Part shown: positions 1 through 64,000 of the stretch, piece by piece
Layout: each line of letters begins with the position of its first letter
Position numbering within the stretch: the stretch's first letter is position 1
Assembly: GCA_001643675.2 (NCBI GenBank)
Contig: LSRY02000037.1
Location: forward strand, 806,001 to 870,000
DNA from: Monocercomonoides exilis PA203
Lineage: Eukaryota > Protista > Preaxostyla
Length of the DNA: 64,000 nucleotides
Reading direction: 5' to 3'
Notes under the pieces: generated by a model
The model's input: the letters and a program-made list of their open reading frames with translations, nothing else
Told to the model about the DNA's origin: nothing
Database searches by the model: none
Translations under genes and position numbers: made by a program

Positions 1-17
1 CTTCCCCTTCTTCCTCT

Positions 18-52
<35 letters not shown>

Positions 53-1182
53 TTCCTCCTCTTCCTCCTCTTCCTCTCCCACTTCTTCCTCCCCCACCAC
101 CTCCTCTCCTCTTCCCGATCGCCGAACCACCCTTCGCTCACACAGCAGTTCCACAATCGAGGCAGTTCTGGCGCTTGTGAGAGGAGGAAGGTCAGCTCAG
201 CATTTGTATTCACTTGGATGGAAAGTGGAGGACAAGAAGTATGAGGGATATAAGAGAACAGGGAGGAGGAAGAAGATGATGGAGAAGATGGAGAAAAAGA
301 AAGAGAAAGAGAAAGAGGAGATAAAGAAAAAGGGGATGAATACGAGGAGAAAGGAGAAAGTGGAAGAGAAAGAGGAGGAAGTGAAGAAGAAAGATAAGGT
401 CAAAGGAACAAAAGGGTTGAGGAAAGATGAGAAAGAAGAGAAAAAAGATGTTAAAAATAAAATTATTGAGAAAGAAGAAGAAGAAGACAAAAAAGAAGAA
501 GTCAAACAAGATGAAGCTAAGTTACTCACTGAAAATGCAACATTCACAAGCAAAACAGCAGAAAATGATAGAAATTCAGTTGAAAGGAAACAAAACTCTG
601 AGAAAGCGACAAAACGAGGAAGAAGGAAAGATAATTCTTCTTCTTCTTCATTGCCACAACTTCAATCAAAGGAATTGCATGTAGAAACACAACCAACAGA
701 TAATAATTCGAAATCTCATTCTTCTTCTCATTTTTCTTCATCCTCTTCCTCTTCCTCTTCCTCTTCCTCTTCCTCTTCTTCTTCTTCTTCCTCTTCCTCT
801 TCTTCATCTTCATTGCCATCCACATTCACAAAGTCCACAGTAACCACACGCTCCTCCAAAAGATCTTTAACAACAGAAAAAGAAGAGGAAATAAAAGAAA
901 AAGAGGAAAAAGAATTGAAAAAAACCAGAAATAATAAAAAAAAAGAAGAAAAACTGCAAAGTTTGATAGAAAAAAGCAACAAAACCGATCTTCCTCTTCA
1001 CATTTTGAGGAGAATTGGATATGATTTTGATGTAAGCTCAATCACACAGAAGAATCATGAAGCAGAGGAAAAGAAGGAAAAACAGAAGAAAACGAAAAAT
1101 CTAACCATAAAACAAGAAGTTGTTGTTGGTGATAGTGTTAATCAAATGGATAAGGATGGAATTAATAGAGAGGAAAATACAA

Positions 1183-1214
<32 letters not shown>

Positions 1215-2666
1215 ATTGATAACAATAATGAAATTGATAAAAACAATAACAAGAAAAGAAAGAAGAAGAAGAAGAAGAAGAAGACAGAGATAAATAAAAC
1301 TGATGTGTCATCAATGGAAGATGAAATGATTGCGAAAACAAAGAGAAATGAAGATTTTCTGGTTGAATGGCCAACAAAACGGAAATATACAAGACAAGGT
1401 GAATTTAATAAGGATGATGATAATTTGGATACATCATCATCATCATCATCATCTTCTTCTTCTTCTTCCTCGTCTTCCTCTTCTTCCTCTTCTTTATCAA
1501 TTTCAAAAGAAATGGATGAAGATCAAACGATTTACACAGATCTACCAACTTCTTCTTCTTCTTCTTCAATTCAATCGAATTCTTCTGACCATTCAGATTT
1601 AACCTCCAATGATATTTCCACAGACACTAATTCTTCTTCTTCTTCGTCTCTTTTTCCGTTTAATTCGTATCTCTCTCCTCTTGTTGATTCTTTGATGCAC
1701 GCACCATTTCCAACATACAAAAATTCTTCTTCTTCTTCCTCTTCTCCTTCTCCTTCTCCTTTACCTTCTCCATCTTCCTCAACTTCCCCTTCCCCTTCTC
1801 CTTCTTTATCCACCCCGTCTTCTCCATTGATAGCTACTCCATCACCGTCTCCATCACTGTCTCCATCATCACCTTCTTTTTCCTCTTCTTCCTCTTCTTC
1901 CTCTTCTTCCTCGTCTTCCTCCTCTTCTTCTGTTTTGTCTATGCTATTTTCTTCTTCAATAAAAGCATCCCACAAATCTTCTTCTTCTTCTTCTTCCTCC
2001 TCCTCCTCTTCTTCTTCTTCTCTCTCTTCTCCTTATTCTTCTGTTTATGATGACAATTCAACTTCTTCTGAATCAAACAAAAAGAAAAAAAAGCGAAAAA
2101 GCCATTCTTTTGATTATTCCACACGAAGATCAACAAAAAAGACAAAAAAATCGAAAAAAGATAAAAATGATGCTCCTTTTTCATTTCCAGTTGTTTCTGC
2201 AAGTTCTTCTTTGCCTTCATCTTCTTCATCAACTTCTTCATCAACTTCTTCTTCTTCTTCTTCAACCTCTTCATCTTCCTCTACCTCCTCTTTGCCATTA
2301 TCATCTTTATTACAATCAACATCATCATTATTACAATCCACTTCTTCTCCTCCTTCTTCCTCTTCTCCCTCTTCTCCTTCATCATCATCCTCTTCCACTT
2401 CCCCTTCTTCTTCTTCTTCTTCTTTACCTTTCCTCTCCCCCACAGCCGCCTCCTTATCACGCTCCACATTCCCCAATCCAATCCTTGTTGCCCAACAATT
2501 CCACCTCTCCCCTTATCTCAACAAAAACACCATTCCTTCTGTAAATTCACTCAAAACCCCTTCCCTTAAACGCATTCCTGCACCTGTGATCATTTATTCT
2601 AAACCTTCCACTCCTGGTCGCAAAAAATCAGCCCGCAAGTCAAAAGGCAGGTCGCCGAAAAAATAG
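1..2666 (+). CDS. 5'-truncated low-complexity (Ser/Lys/Glu/Pro-rich) hypothetical protein
   Basis: The frame of ORF 177..2666 is open from the window start (177 is an internal GTG) and ends at TAG 2664-2666. It has poly-S, poly-K and poly-D tracts and no recognisable domain. Confidence 0.6.
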
Positions 2667-3043
2667 CGGTTAATTTTTGTGTTTTGTTCTTTTCTTTTCT
2701 TTTCTTTTCTTTCTTTATTTTTTATTAGATTTCTTATTATCTTTCACTCTCTTTATTCGGATTGAATCTCTAAAAAACACATCTTACACAGTTTAAGCAT
2801 TCTGTATATGCGCTTTTTGGAGTTTCTTTTTTTATCTCTTTTATATAAGAGATTATCATTTACAAGTTACCTGCTTCTATTTTTAAGTTTTTATCGGAAA
2901 ACATTTCCACCGTTAAGTCTTTCACTATGTTTTTTATTTAGGTATTGATCATTTTTGATTGGGCATTTTGAGGATTATTTTGAAAAGATAAAGAGTGGTT
3001 GTGAGCGATCTTCTTTTTTTGTTTTTGCTTCAAAATCTTATAA

Positions 3044-5192
3044 ATGGATAGTAGAAGGCGAAGAGATCAATCATCAAGCTCTCATTATCATCATAGAGAC
3101 GATAGGTGTGTTATTATCATAAATATATTGATTTGAAATATGGATATTTATCAAACTTGAAATTGTTTTTTATCATAATATATTTGTTTTCAAATAAAAT
3201 TACATTTATATGTCTCATGAATGCATCAAAAATTTATTTATATTCCTTTTCATATTCGTGCTTTCTTTTCTTGTTTTTTGTCTTTCATTGATAAATAAAT
3301 AATTGATTTCTTTTTCATGATTCTGATTTATTGTTAAAAGTTCGTCTTATAATAGCAGGTTTAACAAATTCTATTTTATTTTTGGAATTATTTTATTTAT
3401 GTCTTTAACTTGATTTGTTTATATCTTTTGAATTATGATACTTTTTTCAAATTCAAACGATAGATCATATTCAAAGGAAGAGTATCTATTTGGAGGACGA
3501 CTTGTTTCATATCGGGAATTTCAGCACACTGTTCCCGATGATGTATTAAACGGAGACATACCAGAGTTATACAATCAATATCGTAAAACTTTTGAAAAGA
3601 AGCAAAATGATAGATTTTTCAACAGACACAAGGAAGAGGATTGGTTTGAAATGCACAATTATTACGATCGTTATTTGAAATTATATTAATGAAAAATCAT
3701 AAACTAATTCTTTTTTTCTCAATACATCAGGTTTTACAACCGATATAACCCAACAGCTGTTGCGAAACAAAACGAAGCAAAGACCCAGCGAGTAGCACGA
3801 AACTACGCATCATTCTTTGAGAAACTTCGACAAGGCAAACCAGTGATCTACAAAGTGTACGATATTGACACCACAGCCGAAGACGAAGACGACGACGAGA
3901 AAACCGATAAAGGCGATAAAACAGAGAAAGATGACAAAGCCAGTAAGATATCAAAAACCAAATCAACCAACATCTTCAACTACTTTGATTCATTAGTGCA
4001 GCGAGATGATCACAGCGCCCTGGGATCTGACGCAGACTCACAGAAATTAGCACCCAGTCAGCTTCTCCAGCGATGGAAGCCTCGTGTTTCATCCCCTTCC
4101 TTTATAGGAACCTCTCCATTTTTTGGGTTCTATCTATCAACCGTCCCCTTGTATGTGTCAGAGAGCTGTGTGGAGACGCAGTTTATGATGATTAATGGGT
4201 ACATGGGGGTGATTACGTCAGATGGGGAATTTTCGAAAGATGGGCAGATGCATCGGAGGATGTGGGTGAGGTTTGTGAGTGAAAAGGCGGTGAGTGATGC
4301 AGTGGCGGTGGGGATGGTGAAGAAGGAGATGCTGTGGAGGAAAGGGAAAGTGGTGTTTGAGGAGCAGGAGGAGAAGGAGAAGGAGAAAGAAAGGGAGAAA
4401 GAGAAAGAGAAGGAGAAAGAAGATAAAAAGATGAAGAATGATGAAACGGATTCCGAGACTTCAGATGATGAGTATGGGAGTGGGCTGAAGAAGAGGAAGA
4501 GGAAGAATGATGGGTCTGGATATGATGGAGGCGCAGAGGGGAATTATTATGGAAGAGAAAGAGATAGAGAAAGAGAAGAAGATGAGAGGAAGAGAGATTC
4601 ATATGGAAGAGATGACTCAGAAGATTCAGATAGAGAACACCAGCCAATTGATGTGGATGCAATACAGACAAAACGAAGAGACAGATATTCTTCTTCTTCT
4701 TCTTCTTCCTCTTCCTCTTCCTCTTCCTCTTCTTCCTCATCCTCTGTTATTCGTGTTCCCCTTAATCCTCTTGTCCATCATCTTCGAGAACCTCGCTTAT
4801 TTGTAGCGCCTGGCGAGACACTGAAGAAGAAGCAGATGGAGAAAGACCTGGAAATGGCATTGGCATTGATGCATGTGATGGATAGAGAGAGAGGGGTGGT
4901 GACGAATATGATGATGCTGTTTGGGAATGGGGGGGGGGGAAGAGAAGGAAGAAGAGAAGGAGGGAGAAGAGGAAAAGAAAGAAGGAGAGGGAGAAGAAGG
5001 AAAGAAGAAGAAGAGGAGGACGAAGAAAGTGAGTGAATGGAGGCAGTTTCCATGGGGAAATATAGAGAATACATCAGTTGAAGAGGAAGAGGAAGAGAAT
5101 GAAGAAGAAGAAGAAGAAGAAAGAGAAGGAGAGAAAGAGAAAGGGAAAGGTATGGAAGAAGATAAAGAAGAAGAAGGAAACAAAGAAAAAAC

Positions 5193-5229
<37 letters not shown>

Positions 5230-7618
5230 ACTTTCACTTCATCAAGCAAGAAGAAAGGGAATTTGGATGTATCAATGAATGAGGAAGAGATTGAGCTTGC
5301 ATTGAAACTGACTCCAATGCTTAGAAATATGAACAATGGAAATGAAAACACAAATGAATCATCATCATCATCATCATCATCATTATCTTCTTCATCTTCT
5401 TCTGATTCTTCTAATTCTTCCTCTTCTTCTCCCTCTTCTTCTTCTTCCTCTTCTTCCTCCATCTCTCTTTCTCTTGCTTCTCCTTCCACATACACTCCAT
5501 TTGTGCCTTCTCTTTCTTATCTTCATACAAAACACTTCAAAAATGAAGAAGGAGAAAGAGAAAGAGAAGAAAAGAAAGAGAAAGAAGAAGAAAAAGAAAA
5601 CAAAGATGATAATGTGCCAGTTGCATTGAAGAAGGAAGAAGAAGAAGAAAGTAACAAGATGGAAAGCGAAGAGGAAGATAAAGATAAAAAAGAAGAGAAG
5701 GAAGAAGAAGAGAAAGAGAAGAAAGAAGAAGAAGAAGAGAAAGAAAACAATACAAAAACTAAAACCAAGTCCAAGTCACGCAAACTTTCTCTTCTTATTC
5801 AGAAGACGAAGGAGAGGTTAGACAGAGTCGTGACGTATTTGAGGGAAGTGCACCATTATTGCTATTATTGTGGGATCGAGTATGAGACAGAGGAAGAGAT
5901 GTGTGTGAGGTGTGGGCCTGTTCATTGCAGGATGAAGGAGGAGGAGGAGGAGGAAGGGGAGGAAGAGGAAGAAGAAGAAGAAGAGGAGGAGAAAGAAAGA
6001 GAAGAGAAGAAGGAAGAGAAGAAGGAAGGAGAGAAAGAGAAAGAGAAAGATATGGAAGAGAAGGAGAAGGAGAAAGATAAAGAAGAAAGGGAAAAAGACA
6101 ATAAAGCTTCTTCTTCTTCTTCTCAAATATGGCTGAAAGGTCTCCATTCTCTTCACACCGCTCGTTTGCAGTGCATCTCTAGTGAAGACAGCAGAGAAGG
6201 AAAAACGAATTTGGAAGAGAAAATTCAAAAGTGGATAGAGTCGAAGACGATTTGTGTGGAGGAAGGGAAGAGATACGACTGTGTGCTGTGTGCGAAGAAG
6301 TTTAGGTCAGATGTGTTTGTGGGGAAGCATTTGAGGACGAAGCATGAGGTTTGTGAGAAAGAGAAAGAGAGAAGGAGAGAGAGAGAGAGAAAGAAAGAAA
6401 GAGAAAGAAAGAGAATGAGAGAGAGAAAGAGAAAGAAAGAAAAAGATGTAATGAAACAACGCACATACATAAATAATTATGAAAAATGAAAAAAAATAAT
6501 TTTTTTTTTTAACAATTTTCTGTTTGGATATTTTATTTATTAACACTTTTCATTTGAACTTGTTTCTTCTTCTTCTTCTTCATCTTCTTCTTCATCTTCA
6601 TCATCATCATCATCATCTTCTTCTTCTTTTTTTTTTTATTTTTTTATTTTTATTTTATTTTATTTTATTTTATTTTTAATTTTATATATTTATATATTTA
6701 TTTATTTATTTTTCCATCTCTTTCTATCTTTTTTTCCCCTCCACTTCTTTTTTTTTTTTTTTTTCTCTCAATCAACAGGACATAATAGAGAAAGAAGTGA
6801 AGATTCCCTTCATCGAAGCCCAGTTCCGTCTGAACTATGAAGAAGACCCCTGGCAATTCAAACTGTCTCCTCTCAAACAATTCCATCCTTCTTCTAATTC
6901 TTCTTCTTCTTCTTCCTCCTCTTCTTCTTCATCTCATTCTTCTTCTTCCTCTTCTTATTCTTCCTCTTCTGGTTCATACACATCATCATCTTCATTATCA
7001 CCTTCATTATCTTCTTCTTCTTCTTCTTCTTTCTCTTCCTCTTCTTCTTCTTCTTCCAATTGGAGAGGAAGGGACAACAGAGGAAGAGATGAGCTTCAAA
7101 GAGTCGAGAGAAGCGGAGGAAGAATGAGAGAAGGAAGAGAAGGAAGAGATTATAAAGAGAGAGGAGACAGAATAGATAGAATGGATAGAATGGAAAGAGA
7201 AGGAAGAGAAGGAAGAGAAGGAAGTGAGTGGAGGGAGAACAGACAGAGAGAGAATGAGTGGGATAAGAGGGACAATAAGAGAGAGTGGAGAAGAGATGGA
7301 ATGAGGAAGAATTTCAATAATAACAATAATTTCAATAATAATAACAATAACTTTGGATTCAGAGAAAGAGACAGAGAAGACAGAAATGAAGGAGATTCCG
7401 ATTATCGTCGTATTACTTCTTCTTCCTCTTCTTCTTCTTCAGCAGGTGCAGGTCCCGGCAGTGAAGGAGGCAGCTTTGGAGCACATATAACTGGGAGAAC
7501 AGCAATAGACTATCGTGATTTGGATGCGCTGTCCGAAAAGGGAGTGGAGAAAGTGGCTGCAGAAGTCACTTATGATGGGTTGCCTGATTTCATGTTGCCG
7601 GATTATTCACCTATGTGA
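3044..7618 (+). CDS. SRRT: SERRATE/Ars2 RNA effector (nuclear cap-binding complex partner), multi-exon, with an apparent 1-nt frameshift in a G11 run
   Basis: Exons 3044-3105, 3464-3643, 3731-6348 and 6779-7618, joined at GT-AG introns. Splicing rebuilds HKEEDWFYNRYNP (Ars2 N-terminal motif). Also YLREVHHYCYYCG (DUF4187-like), C2H2 finger CVLCAKKFRSDVFVGKHLRTKH, NYEEDP and C-terminal IDYRDLDA. The frame changes at G run 4929-4939. Confidence 0.88.
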
Positions 7619-7879
7619 GATGAAGAATGTGAATTTTTAATTTTAAAAAGTAAAAAAAAGGAAAATTTTAATGCAATGCTTTCCAAGATTTGTTTTTAAA
7701 TAAGTGGATAAAAAATTCGCACCTTATTTCTATAACACCTCACTATTTTTCCACTTTTTTCGTATTTCATATTAATTGATTTAAATACACAACAAATTTT
7801 TCCATTTATTTCTTGAGGGCATTGATCAAAAAATAACAAACAAAAACATTGTTCTAAAACTAGAAAAAAGAAATATCCA

Positions 7880-8945
7880 ATGGATCCAGTCCTGTTGGAA
7901 GATGCATGCATAGTAGATGTATGGAAAGACAATTTGGATGCTGAAATGCAACGAATTCGAGAGATAGTTGAAACTCATCCAGTTTTGGGAATGGTACGTT
8001 TCACAAAATTATATAGTTTTTTATTTTTATATTTAATAAACGTTAAATTTTATTTAATGCTAATTTTCTTATTTTTAATAGGATACAGAATTTCCTGGAG
8101 AAGTGTACTTCCCTCCACGTTATCCAACTGGAAATTATCAATATGAAAGATTAAAAGGCAATGTTGATCGACTTAACATTATACAATTAGGACTTACATT
8201 TGCCACTCCAGAAGGGCAACTTGCAAGGCCAACTTGCACTTGGCAATTTAACTTTTTGTTTGATGTTGATGTTGATGAATCTTCTTCCGAATCAATAAAA
8301 TTGCTGACCCATGCAGGAATTGATTTGTCAAGAAACAAAACAGAGGGTATTGATCCAACATATTTTGCAGAGCTTTTAACTACTTCTGGAGTAGTATTGA
8401 ACGATGATGTTACATGGACAACTTTTCATTCCGGATATGATTTTGGCTATCTTCTCAAAATTCTAACGTGCAGCGAACTTCCTCCAACAGACAACGATTT
8501 TCGTCATCTAATGGATTTATTTTTCCCAACAATTTTCGATTTAAAAATAGTATCAGGAACAAAAAGTGGATTGAACAAACTTGCTGATGATATGAGAGTC
8601 AGGAGACTTGGAACAATGCACCAAGCAGGAAGTGACTCAATGGTTACGTGCTTAACATTCTTTAAATATGTTGAACGGGAATTACAAGGTACAATCGACA
8701 AGAAATACAATGGCAAAGTTGCAGGTTTGGGAATGGATTTGGGGATACTCGACCCAAGTTATGAATTCTATCTCGGACAGCACGGAATGGGTGTTTACGG
8801 AGGGATGGGAGCGGCAACAGGTTTTCCTGCTATCCCTGGAATGGGGCAAGCAATGGGAGCAGCAGGAGGAATGATGGGAGAAATGCATGCTCCAGGTGAT
8901 TCGAGGCAAGAGCAATGGGGTATGGGAGCGGGAAAAGGAATGTAA
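7880..8945 (+). CDS. CAF1: CCR4-associated factor 1 (DEDDh deadenylase, CNOT7/8/POP2)
   Basis: Removing intron 7994-8081 gives MDTEFPG. Motifs IIQLGLTF, TWQFNF, FAELLTTSGVVL, TFHSGYDFGYLLK and HQAGSDS are present; catalytic residues intact. Confidence 0.96.
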
Positions 8946-9193
8946 GCAACTCATCTGTCATGTTCATTTCCAACTTTTTAATTTTTCATTTCAACTATTG
9001 TAATTATACTTCTTTTTAAATCGAAAATTGTTAATTCTTCCTTTGAACAAAATTTTTTTTCATTAATTCAACAAATTGAGTTGAAGCTTATCATTAAAAG
9101 TTATTGCAATGCTTATCTTGAGTCAAACTCTCGAATATAGAAGCGAGAGTAAAATAAGTGATTCACCCTTAATTTATTTTAAAAATTGAAAAA

Positions 9194-10207
9194 ATGAAGT
9201 TCAGGGCACAGCTTCATTCAAAAGATTTTTTTTTAAGAGTTCTATCAACTCTAGAAAAAATTGGTAAAACAGCAAATCTTGTACTTTCTCCTACACTTCT
9301 TCAATTGTTTCTTGTTCCATCTGCTGCTTCTTCAATTAAAGTGAGAATAGAAATTGCTATGGAACATCTATTTACTAATGTTGTAATTCAAAGCCTTTCT
9401 GAAAATCATATATTTATGGAAATCGATGTTTCAAATCTTTGCCAAGCAATTAAATCTTGCCAAAGAGTTGATGATGTATTGCTTTCATTATCAAAAAAAG
9501 ATGGATTCCCAAACCTTTCGATTCAACTGAAACCAAGCGCCGTTTGCTATCTCATTGAATCCTTACAAAAGTTTATTCGAAAATGGACTTATTGTTTCTT
9601 TTTCTATTTTAGGATATAAAAATTACTCAAGACATACCAATTCATTTGCTGAAACGAGAAGATTTTGAACAGAGTCTCGTTTCACCGCTTACAGATTTGC
9701 CTGATGTTCAAATATGCCTCCCACCGATGAAACCTTTTTATGCTTTGATAGAAAGATATAAATCAATTGATTCATCAGTTTTACTTCTTGCCAACATGGA
9801 TGGAAAGCTTTCTGTTAAAGCGGAATCAACACAAGCATCAGCAACAACATTTTATAAAGATTTATTAAATCCTTCAACTTGTTTGTGGATATCATATTTC
9901 CATATTCTTTTCAAAAATTTGAATTTAATTATTTCTTTTCTAAGCTGATAATCCTGTACCAATGGAACCTGATCCAACAAAAATTGGACAAATAAAACTT
10001 GACATTAGAAAATTCTTGAAAATATTAAGCAGTTATCAGCTTGTTCCAAGTAATGTTGTTGCATGTGTGCAAAAAATTCATTTTATCAAATATTTATAAT
10101 TTCATTTCTTTGAAAACTCAGGTATCTTCAACGAAAAGGCTCTAGTACTTCATGTTTTATCAGAAAACCTGTATGTAATGTATGAAATTCCTCATATACC
10201 CGCGTAA
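9194..10207 (+). CDS. HUS1: Checkpoint clamp 9-1-1 subunit Hus1
   Basis: Four exons (introns 9542-9612, 9881-9944, 10065-10121). N-terminus MKFRA, ITQDIPI, PDVQICLPP, LLANMDGKLSV and terminal YEIP match the Hus1 PCNA-like fold pattern. Confidence 0.85.
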
Positions 10208-10404
10208 ATGCTTGTTCTTGGATAAGAAGTTTATCTATTTTTTTGTGTTTCACTTCACGGAATGAAAATTCCCTGTGTTTTATATAAAAATACAACAAAA
10301 TATCAAAATAACATATCTTTACATATTAATGTGACTGAGATGCAAATAGAAATTTTACACTATCTGCAAACCTTTCGGAACAGAATAAGATTTCCACATG
10401 TTTC

Positions 10405-11125
10405 TCAAAACCAGCAATGCTTATCAGATCCTCCCTGTTCTCTTGCAGACCAAGGACATCTCGCTCCCGTTTTTACTGGATTTTGGACTTTGGCTCTGTT
10501 GTAATGAGATCCTATTGGGCGAGCAACATGAGAAGAAGCTGCGAAGTGAGAAACATGCTGCTTCGATCTTTCAGAAATCGAAGGAGTAGATGTTTTTGTG
10601 AGATGAGTGGAAGCGGTAGCTGAAGTGTCAGAAGCAACTTGAGATGTGGAGGGTTGTTCAGAAGATTCGTCTTTTTGATGACTTTCTTCTGCTAATTCTG
10701 AAGGATTCAATTTGGTACGTTTTGAAGATTTATCTTCGGGACTGGAGTTCGAAGATTCTTCGTCTGAACTGGAATGAGAACGATGAGATCTTCTTTTGTG
10801 ATGTTCGGAATGATGTCGTTTCGATTTTTGCTTTCGATCCAAATTCTTACGCTCAGGTGAAGAATCATCTGAAGAATTGCTGGAATCTGAAGACGAATGT
10901 CTTTTTGATCTTGAATGATGATGAGAATGATGTTCGTGTGAATGTTTATGCTTGTGATGTGATGATCCTTTTCTTCCAGTGAATGTCTTAAGTAATTTAT
11001 GCAGCAAAGCGTCTTCAAGTTCTCTGAAAAACATCAGATAAAATATACATTTAAAAGTGTTAATAAAAATCTTCAAAAGTTAAAAGCAAAAAGAAATATA
11101 ACTTTTCACTCGATTCTTTGGACAT
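10405..11125 (-). CDS. Hypothetical His/Ser/Lys/Arg-rich protein
   Basis: ATG at 11125; intron 11102-11024 joins MSKESSEK to ELEDALLHK; ORF ends at 10405. Low complexity, and the 3' end is uncertain. Confidence 0.55.
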
Positions 11126-11230
11126 AAATTGTTTTGAAAATAATTGATTGATCAAATGAATACTAAAACCATATTAAAACAGAACAAGAGAAAATTGTGC
11201 TAAATTTCATTTATTGTAAAGGTTAAAAAA

Positions 11231-12178
11231 ATGAGTTCTTTATCAAAAGAGCTGTATGATCTCAAACAAGAAGTTAGAAGAAGCCTTGCTGAAGACGAAC
11301 AAGTAACGCCTGATATTTCAACAAAGATTAAACGAATTCTGATGCTTGAAGCAGAACTTCAAAAGAGCTTGGATTCTTCAAGTGGTCGCTCAATGCTAAA
11401 TATGTTGCAGTTTGCATTTTGTATGAAATCCTTTTCTTTGCTAATTATCTTCTTTTTTTCAAATAGAGACATGAACTCATTATCATCACAACCTAGAAAA
11501 GCAACTCCAAACATTTCGTTCATTCAGAATGTAATCGCGCAAACGATAACTTCCAGTGAGGAAAAGGTTGCTAATTTTTTTTTCATTTTTGAGTTACATT
11601 TGTTTCAGGATAAGAAAAAAGTGAAATTACATTACACAAAAGATGAAAAGAAAGAAGCACAAAAAGCATTTGAAGAACAACAAAAACGACGCAAAATTGC
11701 TGCTGCTTTAAAACTACAGGCTTTGAAAGAACGCGAAGGGATGGACACTGTGAAAGTTAATGATATCAATGATGACGAATGTACTCTTTCGAATGAAATG
11801 AAAAAAAAGAAAAGTTCACGAAGCAATCACGACCACGGCCACAGGCATCGCAGACATCATAAAAAGTCCGACAAATCAGAGAAAGATTCGAAACACAACA
11901 AGAAACGAAATATAGAGAGTGAGATAGAATCAACGGATGAAGATTCAACAAACGAAGAGAAATCAAAGACTTCGAAAAACAATCACCACCACCACCATCA
12001 TCATAGACACAATAAGCATAAGCACAAATCGAGTCGTCGAAGAATTGATTCGGATATCTCAAGCAGTTCAAGCAGCAATGAAGATAGATCTGATTCTTCT
12101 GATAGCATTGTTTCGGAGAGCGAAAAGGAAAGTGGTGAATTTTCAGAGGATGAATCTGTTCGTTCAGATTTTAAATGA
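11231..12178 (+). CDS. Hypothetical nuclear protein, N-terminus resembling the POLR1D-isoform-2-like family, with His/Ser/Lys-rich tail
   Basis: Two in-frame introns (11410-11466, 11567-11608). Pattern I..IL..EA...PNISFIQNVI resembles the PNxRFL motif of that family; this is recognition only. Confidence 0.55.
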   Translation: MSSLSKELYDLKQEVRRSLAEDEQVTPDISTKIKRILMLEAELQKSLDSSSGRSMLNMLQFAFCMKSFSLLIIFFFSNRDMNSLSSQPRKATPNISFIQNVIAQTITSSEEKVANFFFIFELHLFQDKKKVKLHYTKDEKKEAQKAFEEQQKRRKIAAALKLQALKEREGMDTVKVNDINDDECTLSNEMKKKKSSRSNHDHGHRHRRHHKKSDKSEKDSKHNKKRNIESEIESTDEDSTNEEKSKTSKNNHHHHHHHRHNKHKHKSSRRRIDSDISSSSSSNEDRSDSSDSIVSESEKESGEFSEDESVRSDFK

Positions 12179-12898
12179 AGTTGTCGAGAAATAGCGTTTA
12201 TAAACGAACGAAAAATGCATTTTTTTTTAAAAAAAAGATGAATGTAGATACTCCACTGAAATTGAAGCAATATCCAATTTTTGTGTAGTTATTGCATGGA
12301 TCTTTCAATCATTAGATATTTACGGAAACTTTGAGAATACCAACAAAAATCTATTTCCATCGACTTTCTTCTGTCAGAACGTAACAGTCGTTTTCATGAA
12401 ATTTACAAGAAAGTTTTTTCAAGATTAGCAACAAAATCAGTCTGAAACAAACAATGAGTATTCTTTTTCTATCATTTGAAAACAATCAAAGATGATGATG
12501 ATGATAACGATAAACAGAAACCACCACGAAAAAGCGAAAAAAATCTAACTTTATTGTTATTCTCCTTATTTCATAAATAACCTCTTTTGCTCATTTTTCA
12601 TTTTTGAAGCAATATTTTTATTTTTTTAATTAAAAAATACGCTTCAAAATAATTGAATATTGAATAACAAGAACATAACCAATGCATTTCTCTATGAATG
12701 GACAGCTGCATCATAAAATGTGCACATTTCAGCAAATTACATTACACATTACAACAAGACATTCTAATTTTCATTCACTTCTCGAAGCTATTTAAGGAAT
12801 GATACATCCGAATCCATTTATTAATTATCATTCATTTTTTTCCCAAAAGTATCTTCTTCTTTTTATTTTCTTTCTTTACTTTTCTTCACTTTTTTTTT

Positions 12899-15800
12899 TC
12901 ACTCTGCTTTTTTATTGAAGAATGCAAATAGCTTCTCCTTCGATAGAAGAGTGCTCTGTATCTCCTTCAGCGCTGCTGTCTGGTCAGCCACTTTTCTCGA
13001 AGAACGCCGTTTTTTCACTGAACTTTGCGGTTTTTTGCCAGAAGCCGAAAAAGAAGAGGAAGAGGAAGAGGAAGGAGAAGAAGATGAACGGGGCATTGAC
13101 AAAGGATGGAAAAGAGAAGAAGAGGAAAGCTTTGGGTTTGGCTTGTTGATCACTCTTCTGCCAGTCATAGCAACAGCATTTGCTATCTGCAAAGAATGCT
13201 TGTTTATTTGGAGGTTGGATGAAATAGGAGAGGAAGAAGAAGTCGATGAAGAAGAGGAAGAGGAGGAGGAAGAAGATGATTGATGGAAAAGAAACGGATT
13301 CAACAGTTCCGAAGACGCAGAATTTGCTGGATCCAATGAAAAAATTGTATTCAATGGAGAAGAAGAAGAAGAAGAAGACGACGACGACGAAGAAGAAGAA
13401 CCAGAACTGCTTCGTCTCGAATGGCTTGTCTGCATCTTCGTCTCCACCCCAGGTGAAGCTGCTGCTGTCTCAGTGTGTGAATGGTGCAAGAACGAAAATG
13501 CCATCTTCCCTTCGCTCTCTCCCAGCACATTCTGCAGCGCAGTTTGAGACAGCCTCGCCAGCACACTCAGACTGGGAGCAGATTTGGCGAGGAGAGGCAA
13601 AGCAGCGTTTCGGATGCCTGGGATGTGTGTGGCGATGGCACAGGGCAATTGACTCAGAGCATCAGGTGCTTCAGAATGGAAGCTCAAGTCGCCATCTGGT
13701 TCGTTTTCGCCTTGTTTTAAGTCTCTAAAAAGCTCAACAGTTTCAGAAGGGTTTTGGGTCCAGACGATGCGAAGGGAAGGGAAGTGGAGGGAGAGGAGGA
13801 TTAAGCGCCCCGCAGTGGAGTGCAAAGAGGAGAGAGATTCGTTCAGTTGCTGCTGTTGATGCTGCTGTTGTTGGAGGCGCTGGAAGGCAGAGGAGGAGGA
13901 AGAAGAAGAATAAGATGAGGAAGAAGAAGAAGTAGATAAGTCACCAAAAGAAGAAGCAGGAGAAGCAGAAGCAGGAGAAGAAGCTAAACTTCCATCAAAC
14001 AATGCACTATTCGACCCACTCCAGTTGTGTGACGGGACAAGATCACCTGTTGCCCCGTCTTCTCTGTTGAACCCGAACTCAATCAGCAGCACAGGGACAG
14101 CATATGCCTTTGTGAGAGCAGTGGCTTGCTGGACGAGTCTTCCTGAGTGAAGAGACTGAGACAAATCTGAAGGGGACTTCCTCTCTATGCATATTCGGGG
14201 GGAAAGAACATAGTCTCCAATTTCGATCTGTTTGGGGACGACTTCGAAGCCGCTGCGGTGGAGGAGGAGGGGAAGGTGGGAGCGGAACTCGCGCATGTCG
14301 ACAACGATGCGGGGGCGGATGGGGTGGAGGAGAAGACGGGTGGAGAGAGGAGAGGGAAGAGAAAGAGAAGGAAGAGAAGAAGAAGAAGAAGAGAGTGAAG
14401 ATTTTGAGGGAGAAGAAGAGGAGAAAAGGGGATTTTTGGAGGGAGTTGTTTGAAGAGCAACAGTATTTGAAGAAGAAGATGTTAAAGTATTGTTAACCTC
14501 CTTTGGAATAACTTTTGACTGATTAGCTCCTTCAAAATCATAAATTGCATCTGACTCCATTTTATTTTTATCTTCTTCTTCTTCCTTCTTTCCCTCTTCT
14601 CCTTCATTTCTTTCTCTTTCTCCTTCTCTTTCTTTCCCTTCTCTTATTTCCTCTTTCTCCTCCTCCTCCTCCTTCTTCTTCTCCTCCTCTCTCACCGGCA
14701 GCACCCTCTTCGGAATCACCAGCGACTTCTCATTCTGAATGAGGCTGTTGAATGCCTCCGTCTCTGCTTTCACCCTGTTCACATACAGCTCTTGCTCTAT
14801 GCTCTCTGAATAAACTACAAAAAACAGGTCTGATATCGTCTTTTGATAAGATGGTTGTGGAGATGAGGAATTTTCTTTGTTTTTATCTTTATTTTTGTCT
14901 ATAAGTTCTTTATCAAATGCTGATTCTTGTCTCATTTTCATTGATTTTCCATCTTTGTCATCATCATTATTATCGTCATCTTCATCACTGCTATCCACCT
15001 CCATCAACCCCTTCTTCCTCTTCCTTCCTCCTCCTTCTCCTCCCCCTTCTTCTTCCTCCATCCTCCTCCTCCTCTCCGCCCTCTCCTTCCACAGGGGGCT
15101 TCTGTGTGTTGCATAATACATCTCCACCTGCCTCAACGAAAGCACGTCTGGCTCAGCAATCACCACAAAATGAGGGTGGAATCGGTTCATCAGCATCAAC
15201 AGCTCATTCGATGGAGTCGCCAGGCAAAGAAGAGGAACACACAATTGCTCAGCTTTTACTGCTGCCTTGTGGAAACGCTGCTCAAAGAACAGGTTTGGCA
15301 GCTCATCAATCTGAGGGAAGGAGAATGGAACGCAGAGAGGGATGTTATTTTCTTCTTCTTCTTCTTCATTGGCAGAGTGAGAGGAAGAAGTTTTGTGAGA
15401 AGAATTTTTCTTCGTATTCTTCTTCTTCTTCTTTCTTCTCTTCCTCTTTATCTTTCTCTTCTTTATCTTCATCTTTATATTTTTTATCTTCATTGTCTTC
15501 ACTTTCTCCATCTCCCTCCCCCTCTCAATTCCTCCATATATTTGGTTAATACTGCCATTCCCTTTGAAACTATCTGATAAACTTGTATTTGTCGTGTTAG
15601 GGGACAAGAACGAGTTGTATCTTTCTGTGTTTGAATTCTCATTGAAATCATTTCCTTCTTCTCCTTCTCCTTCATCTTCTCCTCTTCTTTCTTCTTCATC
15701 TTCTTCAAATCCTTCGTGTTCTGTTGCAATAACATCATCGTCATCTTCATCGTCATCACTGTCTTCTTCTTCTTCTTCTTCTTCATCCTCTTCCTCCTCT

Positions 15801-18800
15801 TCACCTTCTTCATCATCATCTTCTTCCTCATCTCCATCATTTCCTTCTCTTCTTCCTTTTTCTTCCTCTTCATCTGAATCATCTCTATCAACATTTCCTT
15901 TCATTTTCTTCTTCTTTCCTCTTCTTTCCCTTTCATCATCATCATCATCATCTCCCTCTCCTCCTTCTTCTCCCTCTTCCCCATCTCCCTCTTCTTCCTC
16001 TTCTCCTTCTCCTTCTCCTTCTCCTCCACTGCTCATCCACCTCTTCTGCCCTCCCAATGCTGTTCCTTCTAACAATTCTCTTTGCAAATCGTCTTCAAAA
16101 TTCCTGTCTTCAGAATTCGCCATCTGTGTTAGGATTTCTATTGCTTGCGTCTCATATTTATCCCTTCCTTTCATTTCTTCTTCCTCTTCTTCTTCTTCAT
16201 TCTTCTCTTCTTCTTCTTTATTTTTTTCTTCTTTCTCTTCTTCTTCTCTTCCTTCTTCTTCTCTTCCTTCTTCTCCTCCTCCTTCCTTCTTATTCTCCAC
16301 CTCTTTCTTTTCTCCCCAATCCTTCACCCCCTTTCCTATTCCTATTCCTATTCCATTCCCTGTTCCATTCACTCCTATTCCTCCTCCTCCTCCTCCTCCT
16401 CCTCCTCCATATCCATTTCCTTTTCCATTTCCTATTCTTCCTCCATTTCCTCCTCCAACCCCCAGCCTCGCCCTCCTCCTCGCCTTCTCTATCGCCACTT
16501 CTCTCTTCCTCCTCGCCTCCTCCTCCATCAGCAGGCTTATCTGCATTCTTCTAGCTGCCATCGACATTTCGTAGCGGTTGAAGGAAGAAGCAATGGAGTT
16601 GATGTACTCTCTGCTTTTGAGCTGCTTTCGGGCCATTGTTTTGATGACTCTGCTTGTGACGGAGTCAGAAATGAGGAGAATGCGCTTGAGCGTGTCGGAG
16701 GGGTGGTATTGGGGAGGAGAAGGGGGAGAGGAGGTGGAAGAGGAGGAGGAAGAGGAGGAAGAGGAACAGGAAGAAGAAGAAGAAGATGATGATGATTCCA
16801 TTTGATTATCAGACATTCCAGACATTTGTTCCATCACTTCAGAAGCAGCAGCCTCAACAGCAGAAGCAGAAGCAGAAGCAGAAGCAGAGAAAGAGGCTGA
16901 GGCTGAAGCAGAATCATCAATCACAGTCAACTCATTCTTTGGCTCCTCTGCCTCCTTTTCCTTATTATTTTGATCAATCCCGTAATCAAAATTGAAAGGA
17001 GAAGAAGCGACGTGGTCGAGCGGGGGATTTTCCGGCTCAGATTCTGCACATTTTTTGATTATGGCCTCGATCTCTTTCCATTTTGGGTTTTCTTCTGCAT
17101 TTCGATAGAAAATGTGTTGGATGGTTTTTTCTTTGCGGGTGGCGGTGGAGAAAGGAGAAGGAGAAGGAGAAGAGGAAGAGGAAGAGGAAGAAAGGGAAGA
17201 GGAAGAGAAGGAAGAAGAAGAAGAAAGAGAAGATAATGGAGAAGTTATAGAGGAAGAAGATAATGAAGAAGATAATGATGGAAGAGAAGAAGAAGAAGAA
17301 TTTGAAGGTGCTGTTGAAGGAACAGCTGAATTCTTCCGTTGCATCTGACGCAGCTTCAGCAAGAGAAGAGGAGAAGGTGTAGGTTTCTTCTTGGCTGGTT
17401 GAGGAGATAACAAGGAAGAAGAAGAAGAAGAAGAAGAAGAAGAAGAAGAAGAAGAGGAAGAGGAAGAAGATGAAGATGATAGAGAAGAAGAAGAAGAAGA
17501 AGAAGAAGAAAATGAAGAAGTTTGTTCAATTTTTTGATTTTTGGAGTTAGGCGATTGAGAAGAATTATCAATATCCATTTCATTCTCTTTCTCTCCTTCT
17601 CTTCCATCTTTCTCCTTTTCATTTCCTTTTCCTCTTTCTTCTTCTTCCTCTCTTTTCTCCTCTTCTTTCTCTTCCACATCATCATCATCTTCTTCTTCTT
17701 CATATGAAGCACTTCCATCATGATAGTCATCTCCAAAAACTTCCACTTTTCTCGATTTCCTCTTCTTCAATTTCTTCTTCTTATTATTCTTCTTCATATT
17801 TTCATTGGTACTATTTTCTTCTTCATCTTTCTCTTTTTCTCCTTCTCCTTCTCCTTCTCCTTCTCCTTCTCCTTCTCCTTCTCCTTCTCCTTCTCCTTCT
17901 CCTTCTCCTTCTCCCTCTTCCATCTTCTTCTTCCTCTTCTTCCTTTTCTTCATCTCCTTCCCTTTCTCCTTCCTCCTCTTCCTCTCCTCCCTCTCTCTCC
18001 TTCTCATCTCCTCCCTCACCCCCATCGCTATACCCTTCGCCAGGTTCCTCTCCTTCAGCACAGCCGCCTCTGCCCCTGCCCTCTCATCTGCCAAGCGCAA
18101 AAGCGACTGCGCGGCTGGCTGGCTTGCCCAGAGCGGGAAAAGAGGGGAGAATGGAGCAGCTAATGTCCGCATTATCATGCTCGCCGCAAGGAGGCTGGTG
18201 GTGGCGGTGCGGGCGGACATGAAGGTGTGGAGAGAGGCGAGGGCGGAGGTGGAAGAAGAAAGGGAAGAAGAGGAGGGAAACGTGGAAGAAGAGGAAGAAG
18301 AAGCTGTAGAAGAAGAAGAAGAAGGGAATAAAGATGATGATTGAACAGAAGAAGCTATCCCATTTCCCAATCCAACCCCAATCCCTTGCTGTCCAGTCCC
18401 AAACCCCCTGGGTGCTGGAAGCAGCGACGAGTCCCCCTGAATCGCGCGATGGAGGAGGTTTCTGAATGTGAGGGCATCTAACCGTGCCAGCCCAAAGGCG
18501 AGCCGGCGCACCAGGCGGATGTCCCGCAACAGGGACCACGCATTCTGAGGGGTCTGGTGCCAGGCTGAAGACATGCGCTGCAGAAACAGCCTGTCAAAAC
18601 GCGTGCTCAGGGCGTCTTGCACAGCAAATGACATGTCAGATGCACTTTCGTCGTTGGACTCCTTCCGTTTGACCATGAGCGAGGCTTCGCGTAAGCAAAA
18701 CTCCAGCAGCTCAGTTATGTGTTTCTGCATTTGTTGCATGATGGGGGACATCGAAACGTGGACTTCTGTGACTTTTAATCCAGAAGAGTCTAAATCAATG

Positions 18801-19366
18801 CAAACGTCATCCCGAAAGCGAGGCCATAACATGAGCGTTTCACATTGCAACGTTGCCATAGCCTTACCTATTGCATTGAACCCACGAGTGAATGCACTTG
18901 GTACAGTTGAAACTGCATGAATAAATCCAATTTGGTTTTTTTCTCTGAACATTTCAAGAACAAAGCTATCAGGCGACATATCAGAAATTTGATGTGCATC
19001 TAATACTATTATCCCAGAAATGGAATGCATTGGAACAACATTTCTAAGTATATCAACAACAAGAATACGTGTAGAAACAGAAAAGACGCCTCCTTCTAAA
19101 TATAAAGCAGCTCTCTCAGAAGAATTATACGAAGCATTTAATCTTTTTGGATAAATCTTTCCGTCAATTTCTTGAAGGCTAAATTGATGGGAATGAGAAT
19201 CATTAAGAATGAAAACCAATGTTTTGGATTTTGCATTAAGTTTGATAATTGAATTGATAATTAAGCGTGGATTGAGTCCAGAACCTAGAATAAGAAGGGA
19301 ACTTTTATTAATTAATAGCTGCTTCAGAATTTTCAGAATAAAAGAAGTGGGCCTGTCAGATTCCAT
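12899..19366 (-). CDS. ERCC4: DNA repair endonuclease XPF/Rad1/ERCC4, greatly expanded by low-complexity insertions
   Basis: Helicase-like N-terminus (RAALYLEGGV, STRILVVDIL, LWPRF, EENPKW, RQVEMY). ERCC4 nuclease core IVVDMREFRS...GDYVLSPRICIERKS..DL..SL.SGRL. HhH-like region HIPGI. First ATG at 19366. Confidence 0.95.
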   Translation of the reverse strand: MESDRPTSFILKILKQLLINKSSLLILGSGLNPRLIINSIIKLNAKSKTLVFILNDSHSHQFSLQEIDGKIYPKRLNASYNSSERAALYLEGGVFSVSTRILVVDILRNVVPMHSISGIIVLDAHQISDMSPDSFVLEMFREKNQIGFIHAVSTVPSAFTRGFNAIGKAMATLQCETLMLWPRFRDDVCIDLDSSGLKVTEVHVSMSPIMQQMQKHITELLEFCLREASLMVKRKESNDESASDMSFAVQDALSTRFDRLFLQRMSSAWHQTPQNAWSLLRDIRLVRRLAFGLARLDALTFRNLLHRAIQGDSSLLPAPRGFGTGQQGIGVGLGNGIASSVQSSSLFPSSSSSTASSSSSSTFPSSSSLSSSTSALASLHTFMSARTATTSLLAASMIMRTLAAPFSPLFPLWASQPAAQSLLRLADERAGAEAAVLKERNLAKGIAMGVREEMRRREREERKRRKEKGKEMKKRKKRKKKMEEGEGEGEGEGEGEGEGEGEGEGEGEGEKEKDEEENSTNENMKKNNKKKKLKKRKSRKVEVFGDDYHDGSASYEEEEDDDDVEEKEEEKREEEEERGKGNEKEKDGREGEKENEMDIDNSSQSPNSKNQKIEQTSSFSSSSSSSSSLSSSSSSSSSSSSSSSSSSSSSSLLSPQPAKKKPTPSPLLLLKLRQMQRKNSAVPSTAPSNSSSSSLPSLSSSLSSSSITSPLSSLSSSSSFSSSSLSSSSSSSSPSPSPFSTATRKEKTIQHIFYRNAEENPKWKEIEAIIKKCAESEPENPPLDHVASSPFNFDYGIDQNNKEKEAEEPKNELTVIDDSASASASFSASASASASAVEAAASEVMEQMSGMSDNQMESSSSSSSSSCSSSSSSSSSSTSSPPSPPQYHPSDTLKRILLISDSVTSRVIKTMARKQLKSREYINSIASSFNRYEMSMAARRMQISLLMEEEARRKREVAIEKARRRARLGVGGGNGGRIGNGKGNGYGGGGGGGGGGIGVNGTGNGIGIGIGKGVKDWGEKKEVENKKEGGGEEGREEEGREEEEKEEKNKEEEEKNEEEEEEEEMKGRDKYETQAIEILTQMANSEDRNFEDDLQRELLEGTALGGQKRWMSSGGEGEGEGEEEEEGDGEEGEEGGEGDDDDDDERERRGKKKKMKGNVDRDDSDEEEEKGRREGNDGDEEEDDDEEGEEEEEDEEEEEEEDSDDDEDDDDVIATEHEGFEEDEEERRGEDEGEGEEGNDFNENSNTERYNSFLSPNTTNTSLSDSFKGNGSINQIYGGIERGREMEKVKTMKIKNIKMKIKKRKIKRKRRKKKKKNTKKNSSHKTSSSHSANEEEEEENNIPLCVPFSFPQIDELPNLFFEQRFHKAAVKAEQLCVPLLCLATPSNELLMLMNRFHPHFVVIAEPDVLSLRQVEMYYATHRSPLWKERAERRRRMEEEEGGGEGGGRKRKKGLMEVDSSDEDDDNNDDDKDGKSMKMRQESAFDKELIDKNKDKNKENSSSPQPSYQKTISDLFFVVYSESIEQELYVNRVKAETEAFNSLIQNEKSLVIPKRVLPVREEEKKKEEEEEKEEIREGKEREGERERNEGEEGKKEEEEDKNKMESDAIYDFEGANQSKVIPKEVNNTLTSSSSNTVALQTTPSKNPLFSSSSPSKSSLSSSSSSLPSLSLPSPLSTRLLLHPIRPRIVVDMREFRSHLPLLLHRSGFEVVPKQIEIGDYVLSPRICIERKSPSDLSQSLHSGRLVQQATALTKAYAVPVLLIEFGFNREDGATGDLVPSHNWSGSNSALFDGSLASSPASASPASSFGDLSTSSSSSSYSSSSSSSAFQRLQQQQHQQQQLNESLSSLHSTAGRLILLSLHFPSLRIVWTQNPSETVELFRDLKQGENEPDGDLSFHSEAPDALSQLPCAIATHIPGIRNAALPLLAKSAPSLSVLARLSQTALQNVLGESEGKMAFSFLHHSHTETAAASPGVETKMQTSHSRRSSSGSSSSSSSSSSSSSSPLNTIFSLDPANSASSELLNPFLFHQSSSSSSSSSSSSTSSSSPISSNLQINKHSLQIANAVAMTGRRVINKPNPKLSSSSLFHPLSMPRSSSSPSSSSSSSFSASGKKPQSSVKKRRSSRKVADQTAALKEIQSTLLSKEKLFAFFNKKAE

Positions 19367-19953
19367 GCATTCCTTGATACTTGAATAGAAACGAAAAAAA
19401 AATATGGAAACGTTGTTTTTTTTCACTGAATCTTTTTTCTATTTGGTATAAATAAAAGTTGTAATATAATTTTCTATTCAAACGTTCAGAAAAATTTGAA
19501 TATTACTTGTTTTTCACTATGAAAATTTATTTCTATTAATTTTCTTTTCACCGAAAAAAAAATTTCTTTTTGAAATAAATAGATTCCACACAAAGATAGA
19601 GTGCATAATGTGCATTTGAAACAATTCATTAAAGTATAAAAGTGTAATTGAATCAAAGATCGATTTAATCAACAAATCTTCAGTTCCATTCAAAAATAAT
19701 GTTAAAAAAAAAATATTAAAATAAATTAAAATTAGTCATGCACATTCAAAATGTTTTGATAATTTGATGTAACCAATTAAAGTTCTATCGCTTTTCTTTT
19801 TTTCTTTTTCTTTTTTTTGAAAAAATAAATTTTTTTTCAAATTTTGGTCAAACTTCAACCTTAATTATTTTCATTTTTGAAAGTGTAACATTCAATGATT
19901 TATGGTTATTCATAATTGATCTTTTATTGAAAAAGAAGAACCACTAAAGTAAA

Positions 19954-20470
19954 ATGTTCTCTGCTGTTATTGCTTTATTTGCTAGCTGCATGTGCTACAC
20001 ATTGGATGACTATGCTCTTCAAAACTTGACAAGGGCACCGTTTGCATAATATATATTTGTTTTAAGTTTCAATTGATCGATTTATAATATTTAACAGAAC
20101 CCGTCCATACAGATTCATGGTCAGAAATGAAACATTATCATTCAATTTTAGATCATATGTCAAGCCGTTTGATATGTGCAATGGCCAGAACAACACAGTT
20201 GCGTTTGTCAACACAAGCGACATGTGCTTTGACATTGCTCAGAATGATACAGAGGAATATTATATTTCACAAGATGGCAAATTCTTGCAATTTAATTATA
20301 CTTCTCCATATGTTGATGCAAGTCCATCATTCTCAGTAATTTTAAGATGTTCAAGACAATCTGGAATGAGAGTTACAACTTACGGAGCAACATACTACGT
20401 TGATTGGAATACTCCATATGCTTGCCCAATTCGCAAATATATCAAGCGTTCTGAATTTGAATCGATGTAA
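19954..20470 (+). CDS. Small secreted protein with a mannose-6-phosphate receptor homology (MRH)-like domain
   Basis: Signal peptide MFSAVIALFASCMC; intron 20040-20097 restores the frame. FDMC...LQFNY...SVILRC...YYVDWNTPYACP matches the MRH C-terminal signature; several NxT/S sequons. Confidence 0.6.
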
Positions 20471-21039
20471 AATTATAATGTTTTATGATTTTAGTTATAA
20501 TTTTTCGTTATCTTTATGCTGAATGAATTTCATCTCATTTGAGATTTGAAGTTCTATTGAGGATGTTTTATATTGGTGTATATGTATTTTTTTATTATCG
20601 AGAGAATTCGTTGTTGATTTCTTAAAGAATAGTTCGACGACGAAACTTTATTTCAGGGATTTATTTTTTTTTACAAAAAAAAAAGAAAGAAAATGTTTAA
20701 AGCCAGAGAAAAAATAATGAAAAATATTATATTGAAGCAATTAAATTTAGGAGGGTTGAGATAAGCAAGTGACTTGGTAGCTTAAAAAGCAAATATTTTA
20801 ATTTTTGAACAAAGAAGAGAGAATCAAATGATTGAAAAATTGAAAGATGAAGGTCAATCATTACAGATTTTGATAATATGTTTTAATTTATCAAACGCAG
20901 CTTGGAGAGAACAATCAATTTATTCTTTATCAAAAATACTTTGATTTTTGAAAAAACTATTATTCAATTAATTCTAAACGAAAACTTTTGTGAAATGTTC
21001 AGTTGAAATGTTAGTTTTGATAACTGTGGAAATGTCGTT

Positions 21040-22988
21040 TCACCTTCTTCTTCCTTCTTTTCCTCTTCCCCTTCCTCTTCCACCCCATCTCCCTCTTCCT
21101 CCGCCTCCTCTTCTCGCACCGCCTGCCCCCATTGCATTCCCTGCCTCCTGCTTTCTCCTTCCTCCTTTGCCATGCCTGTCATCCTCCACAAACCACTGCC
21201 TCGTTTCTCCTTCGTTCTCTTCCCTTCGCCCTCTCCCGTGTCTCCCACTCTGCTTGAAAAACGCGCCAGACGCCGCAAGCAGCGTGGCTGCATCGAGCTG
21301 AAGTGGATGCAGAGTCAATGGCTGAAACGTCCCATCTGTTGAATCATCACCTTCTTCAGCAAAAGATGCGGAGTGATCGATATCTGATTCTTTACTGATG
21401 TTTTTGGTTGCATTTGAAGCAGATGGATTGTCGGAGTCTTCGTTGCTATCACTTTGAGTGTTCTCTTCTTCTTCTTCTTTGTCTTCACCTTCTTCTTTGC
21501 TGTCTTCATCTGCTTTGTCATCTGTTTCTTCTTCTTCGTCTGAATTATCACTTTTTTTGTCATCATCTTCTCCAATTTCATCTTCATCCTCCTCATCCTC
21601 TCTTTCCCCGTCATCCCATTTCTTTTTGCCTTTTTGAGAACGTCCTTCATCATCATCTTCTTCATCATCGTTTTCGTTATCTTCATCGTCTTCATCCTCA
21701 TCCCCTTCCTCTTCCTCTTCATCACCACTATCGCTTTCATCATCCTTTCTTCTTCTGATCACTCTCAATTTGGCAGAGCGGCTGCGAGGATTTTCTGAAA
21801 GCTCCTTTTGAGACGGCAAAATCGGACGGCGAGTGACAATTTCAAATTTTCCTCCTCCTGATTTGATGATTGAATGAAAAAGAGGTTTAAAATTTCAAAT
21901 ATAACATAGTAAATAAAATAATAAAAAAATGAAATTGAAAAAAAAAAAAAATGATTTAATCATTAAGGAAATAATAATTCATCAAAAAAACCTTCCCATT
22001 CTTGTGCAAGCTTGTTAAAGCCAATTTTAACCAATCGATCTTCCAGTGAATGGAATGTTATTATTGCAGCTGTTCCACCAGCTGCAAGAACATTCGGCAA
22101 AGTACTGCAAAAACAAATAATATTTGTCAAAAATGAAATAAATAAAAAAAAATTTTCTGGAATTCATAAAGTCAAACTTGATGAGGGTATTTAGAACAGC
22201 AAGCTCTTGATTAACCGCAATGCGCAACGCCATAAAAGTTTTTGTTGCAGGATGTATCGAACTTGTCATTTTAGCTTCAAATTTTTAGATTAATTTTTTC
22301 TTTTATATGAATTTTTTATGACAAAATAGTAATTCATACCCTTTTTCGGAATAGCTCCGCAAACTACAGAAGCCAAGTGAAATGTTGTAAGAATTGGATG
22401 ACTTCCAGTGCCCTCTCTTTCTTCGACAATAGCGCGAGCAATTCTCCTGCTGAGTTTTTCTTCTCCAAAATAAAAAATAACAGCTGCAAGTTGTTCTTCA
22501 GAAAGTTGATTGACTAAATCTGCAGCTGTGTTGGGCAAAGAAGGATCAAGTCGCATGTCTAATGGGCCATCAAGTTGAAATGAAATCCCTCGAGTTGGGT
22601 CGCCAAGTTGAACAGAAGATATTCCTAAATCAGCTAAGAAGAGATCAACTCCTCGTTGCTTCAAACCCAATTTTTCCAGTACAAGAGGGGAATCTGCAAA
22701 ATTGCTTTTTACGATATTTATTTCGCATTTTGTATTTTCACTATCTTCTTTTCGAAGATTCTCAAATTTCTTTTTGTTAAAAGCAATTGCCTCATCATCT
22801 ACATCAAGTCCAATATATCTCCCTGTTTCACCTAAATGGGGAATAATTAATGATGCATGACCACCTCTTCCAAGAGTACCATCCATTACAATGTCTCCCT
22901 TTTGAGGATTCAAAACTTTTACAACTTCTTGATAAAGCACAGGATAGTGCTCTATTTCTGTAGGAGGAATGTTTTTATTTTGAGACAT
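21040..22988 (-). CDS. rsmH: RsmH/MraW (METTL15-family) SSU rRNA N4-cytosine methyltransferase with acidic and RGG C-terminal extension
   Basis: Exons 22988-22340, 22274-22178, 22104-21992 and 21857-21040. Motifs [74 protein letters not shown] and [11 protein letters not shown] are all present in order. Confidence 0.95.
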
Positions 22989-23307
22989 TATTTTTGGCTA
23001 AGGCTCGGAAAATCGAAAGTTTTATTGCTTGAATTATTTTACTATATAAAATTTGATCATCAAATATTAAATATTGAATGTTTTTAAATGAAGCTCTTGA
23101 ATTCAATAGGAGAAAATAAAAAACAAAATCTGTTGAATTCAATGAATAATTTATTTAAGCTTCATTCGAATATGGGAAAATTGAGCAAGAAAATAAAAAA
23201 TGACATGAAATGTTGAACTGTAAATATGACGTGATTGTCCAACTTAAATATGTGTCATTCATAAATTATTTGATAGTTTTATCCGAGTTGCAAAACAAAA
23301 CATCAAT

Positions 23308-24210
23308 ATGAAATTCTTTGTTGGACTTCTTTCGCTTGCTGCATTGACCGCACAATTCTGGGGAGGAATGGGAGGACTTGGCGGATTAGGAATGGGCGGA
23401 TTCGGAGGAATGGGAGGAATGGGCGGATTTGGTGGAATGGGTGGAATGGCTGACTTTGCCGGAATGGGATTTGGTGGAATGGGAGGTCTTGGAGGATTGG
23501 GTGGATTCGGATTCTTGTCTGGATCTGAACTTTCTGAAGAAGAGCTTGATGAATTGTGCTGCGGATCAAGCTGCTACCCAGACGGATGCTGCTATGAATT
23601 GTGCGCCTGTGAATCTCCATGCGGAATGGGTGCCTGTGGTGGATTTGCCCCTTCATTCGGAGGATGCCAACAAGGATTCAATGGCTGCAACGGAATGGGA
23701 TATAACGGAATGGGATGCAACGGAATGAACGGAATGAACGGTGGATTCGGAAACTACGGAAATGCATGCCAAGCCCCACGCATGTATGGCCAAACATCAT
23801 CAGTTCAAGGTGGACGTGGAGCAGCATATGCCAACGGAAACAACGCCAACTGCTATGGTGCCGGAAACAGAAACTGCGGATACAACCAGGGAGCAATCTG
23901 CGGATCAGCAAACGGTGCTCACATGAATGCTGATGCATGCCGTGCCCATGGAGATCGCGCCTACGCCAGAAAGTGCGCTGATGAAATGATGGTTCGCCGT
24001 GCCAATGAAGCATGCACCACTGGAAACAACTGCTATGACATGGGACACGCCAACATGTGCGCTGGATCACGCCAAATTGCTGGAAACCGCGCATGCGGAA
24101 ACGCCAACAACTGCTACAACAACGCAGCTGGAATGAACACCAACTCCCGCGGATGCTGCGGAAACGGTGGATGCTGCAGATCATCCAACTATGGATACGG
24201 TGGATGCTAA
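23308..24210 (+). CDS. Secreted Gly/Met/Cys/Asn-rich structural protein (candidate wall/coat protein)
   Basis: Intronless 300-aa ORF with signal peptide MKFFVGLLSLAALTA, GGMGG repeats and 28 Cys. Strong GGA/TGC/AAC codon bias. Confidence 0.8.
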   Translation: MKFFVGLLSLAALTAQFWGGMGGLGGLGMGGFGGMGGMGGFGGMGGMADFAGMGFGGMGGLGGLGGFGFLSGSELSEEELDELCCGSSCYPDGCCYELCACESPCGMGACGGFAPSFGGCQQGFNGCNGMGYNGMGCNGMNGMNGGFGNYGNACQAPRMYGQTSSVQGGRGAAYANGNNANCYGAGNRNCGYNQGAICGSANGAHMNADACRAHGDRAYARKCADEMMVRRANEACTTGNNCYDMGHANMCAGSRQIAGNRACGNANNCYNNAAGMNTNSRGCCGNGGCCRSSNYGYGGC

Positions 24211-24960
24211 ATGATTCACTGAAAGTGAAATAAAATTATATTTCATAATTTCATGTTAATCCAAACAATTTTTCTTTGTTTACAATAAATTACATTTATC
24301 TTTTTTTTATCTGTATTCTCAAACAAAAAAATCAAATTGAATGCTTTTTTCAAAAACTGAAAAGAAGATTCAAATTAATAAAAAAATGCATAATTTTTTC
24401 ATGTTAAGTCAAACTGTAACTTTGAAAATTGAATAAAATGAGAAATGATTCATCCTTATGTTAAATTAAAAAAAACACAAAAAAATAGTTTTTGCTCATA
24501 AATGTTAATCTGACTTAAACTTGTTGAAAACTGATTATCAAATGAGCGGCAAATTGGCAGAAATAACGAAATGAATAACTGCAAAAAGAAACAACTGCTG
24601 GTAATAAAGTTGACAAAACAAACTCAACTGAAATATGTGTAATGGTGAAATGAGAATGTTCACTTTACAAATAAATGAATATGGAATAATTCATCATTTG
24701 ATTATTGTAAATATGAACAAGAAAGAAACAAGTGAGGTGTGAAAAAAATTACTAAGCCTAACAATATGATGCCTTTTAAAAAATATAGACATTATGAAAA
24801 CATAACCCAACAAGTCCAGCATTTCGCACAGCAAACTGCTTTGGCAACGAGTTATCTGATCAATTTCTCCAGAAAAGAGGAAAATAACGACAGTGTCACA
24901 GCCGAGAAATGAGTACTAAAAACCACACAATTTTGATACACATTCATTAAAAAATTAAAA

Positions 24961-25035
24961 AAAAAGATAAAGAAAAGATAAAGAAAAGAAAAGATAAAGA
25001 AAAGATAAAGAAAAGATAAAGAAAAGAAAAGAAAG
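24961..25035. repeat. Degenerate AAAGATAAAGA-type tandem repeat
   Basis: Repeated aaagataaagaaaag units in intergenic DNA. Confidence 0.7.
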
Positions 25036-25262
25036 CATAAATCAAATATTTCAATGTCATGATTACTATCCAAGCAAATTTCAATTTTAACTGTTTTTCA
25101 TTCAAGTTAATAGATATACAGATATATAGATAAATAATCAAAAAGATAAATAATATATAATAAATAATTAACCATAAATAAATAAATAAATAAAAAATAA
25201 TTACCATATTTATTTTATTTTATTTAATTTTATTTTATTTCCCCTTCTTCTCCTCCTCATCT

Positions 25263-26350
25263 TCATTTGCTTCGTTCACCTGCCCCAAACTTATGCAGCT
25301 CATCCAACTCCCTCTTCGCCTCCTGCTCCTTCTCAATCGCCTGCTGCACCCTCTCCATCAGCTCCCTCTCCAACTCCTCGTATTTCTCCGCCTCTTTCTC
25401 CAGCTTCGCCTTCGTCTCCTTCATCCTCTTCGCCTCTGCCTCGTTCTCTGCCTTTGTCCTCTCCAACAGATCTTGTTTAAACATTTGCACTTTCTCCTGT
25501 GCTTTCACTTTTGCCTGCTTCACTTCCTCTCTTTTCATCTGAAACTGCCTCAGCTTCTCACTCTCTGCCTTCTCCTTCTGCCTCCTCATCATCTCGCTCT
25601 CGTTCTTCACTGCTTTATATTCTTCTCTTTTCTGCTTCGTCAGTTTTTCTTGCTCTTCTGCAATTCTCCTCTTCTCCTCCTGCCTTTCCTCCACCCGCCT
25701 CTGCGCATCCTGCTCGTTCTGCAGCTGCCCTGTGGCCTCTAACTGCTCCATCGTCTTCGTCTTGTTCTCCTTCTCTTCTCTTATTTCTTTGATTTCTGCT
25801 GCTTTGTTCCTATGCAGTTGAGCTGCTGCCAGCAATCTCTGCTCTTCCATCTGCAATTTCTGCACTTTCCTTTGCAGTTTGTGCAGATTCTGCTCTGCCA
25901 AACGCGCTTTCATTTGCGCTGCCTCTTTCTTCGCGGCAGTTATGTCGCGTGTTTCTCCCCCTCTTTCTCCTCCTGATGTGTATTCAGATTGGCTTGTTTG
26001 TGTAGAAGATAGCGATGCTCCTTGTCTAATGTTCGTTTTCACTTTCTTTTTTCCATTTAAACCTGATCCTCTTCCTCTTTCTCCTCCTCTTGTTAGTGTT
26101 GCGCTGTTACTGTCTCCATCTCTGCTCCCAAATAAATCTTCATATTCTTCTTCTTCTTCGTCTCCTCTTCTTTCTCTTTCTCTTTCTCTTTCTCCTCTTT
26201 CTCTGCTTCTTCTTATTCCCATCACTGATTTTGTGCGTTTTGGAAGAGAATTTTGTGCTTTTGATTGAACACGGCGAGGAGAAGGAGAAACTGCTCGGCG
26301 GATTGGATAGGACTCTGAAGAGGGGAAATAAAAGAAGTGGGAGAAAGTTA

Positions 26351-26382
<32 letters not shown>

Positions 26383-29020
26383 GAAAGAGAAAGAGAAAGA
26401 GAAAGAGAAAGAGAAAGAGAAAGAGAAAGAGAAAGAAAATGATAGAGAAATGAAAAAAAGGTATCACAAGCAGTCATAAGAAATAGAAAATATGTGTATG
26501 TAATGAAGGCAACCATATAAACATGTAAATATTGCATTCAATGTCTTATCATTAATCTGTTTATTTCTCTTTCTCTTTCTCTTTCTCTTTTTTTCTCTCC
26601 CTTTTTCTTTCTTTCCTGTCAATCTTCCACATACCATTCGCACTCCCAGCATTCTTCTTCTTCCTCGTGGGCGACGAATACGAAGTCGGTCTTGCCATAG
26701 ATATGTTTTGTGTTGTTCCATAGGCATCGATCAGGTCATTCTCCTTCTGTTTTGTCTGAAATGAAGCAGAACTCGAAGCTTGCTGAGAAGTTGTGGAGGG
26801 TTTTTTGGTTGGTTTTGAGGAAGAAGAAGAAGAAGAGGAAGAGGAAGAGGAAGAGGAAGAAGCTGTGTTAGTTTTCTTGTGAGGTGTCTGCAATGCTGAA
26901 GAAGTAGAAGAGCGCAACGAAGAAGTTGCGTTTGGACTCTTCTCGTTCTCTTTCTTCTTCCTCGTTGGCGACTTCTGCCTCTTCGGCGAGGGACTTCTGC
27001 TTTCTTTCGATTTCTCCATCTTCTTCTTCTTCTTCTTCTTCTTCTTCTCGTTCCTCTGTGAATAATAATCTTCGTCCTCTTCTTCTTCCTCTTCATCATC
27101 ATTTTCTCTATAAGTTGCTGATTTTGGCGTCTGAGGCAGCGAATCCGGCGGTGAATGCATCGCTGGCCATCCAAATGAATCCTTTTCTGTTGATCTTGAG
27201 TGGTTCTCTTCTTCTTCTCCTCCTTCTCCTTCTCCTTCTTTTTCCCCTTCTCCTCCTTTAAAGTTATCTTCATCATTATTATAAGCTTCTTCTCTTTCCT
27301 TCTCTTTCTCTTTCTCTTTCTCCCCTTTTGCACTAATCTTCTTCCCCACAGGTGTCTTCCTTCCTCCCTCAGAAGAAGGAGAAGGAGAAGGAGAAGAAGA
27401 AGAAGAAGCATTCATCCCAATCTTATGCCCCGTCACTTTCGTTTTTTCTCCTTTCCCTTGTTTTGTTAGAGCAGAATTTGCATTTGTGTTTGAAATTTCG
27501 TGTGTTGCAGCTCTTTTTTGTGTTTTCGGTGGACTTTTTGCTTTCGCTTTTGGTTTCTTTGCCAGCTGCGATTGATCTGCTGTTCTTTTCTGATTGACAG
27601 TTGAAGAAGAAGAGGAAGAAGAGGAGGAAGAAGAGGCAGAGGAGGAAGAATGAGCAAGTTTGGCGCTCTTGTCAGGTGTCATCAGCTCTGGCGGATGGAT
27701 TGTGGGGAGAGGAAGAGGAGATTGTGATGATGGCTGCTGAGAAGAAGAGGAAGAAGAAAGAGAAGAAGACGACGATGACTGTGCTGTTGCTTCATTCGTT
27801 CTCTGTTCACCTGATTTATCTGAACTGTCATTTCCTTCTGAAGAAGAAGAAGAAGAAGTTCCCTGTTGTTGTTGTTGTGATGGCGACTGTGCAGAGCTCG
27901 TCTCTGACGTCTGCTGTGTCTGCTGTGTCTGCTGTGTCTGTTGCGACTGCTGAGTCAGCTGTGACTGCGATCTCTGTGACAGCTGATCTGCCCCTTGTGC
28001 CCCGAATGCTCCTTGACTGCCCTGCTGCCCCCCCAGCGGAGTCATCGGAGTCGGCTCCAGCCCCAGCTGGCTCTGCAGCTGTGTCTCGTACTGGTGCAGC
28101 TGTGCTGCCTGCGCCTGCAGCGCCTGCATCTGCTGGGCAGCAGCTGTCTGCTGCGGAGACAGCTGCGCCTGCTGCTGCTGCACCGCCGCCGTCACCTGCT
28201 GCACCGCCTGCTGCAGAGACACCTGGATCTCCTGCTGCCGCGCCGCTAGCTGCGCCTGCTGCTGGGCGGGGGGCAGCCCGGACTGCTGCAGCTGCACGCT
28301 GATCTGCTGCAGCCGCTGTTGCGCTTCCACTTGCAGCTGCTGCACTTGCTGCTGGCCAAGCGCCTGCGCTCTTTCGTTGGAAAGTTGGATCTGCTGCGAT
28401 TGCTGTTGCACCTGTGCATATTGCTGTTTTAATTGTCCAATGCGTTGCTGGACTTGTTGAAGCTCAGAGCGAACTTGCTCTTGCTGAGCATTTGAAATGG
28501 TATATTGAGCTAATTATTTCAAATTGAATTCATAGGTACATAATTTTCAATCAAGAATAAATTGTGCAAATATCAAAAACAGCCTTAAAAATAAAATGCA
28601 AACATTGTTGTTGCGCAATTTGTTGTGATTGTTGCCTCTGTAATTGAATCTGTTGCTGTTGCAATTGCTGTTGCATGAGCTGCTGTTGCATTAATTGCTG
28701 TGATTGAATTTGTTGTTCAGATGAAAATTGTTGTTGCTGTTGTTGCTGTTGTTGTTGTTGCTGCTGCTGCATTAATTGCATTTGTTGCTGTTGAATCTGA
28801 AAAAGTCGTTGCTGTTGAAGATATTGTTGTTGCTGCTGCTGCTGCATTTGCTGCTGTTGTTGCGCTATTAAATATCCATCATTACTGGTCTGTATGAATT
28901 GAAATTAATTTAAAAAACCAATAGATTATTGAAACATATATTATTTACGAATTTAACGTTAAATAATGAAAAAAATGACGTTATATTTTCACAGCAGATA
29001 AAACATACACTTTGAGACAT
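25263..29020 (-). CDS. Gln-rich N-terminus, Ser/Glu low-complexity middle, C-terminal coiled-coil hypothetical protein
   Basis: Exons 29020-29009, 28889-28604, 28509-26635 and 26314-25263 join in frame at GT-AG introns. The first micro-exon is less certain. Confidence 0.7.
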
Positions 29021-29533
29021 TAACAAAATGGATGAATGTTTAACACTTGTTGAATTGTCTGAATGGAAAAACTAAAAAAAAATAACAGAAACAGTGTATA
29101 AATAAAGGTTATACAAATTTTTTTCGAAAAACATAAGCAGTTAATGAAATATATCAAAGCAATCACATTCTGTATGGACGATTTTGACTCGATATTCTCA
29201 GTTTGTTTGAATAAGAAATTCACATGTTGTTCGTCAAATCAGACTTTGTGAATTTCCACATCATATTTCAATAATTCATTTTTTGATTAACATATTTATT
29301 CCAAAAATTATATGCAACTATATCATTATAAGTCAACCATAACAATGCAAAAAACATATTGAAAAAAATAAAAAAAATTGAGAAATGTATTTGAAAATAT
29401 TGTGTGGAGTAAAAAATGTTATTTCAAATTATTGTTCCACATAAATAAAATTAGATAACTCAAAAAACGAAAGAAATGAAACAAAAAGAAATCAATAATT
29501 AAAAAGTCGTAAAATTTAATTCATTTCATTTTC

Positions 29534-30981
29534 TCAAACATTCACAAAATAGTCAGTAATATTTATTGATATTTTTGGATAATATTGATTTTGAAGAAAC
29601 TTAAAAGTATCATGAAAACTTGCGATAACATTTTCGTATCCTTCTACTTCCATCTTTTCAAATATCTTCATTTTTGCTGCTATCCTTTTCGTTGCCTCAA
29701 TTTCATCTTTCTCCTTTTCTTTCAATCTTCTGCAAATCGCCAAAAAGAATTTCAAGCAATAATATGCTCTTTCGTCTATTAATGTTGGCTGATGAATTTC
29801 CTCCAAAATGACATCAACCGCACCACCCTTCAAAAACGCATCCACTTTCATTGCTCTGTGTTCCACGATAAGTATTAACAAACAAATGAAACTTTTATTG
29901 ATTTCATTGTGATTATCCCTTGACGCTCTAAAAATACTCGCAACGCTTCCGATAAGTTCGACAGATCCTTCATTCCTCAAGCTGCAATAAACAAAAAAAG
30001 ACTCCAATGTTCGGACCCATCTCAATAAAATAAGCTCTTCTTTTGTTTCTATTCCTCCATCTCCTTCTTCTTTCTCTCTCTTCCAATCAACACGTTCACT
30101 CAACTCTTCCAGTTCTCTGATTGCCTCTCTCGTAAATAGAAGCTCATTCACAGCCACTCTTTCGATGCGTTCATTGCTGTAGAATCTGTTAATCAAAAAT
30201 TGCCAAGCACACTGATAGGCCAATCTGCTCAGATTCTGATGCTCTTGATGATATTGAATAATTTCTTTGATTTCTTTCAAATACTGTTCTAAATTCAATC
30301 TCTTATGAAAAATCAGAGGGTAAAAAATAACACGTATTTAACTAAAAATTGAAAGACTCACACATAAACGCTACCGCAACTCAATGCCAGCAATGCCATT
30401 TCCACTTCTTTTTGAGCTTCATCAGTTTCTTCTTTGTTCAACGCAACTTTTAGAAGAAATGGCACACAAATCGAAAGCAAGTCCGTCGAAAATCCTAAGC
30501 TAAGCAACAGAAAGCATTCGTAAAAATCAACAAGAAGCTTTTCATTCTTTTCTTCTTTTTTCTTCTCATTTTCTTCAGCAATCATCTTCTCAAATCTGAC
30601 GGCAAACAATAACCTGTGATACTCGTTAATCCAAACATCACTCAAAACCTTGCAATATCCAATGTGCTTCAAAAGCAAAACTGTATTTTCAACAGGAATT
30701 TTTTCTTCTTCAATCATTTTGAGCATTTTGTTGAACAATTCTTCTGTGAAAACAGATTTGAATTCTTCTTTTGTCATTTCTAAAATCATTTCATTAATTT
30801 CTTCGATTTTCTGTTTTTGGCCATCATCGTCGCAATGCTCCAGCTCGTCAAGCTTTTCTGATAAAATACCAATTATCACAAGCGGAAATTCAAATAAATG
30901 TTTTTTCAAACCAGAAAACTTTTCTGTTCTGGACGTCTCCTGAAGTGCATCTGCACGCTCTTCAAAATAGTGTGAATACAT
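29534..30981 (-). CDS. Lineage-specific multigene family protein (helical-repeat-like, uncharacterised)
   Basis: Introns 30911-30858 and 30363-30302 join the two ORFs. Motifs TEKFS..ELEHC, KVALNKEE..EAQKEVEMALLALS and EIKEIIQYHQEH..L.RLAYQ.AWQFL are recognised from an expanded oxymonad family. Confidence 0.7.
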
Positions 30982-31994
30982 GTTGTTGGCAGAAAATTCG
31001 TGAATTTGTTGTGATCAGTTTGGCGATTAACGAAATAAAGGACAAATACAAATATCTTTGATTATCTCCAAAATGAAAAGGTGGCAAACACAAAACAATC
31101 TCTTTTCTTTATAAATATAGTGAAAAATAGAAGATTCAGCAAACTCAATGATCTCGGCTGGAAAAGGTCAGAAATGCAAATTGTTTTGTTTTTTTCAGAT
31201 CAAACCAACAAGAATTAAAGATTGGACGAAATCTTTGGTTTTGTGAAAAAAACAACTATTTATTCCAAACTTTTTCAGAAATCTTATTATAATAAGTCTT
31301 TCATTCCAATGTCAAAGAAAGAAGATTATTTTTTATTAAGAAAAAAAATTATTTGTAAGTGAAGAATGGAATAAAATTCATTAAGCAAAAAATATCGTCC
31401 CAGATTAAGAAATGGATTTCAAATTTTGAGACATTTTGTTTCATGAGTCGGACATCTTTTTGGTGAAATTGGAATAATTTTTGATGTTCAAAAGGAGTTT
31501 TTCTGAAGAGGAAAGCAAAACAGTCAAACCCAATTTAAAATAAAAATGAATTCTATATGTGAAGCAGATGAAGTCGAAGGACAGAGAAGATCAAAACTTG
31601 CACACACGAAGGATTTTTTGATGTTGTTTTACTGTTTTTTTTAATTTCATTCAATATGACTCGTGGGATTTTTGAAGAAGAAAGAACTGAAAAAACAAAA
31701 ATCGAAAAGAATTGATGATTCAAAGCATGATTCAGCCAGGAAGAAATGGAGTAATGGTTTCATTGCGAAATAAACAAAAAATAAAAACTCGCCTTCGCCT
31801 TTTCTTTCAGCCATCCTTAACAATTCCCATTTGAGCCATTTACGGGGAAAAGATATGGAAAAATATTAGTTTTTTTCTTTTTCTGCTTCTGTCACTTCCC
31901 TCGTCTCTAATTCTTCTTCAAAGGATACCCCATTTTCTTCCTCATCATTCCCTTGAGATTTTCCTCTTTCTTCGTTTTCTCCACTCAGAATGGT

Positions 31995-33079
31995 CTATCT
32001 CCTCTTCATCAAAGATGCATACTTAACATATCCTTTGTATTTCACACTTTTTCTTGTTTGCGGGTTGAACAAGGTGATGCGAAAAGCTATGCAGTAGATT
32101 GGAGAAGTTGAATGAGAGTTGTAGAGGTGGTTTGTACCGCAGCTGGAGTGAGAGAGAGAAGGTGCAATGAAGATGATTGGATGTGATTCCTGCTTCATTC
32201 ATCACCATTTCTACTTCTTTTCCAGCCGCTCCTTTTGAAACACACTGCAAAATTAACAATAAGAATGAAGAATGAAATGAAAGGGAAAGCAGAAAGGAGA
32301 TTAAACAGGAACAACAAAACATCGAACTTAGGCAACATAACGTTGCATGCGAAATGACGCAGAAAGAACAAATTCTTCTTCTTCTTCTTCTTCTTCTTCT
32401 CACTCCTTCAGTACAGCCAGTTCAATCAATGCTGCTATCGAAAGAACCACATCCTCCATCTTCAGCCCCGCAGCATCCAACCCTTTCTCCACAATCTCCC
32501 CCACTTCACACATTGCAATCCCTCGCCCCGTCACTTCGTCATTCAGCTTCACCACCACACCCCTCGGCTGTGGCGATCGCCATATCTGCAGCGATGGGTC
32601 AAACAGATCGTCGATTGACGGGAACGCATTCACGTCTGGTGCTGCAAAGATCCGCTTGCTCCTCAACTTCGTGCCCACCGACGCTGCATGCGACGGATGG
32701 GGTGCCACCAGCGGAACAGAAAGCATCTCTAAAAGTTCCACATCTTTGGCACACACGAACAACATCTCCATACAGCACAGCCAGCCGCACCACAACATAT
32801 CTTCGCAGCGTCTGCAGCGCCCGCGGCGACAACAGCAGCTGCAGCGACAGCTGCATGTGCCGCCCATACACCCAAGCCGCCTCATGTTCCACAATCTGCA
32901 GCCGCATCTCGATGTCGTTCATTACAGCTGCCGAAGCGTATGATTTCGCAACCGGCCATGTATCTGAATGATCAATCGCATGCGCAAATGACTTTAGTGA
33001 TGACTTTTTTATTTCTATTTTTTCTCTTCACTTCTCCGCATCCGGAATGGCGAAGTTGATCGACATGCTGCACCAGTTT
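31995..33079 (-). pseudogene. Degenerate GC-richer coding remnant adjacent to, and probably interrupted by, the Merlin insertion
   Basis: ORF 32400..32894 is protein-like but has broken frames on both sides. Coding-like composition continues on the far side of the transposon (~34610-34720). Confidence 0.35.
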
Positions 33080-33087
33080 AAAGAAAA

Positions 33088-34602
33088 GGCATGATCCGAT
33101 TATATCGGCACAACCAAAACTGATTTAAATCATTTTATTTCGATTTGTTATATATTATTATAAAAGAATATGCAAATAAAAATCCGCGGAAATTTTTTTA
33201 TTTGAATGAACTTTTGAAGAAAAATATTTTCTCCCATTATAATTTTTAAAAATAATTTTTATTAAGGGTTCGTATTTTTTTTTGATCTCATGGAACGTGA
33301 ACGAGATCTTAATGATGAGGAAACCATTTCTTCGCTGAACAAACTCTTCTACGACGAAACAAGCACATGGGAATGGTTCAAAAGAGAAATAATAGCCATG
33401 AACCTCCCAATGTGCAGAGTTCATAGATGCTATCAACGAATATATCATGATAAGAATTATCACTATTACGCTTGTCCAAAATGCAAGATCAAGAAAAGCA
33501 TTCTTTCAGGAACATCTTTTAGCAGAATAAAGATTGGACTAGGCGTTACTCTTCTGATTTGTTTGAATTACTGGCTAGGGATTCAAAATAAAACAATTTC
33601 TTTGCTTCTTTCTGTTAATAAGGACACAGTCGGATACTGGGGAAGTGTGATTCGGTGCGCTTGCTCACAAATGTGGAACGAAAGACAGCAAGAAATTGGA
33701 GGAGAGGGAACAACAGTTGAAATTGATGAAGCAATTTGGTGAAAACGGAAGTACAGGAGAGGAAGAAAGAAAAAGCAAGTGTGGATTTTCGGAGGGGTGG
33801 AAAGATTAGAGGGTGGTGGAGCGGGGAAACGGTTTATGGTCGTCGTGCCTAACAGAAAAAAGGAAACTTTGATTCCAATAATCCAGAAACACATTAAAGC
33901 TGGAACATTAAATATTTTCGATGAATGGCGCGCTTATTCTTCACAAGAAACACTTGGATATTTGTATCAAACTGTATACCACAAAGGACGTTTCAGAGAC
34001 CCAGAAACTGGTGCGTATGCAAATACGATTGAAGGGTTATGGCAACATTTGCGATGCACTTTCCCTCGATTTGGTACAAGGATCAGACTTATGCATGATT
34101 ATCTTTCACTGTTTTTGGTGAAATCAACATTCAATTTAACGTTCATTCAATTAATAAAATATCTGTGCTTTGAAAAGGAAATTGAACCTGTTCAAGTAGA
34201 AGAAGAAGAAGAAAAAGAAGAAATCATTGATGAAGATGAGGAGATTCCAGACATGGATGATGTTGTCAATGAAGATAGCGATGTTGAGTCTGATGAAGAT
34301 TTCGGAGCAGGAGATGGAGCTAGTGCCTCTGAATATGAGCCTTAAATATTATTCTTATTTGAATAATATCATTTAGATATGTTTTTTTATATTTTCGAAG
34401 CTTTTTTAAAACAAATCAGTCACTTTTTTAATGAAAATTCGAAAATATTTATTTTTGATCAAGAAAAATTTTGATAAAAAATTTTTCTTAAAAACACGTT
34501 TCCGCAATTTATCATACTCATATTACTTATGAACAGCATGTATTATTATATTCAGTAAATTTTCAGAGAAATCTGGGCATACCGATATATTCGGATTATG
34601 CC
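33088..34602 (+). mobile_element. Merlin (IS1595/ISXO2-like DDE) DNA transposon
   Basis: TIRs GGCATGATCCGATTATATCGGCA and GGCATAATCCGAATATATCGGTA (20/23 identical). 8-bp TSD AAAGAAAA at 33080-33087 and 34603-34610. Confidence 0.92.
33290..34345 (+). pseudogene. Merlin/IS1595-family transposase with one in-frame TGA (33740-33742)
   Basis: Zn-ribbon CxxC motifs, GGEGTTVEIDE, KRKYRRGR, VWIFGGVER, VVPNRKKETL.PII, DEWRAY and NTIEGLW. Both ORF halves are in the same frame. Confidence 0.9.
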
Positions 34603-35088
34603 AAAGAAAATGAAGAATACAAAGAAGACGTAGAAGAGACAACTGCTGAGCTTCGATGAACACAAGAAGCTTTTTGAGATTATCGTCGGATCAGACAACA
34701 GCTCCAAATGAAACCCAAACTCAACATATACGTTTTAATCAGAAAGATCTGATTAAAGCTGGAGCAAGCAGTTTTGTTGCAAAGAACACAGATAATACAG
34801 AATTTCTTTAGGCAAGGCTTTGCAATTATGAAAGAAAAAGATTTACGAAAGACATATGAAGAATCAACCGCGACAAGAGAACTGATTGATGATTCGAATC
34901 AAAAAATGACAAATGAGTGTTTTTGGAGAATTTACAAAATAAACACTCTTCAATGAATAATTTTTAATCAACATTTCATTTATTTGTTATCGCATATTTT
35001 TGCACTTTGGGTCCTGCTTTTTGAATGAAATGAGAATATTTTTGAGCAAAAAACACAAATTTCAAAAAATCAAGATTTTCGAAAATTA

Positions 35089-37629
35089 CAGTCGGTGCCA
35101 AAGCCGATCCTAGGTGCGAAACACGAACCAAGAGAGAGAAAGAGAGAATGCAATCATTTTTCGAAGTTGTTTAATATATTTTCAATTAAAGACCAAATAT
35201 ATTTAACTATTCGTTGAAACCAGGTATTTGGCAACATATTTTGAAATTTTCTTATGAAATAACGAACAAAGAAAATACATTTTGTTTTAGCATCATTATT
35301 TGAATAGTTAAAAATAATCGATATGAAGCAATTCTACAAAAAGAAGACTTCTAGTTAGTTCCTCAAAATTGTGTGAAGGCTAGAGTTTTATGCTGCAGTT
35401 GTATTTTGATAAGAATGTTTCTCAAATGCGTTTCTCTTTCGAATTGAATGAAGGAGAAATTTCTCTGGGTGGTTGATCAAAATCTCTGTTTTCATTTTTT
35501 GAAGTTGATTTCACTTCTTTTTCATCGTCTTTGAGTATTTCAATCATTCTCTTTGCTTTTTTTCTCGATTCCTTTTTTTCCTTTGCTTGTTCTTTATTCA
35601 ACATTTCATTAAGTTCTTGTCGACTATGTTTATTCTAAGGATTCTTTTCAGAAGAAGATGAAGTTTGTTTTCTAATTTTCGTCAGCTGTTTTTGAAGAAA
35701 ATGTGAATGCTCTTTTGTTGATTCAATTTGTTTCATTAGCTCTGAATCATCCATCTCTTTTGCTTCTTCTGATGATTTTTCTTCAGTGGAATTTTCGTTT
35801 GTTGAATATTTTCTGTGATTAACAATCAATGTTGGACGTTCTTTTGTTTTTTCAGAATCGTGGAGAGATGAATGTTATGAAGATTGAACAGAAGATAGTT
35901 GTTTATTTCTATGAGGAGAATAATTCACAAACAACTCTTCTCTCCAATCTTGCGAGTAAACAGATGTTTCAGAATTGCATTTGTGAATATGGATGGGGGA
36001 TCCAGATATGCGATCCAAGACTGGGGCAGCTGCAACAGGCCATACGCCTGTTTTTTTTGAACGCTGCTTTTATAGTCGAAGGCTTTACCGCAACAACAAC
36101 TGCTTCAGGGAGTGTGTCGGCAAGGGAAGATCTGTAGGAATGAATCGAAAACGGAATAGGGACGTGAAATTTATTGCATAGAGTTGCTTTCAAACGAGAA
36201 AAGATGCACGAGTCGCACGGTTGCAAGAGATGGGTCATATTTGGTAGAAAACTCTTCAAAATAATATTGAATTTCTCTGCAAAATCTGCCACACAATCGT
36301 CTGAATGAGTTACATGATTATTCATTAGGAACAGGACTTTATGTGTCGTCGTTGGCTCAACTTTTGAAACAATCGCAGGTGTCCAGTAATTGATCATGAT
36401 GTTTTTAAATATTTCTTTTGTAATCCAACCAGATGAAGAAGGAAGAACTTTGATGTCAAATGCATAAAGCGAAGAAAATTCTTGTGGTGAACTTTTCATG
36501 GGCCAAAGGAGAAATCGCTGAAGTGAAGAGCCATCTGCACAGACATACAGACACAAAGTTGAATTAGGAACTTTTGGAGGAGCTGTTGAAGCAGGCAGAA
36601 TTTGATTTTTTAGACAATCAACCAGTTTGCTTGTGCATTCACTCAAATTCAACGAAGATTCAACAATATCAAATATTCTCGATGAATCAATGTTATTCCT
36701 GCTAATAATCTCAGACAATTCTCCAAACCACTGTCTCACATTCTCTGGCGATTGAGCTGCAATTTTTGATAACTCAATAGGTTTCGATAATGCTGCATGA
36801 ATAATTTCGCTTCTTTTTAATAGCTTGTATGCGTACATTTCGTTGAGTTTTTTTGGTTCTTTATTTTCACCACATTCTTTTTCAAGAGTATCCGTACACT
36901 TAGAAACATATTTTTTTATTGAAAAAAACCCAAAATAAATCAAACCATGTTTTGGACATCATGAACTTAAATTGTTTCTTTTTCTGATAATTTCACAAGG
37001 ACTTGATTTTCAATTATTTCGAGCTGGCGTGCATTAATCGAAAAAGAAAGCCCATCTACTCCAACATCTCTTCCTTCCTTCTCCGCTTTTACACTTCTGA
37101 ACCAAGCACCTTTCGAAATAATGTTTACACCAACAACGGTTCGCAATTTCAGTGAATGATCACGGCGTATAGCAAATATCTTTTTGGTTGTTGAATGAAT
37201 GGAACGATATTTGCAGGATGCGAGTTCGCGATGAAGTTGAAGAGGATAAAGTTATGTTGAGTAACTCATGATATACGTTGTATGATCAAATGAATAAACA
37301 TTGAAACTTTTGATTAGTGATGTATTTGTTAATTTTTAAATTTTAATAATTTATTTTTATTCGTAATATAACAAATTAAATTATTTGGATTTATTTCTTA
37401 TTGTTGTGAACACAAAAAATAAAAGATTCATTGGTTTCAAAAACATCAGCCAAAATAATGAATTGTGTTCTTGTTGTTTCTTTTAATTGATTAATGATTA
37501 TTCTAGATGCAACTGCCTTGGAAATATCTTTTATAAATTCAATTTAGAGATAATTTTACAGAAATGAACAAGATCAATGTTTATGCAAGGATCGGGTTTC
37601 GCACCAAGGATCGGCTTTGGCACTGACTG
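35089..37629 (-). mobile_element. pogo-like (Tc1/mariner superfamily, DDE_1) transposon with degenerate transposase
   Basis: ~41-bp TIRs CAGTCRGTGCCAAAGCCGATCCTWGGTGCGAAAC flanked by TA on both sides. Minus-strand ORF with CADG, SSSGWIT and THLLQPCDSCIF; catalytic Asp positions appear mutated (FDIVES, LMNNH) and the ORF is frameshifted. Confidence 0.9.
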
Positions 37630-38809
37630 TAACTGCAAATACTTAAAATTTCATTAAAACATCAATATTATTGGTAATATTTTCATTATTCACTTTTATT
37701 GAATTTTTTGGAAAAGTTATAATATAGGCGATGGTTAAAAAATGGTTTTTATCGTTTCAAATGTTTCTTTCGAATCTTTTTAATTTTCCTCTGGTATGTT
37801 CAAGTATATCTGACTTGAAAAGTTCATCATAAGATGTGATACTAATGCTTGAAACAGAAATATAATAAAATTAAATTAATATTTACACATAAACGCTGAT
37901 TTGGAAGCATGTTGAGTGAATAATCCAATGAAGAAAGAGAACTTGAAGAAGAGCGATGTATACGAAATAATATCCTTCAAACAAGCTATGAAAGCAGAAC
38001 TGGTTGATCCATGCGTTTCTGTCAATTTGAGAATAAGTTATTGTTGCTGAAGATGAAGATGTTGATGATGAAAATAATGAAAAAGAATAGAAGGTGCATG
38101 CGACATCAACGAAGAGAGTGATATTTCTCTTGTCTTGCTGCCTTGCTTTTCTCGCAAAAGAGTCAGAAAAGTCAGATCCAGATTGGCTGCTCATCCAATC
38201 GGATTCTGTTTCTCCAATTCAGTGAAGGAAGGTAAAGATATATGAAACAAAGAAGATTGAAGAACAAAATAGATGAAAATGGAAGGAGTTGTCGAAGAGG
38301 AAAAACAAAGAGATAGATGAAAAAGAAGAAGACGATGAAGTTGGAGAAGAACAAATTGACAACAATGACAGAACATATGGCCAATAAATTAAAAATATAT
38401 TCTGATTCTTTCCCTTTCTCTTCTTCTCCTCCTTCTTCTTCTTCTCTGCTGCTCAATCACCACAAGTTTAATTGATTTTCCTCCCAGAATTCACAAGAGA
38501 GGAAGAAGTGAAAGGTGGCTTAAAATCAATAGTGGCGGAAGATGATCCACTCATTTTGTGTTTTTCATGCTCTTCCAAAGCAATCAGTGAAGATTGTGAG
38601 AAAGGAGTTGATGATGTTTGAGGGGTGCTTGGAGACTGGTGTGTTGAAGAAAAAGAAATTTCATTGAACGCAAACTTTATTCGTCGATGGCTCATGATTC
38701 CTTTTTTTCACGTTCCGAATGAAACTTTGTTGCTCCTGTGAATATGACGATTTGTGCATCCAAATCTCCTTCTGCTGCTGTGGTTGTTTCTCTTTTTCCT
38801 CTGCTTTTC

Positions 38810-38812
<3 letters not shown>

Positions 38813-38850
<38 letters not shown>
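38813..38850. repeat. (CT)n microsatellite
   Basis: Perfect TC dinucleotide run. Confidence 0.9.
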
Positions 38851-38854
<4 letters not shown>

Positions 38855-40121
38855 ATCCTCACAAAAATTCGCTCATAACCCTTTCCACTCCTGCTGCTTC
38901 CAAGCATTCCCATCGAATGCCGACTCACACAAATTGAACTTGAAACGGAAATGAAGTCACTTCCTTTTCAAGTTTCCATCTGATGCCTTCGTTGCGCAAT
39001 CATCAGCACAATTCTTGTTCTTTCTTCACTTCAACAGCAATCCAATCCCAAATCGTCCCTCACGCCCAACGCATTTTTCCATTTGTTCCACCAAAAAGAA
39101 AAAAAAAATATCATTCATCCATTTTCTATCTCACTTCATCATTTCTCCACTTTTCCAAAACTACTAGCATTCATCTTCTCATTTTTCTTCCTTTGCCTCT
39201 TTCACAAAAGCAATTTGTCAAGAAAATCTGTCAGAAACAAGGCACATAAGACGTTGTCCATTGCTCTAGAATTGTTCTATCGAAATTGAAAATATAAATA
39301 TACAATAGCGGGTGTGAATTTTCATTCCAATAAATAATCAAATAAATGGTTTTGCTTTCTTGAAATTGTTCGAAAAAATAAAATTTTGGCAAACATTTTA
39401 TTCATCATACGTCTTTTCCAATAAATTAAGTGCTTTTGCTGAAAATGTCCATTTTCAAGTATTTCAGCCTTTGGCAAATTTCTTTTGGCTGAAATAGCAT
39501 CTTTTTCTGCTCAAAGCATGCAAAATGCATCCACAATTCATAAAATGCAAAATGTGCATCAACGAATAAATTAATCGTATGTGGATCATTTCTTTGATTG
39601 AAAATGTTCATTTCGGCCAGGATTCGCTTTTCAAACTTCAATTCAGAAATAAATCATTGTTTCTGACATTTGAAAATTCAAAAATACAAATTATCAATTA
39701 ATTTAAAATATCACACTGCGATATGAAATTTTAAATATTTCTCCAAAAGCTCTTTAATTCTTTAAATAAACTTATGTTTTGAAGAACAACCACTGACCAA
39801 TTGTTGAATTTGAATGTGAAAGCCAATCTTTCTCAGATGCTTCTAAATATTATATAACATCAAAGAAACCACATTATATCGCTGTACACTTGTTGGTTGA
39901 TGAAATATCAACACATCAAAATTGTTGAATTCTCAATTAATATTATTCATTTGATCAAAATGAAAATTCATATTCTTTGGAAATGAATTGGGAAAAAAAA
40001 CAGCTTTTCATAGAAATACAATTTCACTATTGAAATCAATATTTTCAAAGTTTTTAACCCATATTAAAAAAAGGAATTCAGGAAAAAAAGAAAAGGAGAT
40101 TTCACTTGGGTGCAGGGCTCA

Positions 40122-43100
40122 ATGCTGTCGGGAATATGCTGTTTTGTCTTCATATTATTTTCTCAGTGCATGTGCAATAGCGTTTCAAATGAAGAAATAT
40201 TCCAGACAACGGAATTCAAGAAAGAAAGAATTGATGATGATCTCGAGAGAAATTGGTCGGACACCTTTCAAAAGGACGTTTTTGCCAATGAAATTGGATT
40301 GGAAACAAACAACGATGGAAGAACTGGTGGAACGAAAACAACGAAGAAATGCGAAAAAAGGAAGGATGGAGATTCAAAAGAAGAGAATGATGAAAAACTC
40401 AAATTCGGAGAAGCCTGTCCAAATGAAATGATTCGAGGAGCAAACGTGTCTGATGAACGAAAAATAAGGAAACAACAAAGATTTGAGGGAGAAAGTTGGA
40501 TTGAAGGATGTTTGATGTTTGCCAATTCTTCAATAAAACTCCACTCCCTGGGATTGGTGCCAAATGATGGCCAACGTGTCTTGAATGCTGCGAAAGGATG
40601 TTTGGTCGAAGTGAGCAGATGCATGATTGAGATTGGAGGAGAAATGCCTCCATTTTGTTTGAGTGGAAGTTATGGGCTGTTCACCAACATATCTCTCCGA
40701 TTCCCTTTGAATTCACATTTTCAGAAATGCCCATCTCTCTTCTCTTCAAAACCATTTGAAGGGGTTCATTCAGAAAAATGTCATGTTTTAGTTTGTTCCT
40801 CTCATTTCTCCTCTTTTTGTGTTTCTTCAGCCCCATTCCTCTCTTCACCCTCTATTCCTTTTGTATCTCTCTCATATCTGACATTTTTCAACATTTCAAC
40901 AGCGTCTTCAGATTGTCCATCTCCAACAAATTCATTTTCCCAAACCTCGTGTTTGATGAGCAGTTGCTCCTTTTCATCAGTCTGCGATGCATATGATGGA
41001 GGAATTGTCCCTTCTCTCAACAACCCCTTGGCATCTTTAACTACCTCAAACACTTCATTCATTGGGTGTTGTCGGAAAAGAAATGTAGAATTCATCGGGT
41101 CGAAAGACGTTAAACAGCATCCTAGGAGGCAAAATATAACAACCAATGGAACAAATTCATTCATTTGGTGCGAATGGAACGGATCGAAGACAATAGGAAC
41201 AAATAGTTCTATTGAAGACAGGATATCAAATGGAGGGGCGATTTGCATGTTCAGTTTATCTTCTGGAACGCTTTCAGTGAAATATTGTTCATTCAACATA
41301 TGTGAAGCGTTCTATTCTGGAGGAGGTATACATTGCTTCAATATCAAATCAGTTGATATAGTAAACAATACATTCGACTCATGCACTGCTCGAACATGGA
41401 TTGGAGGAGGGATGTGCGTTCATGCAGCTTTATCAAGTTCTCGAATCAGCGGATGTCAGTTTCGAAGTTGCCAGGCGTATGGCTATGGAGGAGGACTTTA
41501 TCTTAAAAATTTTGAGGGTTCAGGAACAAATTGTTTTGGAGAAGAATCTGGAGAATGGAAGGATGCATGTGTATTTGACTGCATTTTTTCTTCATGTTTG
41601 ATTTCAAATTATTATGGTGGAGGTATGTACTGCCATAGCATTCCTTATCAATTTAAAATGAGAAGCATTCAGTTTTTTTCGTGTAATGCATCTTCCAGGG
41701 GAGGCGGATTTCATTTGGAGCCAAATAAAAAGAATGCACCATCCGATGAGATTTATTGTTATTTTTTTTTCTTCCATGGATGCAAATGTCTGAAGGATCC
41801 TCCATATGGCCACGATGTGATATGTCTGGATTCGAACAATATCTTTTTTAATTCAGGCAATCCCTTTTATGAGTGCTACACCACAAATGAAAATGAACAA
41901 AGAGTTTGTTATGGATATAATAATGCAAATGAACAAAAATGGACATATGACGAAACATCAAAAAAGGATTGGCTGAAGAGAGGGATTCTCAATCGATTTG
42001 TGGCTGCGAGTGGTGGTGGCGAAGAAGAGTTATGTGGATTGGACGAGTCAAGTGCATGCCGAACCATCGGTGTTGCTGTTCATCAAAGTCGAACACAGAC
42101 GAGATTGATTGTCATCCCAATGGAAGGGAATCATCAAAGCGAAGAGACAACAATTGAGATTAAATCAATAAAGGTTTCAGTCATTGGTGCAGGCAAAGAG
42201 AAGAGTTCGATTGGAACAGGAACACTTTCATCAACTTCGATAACTCTGTTCAGTGTGTCAACAGGTCACCTTGGTTTATTGCACATGAAGGTTGACTGCA
42301 ACTCAAGTGCAAATCCTTCTTCTCCGAGTGTGGTTGTTGTGTCTGATGGAAGTGGGTCACTTTCATTGGAGGATGTTGTGATCACCGCAAGTGAAAATGG
42401 AGAATATGTGATATCAACATCAGTGTTTGTGGTTCCACTATCGCAGCTATCGATGGTTGGTGTGGAGATCAAAGATATGAATATCTCAGAACCATTGTTT
42501 TCTGAGCCAGAACATTCATCAGAAGAAAGTGTTTTGTCAAATGTGACAATTCAGAATGTGAAGTTGAAGATTGGAGATGGAGCTGTGGTGGCAAAGAATG
42601 TGAAGTCAGAAGAGACATTTGTGGTGAGCAACATAACAATAGAGAATTGTGAGTGTGAGGAAGGAAATGGAGGAGGAATTTGTGTTTGCTTGACAGGTGA
42701 TGGAGATATAGTTGTGAATGGAACAAGTGTGATTGAGGGATGCAAGGCAGGGAGTGATGGAGGAAATGGGGGGAGAGGAGGAGGAATGATGATTGTGATG
42801 GAGAATGAGGGATGTGGATTGACAATTGGACAGGATGTTGAGTTTTCAAAAGTGAAGGAGAATGACGCCTCGTTTGGGAAGGATGTGTTTGTTGATTGTG
42901 GGAGTGGAGTGTTTTTGGAGTTAAAAGTAAATATCAACTCATTTTCATTTTTTGACACAAGTTCCATTCCATCAGATGTGTTGAGGTTGAGTGGGAGTGA
43001 AAATGGAGATGAAAGTGAAGTGATTCCACTGTTTATTTATCTGTGCTCAATGGGGACAAAGGTGATTGTTGATGGGAGTGGAGGAAATGGGATGGATCAC

Positions 43101-46100
43101 GATCATTGTGGATTTGAAGGGTTTGGGTGTTTGACAGTTGATTATTGTGCAAACTCAAGATTGAGTGAAAGTTCAAATGAAATGGAGGTTATCTCATCTT
43201 CGTCAATAGCCAAGGAAATAACAGGACCATCATTTGATGCGAGTATTTCAGGCAGAATTGTGTCATTGGAAGAGGGAGAGAGAATTCTTGTGAGTGTGAG
43301 TGATGGAGAATCAGCCACATAAGATTGTCTTGTTGGATGTTCGAGTTCACTGACTATGAGCAGACTTTCATTCGTTGTGAAAGGTCAGTTGGATTCAAGG
43401 AGAAAAGCATTCATTCGTTCAACATCAACACTCAGTGTGACGAACTGTTCAGTCTCATTTGAAAGTGGCTCATTGACTGATGGAAAGATAGAATACAACG
43501 TGATAAACATTGAGGGAGGAGAATTAATTATGAATGGGTTTGTGATCGAAGGGTCAGTGACAATGAATGAGAAATCACCAATATCAATGGCAAGTGGAGC
43601 TCAATTGGAGATTTTGAAGAGCAGAGTGAGTGGAGTGGAGGTGGAAGGTGGAATTGGAGGAGGATGTTTGGATGTTGGTATGAATGAAGAAGGAGGAAGT
43701 GTGAATATTGAAGAAAGCAATTTATCATCAAGATGTTCAGGTGGAAGTGGGATGAAAGGAGGAGGGATGAAGATATCAATTAGAAGTGGAGGGAGCTTGG
43801 AAATGAAAAAGGTGAATTTTTCAGGATGTGAAGTACCATCAGAGGATAGCGAAGAGGGAGGAAAAGGAATTGGAGGAGGGATGTTTGTTGAACTTCCCAA
43901 TCAAATGGAATCATTTGTTTTGGAAGGAATGATATTTGAGGGATGCGATGCCTGGAAAGGGAAGAATGTGTTTGTTTTTGGATGGAATCTGAGTGAGGTT
44001 GTGAACAAAGAGAACTTCAAATGGGAGATGAGTTCAGAGGAGTTGAGATCGTTTGATGAGTTGTGTGGATGGGAGAGGAAGACAACAGGAGAGGAAGGAT
44101 ATGTGATTCCATTGGTTGTGTATTTGTGGTCAAACTGGAGTGGGAATGGGTTTGTTTCGAAGGAGAGAGGAAGAGACTTCAGTGGGTGTGGATATTCGGA
44201 AGCACCATGTTCATCGATTGACCACTTGATTTCACTGAGGTGTTCGACACTTGGAGAAGGGGAAACACATATTGCCATTGTGGGATCAGGGATACTGAGC
44301 CATTCCATATCATTTTCATCTTCATCTTCTTCGTCATCAAACGAAGAATCACCAAAAGTGGTGATTGAAGGGACAAAGAAAGGGACAGTTTTGAAAGCGA
44401 GAGAAATGGATGAAAATGGAGGAGGTGAATCGATGGTTGTTTCGAATGTTCATCTTTCATTCAAGAACATATCATTCACAATGCCGAATGAATTGTGGAT
44501 GCATTCGTCATTCATTCAATCTTTATCTTCCTCTGCAATGCTCTCAGTCGTGTGTTGTTCAATTGATTGCTCTGAGGAAAGGAGAGAGATGAAGTATTGT
44601 GTTGTGAAGGTGGATGGAGGAAGTGTTGCAATTGAGGATTTCATGTTTTCTGAGTTGAGTGTGGCGAAAGGGTTTGTGGAGTTTGGAGCAGAAGTGGAAG
44701 TGATTTCAGTGGTGAATGTGTCGATATTGAACACAACAATATCAGGGGGAAGCCTGATCACGCTGACTGAGGGATCACACAATTTCCAATTTATGAAAAG
44801 AGAAGAAAGAAACGCGAACACAGTTGTGAGAGTGAATGAGTCGACATTCACAAACATTTCGTGTGGAGAGAATGGGGCATGTGTTGTGAGTGCAGATTCG
44901 TTTGGGGTTGCTGTGGAGTGTGTGATGGAAGGGTGTGTGCTGACGAAGTGCATGAGCGAGAGGAGCGAGGAAGGAGGAGGGGTGAAAGTGTGTCTGAAGA
45001 GTGGGGAATCAGAATTTAAAGTGAAAGGATGCTCGTTTGTGATGTGTATGTGCTCAACTGTGGATGGGAGAGGAGGAGGTTTGATGATTGATGCAGTTGA
45101 TCCGAAAGCCGAATCGGTTGAAACGAAAATACCAGCTCTTGGGGTGAGACTGGAAAACATTCGATTTGTGATGAATGAGGCGTTTGTGGGGAAGGATGTG
45201 TTCATCAAGTGCTATTCGATTGCAGGGCAGGTGAATGAGACGCTGTTTGTTCTGGACTTCAGCCAGGATGCTTTGAAGTCGAACAACTCGATTTGTGGGA
45301 GGGATGATGTTGACAAGGTTGATGTTGATCTGATTCCATTTATCACATTCTATTATTCGGAACAGGTGTTTGTTTCAGTGAATGGGAGTGAGAGCAGGCA
45401 GTGTGGGGCACAGGAGAAGCCATGCCAAAGCATTTGCTGTGGAGTTCGGCACATCGAAAAGAATCTCATGAATGTATTGTGGATCGATGGAGAATGTCTG
45501 ATTGGGGGAGTGTGTGAGATTGGAGATATGAATGTGAAATCATTGAAGAGAGCGCAGGCAACCATTCATTTGAACACAATGATTGAAGAAGATGAAATGA
45601 ATGGAGGAAGTGTGATTGTGTTTGTTGATGAGTGTGTTGTGGAGAGATGTGGATTTGTGTTTGGGGAGATGTTTGGGTGGGATGGGGAAAGCATTGTGAA
45701 AGAGAAAGATGGGAGATTGGAGATTTCGGAGTGCAGGTTCAGCTCAGCAACAATGGATCTGGTGATGAAGAGCAGGATTGTGAGTGTTGAGAGTGGAGAG
45801 CTGAAGATGACAGAAACAACATTTGATGGGATCCACACCACAGCATCACTTCTCTCGTTCACCAAAGAGGGAAAGGTTTCGATGAGTGAGATTGGAGTTT
45901 GGGATGTGATGAGTGAATGTGATTTGATTTGTGTTGGAGGAAAGGTTGATATGGAGATGAAGGAAGTGAATTTTGAGAATAACTCTGTTTGTGGGAATGA
46001 GAGTGTGATGAAGATGGAGGGAGCCGAAAAGAGAATGAGTGTGCTGAACTGTTCATTTGCTCGATGCCAGGGCACAAATGAAAGAGGGAGAATGGTGGAG

Positions 46101-48242
46101 ATTTGTGAGTGTGTGGATGTGCTGATTGGATCATGTTTGTTTGATGGAGGAACAATGGAAAGAAATGAAAAGAATTTGAATGTCGAAGAGGAGATGTGCA
46201 GATGGAAAGGATCTCTTGTTGATATCACAAAGAGTTCAGTGATGATGAAAGATACAACATTATTGAATTCACCAGAAGGTGGAATTACAATGAGTGAAGG
46301 AAATGTGACAATTGAGAAAGGAGAGTTCATTGATAATAATCTGTCAATTGAAGGATATCCATCAATGAGAAGAAACATCATCTGTTCTGATTCAGGAACA
46401 TTGAATGTGATGAGTTTGAAAGGAGGAGATGGATGGGAAAGAAATACTTCACTTTGGATGTTGAATGATGGGTGCAGTTTTGAAGGGATTGCTTCAGAGA
46501 GGGATTCATCATTCTTCATTCCTGTGCTTGAAAGTGTGGAAGCAAAAGAAGAGGCAAATAGAATGAAGCTGATTTTCAAAGGAATGCTTCTTGTTCCATG
46601 CAATCTTTCATTCTCAGTTGTGAAGAGGAAGGGAGAAGAGAAAGAGATTGAACATTATGATTTTGATTCAAATGGGTTTTTATCCGAAAGAGAAGTTGAG
46701 GGAAGTGTGGAAAAAGATCTCCTCAGCAGTTGTGGAGATGAAATAGAAGTGAGTGCGTGCATTTTGTTTGGGAATGCTGAATCTCCTTCGTCAACAAATT
46801 CATTCATTTTAAAGAATACAAGCGAAACAAAACAAAAAGATGAAGGAAGAATTGTTGAAGGAGGGAAAGAAGGAAAATCCTATTGGTTGTTGATTGTAAT
46901 TATCATGGCAGTTATTCTTGTGATTGTTCTGATTGTATCTGTTGTTTTGGCTGTTCGATGGAGAAAGGCAAAGAATGAAGCGAAAGATCTGAGAGAGATT
47001 GTGAATGATAATATCAGAAAAGATCCGAAGCTGATTGAAATGGTGACGATGGAAATGTCGCCTGAGGAGCAGTGGAGGAGTGCAGAGAAAGAGGCAGAGA
47101 AGAAGAACGATGAAAGGATCAAGAAGAGGGAATATGCGAAAAGCCTTCAGCATTCAGAATCATCAGAACACTTGCTGGCTGAAAGTGGATCGACTGAATA
47201 CATCCTGGGGAGAGATTCAGACAAAATCCCTGATTGGGCATTGGAGAAGGTGGATGAAAAAGAAGAAGAGATTCGAAAGAGATCACCATCACCTTCCATT
47301 TCATCCACTTCAACCACGTCAACAACTGATTCAGATTCCACATTTGTTCAAGGGGAGGACATGTGTCCAACAACCTCATCGATGTCGAATCTGGTGGATG
47401 CAATTGCCTGTTCTTCTCCTCATGAGAAGCTGATTGTGGATCTTAGGGATTCACTGTTCATGTTGCTCCATGGAAGAAATGAGAAGAAAGAGATGGCAAT
47501 AGGAAGTTTGCAGGAGAGGGAGCAAACAGCTGCTCAGATCCTGTTTTGGGTGGCCAATCTTGCTCTCCACTCATTTGATGAAATGGAAGTTCCCCTTCAG
47601 TCGCTGAGCAGTCTGAGCCCGCACATTGTGCTGTTCTCAGAGCACATGGTCATATGCATTGTGATGCATTCTGATCTCCTTTCATCAGATGATTCGGATT
47701 CATCATCCATCTCCTCGTCAACTGTTGCGACATCTGCCAGCAATGATGATGATGATGATGATGATTCCCTGCCCTCGTCTGCGTTTGAGGATGAGGATGA
47801 CAACAAAAACGAGTGCCTGAGGTGGAAGGCGCCTGAGCTGCAGATGAACAAGAAGATGGAGGCAACAGAGAAGTCGGTGGCATTCTCGATCGGGATGATG
47901 CTGTGGGAGTGCCTGACGCTCCAGATCCCGTTTGGGGAGTATGAGGCAGAGGCAGCTGGGCAGAAGATAGTGAATGGAGAAAGACCTGCATTGGAGGAGT
48001 TACAAGCAAACTCATATTTTGAAACCATCAAGAATTGCATTTCTTCGTCAGCAGAAGACCGTCCGTCGCTCACGCAGCTGAAGCGGGAGTTCATAAAGCG
48101 CTTTCCAGCGGAGATGGTGATTGTGACGATGTCAGATGCGATTGAATTGGAAGAATCCTCTGAAGAAAAGGAAATGAAAAAAAGTGGATGTGAGAAAAGT
48201 GATGAAAGTGAGACAAATACGAATGAGAATGCTGCACAATGA
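40122..48242 (+). pseudogene. Giant type I membrane protein: Cys/Gly-rich beta-helix-like ectodomain, TM helix, degenerate tyrosine-kinase-like C-lobe; one in-frame TAA at 43320-43322
   Basis: Signal-like MLSGICCFVFILFSQCMC; repeated GGAI/GGGI/GGGM and CG..E.PC motifs; TM WLLIVIIMAVILVIVLIVSVVLAV; kinase C-lobe LRWKAPEL, FSIGMMLWECLTLQIPF, RPSL. ORFs 40110..43322 and 43356..48242 are in the same frame. Confidence 0.8.
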
Positions 48243-49041
48243 AAAAGCTAATTCCAAACAAAGGGAAACATTCTGACGTGAACGAAGTGAATGAATAGAT
48301 TTGATGTGTTTTTTCCAATCTTTTTTGTTTTTTTGAAAGCAACTTCAATATTTTTTTGTTTGTGTTGAATTTTGTTAAATTTTTGTTCAAATTAAAAATT
48401 TCTATTTTTGTTGAAAGAGATTTTGTTTGCAAATTGTTTGAGTTCTGCGATTATATCATGTGAATGTTAGCTGTTTTATATATTCTTGATTTCATCTTTT
48501 GCAATCTGTTTCGTTTCACATCTTTTGAGAGTGACACTCATAAAAGAGATGTCTTTTGGTTTTTGTTGATATTGTAACTCCAACACCTTTTATCTTCAAC
48601 AACATGTTTATATATGTAATTCCACACCCTTGCGTTCACGATTTATAATTATTCTTTTTTTTGCGTTTAAACAGAAGAATATTTATTGATGAGTTTATTT
48701 TCATTTTGATTTGAAAGATTACTGCGTTGAATTGATTTTTGTTTCACATCAATATTCATTCATTTTCAAATTCTTTCAGCGAAAACTTTCAGTTTGTTCT
48801 ATTCATAATTTCAAATTAAATCTTGTATGAAATGTTTTGTTGTTGTAATTGTATCTCTCTTTTTTGGAAGACAATTTCCTATCTTTTTGGTATTTGACTT
48901 AAATGATAAAGAAACAACGCCATTTTTTAATTGGAGCTAGTTTTTTTCCAAGGCAAATTGACAATAGGGTTGATTTTATTTCAAAAAATGAAATTATTTT
49001 CTAAATGAAAAATAAGATGTATATCAATTTCTTTCAAATAT

Positions 49042-49042
<1 letters not shown>

Positions 49043-49094
<52 letters not shown>
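49043..49094. repeat. Poly-T tract (52 nt)
   Basis: Direct read. Confidence 0.9.
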
Positions 49095-49096
<2 letters not shown>

Positions 49097-49246
49097 GATT
49101 TCTGGCTTATTTAAACATTGAACAAATAATAACATGAATTTTAAATTTTCAATTGAACAAAAAATTCGTATTTCATTGTTCTTTTCACAATTTCCTTTAT
49201 CAAAAGAAAACCGTAACAAACTATTTTTTGTAAAAATGAACAATTA

Positions 49247-50735
49247 CCATTGGTGCCAAAACCAGGACCTTTCACGAAACGCGGAACTTTTTTTGAAACT
49301 GAATATTGATTATTAATTTCATTTTTTTGGAATTTTTTTTGTGATTCTCCATTGTTAAACAATAAATTAATGAAACTCTGACGTGTTTGTTTTTGAACCG
49401 TTTTAAAACTGATGAAATGATAGAAAAACCATTCTACGATATTGAAAACCAGAATAACATGTTTCTTTGCACATGTTAAACACTTCTGAATAACAATTGA
49501 GATACAGTCAACAGCTAATTGAACAAATGATGAATCGATTTTAATTTCATTATTCATTATTTTCTTCTAACATTTTCTTTTTCAAGAAGTAGTTTTCGCG
49601 AACCTCCTTTTCTTTTAGAGAGATTATTGGAGATATGCATCTTGTTATCACGCCAACATGTCTCACTCTTGAAGCTGTCATACGTTTTGCCTTCCCCTTT
49701 GTTTTGGTGATTGATTCTTCAAATTCTTCTTCTTCAAATGTCCCTTTATTTTTTTTTTCAGAATATCCAGTATTCTTCTTTTTTCTGATTTCTTCATGTC
49801 AGAAATTGAATCTTCTTTATTCACAATTGCTCCTTTCACTTTTTTCATAACGTTCATGCTTGCATCCTCATCATTGTTTGTATCTCTTGCATCTTCCAAT
49901 TGCTTCTTAATTTGTGCAACACTGTTGCATAATTCATCCAACTCTTTTTGAAAGTCCTCAATGTCTTTAAGGCAATTTGCTAGTGATATTGCAGATTTTT
50001 CATTGAAATTCGTTTTTTTATCCATTTTCTATATCTGCAAAAATTTCTCAAACAATTCTGACTGAAGATCCACAGATGACTTTAAAACAATCAACTTTCC
50101 AGAGATTTGTTTTGAAGATTCACTAACTCGTGATAGAACTTCAGCTGCTGTAATAGGCCAAATGCCTGTTTTCAAAAAAGCAGTTCTGATTGTTGTGGGA
50201 TGAATTGCTGCCACAACAGCATCAGGAAGAACTTGTGACAAAACAAACATATTAGAATACAATGAGAAAGGATGTGGAATATGAAGCTGGTTGTTAAGCA
50301 CAGATTTGATCCTGGAAAAAATGCGACTGTCACAAGGTTGTAGAAAAAGAGTCATATTCGGATGGAAAAACTTAATTATAAAATGGGAATTTCAAGCAAC
50401 TGTAATATCTTCGGGGCAAAAATGCGCAACGCGATAATCCATCAGAATTTATGCTTTCAGCAAGCGAGTTGGCTTCATCTTCTCTTTTATTTGAATCAAC
50501 CAATCATTGATAAAAATCGTCTTTAATAAATCGTTTGTGATCCATCCGGAGCTAGCGTAATGATATTTGATGGAAAATGAAGGCAGATTCGAAAACTTGG
50601 CAGGGATCTACCTGTTTGGCCAGAGCAAATAATGACTCAAACATGAGCCATCAGCGCGCACACAGAAATGCAATATTGCATTCGAGAATTTTTGTGGAGC
50701 TGGAGGTGAAGGATGAAGGGTAAGAAATGATTTCA
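49247..50735 (-). mobile_element. Truncated pogo-like transposon remnant related to 35089..37629
   Basis: TA followed by CCATTGGTGCCAAAACC...CGAAAC resembles the first pogo TIR. Minus-strand fragments CVRADGS..YLLWP and MTLFLQPCDSRIFSRIK..VLPDAVVAAIHPTTIRTAF.KTGIWP parallel the first element. No partner TIR found. Confidence 0.75.
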
Positions 50736-50916
50736 GCGACTTTGGAATGGAAAACTTTTAAATGGAAAACAGAAGTTTATTTGTAATTCTATTTCAATAA
50801 AAAATGTATTTATTTAACGAAAAAGGAGAGATAAATAAATTACAAAAATCTCAGAAAAAATAAAAATTTAAGGGAGCAAAACCTTAATAAATATTTCAGA
50901 TTTATTTATTCTTTAA

Positions 50917-51073
50917 ATGCCTTTCAAAACAGACGAAAAAAGACATTTATCGGAGCTTAACGAATTATTTCAAGACGAGTTGAAGACTATGAAGTGGCTT
51001 CAAAACAATAATTACATAAAGTCATCGTTATGCTGCTATAAGTGCAAAAAATACATGAATCTTCAACTTGAAA
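50917..51073 (+). pseudogene. Merlin transposase no. 2, N-terminal fragment (split by hAT insertion)
   Basis: MPFKTDEKRHLSELNELFQDE..MKWL...CYKC parallels the N-terminus of the 33290 transposase and joins in frame to 60194 when the insert is removed. Confidence 0.8.
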
Positions 51074-51336
51074 TAAGCCTGTCTGACCTGACAAGTTTTT
51101 TTCGGGTCAGTGACAAATTGACGGACGAGTCATTTTGACTTGTCATTTTCCATATTATATTCAAATATATTTCCCTTTCAATGAAAAAACAAAATGGAAT
51201 GTTAAATGAAATACATACTATGATTAACTGAATTGAAAAAATTTTTTGACAAATTTTGATCATATTTGTCACACAGTGTCAGTTGCGGATATATAATAGA
51301 TTTAAAAACATAAATCAACTCATTTTTTCGTCTCAA

Positions 51337-54157
51337 TGGCTGTTAATCGTTCGTTATTTATAAAAGAACTTCCCGTAGGACTCCAAAAATCATTAGAGGA
51401 CTTTTCAATCGTGTGCGATAATAGCAATCATGGAACTCTTGACATTATAATTTTTTTATTAAATCGAGAAAAATGCATTCGTAAAAAAAATTGACGAATT
51501 GGATAAAGCGAATTGTAGTTTTGTTCGATTGGAATTAGCCTCCACAGATGAGGATGTTCAATGTTTCAATGATTCGTTTATTTATAAAATAATTACGACT
51601 TTTCTTTTCTTTTATCCATTAAATAAATTCATTGCCACAGGCTTCAAGCATCCAAATAGACCAGAAGAAATCATGTCTCAAATTCATTTAAAAATTCAAA
51701 ATGATCTCTTATGGATTTGCTACTATGAGGTTAAATCAGATTTCAAAACAAAAGCTGATGGGCACAGAATGTTTTTGTGTCCCAACGAAAAGAAGGGATA
51801 TGCATGCGGATGTTCAGGTAGAGAAACTTCAGCTGCAGTCAAACAACACAAATGTGCATTGTTGTCAACAACGTTGGACTTTTGGATCAATAAAAAGCAA
51901 AAAGAAGTACAACAAACCATTATTTCTATTAAAGAGCACAACCAGTCTTTTAAAGACAACAAACAATTGACAGATCAATTTTCAGATTTTGTTTCCAGAT
52001 GCAATATATCGTTCTTGTCAGCGGGTTCATCTGAGTTTAACACATTTGTGAAGAGTTTGATTCAAAAGGCACAGACAAATCCAACTGCTGAACATACAGA
52101 AATATTTCCGTATTTATCAAAGTGGAAAATAAAAAGACTAATAAACGAAAAGAAAACAACAGCAATTCAAGAAAGATCCAGATTAATAAAGGACAAATAC
52201 ATAGCTCTGATGATCGATGGAGGGAAAATCGCAAATTAAAAGTGCACAATCATTTCATTTATTATTCATGCAGAAAAATCAACTCCTGGATTTTGGAGTT
52301 TTCAACAAGCATGTTATTCTTCTGATGATTACAAAAATCTTGCTGAAAGGTGCATTTCGGAGATTGTAAATTGCGGAGGTGAAGTCAGAAGCATTTGCAG
52401 TGACGGCTTAGCAGCTCAAAAAAAAGCGTTTCAAGATTTATCACACGATTCTGATCGTGAAATCGATTTATTGAACTTTTATGTCAAACCTTTTCATGTT
52501 TATTGTTTTAATCATTTAATCAACTTAACAATCACACATTCTTTTCAAGAAGTCCCATTTCTTTAATCAATCAAGGATATAATTATTGAGTTCTCAAAAT
52601 TATCAAGGAGCTCATCAATACAACATATGTTCCCTGCAAAATGCCCAACATTCACACTGACGAGATGGTTGTGCTTGACAGATATTTGCTTGTTCATAAG
52701 GAAAAGCAGAGAAATTATATTGGAATCGAAGCTAATGGATAGTCAGAGTATTATAAATGCAATTAAAGCGGAAATTTTGTTATTCCCTTTAAAAAAGTTG
52801 CATTTATTTTTTGAAGATGACAACAGCAAGCTTGGAAATGTTTTTCCAAAAATTCTAGAGGTAATGTCTTTTTTCAATAACCTTCTTGAATTAAGCCCTT
52901 TTCGTTCCGATCATTGGCATAATGCAATTGTTAACGTTTGGATATATCTGTTCAACTACACTTTGGAAGGCGAAAGAGGGGATCTAATTGCACTCGCTTA
53001 TGCATTAACACCAGAAGGAAAAAATAAACTTATCAGTGATGATTTTTGTTGTATGTTTTTTAATTCAGAAGAAATGAGAAAAGATAGTTTGTTCAAACAT
53101 TTAAATATTCTCATAATTGATAGTTTCTTTTTTCCCCATTTTTGAACTCAATAAACAACATTTCAACTGTTTTCAAGGTCGAGCATCATCATCGTCTGTT
53201 GACTCATCATCACAGAATGAAGAAACGTGTGTTAGCAGGACCTTTGCAGAAGATAAAGAATCAACCGCTTTTCCCTTGTCTGTGAGTAGATTTCAAAAGG
53301 CATTATCAACGATTTTGAGAGATGAATCATCAACCGAGCATGTCCGTCCGAGTTCGAACAAGCAACTAATTGAGGAAAAACAAAATTCCGTAACATCATA
53401 TAAGCATATTCAGAAAGAAATTGAAGATCTCTTGTTAATTGTTTCACAATTTGAAAAGAAAGAGATTTCTTTTTCACATATGCGAGAAGAAGCTATTTTT
53501 TCAGAAAAAGAAAATGCCACAGATTATCTTGGACTCACAGAGGCAGAGGAGCAATCAGAAAATGACGAATATGATGAAATATTAAATGATGAAGCTTCAA
53601 CCCTTGTTGAAACAAGATCTTCTCTTATATCTTCTCAAGAAACGCTCAGTGACGAATCGGATTATCATGCCATAAGCGACTTCAACAAAGATGTTTACCA
53701 TGAAGACGAAGATGATGTGATTTTTGCCGGTACAAATAAAAAACTTAAAGTTATTCACGAAATTACAAAGGGGAAGGAGGATGAAGCTGTCGATTCAATT
53801 AAGATATCAATTGCATCAAATTGGTATTTCAGAATATTTAAATCATTTAATACTATTATCAATAATTCACTGGGGCAGTTAACTGAGGAAACGAGAAAAA
53901 AATTCGCATCGTTATTTAAAACTCACACACTTACTACAACATCAGTTTATTTCCTTGAGAGTTTACAGGTATATTACAGTCATATTGCATCGCTTGGTGA
54001 AGCGGAAACAATTTATGCCAACATTTGTTTTTGCATTGCAACATCTCCTTGTAGCGAATCCGCCTGTGAACGATTTTTTTCAAGACTGAAGCGAATCGTA
54101 GGTGATCATAGACATTCGCTTTCCTTTGATTCGCTAAATTCGTTGCTTCTCTTGTGA
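51337..54157 (+). pseudogene. hAT transposase, intron-containing, with nonsense codons
   Basis: LMIDGG, ICSDG, HVYCFNHLINL (CxxH), TLTRWL and C-terminal SESACERFFSRLK..RHSL (hAT dimerisation motif). In-frame TAA at 52237 and 52564; intron 53051-53177 restores the frame. The 5' start is uncertain. Confidence 0.85.
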
Positions 54158-54399
54158 ATGATATTAACAAATCATTCGTTTTGAAATCAAATAACCATCG
54201 TTTGTTATTTTTCACATCTTTCAAATGATTGAGTTATTTCTCATTTCATTTAATGAAAATCAAAAATTGAATTCCTAGAATAACAACTATTATTTTAGTA
54301 AAACATGAACATCTTATTTGACATGAGAATCATTCAGTAGTATGTGATTATGTGAAAAAAAAACGATGAGATGAATAAAAAATCGGTCTGATCAAATGA

Positions 54400-57300
54400 T
54401 CTTGATTAGTGTTTATGATAGGCAGATAATAAAATATCATTTTATAACGAATGCTGTTCTAAAGCTGGAAAACAAAACTATTGCGCAATGAAAGACATTT
54501 TTAAAAAGAATAAATGGGAAATGCTGCAACATGCGAAGTGGTGGAGATTGTGACATAGGCACCTTTGGCTGCAACGTTGAAGAAAAGGATGTGACTCTGT
54601 TTCCTGAAGCAATTGCACTGACGGTGTTGGAGGAGCAAGAAGAGGCAGAGAAAAAAGAAAGAAAAATGACAAAAAATGTGTCTATCCGACAGAATTCAGG
54701 TTGTTTACGGAAAGAATCAAACTGAATATGGCGTTACTGCAAAAAGAAAAGCTGCAATGGTTGAAGAGGTGCATGACTGGCTGGGCTGAGGTTTGTTAAA
54801 GAGGAAGCAGATATAGCAAAAGCATTAGGCTTGCAGCAAAGAGCAGAAATTGAATTGTGATGTGCTTCGTCAGTAAAAGGAATTCAACAAAAGATTTCAA
54901 GTGCATAAAACAGTTGCACAGAAGCGAGAGACAAGTACGTGAGAACAATTGTTGATGAAATCGCAGAAGTGCCACGAAAATGTGTGAAAATTTTGAAGAT
55001 GGAGATGAATGTTTGATGCTCTGAGAGGATCAAGTGAGATAGGACAGAGATAACGAGAGGGCCTTGGAAATGAAAAAAAGGAAAGAGATATGGGAAGTAC
55101 CTGGAGTTGGTTGTGAAGAAGAAAAAGAGAAGATGAGGGGAACAAATCAGGAGGACACGTGTATTTATTGGAAGAGCTGTGCTGAAGTTGACAACGTTAA
55201 AACTTTCACTTTGAGAAAAGATACAGAAAGAAGGATGGCTTTGAGGATTAAGAAGAAGAAAAAGAAGAAAGAGAAGAAGAAGAAGAAGAAGAGAAAGAGG
55301 AAGAGGAAGAGGAGAGAAAAGGAAGAAAAGGAAGATGAAAAAGATGACAAAGATAAAGATAACGAAGAAGAAGAAGAAGAAGAAGATGATGATGATGATG
55401 AATGTGACAATGAATGCGAGCATAAACGCAAAGAAGAATATGAAGAAGAATAAGAGCCACAACCAGATTCTTGTCCATCCAAAACAGAAATATCAAAAGA
55501 ACCAGTGCTTCTTTCACTGCTCAACTCCTCACTTCCATCCGCTTCTACAATAGAAACTGTGCTCATCTTATTTCCCTTTCCTTTCCCCTCCTCCTCCTTC
55601 TTTTCTCCTTCCATTTCCTCAACTCCCTCTTCTTCTTCTTCTTCTTCTTCTTCTTCTTCTTCTTCTTCTTCTTCTTCTTCTTCTTCTTCTTCTTCTTCTT
55701 CTTCTTCTTCCTCTTCCTCTTCCTCCTCCTCTTCCATCGCCCTAAAACCAATTCGTGTCAGATGCTCATCCGACCACTCAAAACAACAAGAAGAACAGTC
55801 TTCTTTCACATTCACATTCTTCAGCTTGTCAATTCTCGCTGTAATCGCCCACAAATGCTGAAAAACACGACTTTCGCTTTTGTTTGCAGTGGAGGATGAA
55901 TTATCACAATCATCACAATCTGCGTTGTTTTTGATAAATGTGATGAGAATCTGCATCAGACCTTTGTGGCTCTTCGCTGTGGGGTCTGTGCTTTCTTTTT
56001 CTTCTGCTTCCTCTTCTTCAGCATCCATTCGACAGCTTCCTTCATCCATTCCTCCTTCTTCACACTCCTAGCTCTCTTCATCTTCCGCTTCCACTTCCAC
56101 TTCCATTTCCGACTCTCTCTTCTCCTTCCCTTCCTCTCCACCACAACATTCTCACTCCCTGAATCTCTCCCTCTCCCACTCCCTCTCCAGCTCGTAATCC
56201 TCAGCCACAAACAAGTCATCTCCTTTCACCCTCTCCAGCCCTTCCAAATCACCCGACAGTATCCAAATCAGCGCACACGTCTGCTGTTTCGCCCAGCGCT
56301 GCGACAGCTGCAGAGAACGGAATAATTCGCATTCCGCAGATTTTGGGAAGATCCAGCAGCAGACTCCAGAACAGCTCGTGCAAAGTAAGGAAGTCGCTCG
56401 GAAGGTTTATTAAGGGGAAAGCACGGGGCTCACACAATTGCTGTTGATTAGGCAAAGTACTTGAGGAAGAAGAAGAGGAAGAGGAGGAAGAAGATGTGGA
56501 AGAAGAAGATGATGATTAATTACATGGAACTGTCACAATATCCAATCCATAGGCAAAGCCATGCACATTATATGGAAAGTGGAGACATTCGATGTTGTCC
56601 AACACACATCTCAACGAATATTCAGGGCGGCGCACATTACTCAGCAAGTACTGCCGAATCATCTTCGCCTTCAGAATTTGTCGTGTTGAGTGCTCAAAAA
56701 GCGGGTGAAGGCGGTTTGGGCAGAAGACAAGGGCAGTCGAACATTGTTCATTTGGATTCATCGCAATGGGTAAACGTTTTTTCAGTGCTCGTTTAGCTTC
56801 GAGTGATTGCTGCTTGGAGGAACGGGTGAGAAGAGTGACAAACATCGACGTGATGGAAGAGAAGACTGAGACGAGATGGGATGAAGATGATGATGAGGAG
56901 GAGGAAGCAGAATTTGGATCTGATGTAACAATTGACAATGATGACGATGTTGTTATTGATGCTGCTGCTGAAGGCAATGAAGGTAACGATACCTCAGCAA
57001 AAGCAGCTTCTTCCTCTGTTGTTGTTTGAGTGTGAAACTGGCCAATCGATTGAGGGCAGTCCGGACAGGCAAACAGCGCTGCCAGCTCTCCGTCTTGTAG
57101 ATCAGCAGACTCAACAATGAACTCACACACAGCTGTCTCCACGCTCCTTTCGTCAAATCTGCCGTTCGCTTTGATTTTTCTGTGAAGCTCAGAAACAATT
57201 GCAGAGAGCTCAATGTCAGTTAAACGAAGGATGTTTGAAGCAGCTCGTGTTATTGGAGACATTTCGTCATAAGTGCTCAAAAATTCTCTTTCAGGTACAC

Positions 57301-59430
57301 CAAAATTGTCCGCTTGATCAGAAATGGGGCAATAATTTACACTTGCTTCGTATGCAGCATACGCCGATTTCCTTTCAAACTCTGTTTTTTCCTCATCTTC
57401 TGACTGCGAAGCATCGACCGGTTTGATCTCGTTCTGCAGACAACGCACCTTCTCCAGCAGCTGCCCAACCAGCTTCTCGTTCTTCGATGCCTTTCTTTCT
57501 GTGTCGAGTCTTCCATCACACGCAGACGTGTCTATTGCTTCTGTGATTTTTGAGTGTGCTCCTTGGCAAAAGTTGAAATAAGAGAACGTCGCAAAGAAAG
57601 GCGCGATGGTGCTGCGCGTGTGTCACATGTCTTCTTCCAGCAGCAGAAGTTGCTGGCACCTCCGACTTCGCTTTGAGGAAGAAGATGAAGAAGAGGGGAA
57701 AGAAGAAAAAGAAGAGACATGATCAGAAAGCAACTTGTGGGTAATAACGAGGAATATGAGGAAAAATCTCTGGATTGTTCATTCTTTGTGGAGAAGATGA
57801 AAGAGAAAGATCTTGTTTCGTTTGACTCATTCTGAAGTGAAACACAGATGAGGGCATGCTAATGAAAAGGATTGAAGAGCAAGGAGAAGTCAAGTGTGAA
57901 TGGAGGGCTTGACAGTGAAGTTAAAAAATGAACAGGAGAGCCCAATTGAGAAGAAGAAGGAGAAGAAGTATTAAATGCAGAAGAGAATGTTATTTGATCT
58001 GTGAATGAGGCAATTGTTCTGGAGAAATGATTTTGTTTTCTTTTCAAGCTTCAGATCAACAAATTCTGCGCTAATGTCATTTTTATATTTTTGTTATTAT
58101 TTCCAACACAGATGCCAAAGATAAATGAATATGCATTTGTCTTCTTTGATGATGTAATATAACTATTTTTTTATAAATCACAGTCACTTAAGACACTTCT
58201 TAAACTTTGCTTGTATCTCATCCAGTCATTGCTGATAAATTATGACAGTGTCTTCAAACGCCTTCCGTTTTCTTTGAATGGTTCAAAGAAGCCTTTCCTC
58301 TTCATCGATAACTTTCGATTGCAGAACTTCGTAAGAAACGTCATCATACACGAGATTTTTGTTTCTTTTGATGATTTGTCTTCTCTCCTTCGGCGCTTCA
58401 TTCGTTGGGATTACTGCCTTCGGACATGTTTTCGATTCATAGACATTCACGAGGCAGCTCGGTATTAATTCTTTGGTAAAATGCGCATGTTAAATGCAAA
58501 TGGAGTGATGTGATGTTGGAGATGATGGCAGTTGAGAAGAGGCCGATGAAGTTACAGTTGATATGGGCAAAGACAAAGAATAAGTCAAGGCATTCGGTGA
58601 TGAAAGCATAAAACATTTACTGAAAGCTGAATTTGCAAGTTTCTTTCCGTCTGTTATCAGAATGTGCAACATGTTTTCTTCCGCACAGTCTTCATATTGG
58701 ATTGAAGACTATCAAAATCTTTTAATAGTAATAATTGCATGTGCGGATAAAAATCTCGAATATAACTGTCTTTATAAAGGATATTCCCTTTTTTATTACG
58801 AAGTGATGCAAAGAGAAAATATCCATTAGTGACATATTCCCTCGCTGCTGAATAAAATCTGTTTCTGATCGATACAACTTTTTTGACTCTTTATTTGAAC
58901 ATATTCTTTCGGAAATCTTCATTTTGCTCTTGATAATAAAAGTTCAATAGAGGTTAAATAGGCCGAGACTTCAGCAAGAATAAAATATGTGAAAGATGTT
59001 GAAGAAGCACTCTCTATTCATTCGTGTTTTTTTTTTTCATTTTAATCGTTGTTATCCACATCTTTTTGACATAATCCTATTTCAGCAACGGATGTTTCAG
59101 CATTTCTGTTATCTTCTTTGTTTGCTGATTGTTGTTGAACGTTAACAATTGCTGTTGATCGTTTTCTTGATAGCTCCCAAAACTACGTATCCACTCATCT
59201 TGTTTTTTCGCAATCACTGCCGTTTCTCTTTGAAAATTCTTGTGTTCAAAGAATCTGAATGAATTGCATGATCTCTTTCACATCGAATTGCAACATCGAG
59301 AGTTTCTCCCAGAGCTTCTTCAAAAGCGTCAATCAAATAATTTTGAACAACAATTTCATGAATGATGCAACTTTATTAATTCATGATTTTTTGACTTTCA
59401 ATGTTACGTCCAATCAAACGAAATAAATGA
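54400..59430 (-). pseudogene. Decayed host-like gene carried inside the hAT element
   Basis: Chain of minus-strand protein-like ORF fragments (e.g. 56516..57448, 55165..56049) with host-type poly-S/poly-E tracts, many stops and frameshifts. Boundaries approximate; no domain recognised. Confidence 0.5.
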
Positions 59431-60094
59431 AAAAAATTTGCGGTGCAAATAATAATCAAGAACTTTCTCAAACTCTTTTTCTCAATGAATACATTTCAAA
59501 TTTTTGACATTTGATTTTTCTTTTCAAAGACTAATTTGTGCATAAGGAAATGAATAAAATAAAAATGTTATAATTACATTAATGAAAGAAATTATATACA
59601 AAACAAACAAATGATTCACCAAAATTTCACTGCTTGTTTAATAAGTTTGTGGAATGATAAAGAAACACAGTTTTGAAAATCAAAATGTTGTTCACTGCAT
59701 GTTGAAACTACATTGAAAATATATTAAACAAAAAGAGTGGATCACAACAATAAATGAAACTTATTCAGCAAACATTAACAACTGATAATAAAAGAAATGC
59801 ATTAGAAGCTTATCACAAATATGAGAGTTCAATCCTGTCACTTTAATCAAAGAAAATGCAATTTCTCCTCTATTTCTTTAAAACGACAAAATATTACAAT
59901 AAATAAGATTGTGACAATCCATAAAAAAATGCGTTCGAAGGACACAAACATTTTTGCATGATTTTGAGCAACAAGAGATAAGAAGGAATAGCTTGAATTT
60001 GCAGTGAATATATTATAATGGGCCTATTTGGATAAAATAATTTTATGTTATCAAACTTTGACGAGTTATCAATAATTCTCAGAAACTTTACGAT

Positions 60095-60097
<3 letters not shown>

Positions 60098-60138
<41 letters not shown>
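60098..60138. repeat. Poly-T tract (41 nt) just inside the hAT right end
   Basis: Direct read. Confidence 0.9.
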
Positions 60139-60140
<2 letters not shown>

Positions 60141-60193
60141 GTGACGGACGAGTCAATAAATGATTTGTCAGGTCAGATAGGCTTAACTTGAAA

Positions 60194-60951
60194 AAGGAAA
60201 TTTCTTCAATTTAAGATGCAAACACTGCAAAAAATCATTGAGGAGTCATACCATTTTTGAAAAAATAAAGTTATTTCTGAGAAAAATATGCATTATTGCA
60301 CTTTATTTTTTGTTGCATTTGGAGCAGCTGCAAGCTGCAATTTTGGCGTCAGTCAGTATTTCCACAATTTCAAAGCTTTTCACTTTATTTCGGAAAGCCA
60401 TCGTTTTTCATCAACAACATCCTTTCAAAATAAGAGGAGAAAATAAAACTGTCGAAATAGATGAGGCAGCTTTTTACAGAAGAAAATTCAAAGTTGGGAG
60501 AAGGATATAATTGTTATGGATTGTTGGTGGTGTTGAAAGGCCTGTTGCAACAAAAGGAAGGAGCAATATGTTTTTATCAATTGTACAGAATCGCACAAAA
60601 CCAGTTTGACAATCACTTATTGAATCAAAAGTTAAAAAGAACACAATAATAAACACTGATTGTTGGAAAGCATACAGTTCATTGGACACTCTTGGATTTA
60701 CTCATCAAACAGTTAATCATAAAAAACATTTTGTGGACCCATTAACAAAGTGTCATCCTAACAGAATTGAAGGAGCTTGGTCACTTTTGAGGCATTTTCT
60801 GCCTCGACATGGAGTCAAAAGGAAGAATTTGTCCAATTATTTTCAAAAGTTCACTTATCGAAGAAATCCAGAAAAGAATTTTGATGATTTTTTTGAGATT
60901 TTTGTAAAGTCTACGAACGATGATGTTACCGTAATCGAGGATGATGAATAA
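60194..60951 (+). pseudogene. Merlin transposase no. 2, C-terminal fragment
   Basis: RCKHC, KTVEIDE, WIVGGVER, VQNRT, NTDCWKAY, HQTVNHKKHFVDP and NRIEGAW lie in one frame, with stops at 60508 (TAA) and 60607 (TGA). Confidence 0.88.
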
Positions 60952-62275
60952 ATCTGGTATGTGATGCAAATCTCAGAATTTCATTGTTTCATATTTTGAA
61001 AATTGAGAATGTGGAATTGAGAATTGTTAATAATAAAGTTTTTTCTTTCATTTTTGAAACAAACATTCACATTATATTTTTGATTTTTCTATGAGGAAAG
61101 AAAACAAGTGCTATATATCCGTAAAGAATTTTTTACAAAGTTCATCGTCAGTGAGTTTGTTATCAATTTGAAATTCTTAAAAACACATTTATTTATTGAT
61201 ATGAAAAGGATAAAAATTTATTATTTTTCATTTTCTTAAAGTCGATAAAATAGATTAACAATAAATCAAACAAGCGCAGAGGAAATAATTAGCATGTTCG
61301 AAATAATAGTTCAAGCTTTTATTCAATGAAGAATTTATATCGCGCAATATTATTTAAAACCATGAAACGATTATTCATTGATGGAATGCTTTGTATGATA
61401 ACAGCTGCAATCAAGTTTTTAATGAATATTATTCATTCAATATTTGTTTCAAATTATAAACTCATATTAATTACTGTCAATATTGAAAAAGATAAAGAAC
61501 AAAATATTTCAAATACCAAAGGAAATATATAGAAGACCTGACTATATAGGATATTAATAAACTGACCAACAGTAATTTAAAAATAGAAAATCAGCTATTA
61601 TTTTTCAGATTTCACATCAGTTTCATATTTTTCTTCTGTCGAATCCGTTTTCAGATATGTTCATGGAAAAACGCGAAAATCTGAAATTTCTGTTGTGTCA
61701 TCATTGCAATGTTTTAAATAGGTGCAATCTTATTTTGCAATATAAATATGGAACAAATATTAGGAATCAAAAACGCTTTGTTATTTTTTTGAATATGAAA
61801 GCAGCACAAATATTCTGAACGTTGACAAATAAATTCAGGAGATATGCAGTTTTCTGCAGAAGAACGTGATTTCATAAAAATAAGTTCAAATACAAAAACG
61901 TTATTAACTAAGTTTGCTATTTTCATAATTCTAAATTGTGTATTCACAGTTATAGTTAACTTTGAACGGTTTTGTTCCAGAAAAACGAGAGAAGGAAGAC
62001 ATGAAAAATCAAAGAACAACAGAAAAAGCGCCGAAATCATTTCTAACCTTCAAAATTTTTCATTGATATGTTATCTGAAAATCCACTTTCAGTTGATTCA
62101 TAATATCTTTGTTGTTATAATATAAACTCAGATAAATCATATTTTATTGAATAAGTGAGACCAACGAAATTAATTGCTTCAATGATTTTTAGAATTTGAA
62201 TTTGTAACACTGTTCTTTTTTCCAATAGGAATACTAACGAATGATGTTAATTACCCTTCCATCAATAAAAATATA

Positions 62276-63241
62276 GGGTCAGAAATTTATCAGTACCAAA
62301 AAAATTAATCGGGACCTAAATTTTCTGGCTCTCCAGAGCACTTTTTGAAAAAAATAAATAATAGAAAACTTTCAAAATATTATTATATACTATTCCTGAA
62401 AATATATTTTATTTTTTCAATTTGAGTGAAAAGATCTGGTGTTTTTTGTTTTATTTTTCAGATCAAAGACTTGCTCGTATTTTCACGAGCTTTTTGTTTT
62501 GAGATTTTTAAGTATTGTTATTGTTAATAAACTCAACTTCTTTATAATTTGGGTTATTTTTTGTTATTAAACACTTCGTTTTTTTATCATTTTATCCATT
62601 TCACTAAATTTCGACAAATTGAAGAATACATTTGAATAAATTAGTTTTTTCGTTAATTCAAAAGGGAAAATATGAAAACTATCAATTAACAAAGGTATTC
62701 AAAAGGATGAAAATCTTTAATTTTTTATGATCGTGATTTTTTTACAAAAAAACATGTTTTTATGTATTTTTGCATTTTTTGCTTCAAATCACATTCTTTC
62801 ATTTCAAAATCTTTGTCACGCACATAACAATCATTTTTTCAACTTTTCTCTAACACGAAAATCCATGACAATTTCAAACTCTACTATTGTTTCTAATTTT
62901 GTCAAAAAATCATGAAATGGAAAAAATGATAAAAAAACGAAGTGTTTAACAATGAAAAATAACCAAAAGCATTAATAAGTTCAGATAATTTACAATGATA
63001 TAGCTCAAAACACTTAAAACAAAAAGCTCGTGAAAATATGAGCAAGTCTTTGATCAGAAAAATAAAACAAAAAATTCCAGATCTTTTCACAAAAATTAAA
63101 AAAAATAAAAAATATTTTCTGGAATAGTATATAAAAGTTTAAAAAAGGTTTCCTATTATTTATTTTTTACTGAAAGTGCTCCTGTGAGCCAGAAAATTTA
63201 GGTCCCGATAAAAAAAAGTGGATATGATAAATTACTAACCC
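62276..63241. mobile_element. Non-autonomous foldback/MULE-like element with ~340-bp imperfect TIRs
   Basis: 62276-~62620 is the reverse complement of ~62900-63241 (e.g. ATCGGGACCTAAATTTTCTGGCTC, GATCAAAGACTTGCTC, TTTCACGAGCTTTTTGTTTT). Termini are GGG/CCC; the flanks TAAAAATATA / TATAAATATG are a possible degenerate 9-10 bp TSD. Confidence 0.8.
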
Positions 63242-64000
63242 TATAAATATGAATAATTAATTGTTTGAATCAGACTGTTTTTGAAATAAAAAAAGAAAAA
63301 CGATTCGAAAAATGAAATGAAATAATTGTGAATACTTGATGTTTTATTATTTGATGAAGTCAAATAACACTCCTGCAACAAAGACGTTGTCTAATTTATC
63401 AACTTTTTCTTTATGAACTTTTCATTAAATTGGTTGTTATTGTTTCACTGCGAAATATTTTTTAATCCTTTCCTTCATTAATTTTTTCGATCTGCATTTT
63501 TCAATAACTTCGCATTTTTCATAATTGATAATACTGTGTTGAATTCATTCAAATTATTATGAAACTGACACTTCTTTTTTAAAAAAAGCAACACTTCAAT
63601 AAAAATCTAAAATATAACTCAAAAACAATGAAGTTGGCAAAAATATCTGAAAAATATTTCGAAAAGCAAAATTAATCAAATAATTCCAAGTTGAAATCTT
63701 CCAAACTCATTTTCTTTATTCACACACATTTATAAAGCACTAATCACATTTTTTCATTGAACTTGATTGAGCAAGCTCTGATTTTCTTTTCCGTAATTTT
63801 TGTCGAATATCCATTATTTTCAAGATTCGCACATATTCGTTCTATAACCAAAAAATAAAAACAATTGTAATAATAATTAAAACAAACGTATTCACATTGC
63901 GATTATGAATGATATTTTGACAACATTTCTTTCTTTCTTTCAGAATGAATACTCGATAAAAAACAATTTCATTCTTAAATATTATGTTTCTCACGTTAAA

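Follow-up and report, generated by a model that had tools for sequence, protein, structure and literature searches.

The window analysed here, a 64,000-nucleotide stretch of the Monocercomonoides exilis PA203 genome, carries on its minus strand a gene for a protein of the RsmH (MraW) methyltransferase family. Four collinear matching pieces of PF01795 (MraW/RsmH) were identified on this strand by a Pfam search, and the gene (23022-21040) consists of four exons separated by three introns, all of the GT..AG type. The exons (22988-22340, 22274-22178, 22104-21992, and 21857-21043, with the stop codon at 21040-21042) join into a reading frame whose 558-aa product does not differ from the public protein P0126. 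A search of the whole M. exilis PA203 assembly (82,301,135 bases, or 82.3 Mb, in 101 contigs) returned one PF01795 locus, and we identify this locus as the single RsmH (MraW, PF01795/TIGR00006) gene of M. exilis.

Exon 1 (22340-22988) encodes residues 1-216 plus one base and scores 176 bits against PF01795 over profile positions 2-193. Intron 1 (22275-22339, 65 nt, phase 1) separates it from exon 2 (22178-22274), and intron 2 (22105-22177, 73 nt) separates exon 2 from exon 3 (21992-22104); each of these two exons encodes a conserved block supported by a PF01795 piece and by RNA joints. Intron 3 (21858-21991, 134 nt) leads into exon 4, the first part of which (21751-21857) completes the RsmH domain at residue 322, the TIGR00006 match covering residues 13-322. 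The remainder of exon 4 encodes an acidic D/E-rich tract at approximately residues 323-460 (21337-21750, assigned by composition and crossed by RNA contigs), a conserved tail block at residues 464-509 (21190-21327, defined by BLASTP against the Blattamonas tail), and an RG/RGG-rich C-terminal end at residues 510-558 together with the stop codon (21040-21189, assigned by RG count). The initial annotation had closed the gene at 21770, which is wrong, because the last exon stays open to 21043.

All three splice joints are visible in RNA contigs (four runs of one study), so that the three GT-AG introns read earlier from the sequence are now borne out by spliced transcripts. The joints 22274/22340 and 22104/22178 occur in all four RNA runs, and the joint of intron 3 occurs in X1 and X2, its boundary being taken from sequence reading. 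One spliced contig links exon 3 to exon 4 as far as 21733, and unspliced contigs cover 21176-21638 with 0 mismatches; positions 21639-21732 are masked as repeat, and the last 44 codons lie outside the listed long contigs. At the other end, RNA contigs extend to 23006 (X1) and 23022 (X2) with no joint, giving a 5' UTR of at least 34 nt (22989-23022), and an in-frame TAG (22998-23000) lies inside this transcribed leader, four codons upstream of the ATG at 22988. These transcripts thus leave no place for a presequence exon further upstream. With the N-terminus fixed by RNA in this way, HYPVL begins at residue 14, much as it does in bacterial proteins, and the protein has no room for a targeting peptide, both as originally proposed. 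The published predictor scores for the protein, listed as MONOS_7035 in the supplement of PMC10703272, are likewise near zero.

The surroundings of the gene had been described as housekeeping genes, a description that is only loosely true: loci encoding an ERCC4-domain protein, a secreted-looking protein, and kinase-like proteins are found there together with transposons. A 300-aa open reading frame on the plus strand (23308-24210), divergent from RsmH across a 320 bp spacer, has a signal-peptide-like start, GMGG/GLGG repeats, and a remainder rich in Cys, Asn, and Gly, with no Pfam match. On the minus strand, an uninterrupted 2175-aa open reading frame (12899-19426) has the ERCC4 nuclease domain, at about residues 1709-1900, as its only Pfam match and is unusually long compared with proteins of the XPF/MUS81 type. 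Transposase open reading frames with DDE_1 (pogo-like) and hAT dimerisation domains lie at 35969-36943 (minus strand) and 53117-54157 (plus strand), and kinase-like open reading frames are among the RsmH neighbours in the window.

Membership of the RsmH family is established over the full length of the domain. P0126 scores 285.9 bits against the RsmH equivalog model TIGR00006 (NCBIfam), for which the cut-off is 154.3, with a match spanning profile positions 6-309 of 310, and 301.9 bits against PF01795. The SAM-binding GRGGH motif, DLGISS, and GPLDMRLD are all encoded in exon 1, which keeps every column that is invariant in 21 relatives, and the later motifs, including NPRSRSAK, are present in the pairwise alignment with the nearest bacterial protein. 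The SAM-binding and catalytic motifs are thus intact (GRGGH, the acidic D62/D64, and the DLG-type motif), and the initial statement that no RsmH motif is lost holds for the invariant columns and for the C-terminal motifs alike. A search of the ESM Atlas matched bacterial MraW clusters only. Among the matches listed, the closest named proteins are those of M. exilis, Blattamonas nauphoetae, and Streblomastix strix, the attribution to Blattamonas being based on the JARBJD accession of PMC10703272.

Sequence comparisons place the domain close to bacterial proteins. It shares 52% identity (315 bits) with the nearest bacterial protein, which is metagenomic, and scores 193, 187, and 181 bits against the solved RsmH proteins of T. 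maritima, T. thermophilus, and E. coli, respectively. The score against human METTL15 is 171 bits, and the C-terminal third of METTL15 fails to align; exon 1 taken alone gives equal scores against human METTL15 and E. coli RsmH. The four-residue insertion that METTL15 carries after the DMR motif is absent from the M. exilis protein. In a careful IQ-TREE analysis (LG+C20+F+G4, 81 rows, 299 columns; bootstrap not fully settled, correlation 0.987), with similarity-driven sampling that left out METTL15, CMAL, and named alphaproteobacterial rows, the oxymonad rows group together with 100/100 support and nest with 99/99 support in a 40-row clade in which 25 unnamed metagenome proteins accompany 15 Planctomycetota, nearly all of them with Phycisphaerae titles. 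This clade stands apart from Planctomycetia, Chloroflexota, Bacillota, Nitrospirota, Acidobacteriota, and others. A quick tree built on exon 1 alone agrees with the careful tree, and the placement of the oxymonads is unmoved by 30 extra RsmH sequences from the phylum, itself unnamed, of a 'Proteobacteria' MAG (97 SH-aLRT). The tree favours lateral transfer as the origin of the gene, with Phycisphaerae-like Planctomycetota as donors and an oxymonad ancestor as recipient.

Orthologues were identified in Blattamonas (P0201), in Streblomastix (P0003), and in two environmental oxymonad-like lineages (L086; L087/L088). The position of M. exilis intron 1 is common to L086-L088, and that of intron 2 is common to Streblomastix and L086/L088; a further intron after the ADLG motif, absent from M. 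exilis, is found in Streblomastix and the environmental lineages. Identity among the oxymonad orthologues is 65-76%, and between M. exilis and L086/L087 dN is 0.20-0.25 with synonymous sites saturated. No stop or frameshift occurs in any oxymonad copy. These comparisons indicate that purifying selection acts on the conserved family residues in no fewer than five lineages of oxymonads. From the orthologues, the shared introns, and the constraint taken together, it follows that the transfer predates the divergence of these oxymonads and that the gene has since been kept by selection. No orthologue from Paratrimastix or Trimastix is among the matches listed, their genomes lying outside the search.

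Several features of the orthologous loci were noted in passing. One metagenome (ENA ERZ1667847) contains two different oxymonad-like RsmH genes, L086 and L087, which are approximately 75% identical, and the deposited protein models of L086, L087, and L088 (ERZ27234820) read through the introns. The Streblomastix strix orthologue (L005 3001-4177) has in-frame TAA/TAG codons where its relatives have Gln, which presumably reflects the known non-canonical code of this species, and the gene is truncated by the contig end within the acidic tail.

The M. exilis protein continues beyond the RsmH domain with a tail of 236 aa, composed of the acidic tract, the conserved block, and the RG-rich end, whereas bacterial RsmH ends a few residues past NPRSRSAK. 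Aspartate and glutamate together account for 85 of the 253 residues counted, and six RG occur in the last 70 residues. The 46-residue block is 57% identical to the tail of Blattamonas (BLASTP E 2e-14), in which the parts occur in the same order and the RG run likewise follows the block. The partial Streblomastix model contains the beginning of the same kind of acidic tail. In a homology search with the tail only, the single match was the protein itself. A single-sequence AlphaFold prediction of the tail has low confidence and only two short helices, which fits disorder; the longer predicted helix sits in the conserved block (residues 189-200 of the exon-4 product). The RG/RGG cluster is located beside an acidic tract, as in nucleolar GAR/RGG-tailed proteins. 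In the same genome, fibrillarin carries an RGG domain of the classical kind with 10-11 RG, so that RGG boxes on nucleolar proteins are in use in M. exilis. The acidic/RG tail looks nucleolar in type, which is no proof of nucleolar residence, and the RG run, with its 6 RG against the 10-11 of fibrillarin, is short, which counts against the nucleolar reading.

Three fibrillarin loci are present in the genome (C69:852676-853511, C35:127306-128193, and C35:306642-307476), of which C69 and C35:306642-307476, both read, encode the long N-terminal RGG domain. The Blattamonas nauphoetae RsmH model (JARBJD010000049.1, L128 4001-6933) is 812 aa long, its RG-rich tail being followed by an alpha/beta-hydrolase domain (PF12146/PF00561) that may be either a genuine fusion or a neighbouring gene merged into the model. 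Next to RsmH in Blattamonas lies a histone gene.

Metamonad organelles are not known to have a genome or ribosomes, so that the substrate of METTL15 would have been lost long before oxymonads arose, and a gene acquired within the lineage never could have served an organellar ribosome. In keeping with the initial reading, the host is an amitochondriate oxymonad, M. exilis having been published as being without mitochondria (PMC8767320, PMC10703272). A bacterial-type small subunit (16S/12S) is absent from the cell, which bears on the function of the gene and not on its homology, and neither RbfA, bS18, nor RsmI was found in the M. exilis genome. The genome has one TP_methylase match, the N-terminus of which resembles that of diphthine synthase. 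In the absence of a bacterial-type ribosome, the cytosolic small subunit would be the most economical target.

The copies of the cytosolic 18S rRNA gene were located by a 16-nt universal SSU pattern with 23 exact matches. The six copies read are identical and of eukaryotic type, and all six carry GCCCGTCGC and GCCCGTCGCTCC; the stretch with the C1402-equivalent holds GCCCGUCGC. Since the six copies keep the C1402-equivalent, the target cytidine is present. The 18S rDNA places are scattered over many contigs (for example C14:5055, 23117, and 40772; C79:17886, 35438, and 52639), often within approximately 65 kb of the first base of the contig and approximately 17-18 kb apart, a spacing and position that suggest subtelomeric rDNA arrays. 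C1402 is universal, and RsmH acts on the assembled 30S, not on naked rRNA (PMC2831307). In human 18S rRNA the corresponding residue is Cm rather than m4Cm, and yeast and Arabidopsis are likewise reported to be 2'-O-methylated there (PMC2831307); m4C in 18S rRNA would accordingly be unprecedented.

The M. exilis protein can be set against several known systems. With the bacterial RsmH of Phycisphaerae/Planctomycetota it shares the full-length domain, all motifs, and a bacterial-length N-terminus, but its gene is nuclear, with three introns and a tail that the bacterial proteins do not have, and its cell has no 16S-type ribosome. Plant chloroplast CMAL is a nuclear RsmH homologue that acts on plastid 16S rRNA in an organelle with bacterial-type ribosomes. 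It is thus, like the M. exilis gene, a nuclear gene of the bacterial RsmH type, but it is targeted to an organelle of a kind that the oxymonad does not have. The N4CMT of bdelloid rotifers is a laterally acquired bacterial DNA N4-cytosine methyltransferase fused to a chromodomain; it resembles our case as an N4-cytosine methyltransferase domesticated through an added eukaryotic targeting sequence and differs in enzyme family and in its DNA substrate. The mt-SAF14 of T. brucei (PDB 6sg9) is a MraW-fold protein recruited to eukaryotic ribosome assembly, but it is mitochondrial and very divergent (39.6 bits), whereas the M. exilis protein keeps the full catalytic signature. METTL15 is the nuclear-encoded RsmH homologue that makes m4C839/840 in mitochondrial 12S rRNA (PMC6821322, PMC7641309). 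It has the same Pfam family and chemistry as the M. exilis protein and is likewise a eukaryotic nuclear gene. In human METTL15 an extension of approximately 60-70 residues precedes the first motif, which lies at about residue 72 of the solved chain; no such N-terminal extension or presequence is present in the M. exilis protein. METTL15 furthermore acts with RBFA on the mitoribosome, and M. exilis has neither a mitochondrion nor, as far as the genome search went, RBFA.

Two of the rival explanations concern the origin of the gene. Bacterial contamination or mis-assembly is suggested by the polyxenic cultures (PMC8767320), but three spliceosomal introns are removed in the RNA, the gene lies deep in its contig (approximately 828 kb into approximately 1.06 Mb) amid eukaryotic composition and neighbours, and the orthologues of other oxymonad genomes also contain introns. 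We regard contamination as virtually impossible and reject it as refuted by the spliced transcripts, in agreement with the initial annotation. The best reciprocal match of the protein in a mitochondrial protein database, mouse METTL15 (supplement of PMC10703272), would point to vertical descent from the mitochondrial METTL15 lineage, with the gene surviving the loss of its organelle, and so would the equal scores of exon 1 against human METTL15 and E. coli RsmH. Against such a relic stand the 99/99 nesting in the Phycisphaerae-rich clade of the similarity-sampled tree, the higher score with those bacteria than with METTL15, whose C-terminal third does not align, the missing four-residue insertion, and the absent N-terminal extension, and we reject it as extremely improbable. 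Lateral transfer and an endosymbiotic relic had been left side by side at the outset; the nesting within the Phycisphaerae-rich planctomycete clade argues for a bacterial transfer and not a METTL15 relic, so that the former part of that claim is favoured and the latter is improbable.

The other rivals accept the lateral transfer and concern what the gene does. As a neutral passenger, the gene would be expressed and functionless; oxymonads carry many transferred genes (PMC10703272). However, the gene is kept in Monocercomonoides, Blattamonas, Streblomastix, and two environmental lineages, at the identities given above despite saturated synonymous sites, with intron positions common to lineages, a conserved tail block, and intact reading frames, and a passenger is therefore very improbable. 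A pseudogene is rejected on the constraint, the shared introns, and the lack of any stop or frameshift. More weight is given to a functional but re-aimed protein, with another RNA (LSU rRNA, tRNA, snRNA, or mRNA) as its target or with a mainly non-catalytic role as an assembly or RNA-binding factor. Such a re-aiming is favoured by the eukaryote-specific tail, whose conserved block is confined to the lineage and matches nothing elsewhere, and mt-SAF14 is an example of a MraW-like assembly factor. The catalysis of METTL15 is reported to be dispensable for mitoribosome biogenesis (PMC11197891), which makes a non-catalytic role conceivable. On the other side, the catalytic and SAM-binding residues are all retained under constraint, the RsmH equivalog cut-off is passed over the full length, and the family is known for one site only, which is unchanged in the host 18S rRNA. 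We consider a re-aimed protein unlikely, though it has to be taken seriously.

The reading we prefer is methylation of the cytosolic small subunit by the transferred RsmH. The enzyme would bind the late pre-40S or the free 40S from the subunit-interface side, as RsmH does with the 30S, and, with SAM as methyl donor, would methylate N4 of the C1402-equivalent, which lies at the top of helix 44 in the cytosolic 18S rRNA. The disordered acidic/RG tail may direct the enzyme to pre-ribosomal RNA or to the nucleolus. As this site usually also receives a snoRNA-guided 2'-O-methyl group, the P site would end up with an m4Cm of the bacterial type. Collectively, the gene is confirmed to be real, spliced, bacterial in origin, conserved, and tail-bearing, and the prediction of cytosolic 18S methylation is likely but unproven. 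In its specific form, in which oxymonad cytosolic ribosomes would carry m4C/m4Cm at the 18S P-site cytidine through a planctomycete-derived RsmH with a nucleolar-type tail, we put the prediction forward tentatively, with belief falling a little short of the halfway mark. Our confidence in the account as a whole, from the transfer of a planctomycete-type RsmH through the gain of introns and a tail to the putative methylation of cytosolic 18S rRNA, is evenly balanced.

Parts of this material are already public. The protein is present in NCBI, UniRef, and EukProt as a putative MraW methyltransferase, and the supplement of PMC10703272 tabulates MONOS_7035 with a reciprocal match to mouse METTL15 and gives Omnitrophica RsmH as its best nr match. 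The main text of that paper mentions neither rRNA, RsmH, nor MraW, and the 2019 genome paper does not mention rRNA. Our literature search, which was not exhaustive, found no work linking Monocercomonoides, oxymonads, or Streblomastix with RsmH, METTL15, or MraW, and nothing on m4C in the cytosolic 18S rRNA of a protist. The system had initially been called undescribed; this does not extend to the protein itself, which is annotated and tabulated, and it stands insofar as no discussion tied to oxymonads was found. What appears to be new here is the planctomycete origin, the fixed N-terminus, the conserved eukaryotic tail, the absence of a conventional substrate, and the prediction that results.

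Enzymes of the RsmH type are known to act only on the small subunits of bacteria and organelles, and here such an enzyme is conserved in eukaryotes in which both kinds of subunit are missing. The METTL15-like hit most probably reflects a bacterial acquisition and not an organellar relic, so that it no longer need count as one possible 'mitochondrial hallmark' against the amitochondriate status of oxymonads. The case is directly testable, with a defined site, a defined enzyme, and an organism that can be cultured. If the prediction is true, oxymonads would have the first nucleo-cytosolic rRNA m4C system of any eukaryote, and a lateral transfer would have rewired the decoding centre of the host's own ribosome by placing a new modification there. 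In that case, acquired bacterial enzymes would be able to plug into core eukaryotic ribosome biogenesis.
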